A stretch of DNA of 64,000 nt from Octopus sinensis (GCF_006345805.1 NC_042999.1:97340001-97404000); one strand, 5' to 3'; positions 1 through 64,000 are shown, counted from the first letter of the stretch. Translations and numbers: made by a program. Notes: generated from the sequence alone by a model not told the origin.

Positions 1-826
1 GCATTAATTCCCACATCTGCTAGGGAAGTGGTAAAATTTACAATTAATTTTATTAGACCAAACAAATATATATTGGATGCGTAACTTGTATGTAAAGTAA
101 AGTACAAGTGGCTGGGCAGAGGAGGAAAGGATGAGATTAGATCTCAATATGTTAGGTTTCATTGTTGTTATGATGATGCAGGAAAAGGTGAATGGAAGTT
201 TTCTACGCTTACAGGCCCCACCTGAGTATAGAACATTGAACAGTTAAACAATGATAGTGATTATAATGGTGATGCTGATATAGCTGTTTAAACTGAATTT
301 AAATCACGTCAATCTCAGAGAGACTACAAAAGTTCAAGGGTGCAGTCCTTCCTCCTGATTGTTATCACTTCAAAACTAGAAGGAAGGAAGGATCTCCATT
401 GGTCATGAATGACCATTAGATTGTACCTAGAAAGTTGCCCTCCAAGGCACTAATCAGAGTAGTACAGAGTACTTAGTGCTAGTTTTAAACAACATAAATT
501 CCTGAAAATGATAGAGAACAGACAAATGTATTGGAGCAAAGGCCATGGTAGTGAGAAAGTTGAGAATATCAATTTCTAACATTGGCATAGAGTTATAAAT
601 TTGTAGGGAAACGGACTAGTGGATCCAGTTAACTTCAATATATAACAGACACCTATTTTATTGACCCTGGAGAAATAACATTAAATAGTGATAAGTCATA
701 TAATCCAGCAAATCACCATTTCAGCTCCTTCACACTTCATGTAAAGTCACAATAATAATAATAAGTACTAGTCTTTTTGAGTATCATAATTTATGAAAAT
801 TAAAATGAATAATTAAGATTACTGAC

Positions 827-970
827 CTTCTGATCAGATTCTTTGACACTGCTGCGACAAGGTGAACTAGCTTCAGATGCACGATCTCTCATGTGAACAT
901 ATTCTTTCCGCAGTTCCAGCAATGCTTGATTTTCTCGTTCAAGTTCCATCATACGTCCTCGCATCTTTTC
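827..970 (-). CDS. CDK5RAP2: Exon 27: EKMRGRMMELERENQALLELRKEYVHMRDRASEASSPCRSSVKESDQK
   Basis: 144 nt, phase 0-0, AAG|GTCAGT donor, no stop: the gene continues outside the window. Confidence 0.88.
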
Positions 971-3900
971 CTAGAAACAAAAACATAAAATATAATTTGA
1001 CATAAGATATGATTTAAAACTAAATTCTCACAAGTCTTGATTTTGTGAGGCTACTATCCTCTGGAAATACAAATTAGCAAAATACTTTTCTAGAACTCAG
1101 CAATAACAATATAAGAAACATAATATGCAAGTCCTAAAGCTATACCAAAAAGCTAACAGTTGCAACCTTATTTTTGATAATGATTTAAAAAATATTTTTG
1201 AGAGAATAAATAATGAAAAACACAAGGATAACAAACAAATATTAATATTACAAGAATGTAATGTAAAATTAGTGGCAAATTTTGCACAAAGTGACTTCAC
1301 TTGTGATGGATTATCACAAGAAATATTAGCATTAAGATAAAATTTATTGTGATATTGCATGTGTACTTTACTGCAAGTTGTTGGTCACTGGTGGAAAGTT
1401 AGTTGCAGAAATGTGACTAAATGGAATGAGAAAAGGAAGAAGAATGTAATTGATTGAAGAGATGATGGTTGTAGCTAGCAAAGTTTAAACCATTCTAACA
1501 ATGAGGATCAATCAATTTCTGTGAGACAAAACAACCAGTGTAATGCAGGTGACTATTTAGATCAGAGAATGAAGGTAATAACAACTTAGTAGAATTCTAA
1601 AAGGACATATGGTCAAAAGTTGCAGTAAGGTAAATGTCAAATTCATCTCCTAAAACAAAATTTACTGAGAAAAATATTAATCTGGATTAGATTGATTATA
1701 TTTTTAACAGCTTATTTTGTATAGCTGGCAACAGTTATAGAGTTCAGATAAAGAACATTTGCCCCAATAGTATGCTGATATCTATATTTGAAAAAAACAT
1801 GCTATTATAGCAAAAATGGGTATAAAATAAAAGAGAGGTAACAGCAAAAATAAGTTGAAAGAATTAAAGCCAAGAAACTTGAATTTTTAATAATGAAAGG
1901 AAAATTTTTTTTGAACTGTATATCTATAACTTTACAGGAAATACCATTTGAAGAATTTATCTTCATGTAGAATAAACTAGTACAGGTCAATCTGGTACAG
2001 ACCAGCTATCTTCAAAGAAAAACATCTAAATTTATGTTTCAGCTACATTATTTTTTTACATGACAATTCAGTGTCAGGGTTTTCTGTACTAGATGAGAAT
2101 GAATAAAGATAATTATGATAAGGAAGAACACCCTCATCAACATCAAAACATATGCACACACCATTTACATGCTGCAGGAAAATTAATTTCAAATTACAAA
2201 TCAAACAGTTGCAGGGAGCCCTGTTTTTTTAATTTTGATAATGTTCCTATAGTAAAAAGAACTTACAGTATCCATTCGAGCCTTATGTTCAAAGTTCCAT
2301 GCAGTAAAGAGTTCCTAAAGAAAAAGAAGAAAAGGACAATGATCAATTAACTTATTTCAAGCAGTAATCAACAAATCAAAAATAATCTATTTTCCTAAAA
2401 GTTAGTAGACCCAAAGGTAATAATTTTTATGAGATGAAAGTTCTTGGAATAGGATTAACTTCCAAAAGAACACAGCAATCCATCAATCTCAATCTGTTCT
2501 TCTGAAGACTAATTAATATATTTACGTAAAACAGAAATCTATAAAGTTATTAAATATATAAAGGCTGTTATACTTGTGATTTAAGACAGCAGAAAATGTT
2601 TTTATAATGTAGATTTTGTTTTATAATAGAGTATAATCAGAAAAGGGAGGGTAGTGCTCAAGAGCTCTGAAATTGGTAAGCACAAGAGAGGAATACGCCA
2701 AAGACACACTAAGGTATTGAGGTATCTTTAGATTGGAGACATGTACCAAATGTTTGCAACTTGGTTAACAGTAATCACAGGCCAGGTGATAACATTAAAC
2801 CAAGAAATGGATTTATTAGTTTTATCACACCCAAATAACTTTAGTTCAATGGGTTTCTGCATGGTTTCCATCTATCTACGGTTTTGGTCAATTTGAGGCA
2901 ATGGTGGAAGATACTTACCTTAGGTGCTGTGCAGAGGGATCAGAATAATTAATCACATGACTGTCAGTGCCCCCACTTTATTACATTTTACTTACATAAA
3001 CACAAACGCACAAGTGTGCATGTGTGTATGCAAGAGCACCAACAATGATGAAAATAGAACACAACAGTATTATGCCTTACCTCTTTAGCCTTTTTAAGTT
3101 GTTCCTCAAGGTTCTGTAATTTCTCATTAACTAAAATAAAATAATAAACACTATATAAAATATCCATTGTCATCAGTTGACAAGAATTATAATGGTAATT
3201 TAAAAGGTTTCAGAAGCTTTGATTGTTCTGCATTCATTTTCTATGCTAGCATGGGTAAGGCATGGGTTAGATGCATATATTACTGAGACATTGTTCTCCA
3301 ACTGAGTATTTTTCTTGTCACTAATCCTTACATGATTTTCAAGCAGGAAATAAATTTAATAATTTGTTTGATCACGGAGAAAAGTTCAAGTCTGCCTTGA
3401 GCCTATGTTGGTCTCTATAATATTTAAATGACTTAAAAGCTCCCCTCTTAGCAGGGACATTCCATACCATGTTCAACTATGACTGGTTGTCCTATGTTTT
3501 CATATATATATATATTTGCCAAGAACAATGTGTTCTGACATGAGAGGGAATAGTTGGTATTAATTAATCTTAATGGTGGTTAAAAAATATTATTGATCTT
3601 TATCAGATTTGAACACTGAAAAACAAGGCACAATGAAGTAAATACTTTAAAACGTCTAGTTACCAATTCTGCTTTCTAACTATTTGTATAAATTTAAAAA
3701 CTAGAAAATGATCTTGTATTCAGCAAGTATTTTTTAAATTTTGGAATATTAATACACAGTAAGTTAGCTAAACCCTTTCTCTTTCAACTTTTGAAGTTTA
3801 TTACTGGTGTATCTTAGTGAGTTCCAACTTCAGATATCATATCCCATTGAGTTAAATGAAAATCTTACAGACTTTTATTATCAGTGATAGCTACTGAATA

Positions 3901-6900
3901 CAGACACTGAGTTTTATTTAGGCAAAAAGGACTTCTTATGTTAAAAGAGGGTGAGCAAACAGCAGTTTGTAAGTATGTAAAACGTAATATATTACTGATG
4001 CATATTTTCTTAGGTCTCATAAAAGATATAGAATTGAAATCCTACCAGCATTTAAACTCAGAAACTAAAGCACTTTACTCTAGCCCCACGGAAATACTTT
4101 AGTCCTTTTTCAAATTTCTAGAATCTTGGAGTTAGTGCTCTTAGATGGTTCCAGTAGTGTGAAGTAGATGTGTGCCATATCTTTCCTTGGATAAGATATA
4201 AATCTATCACAAATGGTTCTACATGGGGAAAACATTAAACTTGGCACTTCAAGCCAATGAACAGTTTATCAATTTTATATTGTTGCTATTTACACTGATG
4301 AATGATTTATTGTGGTAGCTTTCTACAGCAATGTAGCCTCAGCAGTTGTGAGCTAAATGTAATGAACCATGAACTCACTAACACTGGCTAAATATGAATG
4401 AATCTAATACTCCACTGACTATCTACAGTCTTTGGATTATGTTGAGCATTTCAATTAGAAATAAAAACGTGCAACAAAAACAATGAAAGACTTACCTTCA
4501 GGAACAGAATCATTGTCTTGGTACTTCCGGAGTTCATCCTGAATATACTGGAATTCTATAGACATTGTTTGTTGTTTGGCAGCTTCTTGTGAATTGGATT
4601 CCTGAAGTTGACGGATGAGAGACTCTTTCTGCTGACAGCTATCCACCAGTGTCTGAAGCAAGCATCATTATATAATACATTGTTAATGAATTCTAAAGAT
4701 AGATATCATATATTAGTTATAACAGTAAACTATAAAACACATTTATGGTAAAACTTCAGTTCAATAGTGAACTTTATATTTTGAGGTGACCATACTTGGG
4801 TGCACTGAAGACATATATCACATATATGTGCACATAAACATATTGTTTTACTGGGGAGCATTCCTAATCTTGTGGGCTCATGGGTGCTGGTGCCATGTAA
4901 AAAGCACCTGTACTGGTACCACATAAATGCACCCATGCTGGTGCTGTATAAAAGCACCTAGTACAATCTGTAAAATGGTTGATGTTAGGAAGGTTATTCA
5001 GCTGTAGAATCCATGCCAAAACAGACATAGAACCTGGGCAGCCCTTCAGCTAGTCAGTTCCTGTCAAACTGTCCAACCAATGCCAGAATGGAAAATGGAT
5101 ATTAAATGATGATGGTGATGGTGATTGCACTCAGCCAGCTTGGTTGGGGTTGTACTTGGGTACCACCATCAATGCAGCCTGCATTCAGCATTTATTTGGT
5201 AAATGATATTTGATGCCTGTATGCTCAGATGTGTCTTGCTGTGTGATGCTGATCAATCAGCATCTTTTAGAGTAGAATACTTTTTGACATTTTTACCATG
5301 CAGAATCTTATGTTTTTGTAGGAGGCTACTGAAGAGCAAAGTCTGGCCCAAAGTCTTCACACTGTTACCATTTTAGCAATATGTGTAAGAAATGTTACTC
5401 TATTAGCACAGGTTTAACTACAGCACATTTAAAGGGGGGAAAAAGCCTCCTATATACCTTTATTGTTTTATCTCTATCTTCCAGTGAAGAACGCAACTTT
5501 TTCAATTCTGTTTCTTGCATCTTTTCAATAAGTGCAGAATTAGCTTCTAAAGTCTGCAAATAAGAAAAGATATCAATAAGAAAAGACTTTAAATGAAAAA
5601 AATTAATAAACAGCTCAGTTGATGATATTGTTATAATGTAAATAGATTGCAGTTGAAAGGAGAAAATAATCAAAATTCACCTCCCCGCCAGAAGGTTTAG
5701 AAGTCAGAAACACATGATGCTGAAACACATACTGTAAAACATCTTCTATACATACAAATTCCATCAACTTGCTATTATAGTTCAACATACCTGAATCTCA
5801 TAATCTTTGCGGCTGATTTCCAAGCGTAACTTCTGCAGTTCCCTGATTTTGTCGGCCATTTCTAAGTTCTGTTTATCAATTAGATTCTGAATAAAAAAAA
5901 AATAAAAAACAATATTTTTCATAATTGTTTCTACTCCACTGTCACAGACTACAAAAAACAAAGACAAACTATGCTTCAATAATTTTAATGATAAAGATGG
6001 ATGAAACCAAATTCATTAATAATCTTCAAGGGCCACCTTTTAAGTTACAATGCAACTTAATTATACTAGGAGTCCTACCAATAAAATCACTGGTATCAAA
6101 TGATTTGCCACTAAGATTAGTGAATTCAATTTTAACCTCAGGGAATGTGTGTGTATATATATGTATGTATATATAATAATAATAATAATAATTGTGTACA
6201 GTGCTCAGGTGCACTACAACTCATCTAAAGTGTATATATAATCAGGTGTAGTTTCGGCAGATTTCGGAAAGCATGAGGGCCTTAAAGGATGCAGTGTCAT
6301 GGCAGTCAACAACTGACGCAGGCAGTTTATTCCATGCTTCAGCAACTCTGAGCGTGAAAAAATGTTTCCGAAAGTCATGGGAGCTGTGTTGTTTTCTGAC
6401 TTTGTAGGCATGTTAGACACATGGAGATCAAAAAGGTGTTCAGTGTTGTTGTTGGTGAGGTGGTTGATAACTTTGTGGGCGTTTACCAAGTCCGTCGCCA
6501 GACGCCGGAGCTTCAGTGAATCCATGCCCAGGGAAACAAGGCGCTCAGAATATGGTAGGTGTCTGATGGAGGGTATGCGTTTGGTTGCCCGTCTCTGGAC
6601 AGATTCCAGGAGGTCAATGTTCTGAGCAAGATAGGGATTCCAAACTGATGATGCGAATTCCAAGTGTGGTCGTACCATAGCTGTATACAGTTTTAAATAG
6701 ATGGCTGGAGAGCGGCTAACAAAGGTCTTGCTGAGTGATGCCAAGACACCCTCGGCCTTCTTGACAATTTTAGAGATATGCTTTGTCCAACGCAAATCAC
6801 TGCTGACAGTGATGCCTAGGTCACGCTCGCAAGAGGATTTCTTGATATCAGTGTTGTGGAGGGAGTATGTGGACGCAGGGTTTTTTCTCCCAAAATGCAT

Positions 6901-9900
6901 GGTGGTACACTTGTCTACAGCCAGTTTCAGCTGCCAGTCTGTGATCCATTGCTGCATTGTGTCTAGGTCTGATTGCAGGAAAGAGTTGTAGACATCAGGA
7001 TCAGTCCTCTTGATTTCAAGGTACAGCTTGATGTCATCTGCATATTTCAATACTGTGGCATTCCTTAAATTGGCATCTATGTCATTAATGTATGCCACAA
7101 ACAAGAGGGGACCAAGGACAGATCCCTGTGGTACACCCGATGACATCTCATATGGTGTAGAGTGCTGTCCTAGAACTGTGACTACCTCCTTTCGGCTGAG
7201 GATGAATATATATATTTAACCAATAAATGACAATGTGAGATTGTACAAATGACGATGTTAATATTCCATACAGATTCAGCATTAAGCCATTTCAAGCAGT
7301 ATCAGTAATTCAGTGATAACAACTGAGATTAGTAATATCAATTAATTCATTAGTATTTCAGTGACATCTCATTCTAAAAATGTAGTTTAGCAATATTGCT
7401 TCTGTTTATTTCTTTATTTATTTGAGTAAGCATATATAACATCATTTTCAGTTACATTTCCAGACAAAAACTGACAGATTCATAATAGATTAAACTCTAA
7501 TTTCATCTCCCAGAATACTGAAAACTAACACTATGATATAGTTATATACAACTGAAATTCAAATCCAGATAGCAATACATTACCTATTGAACTATAGTTA
7601 TAGTTTAGATGAGACAAAACTTAAGGTAACTGTAGGTACATGCCACTTCACCAGATGTTCTCAGCTCCAAAGTTTACCAATTTATCAAATATGTTACGGA
7701 AGTAGAATATGTTAAAAAATTTTCTTTTTATAAAACACACACCTTGATATCAGAATCTTTCATTTTCAACTTATCAAGTAAGTCATGTGAAGACTTTTCA
7801 TTACCAAGAGCTGACTTTTTCTTCTCTTCCATCAGTTCCTACACAACAAAAACAAAACAAATGAAAAAAGTTTCGTAAATATTTTTTTTTTCTTTTATAT
7901 TATATAGAGTCTGCCAGCAATAATCCCCCTCTCTCTAACTTTCACACCCCACTTATATACATATAGGAATTAACAGCAAGAACAAACATTATATCAGGGC
8001 AGTATGTGTTCTTTACACTTGTTCAGCTAACCCCAGTTTAGACTAGAATGAAAAGACCTATGATCAAAGGTAATACAGCCATAACCACAGTACTCTAGCA
8101 TGGCCATAGTCATGACAACTAAAGCAAACTAAAGAACTATCCAATCTTTTTCAGAGAGTATATCTAGGATAACATCCGTTCCTTTTTGAAGGTGAAAACA
8201 GCTCTACCAGACTTCTCTCTTTCATACACAAACACATTATATATAATTATCATAAATGGTTTTAGTTCTCACCTGTAAAAGTTGGTCTTTGGCTAACATC
8301 CGCTTTTCCAGTTCAACAACTTTGTTTTCTGAATCTGATACATGCAAACGTAAGGACTCCTAGTAATAAAAAGATAATTTAGATTTATTTTAAACAGCTC
8401 ACTCAGCAGAATACAATTTTTTCAAGACAAATTAAATGAAATAATATTTATTACCGTTTTTACATCCAGTTTCTTCTATTTTTGCATGGTTTAGATGGAT
8501 CTTCTCCAACAGCATTTGTTATCTCCTTTGTGAGGTTCAACCTCTTGAAATTGTTTTCCGTCACTTCTACAGGTTCTTTTTATGTGGATCTCTTGCACCT
8601 TTTTAATCAACTGTTATCCTCCACATGCATCACATGCTCATACGATTTGCATCCCATCATTCAGTGCACACCAACATTACACAGCCAGTGGAACATAGTC
8701 ATTTAATTTTTTTTCCAGCCCAGCCTTCACATGTCCTCCACATTCAATGCTCATGTTTCACAACCAAGCAATGATCACACTTTATACACAAGCATCATAC
8801 AATTTACTCCTCATTCAGAAAAAGAAATTCTTTTTTTGTTAGTAGAGATAATAGCTCCTTAAATATTTTCCAGTTAATTTTAACTTCTGCACTTTCAGAG
8901 CTAGCTCTACTATTAGTTAGATCAACTATGTAAGAGAAGCTATCTATAATTCCTATGGAACCTTCTGAGCATTTGAAAGAATTGTAACAACTCCAGTGTA
9001 TCTGCCACATAGGGAAGCTTTGTTTTCTGTTAACCTGCTTTTAATCCCATTATACCTCTTGTGCATGATCTCTCACATCTATATTACCAAGAGTGTGAAG
9101 TTTTTTCCAGAGTAAGTAGAGTAGACATGTAGATTTTAATACTTGTGTATGAATTATTGCATAGATTCTCATGTCCAAATTTTAACTACTTAAAGTAGTT
9201 TTATGGATGTTATGCAGTACTTCATATAATTGCCAAACTTAATACCAGGAAAAGGTGCAAAAAATAAATAAATAAATAAAAAGACACTAGTGCACCAGAT
9301 TGAATATTTTATCCCAATCAATATAGCAGGATACATTCACAAGTCTCCCATACATTACACACAAAATAAAACAGTAACAAGCAGTTTTCTGAAAATTCAC
9401 TTCTTCATTATGTAGTGAATGCTATTAATTATTGATTCACCAGGTTTTTGATTAATCTAGAAAATGACTTTACCTCTAAAGCATTGTTTTTAGCTGTGAT
9501 AGCATTCTGGAGGTGTTGTATTAAGTCATCTTTCTCCTCCATTATTCGGGAATGGTTCTCAGTCTGCTCCTGGAAAACAATTCGATAAATTTCAATATCA
9601 AATAGTCTTTTACATATTAGCAATAACATTTTAAATCTTACAGAAGGATAGAAATTCTGTTAAATAAAGAAGTATTGACTCAGTTGGGGGAAAATACTAA
9701 CACAACAAAAAAGAGAGGTACTGACAATGTACAACAAGGAGAGATTGAAATATCATAATAAAGAGATATGACACATAAGATTTAAAAAGTCTTGAGCCAT
9801 TAAACTCGGCAGTATAAAGAGATAATTATACAGCAAAGTAAAATGACATCTGTTCATTAAGAAGGGAATTATATATCTTCAATTAAGTGAAGAGATACCT

Positions 9901-12900
9901 ACTGATCTATGAAAATAAGATGGATTTATAGCAAAGAAAGCCTATGGTGTATAAAAGGATGTTATATACAGTAGAAGCAAATATTTTAGATTTAAATGAA
10001 TTCATGTAGCAATATGTTGTGCATTGATTGTAAAGATTGTTTTTGACTAAAAAGAATGATAACACAAACCCATCAATTCTATTGAATATAGTCAACTACA
10101 AGTAACAGAAAACTTCACACTTACTTTGTGAACATTTTGAGCAGCTTTGAGGGCAGCTGAAAGTTTGTTGATATTCAAATCCTTCATTTTACTTTGTTTT
10201 CCAATCATCTAGCAACAAAAGAAGGTAAAAACCAAAACATGTTAAAGTAAGCAAATACATAAAAAGGAACAAATAACTACATTTCTCAAAGGTTTTAAAA
10301 AATATTTCCCATGATCATGTCAAATGCTAAATTTTAATATCTTAGGATATTTAAGGTTCATTGTTTAATGATAAAATATGTGTTTAATTATTGCTATCTC
10401 TAAACAATATCTCTTATATATGTTTAGACACAAGACAATCTATCCACAAACTATTTAATTAATGACAATAAATTGAGTTGGTTCACATTTTAGTAACATA
10501 GAAAAAAACAGGTTTTGTTTGACTAATTTAAAGATGACACATGGTATTAAAAATATAGTCTTCAGAGGTGCTCAATAGCTCAAAGACTAACAAAACCTAT
10601 AACGCTTATTTTTTTACTATTCTTTGAAGTATTGCTTAAAAATACAAGATTAATTATTTGAATAATTAGCAAATGTCTGAATTTACTTAAATCCAGCACC
10701 CTTATATGTGAACATAAAAACATCTGAAGGGATGACCAAAAATGAAACAGGAAAAGAGAGAGCAGGAAGAAAAATAAAATTAAATAATATCATCAATAGT
10801 TGCCATAAATATCAATATGTGAATAAATGCATGATCAAACTGACTCCAAGAATTGCATGTACTTACATCAATAGTTTCTTGTGCACTCAATAACATATGA
10901 TTAGCTTTTTCCAAGTTGCTGTCTCTTTCTCGCAGAGCTAAACGTAGCTGTTGAATTTCCATGTTAAATTCTTCCTCAAGATGAATTTGATCCGACAGGG
11001 TTTTCTGGAAAAGAAAAATGCATTTATTTGTTTGCTAATAATTAATAATTGTTCACTTCAAGTTTTATCATTTATATCAATGATACTATCAGTGTAATAA
11101 AATTATGAAAAAAAATTTAGCTAACAAATCAAATTAGCTGGTGTTGGTTGAGACAGTCAACTGTTTATTTCCTCTAAATATAACGCCTTATATCTATGTA
11201 AGAAATAAATATAATAGATATGTGCTGGTGCCATGTATAAAGCACTGGTGCTAGCACGCAGTAAGCTCTGCAAAGTAGTTGGCATTAGGAAGGGCATCCA
11301 ACTGTAAAAGCTGTATCAAAATAGATAACTAGAGCCTGATGCAACTCTCCAGCTGGCCAGCACCTGTAAACTGTCTAATGCCTGCTCACATGGAAAACAG
11401 ATGTTAAATGATGATGATGGGATGAGATAAAAAAAACTACCTGTAGAGATTCTTCTTTTTCTTTTAACCTCTCCTCAAGGCTTTCAATAACTCCACTTTT
11501 CATCTAGGTAAAATAAAAAATAAAATAGAAACAAATATATAAATTATGAAACAAAAAAAAATTCTTTCACATAGTAGATTTCCAAAATTTCCCAATAACC
11601 ATGAGGAAGACTCTACACCGACACATAGAAATAACAGCTACAGCCTACAAAGCACACCCTATTGTTTTAATATGAAGGACACATTGGCTAATGTAGTTCT
11701 ACCTATGCATAAAGACAGGATGTGCGAATGGAAAGCCTTTGGTCAAGGTCTGTCCAAATAGTGGTGTTATACATAACAATTACAGCAAATACTGCTTTTT
11801 AAGGTTTTTCTTCTTTTCATTTCACTTGTTGAGTCAGGAAGATGAGATAATCTGAGACTAGTAAGTTTGATGCCATTAATGTTTCATTTAAGCTGTTGCA
11901 GGTCAACACCTGCTGGAAAGACACAAACAGGAAGAATCCAGAGAGATGTGTATGGACTGGGTATAATGGTTGGTGAGGAATATAGGAGGTTAAACATCCT
12001 AAGTGTGATATGTTGTCATTCAATGTCAAGACAAGTACACACACAATGGGCTTCTTTTAATTTCTGTCAACCAAATCCACTCACAAGGCTTTGGTTGCTG
12101 AGGGCTATAGAAGACACTTGCCCAAGTTACCACATAGTGGGACTGAATCTAAAGTCATGTGGTTGGGAAGCAAACTTCTAAACCACATAGCTACATCTGT
12201 AGAAGTAAATATTTGGAAATAATTTGTCTCTAGAGACAAGGTCAATCAACTGGAAAATTATAATTTCATAAATTAATTTACTTATACAATTAGGATGAGA
12301 AGAAATAAAAATAAAAACACTAACTTACCTCATCATTATTATTGCGTAACAGCTGCAGGTATTGGTGGAGTTGTTTATCTTTCTCCTTTAAGTTATCTGA
12401 TAACTGCTGGATTAACATGTCTTTACTATGTGACTGGTGTTCTAAATCTTCAATCATTAACTAAAGGAATTAAACAAAACATACAGCTTATGAATGCATT
12501 ATACAATCTATCAGTACATCATATAATATCACAGCATCAAAACACATGAACTGCAAGTAAATAAAATGTCAATACCCCATGCAATAAGTGAATACATCAT
12601 ACAATCTTGAGAACATTGTACTTTCTATGAATGCATCACACAATCTGAATACAACATACACTCTGCTAGTGTACCATACAATCTGTGAGAAGTATATCAT
12701 ACAATCAATGACAGCATCATATAATTTGTTAGTGGCACGTCATACTATCTGTGAGTGCATCATATAATCTTATTTCTTTATTGCCCACAGGAGGCTAAAC
12801 ATAGAGGGGACAAACAAGGACAGACAAAGCAATTAAGTCGATTACATCGACCCTAGTGCTTACACCAAGCAACCTGTGAGTACATCATACAATTTCTGAT

Positions 12901-15900
12901 ACACTATCCAATCTGTGATTTCACATTACTATCTGATTACATCATACAATCTGTGAAAACATTGCACAATTCACTTAGTTGTACATCATACAAGATGTGA
13001 GGACATCATACAATCTCTCAGCACATTGTATAATCTAAGTCAAAAAATCCATAAAATAACTAACAAACATGTTTATAAATATAAAAATTACACAACAGAG
13101 TAGACAATAAAAACAGTGCCTAAAGAAGCCAGAATCTACCTGATATTGATCCATTTGTTGGTCTAATTTCTCTTTAGCTTCTCTTTTCTCACGGAGCAGT
13201 TGATCTTGGAGTTGCTGAAAACAAAGAGAGACAAAAAATAGAATTAGAAATTATTGTAATTTATAATGTTGTTGGTATTTAGCTTCAGGTCAAGCCTGAT
13301 TGTGCAAACTTGCATTCAAAGGAATTTCAACAGAGATTAAGTACCTTTCATGTTATTGTGGGGATATTTATAATTACTATTACCTAATGTATCCTTACAC
13401 ATTTTTGAGGGACATCTGCAGAAGCCAAACAACCACAATTTCAGAAATCAAGTCCCTAGTTGATTTCTGTAATATAATGTTATTTCTAGATTTGCAGAAA
13501 TGGCTGAGTGCAGCACAATACTGGAGTGAATGCAACTCAGTTTAAATAGTTTCGTCCCTCTCAGTTCCAAGAAATCTTGCTACACTAATCTAAAATCAGA
13601 CAAGAGCATCTTCTGGGGGGGGGGGGGGGTTATTAAAATGGAGTAGGGGAATCTGAGAGTGTGTGCTAGTTTATATAGGGTGGGATGGTGGAGGAGGGGG
13701 AAGTGTTGGCAAAGCAAGTGGTTATCAAAACAGAGAGAAAGGGGGCCAGAGTTAGGGTGGTCAGGGATAGAACACGAGGGAGAAAAATATTCTTTTGGGA
13801 TTTTGGGTAACATAACTTAATGAAACAGCAAATGCTGATAATAGTGAAATAGAATTGAAAAATCTTAGAATTTTTGGTCAGCCAATCTGTGACAAAATTA
13901 GAGAAATAAGTGACAATTTGACAAACTTGAATAAATGAATAGGTGACGAATAATAAATACAAGTGAAGGAACCTAAGTTTGTTTTAAGACAACAGCAAAG
14001 AAGACGAAACTATGTTTACATGGTAAAGAATTATAATCAAAGGTTATAGATTTATTTTTATTACCTGCACAGCATCTTCACTTTGTTTCAAAGCATCTCG
14101 TGTCTTTGTAAGCATATCTCGGAATGAACTGAGTTCCTGTTCTTTTTTCTCAATGGAATCAACCAAATTCTTACAAAATAAATTAAGAAAATTGCATTGA
14201 TAAAAATATAAAATAAATTGCAAAAGTAAGTATATGAGCATTTTCTGTAATTGAAGAGCACAGAAATTTTAAAATTTCAAGCTAATATCTACATCCAATG
14301 ATTTGAATGACCTTGGTTAAAGGATTAAGAATTTTTAAATACAGCCATGAAGGCTACTGATTACACTCTTTCACCAAGAGAGAACTGTCCAATAAACATG
14401 TATATATCATTAGTACTATAATTACACAACAGAAGTGCAAAAATACTTCAGAACCAGAAGAAAAAAATCACAGTATTTCTGAAATCAAAGCCCACCAGAG
14501 TTGACTTTAGTTTTCATCCTAATCTTATCTTAGGATTGGTATCACAGATGCACTAGGTTCAATTTAGTCAACTATACTGATACCCTGTGCTTCCAATAAA
14601 TTTGTGGGTTTATGCAAATCTGTGAATATATTATAGTCAGTAACACTGCAACAGACCAATGCAGAGTTTAGTACAACTCTTTATGTGATGTGACTTTCAA
14701 CTGAACTAAAGATGACTGCTTTTCCACCTTCCAAGCAGCCAACAAGTGAATATTGACATAATTGTACAGTCTTCTAAAAGTTGATGGTCATATGACAATA
14801 TCAGAAATCCTCACTGCTAAAGACATCATGGTATGTTATACTCTTAGTCAAAAAGAGCCTGTGGCCTGATTAGTTTTAGTTGAAAACGCAGCACTAATGC
14901 CCACAGAAAATATTCCATTCATTTCAAAAAAATCTATCATCAATAATAGTGGTAGATGATGTAGTTCAGACATAAGCTCTTGACAAAGCAACCCACTTTC
15001 CATTCAAGATCCTTTTAGACTTATGACAATGAATTCTTGTAAAAAAAACCTTGGCAAAAAGGAAAATATGATTTTCTTATCTGCCTATCCCAACTACAGA
15101 AAAAAAAGGAAACTTTTTCTTTTTGTAATTAAGAGCCCTAAAAATGATCATAGTTGTAATATCAATATCAATATATATATATATATATTAATTCATCCTT
15201 TTATGTTTCAGTGGAATACCAGGCTCAATGTAATCAACTAGCCCCTCTCCACTCCAAAGAAATATCAGGTCTATCTTAAAAAGAATTACTAAAGCTAGTG
15301 AGCTGGTAGAATCAATAGCACACCAAACACAATGCTTAGTGGTATTTCATCTGTCTTTATGCTCTGAGTTCAAATTCTGTCAAGGTTGACTTTGCTTTTC
15401 ACCCTTTCAAGGTTGCTGAAATAATGACCAGTTGAATAATGAGTTCAATGTAATTGACTAGAGCCCTCCTACCCAACTTTAGGCTTTGTGCCTATAATAG
15501 AAAGGGTTATTATCATTGTTAATAAGGCAAGCTGGAAAAATCATTAACATATCATAAAAAATACCTAGTGGCATTTCTTTCAGCTTTATGTTCTGAGTTC
15601 AAGTACTGCTGAGGTTGAGAGTTAACAGGTGTGATGGCAATGTGTAGCTATAAGTTGTAGAACATGCACTACATTAGGATGTTCAGGCAAGTATCAGAGT
15701 TGATCATCATTATCAATGTTCCATGCAAGCTGTCACATTAACTTTCTTCCGGCTCACTTGAGAAGTCCTTACATTATAGTCTGGACTATCTGAAGGACTA
15801 TCCACACAAAAAGGATAACTCTCATGCTTGGTTTACAATAATACAAATGTGAGCCAAAAGACAATAAAGCTCATGATTGACAAACCCAACTGCACAGTAG

Positions 15901-18900
15901 CTTCAGTCAATTTCTATATCATCAATTGCTATCCAACAACTGAATTCCATCACACTCTACCAGGCAACTAGCAGAAGCCAATGTGCAAATGTCCAACATA
16001 ATGCCTGTCCTAACATGTCATGCAAGCCATAACAACATCAACCATGTTTTTGTCAGCCTTTCTCTTAAGCCTACCCTCTGTAATAATCTCAGTTGTCAGA
16101 ATGTGTGATGCTCACCTATAGCTGAGCTACACAACAATAAGTAGAGAGTGGTATGCAAACATTCAAAACACTACTGACCCAACAAGGCTACTTGGTTTCT
16201 GCTTGAGCCACCTCTTTATTAACAGGCATGATTATTCAAAATGCTATCTTATTTTCACACACATGCATGCATTCACATACACACTCCTACAATATTCACA
16301 TTAGATTTACTTATGATACAAAATATGAAAGTTATTTATTGTGTAATCAAACCAACCAAGCACTTCATGCATGACATGCATCTCATAGAAAACATTTTTT
16401 TCAAGTGGTACTCATTTCTACAGCTGAGTGGACCAGAGCAATGTGAAGTGAAGTGTTTTGCTGAAGAACACAATGTGTTGCCTGGTCCAGGAATCGAAAT
16501 CGTAATCTTACAATTGTGAGTCCAACACCCTAACCACTAAGCCACACGTCTCCCAGGAAACCATATCAACCACTTAGTCACCACTTTCTACAAACTTTCC
16601 ATGCCAGCTCTTCTCATTATTTTTTAGTTTCTCATTATCCTGGTAAGAGATACCCAAGATTGAATGTAGGCAGAATTATTAGAACATTCAAAAATTATCT
16701 TGAATTCATTCCAACAGTTTGTGTGTTTAGCTGAAATATTACTGAGTTAAACTTGTAAACATCAAAGGTGATTGTTACCCCTCTACAGCAAGACACCTGT
16801 TTCTGTCTCTGTCATTATCTGACACAAAATCACCTCCTCCAACGTCCCTTCCCCTCTCAAAGGTTCTTTGTCTTGCAAGTTACTTGGTGACTCTGCCAAA
16901 ACTGGTGCCATATAAAAAGCATTTAGTCTACACTGTGAAGTGTTTAGCATTTGGAAGAGCATCCAGCTGTAAAAACTGCCAAAACTGAACTTGCCTGTGC
17001 TGGTGCCATGTAAAAAGCACTCAGTTCACTTTGCAGGGTGGTTGGTATTAGGAAGGGCATTTAGCCATAAAAACGAAGCCAAAACAGACACAGAAGTCTG
17101 GTGCAGTCTTCTGCCTGGCCAGTTCCTGTCAAACCGTCCAATCCATGCCAGCATGGAAGGCGGATGTTAAACAATGATGATGTAAATTCATCTTAACTAC
17201 AGTTTAGTAACTACTGTCTACCACCCTCTTCCATATTGGCAGATCCATTGTTTATTTTCTTTGTGGTGTCACGAGTTCCTACTCTCTTGATCTAATCATC
17301 ACAGTCTTAGTTACCATTAATCATCACTTGTCATCACATTGTTCATTGAGCATGCATCACCGATTGTGACTGTGTCACTACTAATGCATACAGTTGTTTG
17401 GTCTTTGTACTTACATCTCTCCTTCCCTTTTAAAAAGAAGTATAACAAAACAAAGCTAGTCCTGTTTATTCCTTCCCTACCCCTGAAGGGAAATAACAAA
17501 GTCACATTTTGGGAACGTGTCACATAAAAATCTGGAAGATATCCTTGTTGTCAGAGATTAGAAAGGTATTGTAATTAAGACCATATTTTCATTAATATGC
17601 ATCCCATCAAAAACTACACCTTCCTTACACTGGACATTTTTCCCCACTTATTTTCTTTCTCTACGTAACTCTACCTTAAAACATAATCCTAACCATACAA
17701 CAAAACACTAACATTAACCATAGATCAAATGTTTTTTTGAAGGAGTATAATCTGTTTAATATTATCAATTCATGAAAAAAAAAAAAAAATGTAAATCAAA
17801 AATGAAAAAGTTGCAGCTGGTTGTGTACTCCAAAATAGATATTAAGACAGCAAAAAATTTGTAAAAAAATGGAATTTTAAAATTTATATATTTTTTTCGG
17901 AATCATGAAGAAATATTCTCTGAAGAATAGAAAAAATAGAAGATAGAAATGTCAGATAGGTGGGATTCATACTGCATAACTCTGTAAATATATGTTGTTT
18001 AAATTATATATATACACATATGTGCTGAGTGGTTAAGAATACTACTTCATAACCACATGTTTTCAGGTTTGTTCTATAACACCTTTATTAACAATATTTA
18101 GTTAACACAATAAACTAGAATTTCTTTGTATCTAAGACCATTCACTTCATCAAATATAGGTAATTTCCAGGTTAAAAAGTGATTTCTTATAAAATGAAAC
18201 TATCAATGAACGAAAGTAAAATAGTTGACAGTAAAATACCAGCTAGATTATATAAGCATCCGGTTTGATGCTATAAGTGTTGAAGTTGGATCCATCATTT
18301 TTTTTTTTATATTAAATTCCTTATTAATGGAACTAAAGCACTTTAAAAATCACATTTTTTGACCTAGAAAACACCTACGTTTGACAAGGTAAATATTTTC
18401 ACCATGACGGACATGAAGAAGTATCAACACATACACAAACACTCATATAACAGGTATCTTCAGTTTCTGTGCATTCACACACATATGCCTGCATGCACGC
18501 TCACAAACACAGACAAGCATGTGACATATTAAAAAAAATAATGCACATTAAGTAGCAACTTTGTGTGATTATATCAGTCAGTCCATGATACTTTTTACTA
18601 TTAAATAATTAGTTAACCTCCCACCTCTTCTCACTCTAAACACACACAGTTACACACAGACAGGTATGGACACACATATGCTAACATACAAAAAACAGTC
18701 ACAGAAAGTGAGGCTTAGCAATCTGACAAATGTACATTAATAAAACAAAGATTGGGGTTGATACAATCAACTAAACCTTTCAAGATAATGTGCCAGTATG
18801 GCTGCAATCCCAGTCACTGGAACCAGAAACCCTTGTGAGTGTACTTGTTACATTTTATCTTTAGTGTGTGAAGTTGGATGACAAATCTGTCATGGTTCAT

Positions 18901-21900
18901 TAAACAAAATTAGTGGTATTCAAATCTTGTGTACAAACACAGGAATATATGATGTATAGAAAATCATTTTGTGTTTGATTATATTATTATTATTGTTATT
19001 TTACACACTAAACTACTGATATTAGTTTTTAAGCCTTTATAACTATTAACTACAATGATATTTTATATTTGCTAATCATGATTAATGTTATTAACTTTAG
19101 TCTGATGAACAGCTTGTCTCCATCATTTAACAAAACCAATATTTTTTATTATTTTTGTTTACTTACCTGTCTGTTACCTTAGCAAGTGAAAAAAAAAACA
19201 ATTGGCCACCATAAACTGACCCTAATCTGACTAATCTTATGTTTAGCATACATGAAATACATTAGAAGAATGCTAATTTTTATGCAGAGAATTATGAAGG
19301 AAGAAGCATTAGATATTACCATTTAATGAAATGATATGAGTGAAATAAGGGGAAAAGGAATATGAAACTTAATGAGAAAATTGCAATTATTTTAAATGAT
19401 GAATAATAGTAGTAATAAAAAGAAGGGAGGTACTTTCAATAAAGATGATGAGGTGGTGATAGTGATGAAGGAAGTAACAGAAGTAGTATTATTAATGGGA
19501 GCATACACCAACTAAATCTAAAGATGCAGTTATTTTAGTAGCAGCAAAAGATTGAAGCAGAGCAACACCCAAGCCAGAAAAAAGGGGACAGATGATGGAC
19601 ACATGGTCAGAGTAAATCTACCTGATTGTTTAGCTCCTTTTCGCGAACATGTCTTTGTAACTTTTCAATAAGCTCATCTTTTGAAAACATGGTACTGTGT
19701 TGTTTTTCGATGTCCTGGTAAGTGGTGATCAGTAAAGCCACATCAGCACAGCAACATCAAAAAACAAAAAAAATAACAACAGGTATCTCTCTCTCTCTCT
19801 CTCTCTCTGGCACGCACGCACACACACACATACACAATAAACAGGAGTGTTGAGTTGGGCAAGTTAAAGTTAATGAAACAATTCAGCAACAATTATAAAT
19901 ACAACCATGCAAATGTAACTGAATGTACAGCAACTGAATGAATTAAAAAACCAAAACAGCTTCAGCTATACCCAAAAGTCTGAAATAAATGGAGATTTAC
20001 TCAGCAATTCAATAAATGTTTTAAACATATTTCTACCATTATTTCAAAAGCTATTGTTAATTCATGGAAACTATTTCAACAAATGCCAGTATTGTCTTCA
20101 GTCACATGCTCACAGATAAAGCAGTGAGGAGAGGGACAGCTCTAATGTTTGTGAATAGTTTAAATTTGACGCATATTATACAAACTCTAGTTGTTGCTCT
20201 ATGAATAGAATGATGCTAAATTCATAGGTTCGTTACAAAAACCTATCAAACCAATGAAATACTCCCTCTTACTACCTTAACTCTTCAGTAGTTTAAAAAT
20301 AAAAATTCAAATTTTAATTATTGCTCCAACACAGTTATTCCAATTGTTATTTACTGTAAATGAATTTTTTTTTTATCAGGATAACTTTGATATGGCTGAA
20401 TCTTACTTTGTCTTTCTGTCTTCAGCCAGACAGAAGCAATGTGGTGTTGTTGGCTGAGTAGTGAACTGAATGTCCGAATACTGCTTTCTACCCACTGTAT
20501 GTGAGGTAAATATCAATACTAAGATGCCTCAAAACACAGTTGGTGTCAATTTAGCAATGTTTTTGGCTGTCCTTAAAGAGAAGAGGTGCTGTCCTATTTG
20601 AAAATGGCACCTTGTGTGACCACCTGTCCTTACATATGCTTTGTAGGTGAACCAATATTATCTTCTCTCTGATAGTATCTTCAATATCAGACAGAAATGG
20701 CTCTTCAGTCCGGAAAAGGCTTTCTATCAGTATGTTCTGCAGGAAGACATATCTGATGGTAATAGTGTCACTACCATTTGCAAATGAGGTAGTTTAATTA
20801 ACAAATGTTCACACTATAGGTCTCACTACTACAGAGCAGTACACTACAACACAAACATTGTGAACATGCTCTTCAACATGTAAAGATAAACACCAGTTAC
20901 TAGAATAGGAAACACTTAATAGAATTTCTTCCAAATAGAACAAAATCAATTTGTGACAGTACCAGATCAATCATCAGAACACTAACTGGGGTGCACCAGA
21001 ACACTAATTGGGGTACCTAATGTCCACCAAATCAAACCATATTTTCCAAAATATTTAAATTTACTTTACTGGGTTTAATATGTAATTTTAGATACAGCAA
21101 AAATGTTTTGGCATCGGTTAATAGTTTCAAAATCAAAAATAAACAAAAATTAAAAAATTAAAATCACTACATAAAAATCTAATAATAGGAGAATGGAATT
21201 GACGAAAAATGAATATAATATGTGCATTCATAGCTATAGCCTAAGAAGGAGTGAACACTTGATATTTCATTATAAATGAAATGTAAATATTTTCAAAGAC
21301 TCTTTCACTATTCTCTATAGAAATTATATAAACTTTCATAATCAATTTCACTGGCAACTACATAATATTTATCATTATCAGTATAATATTTATGTTTTGG
21401 TTAGCATGAAATATTATGCAAATATTAAATTGGATGATCAACTTCTTAAGTATTCTTCGAATATACTTAATGTAACTTTGATAGTTGTAGTTACAAAGTA
21501 CTTTTTTTTATAATCTAAAATTAAATTTTGGGTTTTTTGAGTCATTTTAAAGAAAATTCTTGTGAAAATTATAAAAGTATAAGTAGAAATAGTGGTTCTG
21601 GTATTGAAAATGATCAAAGACTTCTAAGATGTCAGCCAGATAGAATGAATGCACATACAGATGAACACATGAAGCACGCATCTCACCTTGAAAGATGACA
21701 AGATTGTAATCAACTAATGAATTAGATAAAGGAAACAAAAAAATCAAAATTATAACAAAAAAAAACAAAAAACAAAAAGAGGTTCTACCTAATTGCTGTG
21801 AAAAAATATTTAAGCAATAACAACAAACAAAATGAAAAGACAATTAATTCAAACTCAATGAAATAAATAACATCAACAAGAACACCAACAATCCAGGTTC

Positions 21901-24105
21901 TGATACCTTTTGATTTTAATAGATTAGGAAAAGTTTTTAAGATGTTTGCAATAAAATGTTTCATTGTGAAAACCAAACTATGATATTTAATTTAAAACAA
22001 ATAAATAAATTTATTTCTAATGTTTAATGTAGTACAACATCAATTAGATTAATAAGTTAAATAATAACAACAAGCTTTTTAATGTAAAACTAAAAAATGT
22101 TAATTAATAAGAAAGTCTCTAAATTGCCTTAGACCACAGACGGCCATACAAATTAATAAACAAGGCTACTGGTAAGATGATCAACAGCTCATAACTTACA
22201 AATGACACTGCACCGTGTTTCTGGCAAAGATACTTAGAATTCTTAGTTCAATCTAGTAGCTGTTTTATAGTATCTACTACTTAGTAGATCTTATAAAACA
22301 ACAATGAGCATTGGAAACTAATATTTATTAGATTCTATTGTTTCAACCAATATTATTATCTAAGACACTAAAATTTAGAAAGAGAAAAATTACGTTGCAT
22401 ACTGCTGAGTAAGTGAATTAATTCTATATGAGAATAGAATAATTTAGCCATGGTCTAAAATATTGGGAGTTAAAACTTGTGAGAATATGATGAATCTGAT
22501 TCAAAGTACCCCAATTTCAAATGAGTTTGGTTTCTTCAGCACAGATGACATCAGAACCAAACATATTGTCTTTAGACTGTTTGTATAGTACCTGATATCT
22601 GTAGTTTTCTTTGTGAATACACACCACTGGTTGATTTATTCCAGTTATTGGCTAATATACAAACAGTTTGATTGAGAGAATGATGAGTGCTTCTGGCTGT
22701 GCTAACATGACATACGACTCCAGTAGGAGTCATAAGTCATGGAAGTCATAAATTTCATCACTTCAATAATTAATAATTTAATTTGATTTACATTAATTTG
22801 TTTTGTTTCTCTGCTTTTGACCACTTTAATCCCACTCTTACTCTTTTTTTTTTGTGCAAAATATAGACAGGAGTTTTGTAGCAAGTTTGAATATTTGCAT
22901 ATTTTTATAGCTGGATATGCTTCCAACTGCTAATAAAGGCTAAGAATGATTTTCACCTTTATTAAAAAAGATTCGTACTTTATTAAACATTGTTAGGAAA
23001 TACAAGACTAGAAATGCTTATTAGTTTGCCAGTATAGCTGTCTTTATCTTGTATCATCTCCCCAATGAGGCTTAACTTTTTGTGGCCTAATCATGCCTGG
23101 ATTGCAGGTGTCTGAACATGCAATAATAAAATTGATTACAATAACAATGTTTATAGCAACAATACAACAATAATTTGGAGTAAGAGGGTAACAACAAATA
23201 CAAAATGAACTGAAGATTTAAAAGTAGTCATGAGAGGGAATGAGGGAATGATTATGAGGATGAATTTAATTGATGACTTCGAACTTGCTTGAAGATAGTT
23301 AACTAATTGGACCAGTTCTACATCTTTAAAACTATAGCCAAGAAAGATCTCTTTAATTAACAGTTCTGAATCATTAAATGTGAAAGATGGTTTGCATAAG
23401 GTAATGTGTAAACATAAAAACTAGACCTGTCCCTTGATAATATTAGTAATTTTAAAAAGAATTCATTAAAAGCATATTACAAGCTTTCCTTTTCCCAAGA
23501 AAGCAATATAAAAAGCATAAATAATGTAGAGTTTTGTTTTTCTCAAGACAAAAGAGAAATAATATTGTCATTTGTAAAGATCACCGCAAAACTATTCTTT
23601 ATATGGTATAAACTTCAATAGTATAAACTTCAATGGTATAAACTTCAATATTGTGAGATTTATGTATGCTGAAATTTTAAAACCATTACAGCTAATTTAA
23701 AGCACTGCCATAGAACTAGCAACTTCTATTGCTGCCATTCTCTTTAAATGGATCATTTATAGCTATTTTTTTTAAAAAAAGATAAAGAATAATTCAAGTC
23801 CATTTGTAATAAATGTCCTTATCAGACTCCATAGCATAATACCGAATATTTTACATCAAACATTGAGAAAAACTGACACAAACTGGGACACCTGAAACAT
23901 TATAAAAACAATTTAATACAGTTCTATATTTAAGAGATGAGGAACTATGTACATTATTTACATCATTTACATTTGATGGATATTTGTCCTCATCCTGCTT
24001 GTTGTTAACACGTTTCAGCTGATATACCTCCAGCCTTCATTAGGTGTCTTGGGGAAATTTCGAACCTGGGTTCTCATTCCTAGGGTATTTTGAATGTTGT
24101 TGTTG

Positions 24106-24149
<44 letters not shown>

Positions 24150-26514
24150 GTTGTTGTTGTTGTTGTTGTTCAGGTCACTGCCTGGAATCGAACTCGGAAT
24201 CTTGAGGCTACTAACCCCAAGATTCCGAGTTCGATTCCAGGCAGTGACCTGAATAATGATGATGATGATGATGATGATAATAATAAGAACAACAACATTG
24301 AAAATACCTTAGGAATGGGAAGCCAGGTTCGAAATTTCCCCAAGGCACCTGATGAAGGCTGGAGGATATATCAGCCGAAACGTTGTGTTAACAACAAACA
24401 AGATGAGGACAAATATCCGTCAAATGTAAATAATGTAAATAAAAACAATTTAATTCTTCACTGAAATCTTCTACTATAAAGTATAGCTAAAAAGAACAAG
24501 GTTAAATTGTTTATAGCTATATTAACAAAATCAAAATATTTCCTTCTAAAACAATACAGTATGTATAACAAACATATGGATTATAAATCTAAATAGGAAG
24601 GACAAAGTATCTTACTTTGTGTTTCTGCAGACTAACTTCATATAATTCCTGTCGAGTTTTGTTCAGATCTTCTTTGTCTTTGAGAATATGTTTCTGCAGT
24701 TCTTGTATCTGGTAAAGGTGAGTCAATTGAACACTGCTAACTAATATGTCAACATATAACTTGTGTTATATGCAACATATAACACATTATACACACATTG
24801 AATATAATCTGCTATTTATGCAATGTAAACAAACGTATTGATAATATCAAAAATAATAAGCATGAAAGACATTTAAAAAAATAATTTATATCAAAGTCAA
24901 TAAAAATTCTCTTCACTTTGTCATTTTTATACACATACCACATAACAATAGAGCAATCATGTACGTTTATGGTGAAGTGTTTTGAGTCCATATACAAGTA
25001 GGTAATGATATAATCAGATTCTTGAAACTTCACTACTACTGAAATACATGGACATGCTTACATACATTGCCCTGAGGCACAATTCATAGTCTGTAATAAG
25101 GAATGAAATTATGACTGTGTGGTTAGTGACCCAGTATACTTAAGTCTCACTACCACTAAGCTTCATGTAGATTTGATGAAACAACTAATTTATAAAACAA
25201 AGAATATTACTATTTCAATGCTTAACAACAACTGATAATGTAGGTGTGTAAAATAAAATCAGGTTCTAAGATGCTACTACAGACCATAAGTTCAGATCTA
25301 GTAACTGTCATTGTAGTGTATTGCTAAACAAAAGACTTAACATTGCCAGTTTCATTTACCTATCAGGAAATGTACAAGTTGTTTATTAGAAAAACAGCCT
25401 CTCCTAAATAAACTATCCTGCTCATGGAAAAATGAAAGTAAAACAGTAGGTGTATAGACATAATTATATACTGATTAGATTACTAAGGCAGAAGTATTAT
25501 ACACAAATATGTACCTCATTTCGTTTTTCTTGCAGATTCTGGGTAAGGCCTTTAATTAACTTGTTCTTTTTGAGGCCATTAGTTTTTTCAGTCTCTAATT
25601 CACTTTCTACTTTCTTCAATTGTTGTTCTAGGAGCTAACAAAGAAAGAGAAAAGATATTTAGAATATAATACTAGACTCAAAAAATATCAATAATTCAAA
25701 AAGATTAATTTAAATGTACTTGTATCAAAATTATTGCAAAATATATGAATTTGTTTGTTGCATTGACGAATGAATGCAAGAAAGTAGATCAGTGTATTGG
25801 AAGACAAAATAATGTTGATAGAAAAAGAAAATCAGTTTGTATTCCAACTTTAAAAAGCCTTATCATGAATGCAATATGAGAAGGAATGGCAATAACCAGA
25901 GCTTAATAACTGTTCTTGCTTTGAACTTAGTGAGTGTTTACAACTCAAAGTATAATTGTCATAAAGACAATCATATGAGTCATATTTTTATGTACCTTCT
26001 AATAAACATAACAGAAATAAAGATATAATTAAAAAATGAAAATAAAATAAAAAAACATTGACTTACAGCTACAGAGTCTCCCTTTTCATTCATAGATGTA
26101 TTCAGCTGCTGAATCTCTGACTCCATCTTCTTGATGTTTTCTTGTTTGTCATCTATCATATCCTGAATAGAGAACATGTATTATATTTACAGTGTTCTTT
26201 CTTCGAATAGTACACAAATGTAAATGCATGTGCTTATAATGGTCTTACTAGCAGAAATATATACAGTCATGGTCAAAAGTTGGGAACATAGGTCTGAAAA
26301 TTAGAATTTTTATTTTAAATGCCTGAAGTTATATTTAATTTGCAATATATTATTACTTGGCCAAAAAGTTTGGAACATTGGTTTGAAAAATGGAATTTTT
26401 ATATTAAATGCCCACCAAAGTCATATTTGAATCAAATTGTACTTGGCCATAACAATTTTAATATAAAAAAAAAATGTTCCAAACTTTTGGCTACAACTGT
26501 GTGTGTGTGTATAC

Positions 26515-26551
<37 letters not shown>

Positions 26552-29500
26552 TACATGGTCTGATCAATAAGTATCTGGACTGTTGCCATAGTAACGAAGC
26601 TAAAGCACAGAGAGTGAAGCCACTTGGCACAGACTGACCTTGAACTCTGCCGTGCATGCGCACTAGTTCACATCCACTGTTTACAGTAGTGCTTGGAAGG
26701 AAGGTGTATAGTGTGTGATCATCGTATTGACCATGACAGAAAGTTGAGCAGAGAATCTGCATCAAATTTTGCCAAAAGCTCGGCGATACCTGCTCAGAGG
26801 CCTACAAAGTTTCAAACACTTTTCATCTTTCTCAACACAGTCAAGGAAATCTTGTGCAACTGAAACCTGAGAGTCTTTTTGGTCAGCTGAAAGCAGTTTT
26901 TTTGGCACAAACTTGGCAGGCACACATCTTATACCCCAATCTCCAGTGATAATGGACTGAACTGAACCACAACTAATCTGTACATCTGCTAACTCATGGA
27001 TAGTGATTCAACGATTTTCCCTCACAGCTGCATGCACATCTGCGTTGTTTTTCCCAGTTTTGCTGGTTGCAGGTCTCCCAAAACATTCATCAATATTGAC
27101 ATATTTTCAGCCATCTTGGAAACATCTGAACCACTTGTACACTTGTGTGCGGCTCATACACTCCTCTCCATACACTTTCTGCAATTTTGCATAGGCCTCT
27201 GAGCAGGTATCTCCATGAAAACTTTCTCTGTCATGGTCAATGTGATGATCACATGCTACACACCTTCCTTGCAAGCAGTGGAAGTGAGCACAACAGAGTT
27301 CAAGGTCAATCTGTGCTAAGCAGCTTCACTTGTTGTCATCATCATCTTTTACATAGCCAGTTATATAATTGGTGATTTGAAATAAATAAACAGTAATGTT
27401 ATATATGCAGAGGTTTTTGATTTTAAATAAAAATCATCAATAAATCAAATCAGTGTAGAATGTAGCTCTTTTTGTGCTACCAGTATTTTTAAAAGTAAGA
27501 GTTCAGGATCTAATCTACAACACAAACAACACCTTCTTGACAGATAAGATTATATGAGAATGTTTGGCTAGAAGTGCTTACCCAGGCAAAGAAACAAAGC
27601 ATATAAACTATAAGTGCACTTATGAGATAGAAAAGATGACTGAAACAGACAGAGTGAAGTAGAATGTACATCAGATGAAAGACAGTTGCAGAAGAATGCA
27701 TTAGAGTAAGAATGGCTCAATTTGCATCCTGTGTATTGCAGAATCATAGGATAAAAAAAAAAGTTGAAGGTGAAAAAAGACAGTCACAGTGGGTGGTTTT
27801 TAAGAGAAGAAGAGATGGAGATGTTGGTATAGAGGATTTTCAAATAACTAAGGTACTTTAAGATGAGGATAAAAGTGAAATCAAGTTATTTGAAATTACC
27901 AATGAGGAAATTTCTGGAAAAAAAATTAGTTTAGTCTGGATTGAAATGTGTGATTGGGGCCTTGTAAAATAACTACTGCAGATTCCAAATTAGACTCAAA
28001 GAAAAAAATGTAATCTATGATTTTGCTGAGGAAGATGATACACTTTACTGATTAAGTATGATTGTAGAATTTGTATACTAAATAAACTAGAAGGGTTGTG
28101 CCAGTAAAAATATTTACCAAACATTAACACGTCACCAAAATTTTTTTTAAATCTGGCTGTGAAATGAAACCTAGGAATATATCCTAAATTCTTGACTGCA
28201 TAGCACAAGTATCAAATAAACAGTAGTTAAACTAATAAGGGAGTCTCTACATGGTTGTTGGATCTGCTATGAATAGCAGCCAAATGACTCATAGATCACA
28301 AAAATGGTAGGTTCTGTGGAACAATACAGTCCTGGGGATACAAAAGGGTGAGATTTTCATGGCTGGAACATCTTTGTTGATCTGTGGTTAAACAACAATA
28401 TATCAGATTCATGAATTTTTATGAGATTTCATTTGATGTTTGTCATATATATGTGCATGTGTGTGTGTGTGCTTTTTTGGGGTAGAGTAGGGAGATCTAA
28501 TAGCTGGCTATACTGAAGTTATTTTTTAGTTTAATTGTAGGTAACCTAATAGTCCAAAGGTTTATTCTATAGCAAGACTGTTTTTAAACATATAAAATAT
28601 ACTTCAGGATAGTATATTCATGTGTTGTAGGTGACCCAAGAAAGCTATCTACAAGTTTAACCAAATTATTCAAATTTATTTTTGCGTGTGTATGCAGGTG
28701 TACATTTTTTAGTATGGGAAATGTTATCAAGTCAAAAGGAAAATCCTTCAAAAAAGGTAAGAATCTATTTTATACATATATAAAGTCCTGTCTACATTTC
28801 CCCTTTAACATTATACTTAAATGTTGAATAATGGAAATTTCTGATATCAAAATACTTTCATCTGCCAACACAACCATCATATTTACTAGCAATCCAAACC
28901 AATGATAATGAAATCACTGGCAGAAATTTCATAATTTGAATGCTTAATCAAATGTTTTATTAATGAGTGGATAATGTCCTCAAACCAGACCTGATTAGTT
29001 CCACCCAATTCATCCTTATCATATCTTGTTCATACACATTATATCAGCCTATGCCATCGATGCTCAGACAATGATTTGATTTCTGATGGCTCTAAAGTTA
29101 ATTTCTTACAAAAAAAAAAAATCAGCAAAAATAAAAGTTTTTAGATAAAAATAAATAACAGTGAGTTAATTTGTGGAGTATAAAAATTTGTTTCAGGCTT
29201 GACTTTCTTTGGAGAGAAAAAATATATATAAAGCGAAAGTTTGGTGTTATTAAGAAGTAAAATTAACCAACAATATATAATTTCCTAATATTCCCCAAAC
29301 AGATGTGGAAAAAATATTAAGTAGTTATTAGCTTAGCAAATAATCCTAGTGCAAAAAAGGTGACAAATCATTAGTTGTTATTGGATAACAAGAAATATTC
29401 AAAATAATGTTAGCATGAGTAGCATGATAACCCGCACACCAAAGCAATGTGTAATGATATGTGATTTATTTATTTAAAAAAAAAAAAGTGATAAAGGCTT

Positions 29501-30022
29501 GAAGCAGCTGCAGCTATTCACTGTCACACAAAGCAATTAACAGACCTGGTAATGACTTTCTAACAGAACATCGTCACTTTTAATCTGTTTAGTAGCTTCC
29601 AAGACCTGTGACAATTTCTGAGAGAAAGGAAAAATAAAAACTCACAAAAAAAAGCAGTATAAAACTATTCAATATTAAGTGTAATTTATAAGAAAAGAAA
29701 AAAATGCATTTACAAATTTAAACAAGGTGTAAAATATTGAAATCACAACATTCTGTGAAATAAAACAATTTATTAGTCATAGCCTTTTATAAATAAATAA
29801 ATGTGTGCAAATGAAATAGTTAATTTTTCAGACAGCAGCAAAACAAATGAAATAAAACACCCACATGCTTGCATCAGTTAATGGGGGTGTAATCACAGTC
29901 ACAACAGCCAATTAAAATTGGGAATCCCTCAGTATATTTTCTCTTTTATTCGAACACTTGCTAATAAGTTAACCCAATATGTAGATGGAGAGGTTTGAAA
30001 AATATTATTAGTGATTTATGTG

Positions 30023-30053
<31 letters not shown>

Positions 30054-33000
30054 TAAGATAGTTGAAGCTTACTTGTAATCACTGGACCTAACAAATTAAA
30101 TGTGCATCTCTCTTAGACCAGATAAGGACCCACCTTTGGCCATGAATGACCATGGAATTAATTGCACCTAGAAAATTCCCCTTCAAAGCACAAGTCGGAG
30201 CAAGGTTGTTTATGGCAAACTAGCAGTTGCCCATGCATGCCAGCCTCCCCACCTCATGCTACCAATGTTGTTCAAGGGCAAAGCAAAGGCCGATACAGCT
30301 TGGCGCCAGTGATGTCGCAACTCATTTCTACAGATGAGTGAACTGAAGCAATGTGAAATAAAATGTCTTGTTCAAGAACACAACCACAACCTGGCCCGGA
30401 AATCGAACTCACTACCTCATGATTGTGAGCATAATGCTCTAACCACTGTTATGTCACATAACAACTGGAAATTCAACTTATACTAATTTTTATAATTCCT
30501 TGAAAAAACACCCAACAATTTGAAGTAATCTAAAAAAAATGTCATAAAGATGCTGGATTTTGCTAAGTGCCAGTTTTAAATTAATTTAAGGCGATATTAA
30601 AAATAAGCCTGGTAGTAAAGCTGATGTAGAAATTAGAATAGAGGAACAATACTGTTTAAAAAATTCTGAGATTACTGTTTCAAGAATCAAATCTTTCATA
30701 GGTTGATATAAATTTAATTTCTTTGGAACTGTTAAAACATAAATACCAGTTATATCAACTAAAAAGTACAGAATAACTATTATGTAGAAGGCTAAATTAA
30801 CTAGTTGTTCAGCCTCAACTCTGACAGAGCATTTTCTGATATGCCTATAACAGAGACTTAAAGAAAAACAGCTGCTCTCTTTCAGAAGGTTTCACTGCAA
30901 AAAGAGCCATTGATTACAAAATACTAAACACCATCTTTTCAATAAAATCCATGACTGACAAAAATCCTTTTGTAATCTGGAAATAGTATACAAAAGGCAG
31001 TAAAGATGAAAAAGAAAAACAAGCAGGGTGTGAAAATCAAAGACTGTCAAAAACATGCAAGATAAAGAAAAGTTAAAGGATGTAGAATAAACTTACTTCA
31101 AAGTCTCTTTCTCTCCTTCCTAGAGTCTTTTCTAACTTCTTGATTTTTTCAATGTAGTTATCTTCTAAGCGATGTTTGGATTCAAGTTCACTTCCTAATT
31201 GGTCCACCATTCTGCATAAAACATAGAACAAAATGTCAAAATTTGGTAAGCAGCAGACAATTTATTTAAAACCATAAAATATTATTAGATAGACATAGCT
31301 AATCAAGTCAACGGAAGCTCTGCCTTCTGACTAGTACTGTATACTACTTCTATAGCAAAATCATTTAACTATCACTAGCCCATACTGAAAATAAATACTA
31401 CTTCACAATAGTAAGAATAAATACTATATAATTTATGAGCATATCATGGTTCAAATCCTTTCATTGGCCTGGAGATGATAATAGGAAATTACTTCATTGC
31501 ATACTTCTTTGAATTATCATCATCATTTAACATCCACTTTTCCATGCTTGTATGGACCAGATAGAATTTGTTGAGGCAGATGTTCTAGGCCCTTCCTGTT
31601 GCCAACCCTCACCTGTTTCCAAGGAAAGTAATACTTCCAATGACCAGAGACATTTTTCAGAATATTGGAAATGTGTGACACTACTTGTATGACAGTGATA
31701 CTCATTTGCAACAATCTTATGATGCCAAGACAAGGAGACTCAAACACTACACACACACTGCCATATATACATACACAATGGTCTTCTTTCAGTTTCCATC
31801 TACCAAATCCACTCATAAGGTTTTGGTTGGCCCAGGGTTTTAAAACACTTTCTGGACAAACATTTACTTGAATTAGATAATCTTAAACTATTGGTTTACA
31901 ACACTGATTTCAATTACCTGACTAGTAATATTTTAAAGCCAATTTAAGAAAATTATATCAAAATATACTTCAAAGTTTAGTAAATTGTACTTACTTTTGG
32001 AGATCTTGGAGGTCTGAGTCTTTATTCTGAAATATAATTACAGAAAAGAGTTATAAATTGAAATTGAAAGAAAAAAACCTTGATATTTTAATGCTAAACT
32101 ATTTCTAATGACTATAAGTCAATCAACCAACCAATTAAGAGCTAAGTTAATATAACCATTTAAATTATACAACCCATGGTATAATTTTTACAATCTATAC
32201 AGATAAGCAATTTAAAACTGCAGTATACAAATATTTCCACAAAATATATGCTTGGTTCTTATGTGTGAGTGAAAGTAAAATGAAAATATTAGAAATGAGG
32301 GTGAGCAAGTGATTGCTAGTCAAAGTAAACTAAAACTAAAGATATATTGATCCTAACATTGGCCTAACTATAAGTATTTATCAATGGTAACATTTAGGAA
32401 ACAAACATTTGAACCAGCATGAAAACTAGCACCTAGCATAACAAAACTGCAGTTACACTTAAAACTTCATTGATTTGAAAAATACATATAACAAAAATAA
32501 GAGAAATAACAAAAGAAACTTACCAAACCTTCATTCATGTGTTTTTGATTAACTTCAGCTGTCGCCTTTAGTTTCTCTGCTTGGTTATGAAAATCAGCTT
32601 GTAACCGAGCAACAGTTACATCTGCATCTTCAAGTTTTTGCTTAGCTAGTGCTAGTTCCTGTTAAAAAATAATACATGACATTGGTTAACACAAAAACAT
32701 CTTCGTACATGTCTTCTAAGCTATGTTTGGTAAGGGAGTTAATTTGCAGTCACATGTTTGAAACAATGTCTTTGCTGAGCTGAATCCACTTTTATACAGC
32801 TGAAATATTGATGACTGCTGTCCTACATTAATTCACTGATGGCAGAATGATTTACCTTCTCCGTATCTTGCAGCTGTATCAGTAAATTCTCTTTATCTTT
32901 GGTCCATTCTTTTTCTTTACTCTCTATTGCTTTCTTTAAGTCTTGTTGGTGGGAGTTTGAAAGACTCTCAAGAGCAAGGCTGAAGAGAAAAAAAAATATG

Positions 33001-36000
33001 ATTATGCTGGATTTCTTACATAAGCAAAAGGATTTGCATTTATAGCAGAAGTAAAAATGAAATTATGTGACAATGAAAGAAAGTATTAGCATTGTAAGTG
33101 AGAAAATACACAGGCCAGAAGAGTTACTTTTCTTCTACAGGCTCTGTAAAATAAAGAATTTTAACGTAGGTTTAAGCCTTTAGTATTGAGATTTCTCTAT
33201 CAAGTGTAATGCATATTTATTCCCATTGCTTTTAATTAACCATGCATTATCTTGTACATTTCAATGATGTGATTATTGTAGGGAAGGCATGAGAAGCTAG
33301 ATCTGGACAGTGTGAACATAAAACTGGTAGAATATTTGGGCCAGATACGGCTGTTTAAATGCTTATGGGTTACTGATTGAAGTTTATTGAGGAGAAATAC
33401 AATAATATAGTGTTGCTGCTTTTATCATTGTCACTGAAAGCATTTAGACATGCACATTACTAAGAACTCTTCTCACTATCTTCATTAACAGAAATATACA
33501 CATTTTTTTTTCTTTTCTCAACCTTTGTAGAGTTTTTAAGTATTTAAAGTCAAATAGCAATGCTTAAGTTTCTTTTTGGCTAAGTAGAAATAGCCTAAGG
33601 GAAAAAGAGGTCATGACATTAATGCTTATCTGAAAGATATAATAATGGTTTCAAATTAAGATTGAAACTATTGTGTGGTTTTAGCATGTCAGGACCATCA
33701 TAACTTCTCTTTTTTGCTCTTCAGTGCAAAAAGAGAATAGATATTTTAGCCATAAAAGAAAAAGAAAAAACAGATAAGTATTAATTCAAACAGAAAAATG
33801 ACTTACTATGCTTTTTTCAGTAATTCTTGTTTTTCCAAAACGTCATTCTTTAAACTTTCTACTTGTACATTTAATTCTATGTTCTAAAAACATACAAAAT
33901 ACTTTATCAGGTTTTCTACAAAATTCAGCATAATTACATAATAATGATTTTTAACATAAGCACACAGAAGGAGTAGGAACAGGTAATTAAAGAAACCCTA
34001 GCATTTGATTGCAGGGATGACAAGCCAAGACAACCACTACAGAATACAAACTTAAAACATAAAGGGGAACAACTAAACACTGCAAATCATTTTGTCTACT
34101 TCTTTGGCAATGGCTGCATAATAATGTCTTTTTATCCCAAAAGCATTAATTCTTTTTTTTTTCTGTTAAAAAAAAAATGTTTGAAATAGCCCAATGTGTC
34201 ATTATTATTTATTTTATTAATCTTGGAAGGATTAAAACCACAACTCTGAACACACAATTTAAGTTCATCACCATCCTCATTTAATGCCCATTTTCCATAC
34301 AGGCAAGAATATGTTGAGCTCCAGTATGTGCTTTGACATGATTTCTACAACCGGATGCCCTTCCTAATATCAACCACTATACAGTGTTTATCACTAGCTG
34401 TGGAGGGTATATAGCAAATTGGAGGATGCTATGAATTTATTATAATATTATTATAGTATTGGCGTCTGGCACCTGTGTCGGTGGCACATAAAAAAACACC
34501 ATCCAAGCATGGCCGTTCACCAGCCTCGTCTGGCACCTGTGTCGGTGGCACATAAAAAACACCATCCGAGCGTGGCCGTCTGCCAGCCTCGTCTGGCACC
34601 TGTGTCGGTGGCACATAAAAAAACACCATCCGAGCGTGGCCATTCGCCAGCCTCGTCTGGCACCTGTGTCGGTGGTACATAAAATCACCCACTACACTCT
34701 TGGAGTGGTTGGTGTTAGGAAGGGCATCCAGCTGTAGAAACACTGCCAGATCTGACTGGCCTGGTGCAGCCTTCGGGCTCCCCAGTTGAACCGTCCAACC
34801 CATGCTAGCATGGAAAGCGGACGTTAAACGATGATGATGATGATGATGATGATATTAAATATCAAATGATTCATAGCATATATAAATTAGTAAAATATAA
34901 AATATGTATTTATACATAAAAATAGGGCAGCACTGAGGGTATTATATGGCCATGAGTGGGGGGGAGTGACAGGGGCAAAAAGTTTGGGAACCTCTGTTCT
35001 AGAACATAATATTTAATGGAGACATTTAAAATAATATTTTTGTTGTAACTTTCTCATGCTTTTATATGATCAAATATATTATACACACATTAAAAGTCAT
35101 AGTAATCTTATTTTATTTTACTAGAAAATATATTGTGATTTCTTACTGCTGACTCCCAGTCCAGAATAGCAACTGAACTCTGTGCTCAGAGTTAATAAAT
35201 CATTCCAATGCACCCAATACAATGAGTACACAGAGAGAGTGAAGGAAGATGAATAACAGTCAATAAATGATATTTGTAATCCAAAATTAGTGATCTTGCC
35301 ATTTTGCTCTCTTCAACTCAAACAGTAAATAGATAAGAGAGGAAGAAAACAGAGTTAATTTACCATTTTAAAAGTATCATCACTGCCAAATTTTTGTCTG
35401 CACCGATCTTCAAGGAAATATATTCTTAATTTCAGGCTAAAGTTTTCTTTTCTCAATTCTTCTATCAACTGAAAATATAACAAAGATTGAAAATAATATT
35501 GAGAGAAAAAAAATATAAAACTAAAAACCAAACATACAATAGTTGATCACTTTTGATACATCATCAGTTTCTTAAGTGTGTGTTGTTAACCTTTCACAAA
35601 TTAGGTGAGAAAAGCAAAAAATGCCCTCGACCTTTCAGGTTCTCTGATATCAATTTTCATTCTGCTATTTTTATTAATGGTGGAGCAATGAAAAATGCAA
35701 GGCATTTTTCAAAGGTATGACCCTCTCCATAGAAGGTTGGTCATACTTTTCGAAAAAGTTTAAAGAAAACAAAAAACTACAGATGTGATAGTGGTATATT
35801 TAGTAGCTCACCAACAAAAGAAAAAGTGAGAAGTGATGCGATTAATGGAGAGGAGGCAGCCATCAAACGCCTCTCCTTCAAGACTTTCAATGAAGAAGAC
35901 TTCCCCTTCACCCTATCAGCAATGTATCCACTACAACTCCTGTCATTAACAATCAATACTGAGGAGAAAACGAATAGCAGTAATCATAACAGCCTATCAA

Positions 36001-39000
36001 ACAGCCACATTAACAATAACAAACTGCTGAGTAACATCAAAACGAACTGTGACACCATCACCACCACATGAGAAGGAGCCATTGTCAATTTTATAGGCAA
36101 AGAAGTGCTGTCAGATGGTCTGCAAGGGATGCATGGAGAGCAACTAAACTGTTCTGCATGTACTTGTTCGGTGTCTTAACACTGCTCACTTGTGTAGATA
36201 TGTCAAAAAAGTTGTTGTCATGTGCAGGATGAATCTAGCCATTAGCTGAGACCATTGTCTAGATCATCTTACCACCATCCTATGGTTGGAAAGGGCAAAC
36301 AGTTTCCTTCTATCAAGTGGTTGTAGTGAAAGAAGTTATGTGTCAAAAAATTACTTTAAAGGATTGAAAACAAATGAAATCGAGGGTGGAGATCTAAGTG
36401 CTCTTCTCCAGCAAATTTGTTGAAAGGTGGGTGAGAGTGGCAAATATGACCATGTGAATGAGTTTACTTGCAGTATGCACTTGTAAGCTGTGGAATACAG
36501 CTGGGAAGAGCACCCCCTCTTGATTTTGTAGGGTTTACTTGGTTAACCTTGGGTGGTTCTTGTCTCCAACCTGTTAAGGTTCTGTCTTCATTGATAGTGT
36601 ACTGTTATTAGTAATTGCTACTTTCACCTCATGCAATGCAAACCTTTGCTGTTTCATATCTTGTACTGTTGAGGCTTTTGAGAATATATAGAACTAGGAT
36701 ATACACTGGTATCAGAAAACTGCAAAAATTCATTAAATGAAGCAATTTATCTGATGAACAGTAACAATAATTAATATATTTCAAATCAAAAACTGATCTT
36801 TACCACTGTCAATGAATTCCTTACTAAGACCAAACATTTTCTCTTTATTCCCAACCATTACCAGAATATGGCATTTAGTTTTATTTATTTTAGAACAAGA
36901 TTTTTTGAGAGATTTCTCTCTTACTTGAAAGAATGTTTGTCCATCATATATACTTTTTTATTGTGAACTCAGCACTTCAAGCTCAGGAAACATTACTTTT
37001 TTACAGTATGAAATTATGAGAGTTATTTGCAAAGTGAATTATGTGATGCTGAGGGTATAACAACAAGAGAATATGAACCAATGACACAATGGCCAGTAAG
37101 TTGTTCATGTAATGCTAGCAACTCTCAAAACCCTTTATAATATATACTGAGAAAGACAATTTAGCCAGCAACAACATTAATAACAAATTATTCCAGTTAT
37201 TATCTAAAAGTGAAGAATTTTATATTTTAAGAAATATATTTTGTTGTTACGAAAAATAGAAATTAAATAAAATAATCAGTGAATATATAAAAAAGAGAAA
37301 GAGAAAAAACAGACAGATTAAATACAAAACATAAGTTCATCCCAATGACATTTAGGCATGGCAAAATAGAGTATCCGGAACTAGACTACTGTAAAACAAC
37401 CTTCTCAAACTATGATTCACAGATGTACATGAGTTTTAATAATTAAGAGGCTATTATTGCACTGAAACATGACTGACAATAACAAAGTATTCATATCCTT
37501 GAATTTATGTAGTTCAGTGAATGAACAAGCAAACATCATCCCTCTTTATTAATTATTCCACAGAAACTATGTATTGTGTATTTTATATATATATATATCA
37601 TCATCATCATCAATTAACATCCGCTTTCCATGCTAGCATGGGTTGGACGGTTCAACTGGGGTCTGGGGAGCCCGAAAGCTGCACCAGTCCAGTCAGATCT
37701 GGCAGTGTTTCTACAGCTGGATGCCCTTCCTAACGCCAACCACTCCGAGAGTGTAGTGGGTGATTTTATGTGCCACCGACACAGGTGCCAGACGAGGCTG
37801 GCAAACGGCCACGCTCGGATGGTGTTTTTTATGTGCCACCGACACAGGTGCCAGACGAGGCTGGCAGACGGCCACGCTCGGATGGTGTTTTTATGTGCCA
37901 CCGACACAGGTGCCAGACGAGGCTGGCAGACGGCCACGCTCGGATGGTGTTTTTATGTGCCACCGACACAGGTGCCAGACGAGGCTGGCAGACGGCCACG
38001 CTCGGATGGTGTTTTTATGAGGCTGGCAAACGGCCACGATCGGATGGTGCTTGTTACGTGCCCACAGCACGGAGGCCAGTCGATGCGGTACTGGCTACGG
38101 CCACGTTCGGATGGTTTTCTTATGTGCCACGTGCCACAAAGATACAAATTCCATTGATGTTCATCTATTTTGATTTGTTTTGATTTGATTTTCACTTGCC
38201 TCAACAGGTCTTCACAAGTGTCACAAGAAGGAAGGTATGCACAGGTGGACTGACTACGTCCCAGGTAGGGGCCATGGGTTATGGCCTGACTAGTCTTGCC
38301 GGGTCTTCGGATGGTGTTTTTATGTGCCACCGACACAGGTGCTAGATGAGGCTGGCGAACGGCCACGATCGGATGGTGTTTGTCATGTGCCCACCGCACT
38401 GACTACGGCACTGATGGATTTCTTGTGTGCCACAGGCACTGGTACCACAAGATACAAATTCCATTGATTTCATCTATTTTGTCTATTTTGATTTGATTTG
38501 ATTTGATTTGATTTTCACTTGCCTCAACCGGTCTTCACAAGTGTCACAAGAAGGAAGGTATGCACAGGTGGACTGACTAGTCTTGCCGGGTCTTCGGAAG
38601 GTGTTTTTATGTGCCACCGACACAGGTGCCAGATGAGGCTGGCGAACGGCCATGATCGGATGGTGTTTGTTACGTGCCCACAGCACGGAGGCCGGTCGAT
38701 GCGGAACTGGCTACGGCCACGTTCGGATGGTTCTCATGTGTGCCACCGGCACTGGTACCACAAAGTGTGTGCCACCGGCACTGGTACCACAAAGATACAG
38801 ATTCCATTGATGTTCATCTATTTTGATTTGTTTTGATTTGATTTGATTTTCACTTGCCTCAACAGGTCTTCACAAGTGTCACAAGAAGGAAGATTCCATT
38901 GATGTTCATCTATTTTGATTTGTTTTGATTTGATTTTGATTTTCACTTGCCTCAACAGGCCTTCACAAGTATCACAAGGAGGAAGGTATGCACAGGTGGA

Positions 39001-39314
39001 CTGACTACGTCCCAGGTAGGGGCCATGGTTTATGGCCTGACTAGTCTTGCCGGGTCTTCGGAAGGTGTTTTTATGTGCCACCGACACTGGTGCTAGATGA
39101 GGCTGGCGAACGGACACGACCGGATGGTGTTTGTTATGTGCCCACAGCACGATGGCCAGTGATGCGGTACTGACTACGGCCACGTTCGGATGGATTCTTG
39201 TGTGCCACCGGCACTGGTACCACAAGCGGTACTGACTACGGCCACGTTCGGATGGATTCTTGTGTGCCACCGGCACTGGTACCACAAGCGGTACTGACTA
39301 CGGCCACGTTCGGA

Positions 39315-39355
<41 letters not shown>

Positions 39356-42300
39356 GGAAAACTAAAACTAAGGGATAATATTCCAGGATACATTTTTTTG
39401 GTGGTGGTGGGGGGGGGGAGTGTTTACCTTCGAAACTCGTTAATGCCTGCTGTTGTACAAAATACTATGAACTAATGAATGTTTTATTATTGGAATTCAA
39501 CAGATAATAGATGACTATATGGTTACAGAAGTAAAACATAATAATTTGTACCAAACCTGGGACTAAGTAAAGAAACTGATGAGCAATTTCATCGACTGCT
39601 AAAATATTGCTGTGCTTATATCTACAAAGCCAAAAGAATAAAAAATGGCCATCGTCATTGTTGTCATTGGGACTAAGGATACTAATGAATAATTTCATAA
39701 AAGATAAAACAGTTAAGACCTCTGAAATAAACATTGCTGGGTTTATATGACAAAGTAATAGAAAGCTAAAGGAATAAAAAGTGGACAATGACAATGATGT
39801 CCATCATCATTGAAACATCCATGTTCCATGTTTGCATGAGTTGGATGGTCAGACAAGATATGGGTTCAAGGACTGCATCATGTTCCAGTGTCTGTTTTAG
39901 CATGGTTCACATGGTTGGATGCCTTCCCTAATACCAACCACTTTACAGCATATACTAGGTGCTTTCTGGAGTCACCAACACTTTTGAGGTCACCATGCAG
40001 CTTGCGAGACTAAGGACCCCAAGGGATGTGGGTGCTGACTTTATACTAGAAGACAAGGGGTTAATGTATGAGAAAAGAAGGGATCAGTGCAGGTTCTTGT
40101 AGAAAATCTGCATGGCTACTCACATTTAATAGGAGAGGGAGAGAAATGATAAGTAGGAGCTGCAAAGAGATAGTTAGTGGTGATGAGGTACCCAGGTGGC
40201 TCTCAAGATAAAAGATGAATAGAAGTGGGTGGGTGGCTTGAAAGACTGTAAGGGGAGCTGGAAATGTCTGTTTAAATAAGAGATCTGATACAACATGTTT
40301 GCATAATTGTTTCTTTCACTGAGCCAGTCCCAACTTCCAAAGTCCATTCTTACCTTAGGTTCTCATTAGGCTTCCAGTAAGTAATACATAATTCTTTTGC
40401 ATCACTGCATGTCACACAGTTAAACACAAAGAGAACCAACCTATGGATAATAGCATTATAGCATCTCTTATAACCTCCCTATACGATAAGCACAGCTTAA
40501 AAAGGTATAGAATTTTATCCACTTCATAAATGTGGAATATTGATTTCTAACTTCAGCCTAAGGGGGAGTCAACCAGAGGAGGGTGTAGTTGACTTAAATG
40601 ACTAACAGTACATGACGGGTATTTATTGAGTTCGTGAAGGGTCAGAATACACTGATCTTGACAATGCTCCATCAATTCTGCTATGCACCACTCTAACAAC
40701 AACAACAATGATGTCAGCAGCAATGACAATTTCTATTACTTGCTACAAGGAGTCTAGACAGAGGATGATAATAACAACAAGAACTTCTTTAATTGGCTAT
40801 AGAGGCAGCAGATGAATAGTACATAATAATAATAATAATAACGATGTTGGTTTTCATAATAATTTTATATAAACGAGATTGATCTACAGAAAGCAAAATA
40901 GGAAACTGTGAAACTTATACTTTAACCCAAAGGCATTAGTGATATAAATAAAAGAAAAATTGTACCAGCTTGAAAGTAGGTCACAGATGAGCACACTGTG
41001 AGCTTATCTCAAATGGTTGCCAGTTTTATAGGCAAATCCCAGATTCCTATAATAAAGCCCCAGAGGTGAAATAAGACTGTACAGGGTTCATTAGCAATGC
41101 AAATGAAATGAAGTGAAAAACCAGATCACAGGTTTACTCTAACATTCTCACTTCAGAAAATGGAAGTAGGAATCTGACTGGACATTTAACCTAAATTATA
41201 TATAGGCAGAAGCTATATTTTGAAGAGAACAATCAACAGAATTTGCCTGATGTATATATACACACTAACAAAATCCTGTCATAGTAACTGATTCTAATAG
41301 CTGCTTTCTCTAATCACTTAACAAGATAGCGAAAATAAAACTTCCTCTGTAGCTTAATATAAATATATTTTAGATGAATCTCTTTCTTTAACATTCACAC
41401 TCTTTCTATTACTTTCTTTTCTTTCCCCTCTCTCTCTAATTCTCTTGAACCATTTTCCCCTCCACTGTCTTTCATTCAAATACACAATCTATATGTAAAA
41501 TTTGCTGTAATTCTATTGATTTGGTTAGTTCTGTAAGCTAAGAGCAGGAGCTTATCTCAACAGAGCTCACTTTGATCAATAGAAATAATATTCCAACTGC
41601 AATCAACAACAAAGGCTAGGCTTTCCATTGAGGACTGAAAATACTTTAGTTCTAAACAGTTGCTGACCCTGCACAAGACATGAGTGTGGCCTACATTAGA
41701 ATGCTGCTTTATATATCTGGGGCAGTTCTGCTGCTACACAAACACCACAGACTGCATTTAAAAAATGGCCATCTGACTGATAAGAAAATCTTCGTTCACC
41801 AAAAACATTACAACCATTATGCCAATGAATTACTGTGTCCTCCCCTGAACTTATAAGCTAGATACTACCCCCATCCAAAATACTCACCTTGTTTCATTTA
41901 CACTACCACCACCAAACACTCACCAATCTTCCCTCTCCAGAAACAAAATCCTCTGTAACTCCTTCTCATTCATTTTACAGACACTGAACATTTATCACTC
42001 AAGCTTCACTAGCCTAAAAGGACTATGAATCCAACCCTTCTTCTTCAGAACTAAATAATGATGAGAGCATTAACTGTAGGTTAAACAAAGGTAAAAAAAA
42101 AATCATGTTACTTACCTGTTCACACTCTTTCATAGTGTTCGTTCGCATAGGGGTAAGGTGACCACTGACATTGGGGGAATTGACTGAAATAACCAAGAAA
42201 TAAATAGATGCATAAAAGTTTTTGTGGTGGTTGTGTACCTCACACAAGCATGCTTTGAGAAACAATAGATACAAATTACAGGAAATAAATATTGCACAAT

Positions 42301-45300
42301 TTTTTAAGATTGCATATTTTGTGCATGTGTGCATGAGTGTGTGTGTATACTTCATTTAATTACAAACAAAAGCAAAAAGTAAAATCAGTAGATAGCTTAA
42401 ATCAATTAGACTTAGGAACAATTCAAACCCATTGCTAGAATGCAATGCAGCAACATAACATGTCAATTTATCGGTCTCACAAATGCACTAGTGTATCGAT
42501 TGAAAATATTATCCAAAAATGGCATTGAGAAAAATTATATTGTGCTCAGAGAAAACACATTTAAGAGAAAGCACAGACAATGTAGACTTTTCTGAAAAGA
42601 AACAAAAGAAATTCTATTTCATTATTTTAGTACTAGAAAGCTTGTTAATAATTGAAACTGCAACATTTTACATCGTCATTAAGATGCTCATAGTTGAGAA
42701 GTACTGCAACTCATTGTAGCCTTTTCTGAGATATTCAACATTAATATGAGTCGGTGTCAAAATGCAAACATGAGAACAAACATCTCATAAAGAATCCTTC
42801 CAATAACAGAATAGAATCTTCCTTTAGCAGGAATTAGATTTTATTCCATTTTTATGGCGGGGGGGGGGGGGGGGGGTTAATGAAACTACAATGTTCTTTT
42901 CTCTAAACTAGCCAATGTAGCCATCTAAGTTAACTGAATACATTTACCTTTCCTCTTTCTACAACTCACACCATATGTATTTAGATCCCACACTAAATGT
43001 TCTTTCCCAAACTTTCTCCTTGAAACTGTATTATTGAAGCATTCTCTCTAGTGATGTCTCAACTAGTTCTAGTCAAATATAGGTTTCACATGACATACAT
43101 GATAAGAATGGATGGTGGGAAATGGTTTTAAAATGTTACAAGCTGTTAACCAGAATAACACTTGAAAATGTAAAAGTCCATTCAACTATATAAAGCCTTT
43201 AAGCGGTTGTGCTTAGAAGGAAAGTATTTTCTTGAACAGGAGCCTATTTCAAACAAAATTTCCTGATGAACTGGTACCTAATTCTGAGAACAAGGTGAAC
43301 TAAGAAGAAAAGACTCAGATGATTTTAATAATAATGCTCAAATACATGAAATACTTGTAGTAGATTGTAACTCAAACTCATAGTACTAATACCATATCTA
43401 ATTGATAATTTCACTACTAGATATGATGTAGACCACAAACTATGTGGCCTAAGGATGTTAAGGATGTGGCCATGGTAGTAAAACAAAAGTATAAAATGTA
43501 GATATACAAAAGCTGGAAAGAATTGAGGCAAGCGTGTTCCATTGAATGCGTAATGTTAGTGTGCACAAATAATTAAGCACAAATAAGCTAAGAGAAAAAT
43601 TGGCTGCAAGTGGAATCAGATGTAATGAGCAAGAGCAGAAATTGTGCAGATGTGGCCATATGATGCATATGAAGGACAACAGTTGAAGAACCTGCTGAAG
43701 AGGAAGACTGAAGAAGACATGGGAAGAAGTGGTGAAGGCCAACCTCAAGAGACTGAAGCTCAGTGAAATGATAAGTGATGTGAAATCATCGTCATCATTA
43801 AGCCCTGCCCAATTTAAGTGAGAATGGAAAGACTGGCATAAAGAGATTGTGATGAAGAAAATTCAAGCAAGAATGGTGGCAGATAAAAATCCTCTTGAAA
43901 ATTGTGATGTAAAACAGAAAAGCATACATCAAAATAATGGCAACAGCAAATGTTAATGTTTAATTTATGAGAAATGAATATATTTCTACTTATAAATTCT
44001 GCACTAATCTTGAAATCACACCATATAGCATCACATCATATTATTATGATGAAGGAAGTAAAATTTGTTTTGCAATGTAAATCATGCTTTAAAGATTTTA
44101 TTAGAATAAAAAATACCTCCTACATTAAAAGTGAACAGACAAGATTGCTAAATTACTCACACAAATTACATGAAAACATCTACAATAATCAAATTAGAAA
44201 GTGTTATTTTTATTCCATTTTTTTGTTTCTCTCTGTGGGGATCATGCCATGTAAAAGCATCTCACTGAAGTTATTTTCAACATGAAGCCCCAATATACAT
44301 AGCAGGTTAAATAGTAACACTGAGCAGTTGCATTCCAGAGAGAAAAACTTATACAACCAGCTACTACTGCCACCTGACAAACTAAAGTATGTGTGTGCTT
44401 CTAATAACAAACATTGACAAACATTCTTCCCATCTTTGAATAAATCATTTGCATCTCCAGAGTAAGTTCTCCTCTTACAAAATAGAGATCAAAAAACAGA
44501 ACTCAATATGGGCCCTTATACACTCTGCAAGTAGCAAGGTAAAACACACAGTGTGTACTACATTTAAATGATAAAAACAATGTTTATTAGTAAGGGTAAC
44601 CTGTTTGAAAGTACTAATAACACTAGACAATATTTCTTGAAGGATTAATTATTTTTCAGGTTCTAGAAATAGACCTTTACACAAATATAGCAAGACTGCA
44701 AACTGCAAAAATAAGTGGAATTTTTACCTACAGGTAATATTACTCTACTGTAAAGGCAAATGGGGATATATATTTTCATCACATATAAATCAACGATAGG
44801 GTTAGATATAGGATACATTGAGTTTCAGAAGATTTTATTGCTAATGTACACAGCAATAGATCTCATCCTCTCTAAATCAGACTGGAATTTATTTTATTTT
44901 TTAATGATATGGTCATTAAAAAATAAAATAAATTCCAGTCTGATTTAGAGAGGATGAGATCTATTGCTGTGTACATTAGCAATAAAATCTTCTGAAACTC
45001 AATGTATCCTATATCTAACCCTATCGTTGATTTATATGTGATGAAAATATATATCCCCATGTCCAGTGAGGTGCAGGAACAGTAATGATTACTAATTTTA
45101 TAATAAAATTAGTAATCATTACTGTTCCTGCACCTCACTGGACATCTATTTCTAGCTAACTTTTTCAAATTCTATGCATTAAATTGTTAATGAGGTTAGA
45201 ATAAGATCAACACAAGTTAGAAAAATTAAAATAATAATAGTCATTGACTACTATCATGTTTTCCATACTGCATAATTATTTCTAGTTAACTTTTTAAAAT

Positions 45301-46763
45301 CCTTCCTGTCCTAGTATGTTAATACTAACTTGCCTATTAGTGAATGTAACCCTAAATAAACCAAATTTATAACTTGAATACTTAGAAATTTTGAAATAAG
45401 AAAAACAGATACTGCCAAACCATCACGAAAGAAACCAGAGAGAAATTAAAAAAAAAAAAAAAGGAAGAAAATTAACCATACTGCAACAGGCTAATCCCAA
45501 TATTATAAATGTAGCTTTTAAAACCAGGCTTGATAATAACTAAATTAAGTTTGCACCTGCATTTTTTTCCTGAATCATTGGCCAGTCTGCAGAATCAGTA
45601 CTTATAACAGTTGTCTTCTGTCACACAACTGTGGCTAAGCGGTATTAGTTAAATAGTTGTTTTTATTACAGTAAGATAAAAGTTATCTTCTATCCACAGA
45701 CACACTTTTCTCTCTCTCTCTCTCTCTCATGGAAAGAGAAAGAGAATAATAAAAACAAACAAACTGTAATTGAGACAGCTTATTTAATATGAAATATTTT
45801 TTATAACAAAACTTAATATTTAGTGGCAAATTGCTTAGCCTTGAGGGTGACTTTCACCATATTCTTCCACTAAACTTTTAGTCTCACAGTGAAAGGTAAA
45901 CAGGTTTTTTTGTTCCATGAAATGAAAAAGAACACACATCTTCTGTCCACAGAGATATTAGTAATTTACAGTCATTTATAGCATACATGAACTTGAACAC
46001 AGCTAAATTTGTCTGTAATTTGCTTAAAATTGCATATGTTGACAATGTGCTTTATTCACTAATAATAAATTACACAAAAATTTTTGGATAATTTGAAAAT
46101 AATGTAAAATACAATTTTAGCCTATGACAAACATATAAACATAAAGTTAACTTCACAAAGTGAGGCTAACATTATATGTTTGTCGAAAAAGGTACATCTT
46201 GTCCAAGGATGCTATATAGGGTATTATTAATTAATTATCCATAGAGATAGTGCATGCACTGTTATGTAAATTAAATACACTAGCCTAGCTGTGTTCAAGC
46301 TTGTACACACACTATAAAAACTAAGATCAATTAATTTCTCAATGGACAGAAAGCAGGTGGTATTTTTTTTCTCAGATGAAGTTCTAAGAAGAATAGAAAC
46401 TAGTCAGACTGACCCAACTTTTTCTATTACACTTTTTCAGTAGATAAGCTTTTACATGAAATTTCAAAATATGAAATATTTTGAAGTATATTTCATATAA
46501 CTACAACTTCTGTTAAATGTGCATTTAATATGCATTATTTAGTTAAAACTTGAAAATGTATTTCTGAAAAAAACTTGGCGTGATGCACAAATTCTAAGAG
46601 CAGATTTGAAATTAGTGCCCCAGTATTAGATAACATGGATGATTTCATAAAAAAAGTGAAACTTTGTTTTCAAATTCCAGCTTAGTGACATCATTTCAAA
46701 TTAGTGACATCATTTCAAAATCTAAACTACTTTTGGACTGAAGCAATTTAAATAAAGGATATT

Positions 46764-46817
<54 letters not shown>

Positions 46818-46930
46818 AAAAAAATATACACACATACAATTACAACAGCAAATGAAAATATATTATATTTACCTGTTAGGGAGACCTGCTCAGGAGAGTC
46901 CTCCAAGTCTAGACATTCCCCTTCTCTCAT
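827..46930 (-). CDS. CDK5RAP2: Centrosomin/CDK5RAP2/myomegalin(PDE4DIP)-family protein, 5' portion: 27 coding exons, 869 aa, continues beyond the window start
   Basis: Manually spliced GT-AG exons give an uninterrupted 2607-nt frame. The N-terminus TPMRTNTMKECEQLIEELRKENFSLKLRIYFLEDR...NIELNVQVESLKNDVLEKQELLKKA matches the CM1/gamma-TuNA motif; the rest is heptad coiled coil. The symbol denotes the family; orthology versus PDE4DIP was not tested. Confidence 0.9.
3081..3130 (-). CDS. CDK5RAP2: Exon 26: (V)NEKLQNLEEQLKKAKE
   Basis: 50 nt, phase 1 to 0, complements exon 25. Confidence 0.88.
4496..4652 (-). CDS. CDK5RAP2: Exon 25: TLVDSCQQKESLIRQLQESNSQEAAKQQTMSIEFQYIQDELRKYQDNDSVPE
   Basis: 157 nt, phase 0 to 1, G|GTAAGT donor. 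Confidence 0.9.
4880..5122 (+). mobile_element. Diverged RTE-type 3' tail repeat with (ATG)n end
   Basis: Same 3' sequence as 34680-34853 (ttaggaagg..cagctgtagaa..gtccaacc.atgccag.atggaaa..gg...ttaaatgatgat); other old copies at ~11220-11420 and ~16800-17183 (+), ~31518-31620, ~34265-34390 and ~39800-39990 (-). Confidence 0.7.
5458..5553 (-). CDS. CDK5RAP2: Exon 24: TLEANSALIEKMQETELKKLRSSLEDRDKTIK
   Basis: 96 nt, phase 0-0. Confidence 0.9.
5791..5886 (-). CDS. CDK5RAP2: Exon 23: NLIDKQNLEMADKIRELQKLRLEISRKDYEIQ
   Basis: 96 nt, phase 0-0. Confidence 0.9.
6173..7204 (-). mobile_element. 5'-truncated CR1-clade LINE (RT C-terminal half, 3' UTR, (ATT)n tail)
   Basis: ORF with SGVPQGSVLGPLLF, YADD, RPHLEFAS.VWNP, LESVQRRAT; after a frameshift near 6410 continues HAYKVRKQ..RKHFFTLRVAEAWNKLPASVV; tail of ATT repeats at ~6173-6192. 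Confidence 0.92.
7743..7838 (-). CDS. CDK5RAP2: Exon 22: ELMEEKKKSALGNEKSSHDLLDKLKMKDSDIK
   Basis: 96 nt, phase 0-0. Confidence 0.88.
8273..8359 (-). CDS. CDK5RAP2: Exon 21: ESLRLHVSDSENKVVELEKRMLAKDQLLQ
   Basis: 87 nt, phase 0-0, CAG|GTGAGA donor. Confidence 0.88.
8640..9150 (-). mobile_element. Decayed RTE-like LINE RT fragment
   Basis: Remnant translation resembling ..W.KF.ELL.LLT.K..LY.ACV..; many stops. Confidence 0.5.
9474..9569 (-). CDS. CDK5RAP2: Exon 20: EQTENHSRIMEEKDDLIQHLQNAITAKNNALE
   Basis: 96 nt, phase 0-0. Confidence 0.88.
10125..10208 (-). CDS. CDK5RAP2: Exon 19: MIGKQSKMKDLNINKLSAALKAAQNVHK
   Basis: 84 nt, phase 0-0, GTAAGT donor. Confidence 0.85.
10867..11004 (-). CDS. 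CDK5RAP2: Exon 18: KTLSDQIHLEEEFNMEIQQLRLALRERDSNLEKANHMLLSAQETID
   Basis: 138 nt, phase 0-0. Confidence 0.9.
11441..11503 (-). CDS. CDK5RAP2: Exon 17: MKSGVIESLEERLKEKEESLQ
   Basis: 63 nt, phase 0-0. Confidence 0.85.
12040..12195 (-). mobile_element. tRNA-derived CORE-like SINE fragment
   Basis: cacttgcccaag CORE-like segment and tRNA-like head on the minus strand; related fragments at ~2855-2960 and ~31775-31840. Confidence 0.55.
12329..12460 (-). CDS. CDK5RAP2: Exon 16: LMIEDLEHQSHSKDMLIQQLSDNLKEKDKQLHQYLQLLRNNNDE
   Basis: 132 nt, phase 0-0, GAG|GTAAGT donor. Confidence 0.88.
12490..13036. repeat. Degenerate ~20-22-bp minisatellite (consensus ~CATCATACAATCTGTGAGTA), interrupted by a SINE-like 3' fragment at ~12770-12860
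   Basis: Many recognisable catcatacaatct/gtgagtac units. Confidence 0.8.
13140..13214 (-). CDS. CDK5RAP2: Exon 15: QLQDQLLREKREAKEKLDQQMDQYQ
   Basis: 75 nt, phase 0-0. Confidence 0.88.
14065..14169 (-). CDS. CDK5RAP2: Exon 14: NLVDSIEKKEQELSSFRDMLTKTRDALKQSEDAVQ
   Basis: 105 nt, phase 0-0; weak AAG acceptor. Confidence 0.85.
15295..15620 (+). mobile_element. tRNA-headed SINE family, two adjacent copies
   Basis: gagctggtagaatc..tagca A-box-like, gagttcaaattc B-box-like, gtcgactttgcctttcatcc-like body; family copies at ~47900-48120, ~48135-48300 (+), ~54085-54260, ~60465-60665, ~63115-63290 (-). Confidence 0.7.
16408..16550 (-). mobile_element. tRNA-derived SINE, same family as ~30135-30450
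   Basis: Shared ctcatttctacag.tgagtg.act..agcaatgtgaa...tgt.ttg.t.aagaacacaa and ggaatcgaa (reverse B box). Confidence 0.65.
19622..19714 (-). CDS. CDK5RAP2: Exon 13: DIEKQHSTMFSKDELIEKLQRHVREKELNNQ
   Basis: 93 nt, phase 0-0, CAG|GTAGA donor. Confidence 0.85.
21687..21713 (-). CDS. Candidate 27-nt microexon (LITILSSFK in phase 0)
   Basis: Long polypyrimidine tract + CTAAT branch-like motif + TAG acceptor, AAG|GTGAGA donor, three downstream UCAU motifs; no transcript evidence. Confidence 0.45.
22200..22220 (-). CDS. Candidate 21-nt microexon (KHGAVSF)
   Basis: TTTGCCAG acceptor, GTAAGT donor, frame-preserving; no transcript evidence. Confidence 0.4.
23603..23647. repeat. 15-bp tandem repeat x3 (ATGGTATAAACTTCA)
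   Basis: Direct reading. Confidence 0.9.
23919..24437. mobile_element. Fold-back element copy 1: head-to-head inverted arms of a tRNA-derived unit carrying a hammerhead motif (Penelope-like)
   Basis: ~230-250-bp inverted arms joined at ~24205; B box GTTCGATTCC 24229-24238; 16-bp TSD ATAAAAACAATTTAAT at 23902-23917 and 24439-24454; second copy at 47418-47882. Confidence 0.85.
24344..24389 (+). ncRNA. Minimal type-I hammerhead ribozyme motif
   Basis: GGCAC-CUGAUGA-A-GGCUG(loop)CAGCC-GAAA-CG-UU-GUGUU: helix I GGCAC/GUGUU, helix II GGCUG/CAGCC, palindromic ACGU helix III, predicted cleavage after 24384; activity untested. Confidence 0.7.
24616..24708 (-). CDS. CDK5RAP2: Exon 12: IQELQKHILKDKEDLNKTRQELYEVSLQKHK
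   Basis: 93 nt, phase 0-0, GTAAGA donor. Confidence 0.88.
25515..25634 (-). CDS. CDK5RAP2: Exon 11: LLEQQLKKVESELETEKTNGLKKNKLIKGLTQNLQEKRNE
   Basis: 120 nt, phase 0-0; resembles the family segment E..N.LK.DK.I.GLT..L. Confidence 0.9.
26067..26162 (-). CDS. CDK5RAP2: Exon 10: DMIDDKQENIKKMESEIQQLNTSMNEKGDSVA
   Basis: 96 nt, phase 0-0, GTAAGT donor. Confidence 0.88.
26264..26499. mobile_element. Tc1-like MITE
   Basis: TIRs CAGTCATGGTCAAAAGTTGGGAACA / TGTTCCAAACTTTTGGCTACAACTG, TA on the left flank, internal duplicate of the TIR. Confidence 0.7.
26553..27332. mobile_element. Mariner-derived element built from two inverted 5' ends
   Basis: + strand ..VEQRICIKFCQKLGDTCSEAYK (~26733-26810); - strand EAYAKLQKVYGEECMSRTQVYKWFR..GRP..(mariner HTH, with stops); 5' UTR mirrored at 26610-26740 and 27225-27330. 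Confidence 0.8.
29546..29617 (-). CDS. CDK5RAP2: Exon 9: KLSQVLEATKQIKSDDVLLESHYQ
   Basis: Strong polypyrimidine acceptor, CAG|GTCTGT donor, 72 nt, phase 0-0. Confidence 0.8.
31097..31211 (-). CDS. CDK5RAP2: Exon 8: MVDQLGSELESKHRLEDNYIEKIKKLEKTLGRRERDFE
   Basis: Canonical sites, phase 2 to 0. Confidence 0.9.
31995..32026 (-). CDS. CDK5RAP2: Exon 7: NKDSDLQDLQ(K)
   Basis: 32 nt, phase 0 to 2, needed to restore frame into exon 8. Confidence 0.85.
32524..32658 (-). CDS. CDK5RAP2: Exon 6: ELALAKQKLEDADVTVARLQADFHNQAEKLKATAEVNQKHMNEGL
   Basis: Canonical sites, 135 nt, phase 0-0. Confidence 0.9.
32856..32979 (-). CDS. CDK5RAP2: Exon 5: LALESLSNSHQQDLKKAIESKEKEWTKDKENLLIQLQDTEK
   Basis: Canonical sites, phase 2 to 0, open frame. 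Confidence 0.9.
33172..33372. mobile_element. piggyBac-like MITE, old; inverted homologue at 60965-61194
   Basis: Termini resembling TTAA-CCTTTAG ... CTAAAGGG-TTAA; internal sequence shared with the 61-kb copy. Confidence 0.6.
33807..33883 (-). CDS. CDK5RAP2: Exon 4: NIELNVQVESLKNDVLEKQELLKKA(Y)
   Basis: Second CM1 helix (NIEL.V.VESLK); phase 0 to 2; GTAAGT donor. Confidence 0.92.
34463..34853 (+). mobile_element. Young RTE-type 3' end with ~3.5 copies of a 62-63-bp internal repeat and (ATG)n tail
   Basis: Near-identical reverse complement of 37597-38000; CpG-rich, so recent. Confidence 0.85.
35364..35468 (-). CDS. CDK5RAP2: Exon 3, CM1/gamma-TuNA core: LIEELRKENFSLKLRIYFLEDRCRQKFGSDDTFKM
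   Basis: KENFxLKLRIYFLE signature; 105 nt, phase 0-0, canonical splice sites. Confidence 0.95.
37597..39316 (-). mobile_element. Young RTE-type 3' UTR with 62-bp tandem units and ~300-350-bp higher-order duplications, between (AT)n tracts
   Basis: Unit starts at 37768, 37831, 37893, 37955; larger block repeated at ~38140, ~38450, ~38790, ~38890; homologous to the 3' UTR following the RTE ORF end at 48557-49100. Confidence 0.85.
42116..42183 (-). CDS. CDK5RAP2: Exon 2: (V)NSPNVSGHLTPMRTNTMKECEQ
   Basis: TTTCAG acceptor, CAG|GTAAGT donor, phase 1 to 0; start of CM1. Confidence 0.9.
43535..43770 (+). mobile_element. Decayed RTE ORF C-terminal fragment
   Basis: Remnant ..LREKL..GIRC..GH..M..RGR.KKTWEEVVK.NL. 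Confidence 0.6.
44760..45060. repeat. Inverted repeat, 148-bp arms with no mismatch seen, 5-nt spacer
   Basis: 44760-44907 is the reverse complement of 44913-45060 (mirror ORFs in the track confirm). Confidence 0.95.
45059..45145. repeat. Perfect palindrome, 43-bp arms, 1-nt centre (45102)
   Basis: ATGTCCAGTGAGGTGCAGGAACAG... / ...CTGTTCCTGCACCTCACTGGACAT. Confidence 0.95.
45935..46355. repeat. Old degenerate fold-back (MITE-like) element
   Basis: Paired blocks CTTCTGTCCA/TGGACAGAAAG, CTTGAACACAGCTA/TAGCTGTGTTCAAG, GACAAACATATAA/TTATATGTTTGTC around centre ~46150. Confidence 0.7.
46767..46814. repeat. (CT)n microsatellite just inside intron 1
   Basis: Direct reading. Confidence 0.95.
46873..46930 (-). 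CDS. CDK5RAP2: Coding exon 1 (exon extends to acceptor at 46949): MREGECLDLEDSPEQVSLT
   Basis: ATG in ACAAG-ATG context, donor AG|GTAAAT, ends phase 1 matching exon 2. Frame is open upstream to the acceptor, so a more 5' start cannot be excluded. Confidence 0.7.
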
Positions 46931-47417
46931 CTTGTCTGACTGATTTTCACTGTAATTAAAAGAAAAATACAAGAATTATAATATAATGACAGAATAACAT
47001 ATTAAAATTAATAAAAAATGACTAATAACAAGAGAATTAATCGATGCATACAGCTGAAGAAATTCTAATGAAAGTTATTGCATAAAAAAAGAACACAATA
47101 ATGATAATTTGAAAGCATTGTTTCAGAGGAATATACTTAAGAAACGAAGTAAAGCATTTAACTGTTTGAAAAACAGAAGATAAATATGTATGTCTGACTA
47201 AAACTGTTTAAAACCAGATACAGATCATTGTAATAAACCAAGATGTCTCAGTAAGATATTGATTTCTTACATAGGCACATGAGCTGACATCCATGCAGGG
47301 GATAAATGATGAAACTATAGCAAATATGAAGGTAAATGGGTTCTACCAAAAACATAAACATTTTGGATTCTGTTCTCTAGGAACTTACTTCTATTAAACT
47401 ATAATTGCTATTTTATT

Positions 47418-47882
47418 CAGTTCTATATTTAAGAGATGTGGAATTATGTACATTATTTACATTTGACGGCTATTTGTCCTCATCTTGTTTATTGTTAACA
47501 CGTTTCAGTTGATATACCCTCCAGCCTTCATCAGGTGTCTTGGGGAAATTTCGAGCCTGGGTTCTCATTCCTAAGGTATTTTTCGATGATGATGATGTTG
47601 TTGTTGTTGTTATTGTTATTATTATTATTTTTCAGGTGACTGCCTGGAATCGAACTCAGAATCTTGGGGTTAAGAGTGTGGACTACTAAACCCCAAGATT
47701 CCAAGTTCGATTCCAGGCAGTGACCTAAATAATAATAATAATAACATCGAAAAATACCTTAGGAATGAGAACCCAGGTTCGAAATTTTCCCAAGACACCT
47801 GACGAAGGCTGGAGGGTATATCAGCCGAAACATGTTAACAACAAACAAGATGAGGACAAATATCTGTAAAATGTAAATAATG
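47418..47882. mobile_element. Fold-back tRNA/hammerhead element copy 2
   Basis: Homologous to 23919-24437; junction at 47668-47672; B box 47705-47714; CTGACGA...GAAA at 47799-47830; ~12-bp TSD TGCTA(T/C)TTTATT at 47406-47417 and 47883-47894. Confidence 0.85.
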
Positions 47883-48556
47883 TGCTACTTTATTATTATT
47901 TAGGTAGTGAACTGGCACAATTGTTAGCATGCTGGGCAAAATGCTTAGTGGTATTTCATCTGTGTTTATGTTCTGAGTCTAAATGTTACTGAAGTCAACT
48001 TTATCTTTCATCCTTTCAGGATCTATTAAGTAAGTACCAGTCAAGCACTGGGTTTGGTATAATCAACAAGTCCCTTCCTCAACCCAAAATTCCAGCCCTT
48101 GTACCTACAGTGGAAAGGATTCAGCAGCAGCAGTTAGGATGGTGAATGGCAGAATCAGCAAAGTATCGAACAAATTACATTGTGTTATTTAGTTGTTTAT
48201 GTTCTGAGTTCATATCCTGCTGGAATCACCTTTACCTGTCCTCCTTCTGCTGTTGACGAAGTAACAGTCAAGCATTAGGGTTGCACCTTCCTCTAAATGT
48301 GTCTTATGTCTATGCTAGTTATCAGTATTAGAATTGCTAGGTTATCAAAAAGCTTGTGTTTTTGAATTTGCATGGGCCACATTCAAGGCCATGAGATGTT
48401 AACTACCTCCAAACCCTCAATTCACCAGATTCACAGTCTTATATGAAGGAAACAGAACTTTATTTTTATATTCCACATGAAGATAAGAATGCAAATGAGA
48501 AATATTAATGTTAAGTGAAAAATCAGTAACACTATACAATGCATGAATTATTAATA

Positions 48557-49100
48557 GAGGGAGACCTAGAAAGACATGGGATGAGGTGGTGAAGCATGAC
48601 CTTCAAATGTTGGACCTCAGAGAGGCAATGACAAAAGACCAAGACCTCTAGAGATATGCTGTGACTGAGAAGACCCATCAAATAAAGTGAGTTCACAGCT
48701 GTAACATACACCAGTGTCGCATAACCAGCCCACTTAAAATGTACCTTGGATCGTAGGGTGACATGCCGTGCTTGAGGAAACCTATTGCGTCAAGTACATC
48801 AAAATCAAGCGGAAATTGTAGCTGTGATCCCCATGCCGGTGGCACGTAAAAAGCACCGTCCGAATGTGGCCGATGCCAGTGCCACCTTGACTGGCTTCCA
48901 TGTCAGTGACACCTAAATGGCACCAATTAATCGTGGTCATTGCCAGCCTCCTCTGGCCCCTGTGCTGGTGGCATGTAAAAAGCACCCACTATACTCTCAG
49001 ATCAGACTAGAGCCTGGTGCAGCCGGCTTCCCAGACACCAGTCAAGCCATCCAACCCATGCCAGCGTGGAAAACGGACGTTAAACAATGATGATGATGAT
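48557..49100 (+). mobile_element. 5'-truncated RTE LINE: ORF end, 3' UTR and (ATG)n tail
   Basis: RGRPRKTWDEVVKHDLQMLDLREAMTKDQDL*RYAV followed by the same 3' UTR family as 34463-34853. Confidence 0.8.
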
Positions 49101-52100
49101 GAAGAAAGTAGCTTTTGATAAATTATTTATAAAATTTTTATTTCAGATTTTCTACCAATGAAAGAATGTAATAAAAAAAATATAAAATACCATACATTGT
49201 TGAAGTTTTCTGCAAACAAAAGTCCCATTATTCTAATTAAGTGTTAAAGTAAGAATCAAATTTAACAACAAAGTCAGTGATAAATCCAAATCATAGACAT
49301 TGCTATTTAAATATTATACTGAAAACAATTGTTTGCAGAACTGGAAGATCACTAGAAAAATGTTTAACTTCAACCCTTTAAATTTAAGTTCAAACTTCTG
49401 GGATTGATGATATAAGTAGTAGTCATTTCTTCCTCCCAAAAGTTATGGCCTTGTGCTAATGTTTAGAAATATTACTGTTTGTACTTATTTTTAAATGTGA
49501 GACACATGGACCTTTTAGTCTCACTCAACCAGAGTATCAATGGAGTATCAATGTGGTTGGTTAAACAATTAGAAATAGCAGTCATCTCTCTCAAAGCACA
49601 TCCTACTGAATATGATACAATATCCAAGTGATATGCTGCTATAAAGATATGCATATTTATCAAAAACCAAAAAGATAAAATGGTATAAAGTACAACTTCT
49701 CTATAGAAATTTAATGGCTTGTTCTGCAGGTTTACAGAATATGAATTACAGACAGAAGAAATGCACTGCCAATAATCTATGGTCATCTTCTAAGATAGTG
49801 AAAATGGAAGTTGATGACTGTGTGTGTATGTGTGCGCATATGTATGCATGTGCACGCACCCTTGTTTATTTCATTAGCACATTAACCCATGTACTCTGAA
49901 AATGTACTTCCTCAGCAACAACACACACTCTCAAAATCACTTTAACAAACAACTGTGTTGATGATACCTAATTGTTGTACTAAAAGAAAACATAGTAAAA
50001 ACTAGAAGTGAGCTTCCTCATTGCAATGGAAGAAACAAATGACAGCCTTAAAATGTTAGACAATGTATAGATACATAAGTTTAATCTAATGTATGGACAT
50101 ATAAGTTAAACCGTCCTTAACTCTAGATAGGAATGTGTAAGAGTAAACTAAAGTAAATAGCTTAGAGTAAAATAATACTCTATGAACACTATATGAAGTA
50201 AACACACTTCAGGAAAAATGCTACAAGAGCTGTTCTCAGTTTAACACAAAACAATGAGAATGAGAGTAAGTGGACCATCTCTTCTGTATTTTCAAGCATC
50301 AATAAAGTTTTTGATATGCTGTATAATGTAGGCAGAAATTGTATTCTTAAACACACTTAACCACATGTACACAAAAAACACCTGATTTTGAACTAGCTGT
50401 GCTTTGAAATGTAATTTGTAACCATTGCAGAGTTGAGATACAAGAATTTTTGAGATCTCAATTGCAAGAATTGGATGCTGTTGATATATGATACCAACTT
50501 GATGGCAACATTAAAGGTTGTTTTCCAAATCTGATTTTAACTAACCTCACTTCAACATTGTTTATGACCTCAGACTACATGTTAACAAACTTTGATACAG
50601 CTAAAAATAACACTGACTATGAAATTAACTTTTTAGCAACATAGCTTTTGACATGCATAATTGAAAATATAATTCATGTGTTTTAAATAACCAATATAAC
50701 TATCATTATACAACCGTTGGTTTAAAATATGCAATTATTTATAAATAGTTATAGAATTAACAGAACCACCAAATATACAACACAAGTGACTTGTCTAATA
50801 TATTTTCTCATTACATTAACAGAAAATTTACATTAAACAGATAGGCTGCTACAAGAATGCTAGTTAATATTTACAAATTTACTAATTTCATATACTAATT
50901 ATATAAACTATTGAGTTGTAAATAAAACACTTGTGGGACAAAAACAGAAAACAAAAGCACATATTTTGAACTTCTACTTCCTTTTAATTTGATAGGTTTG
51001 TTCAAAATAGACAAATGTATTTCATCAGGTCAATCATTTCTTACACAACTAAAAATTTACTTTAAGCACTGAAATGTAAATTTATAAAGAAAATAGCCAA
51101 TTATTCTTCAATAGCACTGAAAGCTGATGTCAATTTCTGAATATTTAAAGATTTACAAAGGTAAAATCATGTCTGTCTAGCTTTCTTTCTAATGACTTAA
51201 ATAACACCCAAACTAATCCATTCATCATGATTATATCTTACTTTACAATCTGAAAGGAGTGACATCATATAATACTTAGAGCTGCTTGTTCAAATTTTTA
51301 AAAAATGTTCAATCTTCAACTAATCAGTTATTCAAATTAGTTCATTTGAATAAGTGAATTCAAATTAACTAACTTAAAGTTAATTTTATTATATAATTTA
51401 ACATTATGGCATACTATTATAGCATCTAAGATAACTGTTGATGTTTGAAAACACATAAAAGTAAAATTCTGTATCGTTTATCCTTTACTTGTTTCTGTCA
51501 TTAGACTGCAGACACACTGAGGCACCACCTTGAAAGGTTCAGTCAAACAAATCGACCCCAGGACATAACTTTTTTCTAAGCCTGGTATTTACTCTATCAG
51601 TTTCTTTTTTGCTGAACCACTAATGCACACATAAGAGTTAATAGAATAAGTCAATTCAGTTGTCTGTACCTTTTTACTGTGTGTAAAAAGACATCATTAC
51701 AGTTAGCAGCTTTATTAATATTTTCCAGATGTATGATTCAGGAAAGTCAGTTGTGTAGTCATCTGAATACTTTGTTTATATACTATCGTTTTCAAAAGAG
51801 CAGAACATCACAGTCCAAAAGATTACAACTGTGATATAAAACTATAACTATTATTTAAAGTCACTTGAAATTATTTACAAACATACAATCTCTTGATACA
51901 TAAACATTCTCATATGTTATATACGCTATAGTTTAAATCTCTAAATGTGCATCTACTTTAGCTCTGGAGATGATTATACATAGCCTGATGTGTCTCATCT
52001 GTACATCTAATGTAAATGGGCCAATTACAGCTGCAGCTTCTATACACTTCTCATTTTTGACTTCCTCTACTACACAAGTGAACTCCTTCATGGTCAAGGA

Positions 52101-54359
52101 AGCCACTAGAAATAACAGCTAAATATCACTCAAAACACAGTCTACCATCTAAAACAGAAATGGGATGGGCATGTCTGGAATACTTTTTGATCATAAGTCT
52201 GTTTTATCAAAGCTGACATGGGGACATTTTAATTACAGCAAAAACTACAGTGAAATATACAAAAAAGATTCAATTTAAAACAACAAACAATCACTAATAT
52301 CTGAAGTAACACTCAAAGTATTGAAGTAAAATTAATAAATTGTTTAAATTACTCTTGCAATTAAAAGTTTAGGTGAGTTAAATGCTCCCATGAATTCGTA
52401 AGGCTTAGTGCTCAGCTCTAGTTTAAAGTGACAAAAAACAAATCTTTCTCTTGATAAGATACTAATCTGCCACAAGCAACTTTTCCCTTTGATATCCCTT
52501 CTTAGAGTGCCTTACAAGAGTCTTAGCAGAAATGTGAATTTTGTTTCAAACACAACTCAGTGACAAATCAAATAGCTTGTTTCAACATTTTATAAGCACA
52601 ACAACAAACAAAACCAATTAAAGTGACCATACAAACACATACAGTAATCTTTCCATATCAGGATGGAATAATCTGTTATCACTATGAGAAGCTGCTGCAA
52701 AAGTTCAGTCTTTATCCCAGTGTTTTACAAGGTGTTCTGCTTTTAAAGGGCATCTTTCCAATGAAATAGTACCACTAATCACTCTTAAGTTTTGCCGGTG
52801 AGAGGATTTAAGCCCAATACTGCAAACTAACAAAACATTCATCACTTACGCAATATCTCATCTACATAATTGGAGTTAGATGTGTAAATTTCCATGGAAC
52901 CTAATTTCAGCTGGAAAGACTATGTTATTGAGAATGTCTTTGCAAGGGTGTAAAAGTAGTACAATAATTTATCTTTCACTACAATTTCCCAAACCAAATT
53001 AACCTAATCTTTTCCACCACCTCTGCCAAGCGATGTTAAGTGTTGGCCACCTCACAAGCCCAAAAGGATGACACTTCCAATTTATTTGTTGACTATTGAG
53101 TTGGTTTAGGCTATAAAGTGTTTATATTTCTGCTCATCAATTATGAACTCATATTTTTTCACAGGCAAATTTTCCTGGGACAGATACTCAAATATATCTG
53201 CTTTTATCAGTATACCTGACTGATATGACATGCTAGACATACCAGTAGAATCGCAGGTTATGAAAATGTTAGAGAATACAACAAAAGCAAACTAGCATTA
53301 AGAGGTAGAATCTCTAAAACACCACAGATGCAGAAGGATATAAATGGAGAAACAAAAACTGCAAGATTATTTCAAATGTCAGCTGAATGTTAATGTTTTA
53401 GACTATTCTGAAACAACTAAATATTGTGTGTGGTGGTGGGGGGGATGACATTAAAAACAACTCACTGAATCAAGTGATAAATTGAAAGATAAATCATAAA
53501 TGACTTTTTAGTTTAAAAGATAAACTGTTGAAATAAGGAGAAGAATTTCTCTTCAATCTATTTCAAGTGTTTCAATCAAAGAGTAATTTATTTAACATGA
53601 AATACTACCACCATCTCCTTCATATTCTGGCAAAGAAAGATGAAAAATTTGTTTTTACATATCTCAGCTGCAGATGAAGAAGAACCTGGACAAGGATTAA
53701 CAAACCTTATTGTCAAGAATATGGTACAAATGTATCAAAAATTCTATTTTTGGCCTTGCACCATTGCTAATGATAAGCAAATTTCATTTGAATTGTTCCA
53801 TGTGATTATTATTATATCTTGCAATCAACAGGCACATTTGTTCAATCCCAAACAAAATCAAAATCATTGTCCCCATTATGATACCATAGCAAAAGCTATA
53901 CCTGCACTTAAACTACATTCCCGTATCCATCACAAATAAAGGAAGCTTCTTTTTTTTTTTTTATTCCCCCCACCTCACTGCCTTTTTAAAATCCTTTCCT
54001 TCAAATACTCATACTCTGAAATCAACAGGAACGACCATCACCATTATTATTATTATTATTATCATTATTATTATTATTAATCTCAAACTTTGGCACAGGG
54101 TCAACAGTTTTGAGTGGAGAGAGGTGATTACTTATTTTATAAACCCCAAAAAGGTGAAAGGCAAAGCTGACCTCAGCAGAATTTGAACTCAGAACATGAA
54201 GACAGACAAAATGCTGTTAAGCATAATGCTGCTAAGCATTTTGTAAGATGTGCTAACATTAACCCCAGTTGAGTGCTGGGGTTGAGGCAATTAACTATGT
54301 CTCTCTCACAAAATTTCAGGCCTTGTGCTTATAATAGAAAAGATTATTATTATTAAAAG

Positions 54360-56690
54360 ATTTTTTGCTATCAACTTGCACATGCAAGTGCTACCAGTCG
54401 AGAATTCTGCATACCGGAAGCTAGCAAGTGTATGGGGGTCATCAGGAGAGAATGTGCGTGATTTTGGGGCCTACTTCTTGACAGCATCAATGCGCACTGG
54501 CCCTGCTTCACTAATATGAGGCCCCGTTTGCTAGATCAACTGGTTATTAAATATAGCTCAATATTCTTCTAGCCATCGCCTCTTTTTAACCAAATCCAGT
54601 GGCTAGCCTTTTCCACTGTAGTTGGGATATCAGACATGGTGGTATTTACTTTACAATGAGTTAGGCCTAACAATAACAATAGTTGTCTTACACTGTGTCC
54701 AACAAACCCTCTACATCCAACTTTGATTGGTAAATACTCCGCTTTCCAGCCTGTGTCTTCACATTCCACGAGGAGGTTTACATAATGGTCAATCTTTCAA
54801 GCCCGAGCAGCATTCATATTATCTTCATGAGGAACTGTTAACTCGACTAGATTCACAAATTTCTTTCTTTCACACGACATTAAAATGTCCGTCACCTCCC
54901 AATAGCGTTCCACTTTTCATCGCTCACAGGAACTTTGTCTTCTTGAAATGGATTTGCTGTCCTGAGTGCATGAAGGTAATGAGATCTCTAGTAGGTACTT
55001 TCAATGTTTTTGTATCACTGTTGTTGAGATCAATTTGGTTCTTTATAGCATTGAAGATAACCTTAAGGAACAAGTTGTGTCTCCAAGTATACCTGTTTAT
55101 GCTAATGAACAGTTGGAAAGAACATGTTTCAGAGTTCCGACTTTTCAGCATTTGCATATATCATTCTCTGAGACGTTCCATCTTACTAGATTTGTAGGTG
55201 ATGGCAAAACATCATATGATGAATGAATCAGAAAACTTAGTCGAGATGTGGTCCACCTCCATATCTCATCCCAACTTATTTTCCTCTCAACAACATGTTC
55301 CTCCAATCTCGTCATCTGTCCTTGTTGAATACATTGGATCAAATTAAACTCTCTTCTCTCTGCTTCCCTTGTTTTGACACTATTACGAACAACAGATCTG
55401 CATTCGCTCCGCATCATACTTGCAAACGGTCTGAACTGATCTGTGCAAAAACCAAGTCTCTTCTGATGATTTTGCGTTGCACCCACCATATCTCAGTGTG
55501 TAAGAGAAGACAAGATGTCATCAGTCTCTGCTTCTACTTTCCACTTCTTGGCTGTTTTCACCTCTGATGGATTACACCTGATTTCCATGTCCCTCGATTC
55601 TCTCAGCATCATCACCATTCGTACATTCCCCAGTTTATATATTTCAACTATTGACGCCAGTCGTAACTGCAACAAACCTCTTTTACGATGAAGAGCTGAA
55701 CTATTCAGCATCCGAGGTAGGCCTAGCCACTTTCTAATGAACACATACTCGCTCTAAGCTCTTGACGGGTTCTTTTTTGACTGTTGGAATGCTTTCTTCA
55801 ACTATTCGAAACTTAACTTCTTTCTGCACTCCCTTAACAAATGTCAGACTACACAACTTTTTTGCTCTAAACTGCATCCTTGACCACCTCAAGTTCATCT
55901 AGTCTCAAGAGGGTACTCTGCATGATTTGCTCATCTGTAGATAGAAGTGTCACGTCATCCATGAGGGCTTTCTTAAGCGATTGTATATGGGCGATTTGTT
56001 CCAAAAAATCCACTGCTTTCAAAATCATCTCCATGACTAAGATACACCATTGTACAGCCAGCAGCAATGCCAATCTCCAATCGGTGCCTATCTGTTGTAA
56101 AATCTCCAGCTGCAAACCTCATCTTGAAACTGCCATAATATATTCATTATTTCATTAGCTAGGTCAAGTCATACCACATTCAGACTTCTCTTGTTCTGTT
56201 TGGCATCCTGGATCACTTTCCAAATCAAAAAACAGTGTTCAACACAACCCGGGATTCCGGCCTTTTGAGCAGATTCATTACTCTGTAAATATGTCACTGT
56301 TCTCCTCGAAAGAATTCCCATAAAGATCTTGCCTTCCGCATTCAATAAGGATATCAGTCTAAACTGCTTTATAGTCTCTGCATTGGCCTCCTTCGGCAGG
56401 TATATGTCTTCTGCTTTACACCAACCCTCTACTAGAGTCTCTTCGCGCCACAGTTGCTGGAGTAGGACAAAGAGCTTCTTCCACTGACGATTGCAATATT
56501 TGTAAACTTTATACAAGATGCCATCACCTCCTGGGGCACTCTTTGCTCTAGCTTTTCTTAGGAAATCATTTACTTCTTTCTCTCTGATGTTACCAATTTG
56601 AAATTCGATATCAGGTTCTAAGAGATGCTTCAGCCCATGCAGAGGTGGCAGTGGCTGGTTATCTTCTAACACTGATGACATCACCGTCAT
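54360..56690 (-). mobile_element. Decayed RLE-type non-LTR retrotransposon, HERO-like (RT + zinc knuckle + restriction-like endonuclease)
   Basis: RKARAKSAPGGDGILYKVYKYC, FRLISLLNAEGKIF, QKAGIPGCVEH, ALMDD, IRKWLGLP, YDVLPSPTNLVRW, RYTWRHN, PIKVGCRGFVG across frameshifted ORFs; clade name from motif recall. Confidence 0.85.
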
Positions 56691-56734
56691 CATCATCAAA
56701 ATAATAATAATGCCCTGATGCAGTTCCAAGCACT

Positions 56735-57265
56735 GGTTCACATGGCCTCTGATCTTAACTGACTGGAAGTGTTATCATGTACATGTTTTGTCTTGGTATA
56801 AAAGATGAGCTACTGCAAATATTTTGTTCAATACCACAGATTTCCTAGTCGGCTGTTCAACCATAACCAGTTGAGCAAGTCCCTTGATGACTGACAATAT
56901 GTGCATCTCTGATCAAGAGCAGAAATAGTGGGGGAGCATCATAACCATGTGCTAGGAGGAATTCTTTGGAGTTTGAATAATTCACCTCTGGAAATATGGG
57001 TGTTTTATTCAACATCTTTAAACAATCTTTATTCAAGGAACTTTGAGTGGGGTGAGCTACTCAACCTGAAAAAAAAATTCAAACTGGACTCCACCAGCAA
57101 GGTCATGTGCTGCTTACCTTGATATGAGATCACCATATCATGCACATAAGGCTGTGACACATGTGCCTGGTGTACCCTCATCAGATAGGTATACTGGGCT
57201 TATATTTTACCCCAGTGTCACTTTGATGGCATGCCCTGCTCTCTCACTCAATAATAATAATAATA
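56735..57265 (+). mobile_element. Probable retroelement 3' UTR ending in (AAT)n
   Basis: GC-richer block ending ctctctcactc(aat)n, abutting the HERO-like 5' break; single copy in window. Confidence 0.4.
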
Positions 57266-59322
57266 AATGGCACACTAGTCATAATACTGATTTGAACTCA
57301 GTTTGTACAAATACAAAGCAAAAGCCAAACATATAATAATAATTTTGTTTTATTTATTTTGTGATAAAAATATTATTAATATTAGTATTATTTTGTACTA
57401 ATAAAGAAATAAGTATTAGGTGGTACTTATTCTATCAGTCTCTTATAGGACCACCTGTTTAAGTTTCAAATATGTCCTACAATAGAGACAAGTAACCATA
57501 ACTAAAGGCACCAATCAAGTTCTCCATTTGACTGACTAAGTCCATGCTGTGGATCTTTGAACAGAGTTCACCAATAACAACTTCATTATAATTTCATCAA
57601 TCACAGAAAGAAATACCAATATCACATTTCAATGTGTGCCAACTGGCAGACCAACAGGATCCACAAATATTATCAAGCTGATATACTAGTATATACACAA
57701 TTAACACCTTAGAAAATTCTTCAGAATATCCATTATCTTTAGTTAAATTAAATAATCAAAATTCTCCTAAGATAAACCTTAGATTTACTGATTTCCCCTG
57801 CATTTAACAAACAAGACAAGTTTCCTCTTAGCTAGAATTCTTGTCTATCTACACTAAACTTTCTTACGCATCATACTGAATTTCCAGCTGATCTGATATA
57901 AGTGATTGGTACCAGATAATGACCTTCAAAGAATATAGCTGTTTCTAAATGTTGCCTAAAACAAAATGATATTACAGATGCTTATATAAAACATCAGTAA
58001 AGTAGAACAATTCTACTTGTTTACTTCTTATTTCTAGGGAAAGATTTTGATTCAATGTAACTGCCTGAAAATCAGTTTCACTAACCTCATACAGTTGTCA
58101 AAGAGCCAATAAAAGAATTGAGATGTTGGATGAAAATCAGAAGTTTTATTAACATAGAAAGAAATGTTGAAATTATGAATAATAATAATAATAGAAAATA
58201 GTAGTTTAGAAGGGAACATAAAAAGAACGACTAATAATTTATAAAAAGATGGTTTATATTAAGAATATATTATTTTCTCATAACTGCTAATTATTTTTTT
58301 CTTTAATTGAGTAGGTTTATATCCTGTGGAAATTAGAAAAACATGAAAACAAAAGAGGGGAGAAGATAAAGATAGGTGAAATTAATTTTTCTGTAGATTT
58401 AATATTGAGAAAGAAACATTCAAAGTGAATGAACTTTATAAGTAGTGATGGAAATCTCAAAGAGAAATAACACGATGATAATAAGGTTGAGATGGTGCCA
58501 CTAAACTAAGACATAGTGGCAGTAATAATATTAGAAGGTAATAAACGGTTCAGAGCTAACATATCAAAATAGTTCTCAATTAAAACAAATGAATTATTTA
58601 GTATAGTAGTAAGAATTCAAATCTATTGAGCTCATATTAGATCATGTTGGGGATATATGGGTTTTTGATAAAGGCACATATTCCAGTACATTCTTGGAGA
58701 ATCCCTGGGATGATGCAATGGTAACTGGAGGCAGAGTCTTTTATCTAAGCTGAGGGGCCACACCAGCTCCTTACTGCTTACATGAGATACACACAGATAC
58801 AGCTAAGAGATAAGTAAAGAGATATTACAGTATCTAACATACAAGGCTTAGGAATAGTAACAAGAAAATAATACATAAGGATGAAGTTATCTGTAAATAG
58901 ATGTAGAGTGAAGTGATTAAAGATATAAAAAAAGTGTTGAAGAAATGAGAAGAGATGTATGGCACCAAGAATATTTGGAAAGATAAAGGTAAATTGTTAC
59001 TAACTTAATGAATCAAGATCTAATTACCTCATGCAAATGTGACAGTGCTGGCTTGACTTTAACCAATGAAATACTTCTAATCCTTAACTTCAGATTATCT
59101 TTCCAAGTCAAACACATAGCAGGATTTGAGCTCAGATCAATGAAACACTATATAGTTTTCACTAGTGAACTATATAACATGCTATATAAGGGTTATACAC
59201 TTTATAACTATCCTTTTACAGTTAGGTAGAGACAGCCATAATTAAATGTATTAACTCAGTGTAGTATCAGTGACAAAATAACACCCAACCCAATGTCTAG
59301 TTAGTCAACACTATCAATTATA

Positions 59323-59463
59323 TTAGGTTGTCCCAAAAGTTCATAAACACTTGCAAAAATTGAATTTTTACTCGCCAAGTACTAACAAAAACAACAAAAA
59401 TTATTCCTCAAAATAAAGACCATTATTTTCCAAGACTTTCTACGAACTTTTGGGACAACCTTA
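59323..59463. mobile_element. Mariner-type MITE (~140 bp)
   Basis: TA-flanked TIRs TTAGGTTGTCCCAAAAGTTCATA / TACGAACTTTTGGGACAACCTTA. Confidence 0.8.
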
Positions 59464-62400
59464 TATAAGCTGTGACTGCTATTCATGGTTAATTAATTAG
59501 AAATAATTTAAACTAAAATTTCTAAAGTGAGATGCAGCCATGTAAAAAAGAAAACAAAAAATGTTGACAATAATTTAACATATATTTCACAAAAAGTCTC
59601 CTTAAAAGAAGTAAAGAGTTTTTCATAAAAATATCACTTGTATAACACAATCTGTCAAGGCTGTGAAAGAAGTATATCTCACCTTACACACACACACGTG
59701 TATGAGTGCATGTGTGCGTGTGTGCAAGAGAAAGACAGCCGTGTAGTTTGTTTGTTATAAATCAAAGATAAGGGCTGATAAATATCCAAAGATAATTTTC
59801 TAAAAAAAAAAGCCCTGTTCACACTCCAATAACCAGAAGCAAAGTATATTTACAGAGTAAACATCCCATTTAAAACAACAAGCCAAACTGTTTGCACTCT
59901 AATCAGGTATATGTATCATCCCTCTAAACACCTAAGCATAGGAAGTAAAGGGGGTCAGATATCATTTCAAAAAAGAAGGAAAAAACATGGTTTAAATGGG
60001 ACTGGTGGGACTATTTCACTAATTTACACATGCCTCAATATTTGCACTTGATGCTGTTGACCTATGCAATATTAAGAGATACAATAAAAATAGTAATGTT
60101 CTATTTTTTTAGATCCCTTATGAAAAATACATTTTTGCATCTTTAGTTACCTTCACAATAATATAAGATTCCTACCCCTCCATAGGAAAAAAAAAAAGAT
60201 TATTAACACCATCTGTACGGCAGTAATAGAAAACGACAAAAGATCAAGATGAGTATAAATACACTTTTTTGTAGACCAGCCAGCTACAAACTGAAGTTAA
60301 GTATAAAAAAAATATAGCTGCAAAACATTGACGAGCCTGGTGATGATGAGAGATGAAGCAGATAATTACTACAAAGATTATATATGTGATTTGATTTTAC
60401 AGAATAATTTTGTTCAAATTGTTGGAATAAACTTGAATGCTTATTGAAATATTCTTTTCTACTCTAGGCACAAAGCCCAAAATTTTTGGGGAGGAGACCA
60501 GTCGATTAGATTGACCACAGTACATAACTGGTACTTAATTTATCAACTTCAAAGGGATGAAAGACAAAGTCAACCTTGGCGAAATTTGAACTCAGAATGT
60601 AAAGACAAAAAATACCACTAAGCATTTCGCCTGGTGTGCTGACATTTCTGCCATCTCGCCACCTTATGCTTATTGAAATATTAACCAATTAATAATTAAG
60701 TAAGATTAGTTAAATTAAATAACAGTGCCTGACCCATACAAGCATGGAAAAGTGGACACTAAGATGATGATGATGAAGATGGTAGCGGTGCTTTTTGTCG
60801 GGCCTAGGATTTGACCTGGGCCAGACAAAATGTTTTCCTTAAAGATAGTTTTTTGTTTGCAGCAAGGTTCTCATTCAAGATCTGTGTTTAAATGGTCTTC
60901 TGTCTAACAAGAAATATTATCACCAGCTTACTAACTATACTCATTCCATTAGCATATTAAATGCTTAAACCTTTCACATTTAAACTGGTGATATCCAGCC
61001 AAAATATTCTACATGTTTTAGGTTCAAACTGACCAGATCCAGCCTGTCATGCATCCGCTCTAAAATGTCATCCTAAGAATAAGTAGTTGCATCACTGAAA
61101 TCTCAAAACTATAAGATAATGCCTGATTATTTCTAAACAATGTAAAAAAATATGCATTACATTTGACAGAATAATCTGAACACTAAAGGGTTAGTGTGTC
61201 ATAAGTTACATTTTACTGCAGGCTAAGTTTTACAAAAAGTTTGCATTTTTTTTTATCAATGTGGTAACTGTTAAGCTATAAAATTGGATGATTCAGAAAA
61301 GAAATAATGTTTGAGGCTAAAAATTCAGAAATGATCAATTAAGATATGAAGGAAAACAGAAGCAGTATCAAACCCAGTGATTTAGACTATTCAAGATTAT
61401 ATTATGTGTAACAAAAGGATAATATGTTTAACAACTGATTGAAAATTTGGCTAAAGAAATGCTGAAAATCTCAACTGAAGCCATAGTAGCAGTAGTGGAG
61501 ATGAAATATCAAGCAACCAAAATAGATGTAAACTCTTCTACCAAAACAAGTGCAATAAGGAACATCACCGTATGTTTTTAGTGAACCATAAGACTTGCCA
61601 AACTTTATTTTTAACATCTTTACTTATTACACCCATACACATATATAATTACCTCAATTAACTCCAGTTTTAAAACAGAAGAAAGTTTTCATTTTACAAA
61701 AATAGACTGTCTTTATAATTTAATTTCATATCATCTAAAAACTGGCTCTGAGAAAAGAGACATGAATGTATCTCTGATAAAATTATACTCGGTCTTCTTT
61801 TTCTGATGAATGAAGAAACTTAGAACTAGAAATAATAATAACCAATAAATTTGAATGATTTTCTTTTGGACACTTGAACAACAGTTAATGGTCATGACAT
61901 TACACTGTATTGCTTCTTTTTCCTCTGTGAAGTCTGACAAGGGGGATCATATATTTTCCCTTTTTTTTATGGCCTAGTCCAAGGAGGAGGGCAATTCCCA
62001 TTATCTTATTGCATGGCCTCCAAGACTGGGGGAGGGGTGATAGGGAAATTAAACCACAATTCAAACTGGAAAATGCTTGCAACAGAGTGGACACTGCAGG
62101 AAGCAGTGGGAAAATGGTGCTAAATTAAGTAATGAATTAAATTTACTAAATCCTCTAATGACTATATAATAATTAGTAAAAGAAACAGAAATCTTTGTTG
62201 ATAAATTCATATCACTTAACCTCAGAAATAAGATTAAGTAGATGAAACTAATATAATTTCCATTCACTAAATAAGACTAATTAATGTGACTTACAATGTT
62301 TTCCTAAACAAGCAAAGGAATTAGAATAACAGATTGATCACACTTATTAATCCCATATAGTTTTATTTATACAGTATTCAATTAATATATTTTCTAATTC

Positions 62401-62879
62401 AACATCACCAGGTATCTTGCTTTTTATATACAAAATTCATTTTTTTTTACGGAAGCATTAAACTCACCTTTATTGCATTTCAAGTGTTTGGAAATGATAT
62501 TCACTATAGCTATACTAAATATAGCTGTTTGGAATAATTATTTAAGAAAAGCTATGTTCCATTCTTTTCACTTCCAAAGTACAATTCCACAGAAGTCCAG
62601 TCTAGCTTGACAAGTAATGGTGCACCAAGATAAATGCATCTTTGTTATAATATTAATCATTATCATTCAAGCTAGTATACTTTCTTTTCTTTTAATATAA
62701 ATTCTAGTTGTTCAGGCTTTTAAAAGTTGCTAATGCAATCCCAGAAAGTGTAAAAAACACACACAAAAAAAAAAACATCTCTAACATCATGTCAGTTACT
62801 AGCCATATGTAAATGCTTTGGTCAAGAATATGCTAAAATATCTGCAGTAAAATAAAAATTCACACAATAAGCTCTGTGT

Positions 62880-63107
62880 ATGTGTGTGTGTGTGTGTTTG
62901 TGTTTGTCCCCTACCACAGCTTGAAAACCAGTGTTGGTATGTTTATATCCTGATAACTTAGCAGTTTGGCAAAAAGAGACCAACAGAATAAGTACTAGGC
63001 TTTAAAAAAATAGGTACTGTTGTCAATTCATTTCACTAAAAAATTTTTGAGGCAGTGCAAAGTATGGCCACAGTCTAATGACTGAAACAAGTAAATGGTA
63101 AAAGATA
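62880..63107 (+). mobile_element. SINE body/tail; inverted relative at ~51475-51625
   Basis: Shared ..gcaaaaagagacc.a.agaataagtac.aggctt..agtctaatgac.gaaacaagtaaa. Confidence 0.55.
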
Positions 63108-64000
63108 ATGACTTCTTTTAAAGGTACAAAGCTACAAATTTAAAAAAAGGAATTGTACTTGACTTTTATATATTTTATAGATCTTGAAAAGATGCAAGGC
63201 AAAGTCAACTTTACTGGGAACTGATTTTACAATGTAGGGCTGTAACTAAATACAGCAAACTATTTTGCCCAATGCTCTAATGATTCTGTCTAGGCATTTA
63301 CTGATAGTTACTTTGTCAACTTAGATACTGAAATGGATACTTCTAAAGTATCTATCTAATGTTCTATCTCAATCATCTCCACCATTCATAGATCATTAAG
63401 AGTGACAAGGAAAGAAAAAATACATATGCCACATGGTCGTAGAGAAATGACTACCTGACACGATAGTATACAAACTTTATACATAGATTTTGTTTCTGAA
63501 TCATTCAGGATGTTTTATAACAGAACTAATAATTTAATCAGGGATCATGAAATTACTTTACTACTTCATTATAATATTGCTTTCATTTTCTTATCTCAAT
63601 ACTTAGGGTTAGTGTAAACTGAAGAATTAAAACTGATGATGATGATTCATTTCTCTATGTCCAAATCTCTTAATGATAACATTACCTTCGATTCTTCTAA
63701 TGTAAAAATAAGTAGCAATGTAATTTTATGTTCAAGTTAGTTGTCTTAGTTAAGGAGTGAAAGACTACGGAAGTAATCTGAAGCATTTTTCAGGAGTATC
63801 AAAAAAAGAAGGGGTTGAATGAATTTAATGAAGCTACTATTATAATAAATTGACATTGTTTTTCAATCTTTCCAGGGTTAATAAAATAAGAACCTGGGAC
63901 ACAATGCCAGTAACACCTCTAAGAAAAGCATGAATGTCACAGTCTCATTCACCTCAGCTATAAAACTTATTGATGAGTAATCTAATAAATATTTTGAGCA

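Follow-up and report, generated by a model that had tools for sequence, protein, structure and literature searches.

The window, a stretch of 64,000 nucleotides from Octopus sinensis (NC_042999.1:97340001-97404000), contains an inverted locus with two head-to-head arms that are 87-93 % complementary (hairpin z -36.5) and flanked by a direct repeat (Table 1). Each arm has the 3' half of a tRNA-like head with a B box, an AAT/GAT-type microsatellite and a body containing a hammerhead motif, and the left arm alone has an extension. On all these points of layout, including the 31 nt of the extension and the 16 bp of the target duplication, the preliminary description of the locus was correct. The head is cut in the anticodon stem in both arms, and the A box is absent from both. 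A tRNA-Thr call made by ARAGORN at the locus was an artefact of the inversion centre. From its ATG the right arm translates to the N-terminus of a Penelope-like element (PLE; 52 % over 21 aa, E 2e-5), and the arm, which had been taken as non-coding, reads as the start of a Penelope ORF.

Table 1 Features of the inverted locus and of a second copy in the window
Feature	Position	Strand	Remarks
Left target-site duplication, 16 bp	23902..23917	+	Microhomology: final ~4 nt shared with the element end; L062 shows how the element continues
PLE tail, 31 nt, left arm only	23919..23949	-	Runs directly into the RT-GIY-YIG ORF in long copies
Left arm body, Penelope ORF 5' end	23950..24097	-	Start codon 24075-24077
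Left-arm minimal hammerhead, broken	24007..24048	-	Core CUAAUGA (natural G5A); 3 nt missing at cleavage triplet
Left-arm AAT/AAC microsatellite	24098..24169	-	
Left-arm tRNA-derived head, 3' half	24170..24210	-	B box 24185-24193; A box lost
Inversion junction in anticodon stem of head	24200..24215		Short microhomology; putative joint of two cDNAs
Right-arm tRNA-derived head, 3' half	24206..24252	+	B box 24229-24237; A box lost
Right-arm AAT/GAT/AAC microsatellite	24252..24297	+	
Right arm body, Penelope ORF 5' end	24298..24442	+	ATG 24315; ends at tail-less reverse-transcription start
Right-arm minimal type I hammerhead, core intact	24344..24389	+	GGCAC 24344-24348, CUGAUGA 24349-24355, extra A, GGCUG/CAGCC, GAAA-CG-UU, GUGUU 24385-24389; predicted cut after 24384; overlaps codons PDEG..PKRC
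Right target-site duplication, 16 bp	24439..24454	+	
Second, independent head-to-head copy of the same family	47418..47883		Tail on left arm, same layout

The autonomous element

Coding sequence adjoined the head in some of the first 30 loci, and a search with the encoded peptide gave 4,133 candidates. The element occurs in partial tandem as units of about 2.7 kb, in the order head, AAT repeat, ATG, hammerhead, tail, RT, GIY-YIG, stop and about 30 nt, with hammerhead and tail forming the first ~50 codons of the RT–GIY-YIG frame. In 27 of 30 loci with GIY-YIG the tRNA-like head was found ~30 nt after the ORF stop, usually with the AAT repeat and the hammerhead region after it; in the remaining three the head was lost (two loci) or the locus was truncated (one). 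In L062, a decayed near-full copy, the tail leads directly into the ORF, which aligns to a full-length relative (P0005) over about aa 46-846, as do other copies. RVT_1 is present in this and another relative of the ORF (P0001), and the C-terminal part of the ORF scores 0.96 to GIY-YIG clusters. Pfam searches with the decayed ORF fragments matched nothing relevant, and a search of PDB by sequence gave weak RT matches only.

Based on L062, the read-through from tail to ORF and the translation of the arm, the pseudo-LTR formed by the partial tandem overlaps the ORF start. Each arm is the pseudo-LTR of an autonomous PLE, head included. The involvement of Penelope machinery and the sharing of the hammerhead-plus-tail segment with an autonomous Penelope, both suggested earlier, were confirmed, the shared segment being ORF 5' sequence; an independent SINE that had borrowed a Penelope 3' end was not what was found. 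The assignment to EN+ PLEs rests on the ORF domains, the pseudo-LTR, the tail and the hammerhead.

Altogether 85 inverted arm pairs were paired automatically, with four loci counted twice. The arm 3' ends of these form two clusters, and flanking repeats of 10-18 nt were present in 43 pairs, as counted by hand with one mismatch allowed and without a shuffled control. Arms of the same insertion were 89.8 % alike and arms of different insertions 89.2 %, a difference that was not significant (p 0.10). A long inverted repeat could also suggest a DNA-transposon MITE with terminal inverted repeats or a miRNA-like hairpin, and Rfam gave miRNA-hairpin matches, which were sub-threshold (57 bits against a gathering score of 94). 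However, the ends are asymmetric, with 75 of the 85 pairs carrying the tail on one arm and not on the other, duplication length and junctions vary, many copies have a single arm, and the arms are continuous with an RT ORF, which refutes this origin; we give it practically no probability. That the element is not a MITE was implied in the preliminary description, and the asymmetric ends and variable duplications agree with it.

According to the available parts of the reports, an inverted 5'-truncated copy with a tail of 30-40 bp is a hallmark of PLEs (PMC8557442), and PLEs further show a 31-bp tail, duplications of 8-10 bp and a pseudo-LTR that overlaps the ORF and has palindromes at its 5' end (PMC3846280). 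PLE pseudo-LTRs carry minimal hammerheads, with opposite-strand pairs 100-700 bp apart (PMC4209133). The inversion, the one-sided tail and the variable duplication are thus textbook PLE.

Exact 25-mers were counted in genome G000. That of the hammerhead occurred 5,008 times, which is a lower bound on its copy number (at least 5,008); the B box gave 2,101 matches, the A-box start of the head 1,315 and the spacer lying upstream of the head 660. From these counts and a divergence of ~6-7 %, the genome would contain tens of thousands of arms. Metagenome collections contained distant PLEs only (9 loci) and no close relative with DNA context, and no such relative was found in prokaryotic and viral collections. 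In a lookup across sequencing runs, no RNA run was listed as containing the element.

The tRNA-like head

Full heads of 76 nt, with A and B boxes intact, were recovered from other copies. From +1 onward the full head aligns colinearly with the tRNA-Arg(ACG) genes of the genome, with an identity of up to 49/76, in line with the tRNA-Arg likeness first noticed at the locus; the score of 63.5 compares with 16.7 ± 5.7 for shuffles (z ~8). The pairing of the T-stem and the acceptor stem is lost, Rfam assigned neither the window copy nor a full head to a tRNA or hammerhead family, and ARAGORN found 0 tRNA genes in the full heads of L095, L106, L258 and L263. Two tRNA isotypes (Arg, Thr) and three SINE-head types were compared as donors. 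tRNA-Thr was rejected with 44/77 and 43/79, below tRNA-Arg. One resident SINE head matched the PLE head about as well as tRNA-Arg (48/76), and therefore the immediate donor may have been either a tRNA or a SINE head. The join of the tRNA-like head to Penelope is fixed family-wide here. A 12-nt palindrome spans -7..+5 at the head edge.

It could be argued that the short copies form an independent, non-coding tRNA-SINE lineage with its own masters, using a borrowed Penelope hammerhead and tail. Most head-bearing arms belong to copies that start at the head, have A and B boxes and lack the ORF, and these copies are slightly less diverged than ORF-linked ones (5.9 % vs 6.8 %). Still, after Bonferroni correction no position among 213 distinguished the 114 head-start arms from the 65 ORF-linked ones, so the short copies are likely derived from the same masters. 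The autonomous element has this head fixed as well, and the supposedly borrowed part is ORF sequence; we consider a separate lineage very improbable.

Where the copies begin

Thirty A-box copies were taken in the order of the genome; 24 of them stop no more than 8 nt upstream of +1, and six continue into the spacer or the ORF. With 93 unique B-box-anchored arms, drawn from 88 loci and examined over 332 nt, 52 begin at -8..+7 of the head, compared to 5.8 expected from the rate of ends within the head (p about 1e-31). Seven of the 52 had ended at -12..-17 and were reassigned to this range as fold-back extensions; without them 45 remain. The other arms end inside the head at +8 or later (29), further upstream (8) or beyond the 332 nt (4). 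In 30 loci with the ORF 5' end, seven distinct insertions keep the upstream head; three of these begin there and four run into an upstream ORF. A 5' end that seemed to be common at one position of the ORF was an artefact caused by the reference copy.

Since the copy 5' ends pile up at a head with intact A and B boxes, we infer a Pol III start just upstream of it; Pol III starts are expected 10-15 nt before the A box. The captured A/B-box head, as a predicted promoter, is likely to start the RNA of the element by Pol III, as the preliminary description had also proposed.

The pile-up could have another origin if the element is an ordinary PLE with a passenger, i.e. if a tRNA or SINE head entered the 3' UTR of the master a single time and was carried along. 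The ends would then result from the 12-nt palindrome, by self-priming or RT fall-off, or from a coincident Pol II start. Indeed, 17 of the 52 pile-up ends are at -7, the palindrome edge, seven of them being reassigned fold-backs. In the available portions of the reports, rotifer PLEs show palindromes at pseudo-LTR 5' ends and inverted junctions, and sharp, palindromic 5' edges also occur in PLEs with TATA/Inr-like motifs instead of tRNA heads (PMC3846280), while Drosophila Penelope and Chlamys have internal promoters and introns, i.e. Pol II (PMC8557442). However, many ends are at +1..+7 or -1..-4, where the palindrome is not used, and no strong structure was found upstream of the head. The palindrome accounts for some junctions and not for the ends at +1..+7. 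In a unit of ~2.7 kb the copy edge coincides with tRNA +1 within ~7 nt, and both boxes have remained intact though the T-stem and acceptor pairing are lost. A mere passenger is in our view an unlikely explanation, even if a serious one, and the weak oligo-T signal described below also favours it.

Oligo-T runs and RNA-seq

Private T4 runs were few, only 5 in 42.9 kb of ORF segments, and no T4 site was common to 40 % of the covering copies on the sense strand along the ORF or the arm body. Another PLE family of genome G000 with equal T content had 9-11 T4 runs in 2,334 nt. Against a depletion signal, two other control PLE families had just 1-5 runs in 1.0-2.9 kb. Synonymous-codon nulls expect 2.7-4.8 T4 runs, with p values of 0.05, 0.025 and 0.006 depending on the null. 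G4 runs were equally absent from the ORF, and the Phe codon bias against TTT (6:13) was not significant (p 0.09). The T4 depletion in the ORF is modest and only suggestive.

From three unstranded RNA-seq runs, of each of which about 6 % was sampled, 11,568, 8,627 and 7,889 reads were obtained on locus L076, equally from both strands. Of these, 63-68 % continue into unlike sequence. Neither starts nor ends piled up on L076 in the three runs and one contig set. The pattern fits read-through of scattered copies and has no bearing on Pol III.

The hammerhead

A minimal hammerhead had been described in each arm. The right one is complete and the left one is broken, and there is no real helix III, just an ACGU palindrome. 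The family majority letters give a complete core, and the core boxes are kept in 85 of 172 arms. Variation within the family appears to be neutral, CpG-biased decay with no covariation, in a region that is also coding. In L231, an unrelated metagenome PLE, the same hammerhead layout has compensatory helix changes that still pair; by inspection, no tRNA head was evident between stop and hammerhead in that element. Because Rfam matched no hammerhead family in the window copy and the isolated right-arm motif folded no better than shuffles (z -0.5 and -1.9), the hammerhead is called from the motif and from its occurrence throughout the family. Neither copy ends nor read ends pile up at the predicted cut site. 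The hammerhead is likely the ordinary one of PLEs, a candidate weak cutter, assisted by dimer formation or protein and not needed for insertion.

Discussion

The inverted locus is best read, with a probability of roughly 0.6, as a head-to-head insertion, truncated at the 5' side, in which each arm is the pseudo-LTR of an autonomous Penelope-like retrotransposon and this pseudo-LTR opens with a tRNA-derived A/B-box head that likely serves as a Pol III promoter. The architecture is ordinary Penelope; the surprising part is the built-in, tRNA-type promoter-like head that marks the 5' ends.

The captured promoter would act as follows. Pol III would start just upstream of the head. When starting in an upstream pseudo-LTR, it would continue across the T4-free ORF and give a long RNA, and from a downstream or solo pseudo-LTR it would give a SINE-like RNA of ~330 nt, which would still contain the protein-binding and priming region. 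In the available part of the work on the anole PLE, both target strands are nicked, two internal RT starts bracket the tail, and the hammerhead is protein-assisted and dispensable (PMC11167929). By analogy, the PLE protein here may nick both target strands and prime at two internal sites, with and without the tail. The two cDNAs could anneal at their 3' ends via microhomology or the short palindrome at the 5' edge of the head, and the outcome would be inverted arms, a one-sided tail and a duplication of 10-18 bp. The one-sided tail and the lack of extra likeness between paired arms favour two priming events over simple snap-back copying.

From the features of its copies, the PLE probably uses the captured Pol III promoter and sheds SINE-like copies. 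A more far-reaching version is that capture of a tRNA or SINE head switched an autonomous coding PLE to Pol III, so that the whole ~2.7-kb RT-GIY-YIG unit would be transcribed from the A/B boxes, with oligo-T terminators purged and the uncapped RNA translated. The element would then be its own SINE, and most of the tens of thousands of copies would be Pol III-initiated retrocopies of the pseudo-LTR. We put this forward tentatively, as possible though with less than even chances. The need to translate an uncapped Pol III RNA and the four of seven long copies that continue into an upstream ORF speak against a captured promoter.

The following comparisons are limited to the available portions of the cited reports and of the literature on the named elements. 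As in canonical EN+ PLEs of the Penelope/Poseidon type (Pen2a_Av, anole PAc), the element has a single ORF with RT and C-terminal GIY-YIG and a pseudo-LTR that overlaps the ORF start (PMC3846280, PMC8557442, PMC11167929, PMC4209133), a minimal hammerhead at the ORF 5' end, an inverted 5'-truncated copy, a one-sided tail of 31 nt and a short, variable duplication. Unlike in these, the pseudo-LTR here opens with a tRNA-derived A/B-box head which marks most 5' ends, whereas theirs have TATA/Inr-like or intron-associated promoters (PMC8557442, PMC3846280).

According to the preliminary description, the combination of features was not known to be described for this family. In the schistosome repeats Sm-alpha and Sj-alpha, tRNA-derived sequence likewise occurs together with a hammerhead within a single repeat that is apparently transcribed by Pol III (PMC6765202, PMC2770079), Pol III being predicted in our case; a tRNA-SINE with hammerhead and Pol III has thus been reported for Sm-alpha. 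These repeats, however, are arranged in tandem and do not code for protein, their hammerhead is canonical and efficient, and the promoter comes to lie at the 3' end of the cleaved monomers; they were not reported as the pseudo-LTR of a coding PLE (PMC6765202, PMC2770079). Non-LTR retrozymes and non-autonomous PLE derivatives such as MRC1 are similarly short hammerhead units derived from or mobilised by PLEs (PMC7229834, bioRxiv 10.64898/2026.07.22.740005), and the latter text, in its available portion, mentions neither tRNA nor Pol III. Non-LTR retrozymes form head-to-tail arrays, whereas the copies sampled here occur singly, in head-to-head pairs or linked to the ORF, and their type is identical to that of the autonomous pseudo-LTR. 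Cassandra, Helenus and Ajax likewise carry Pol III-type small-RNA sequence within a retroelement terminal repeat, but they are non-autonomous LTR elements without an ORF. The likeness to tRNA-derived SINEs lies in the A/B-box head, the simple repeat, the 3' part recognised by the RT of a partner and the copies that begin at the head; the difference is that the autonomous partner carries the same head and that no separate lineage was detected.

In the full-text literature, as far as it was available, no tRNA-derived head was found described in the pseudo-LTR of a coding PLE, and Repbase, Dfam, SINEBase or supplements may list the family under another label. Two octopus repeat surveys list Penelope and SINE classes, in the portions available without this head feature (PMC13282606, PMC8967140).

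Transcription and RNA start sites of PLEs are poorly known, and here a recognisable candidate promoter lies exactly where the copies begin. If the full element is transcribed by Pol III, it would be a coding retrotransposon read by the tRNA polymerase, and the divide between SINEs and their autonomous partners would be blurred. The element also illustrates how a PLE can give rise to hammerhead repeats that resemble SINEs or Sm-alpha. In annotation, copies in their thousands would wrongly be filed under tRNA-SINEs, MITEs or tRNA pseudogenes, and those arranged head to head would give long double-stranded hairpins in host pre-mRNAs.

Related elements and genomic setting

In the Penelope-like element (PLE) family studied here the second endonuclease motif reads YKG, not YIG, and YKG also replaces YIG in P0001 and P0005, relatives of its RT-GIY-YIG ORF. 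A second, much younger PLE family (loci L312 and L313) possesses many open frames of 775-777 aa and 9-11 T4 runs (possible Pol III terminators), and the head of the studied PLE found no match in it. Further PLE families are present in L314/L315/L318 and L321. Tandem arrays of tRNA and tRNA-like genes also occur in the genome.

Several copies (L240-L243, L069/L074 and L107/L108) are nearly identical duplicates with flanks in common, reflecting either segmental duplication or redundant contigs. The AAT microsatellite of the pseudo-LTR is often preceded by AAT-tailed 3' ends of other retroelements, seen upstream of the arm body in L010, L011, L012, L014, L016, L020, L023, L029, L127, L128 and L138. 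Some resemble R4/Dong-type LINE ends, and nested insertion into the repeat is the likely origin of this arrangement.

Positions of features in the window and the searched genome (G000; contigs C1, C2 and C10)
Feature	Position	Strand	Details
Tandem repeat left of element	window 23603-23650		15-bp unit, three copies
Candidate exon	window 24607-24711	minus	
Second PLE family, L312/L313	G000:C10:81395500-81400000; C2:148096500-148101000		
YKG motif	L035:1390-1818		
tRNA-Arg(ACG) array, L271-L281	G000:C2:3121912-3162240		~90 genes, period ~206-bp
Similar array, tRNA-Thr(AGT)-like	C1:210.44 Mb		period ~152-bp

Beside the element, a segment encoding a coiled-coil-like peptide and bounded by splice-like ends is probably a coding exon. 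If so, the element would be intronic, with the donor ~150 nt away, and the pre-mRNA would contain a hairpin of predicted -300 kcal/mol.
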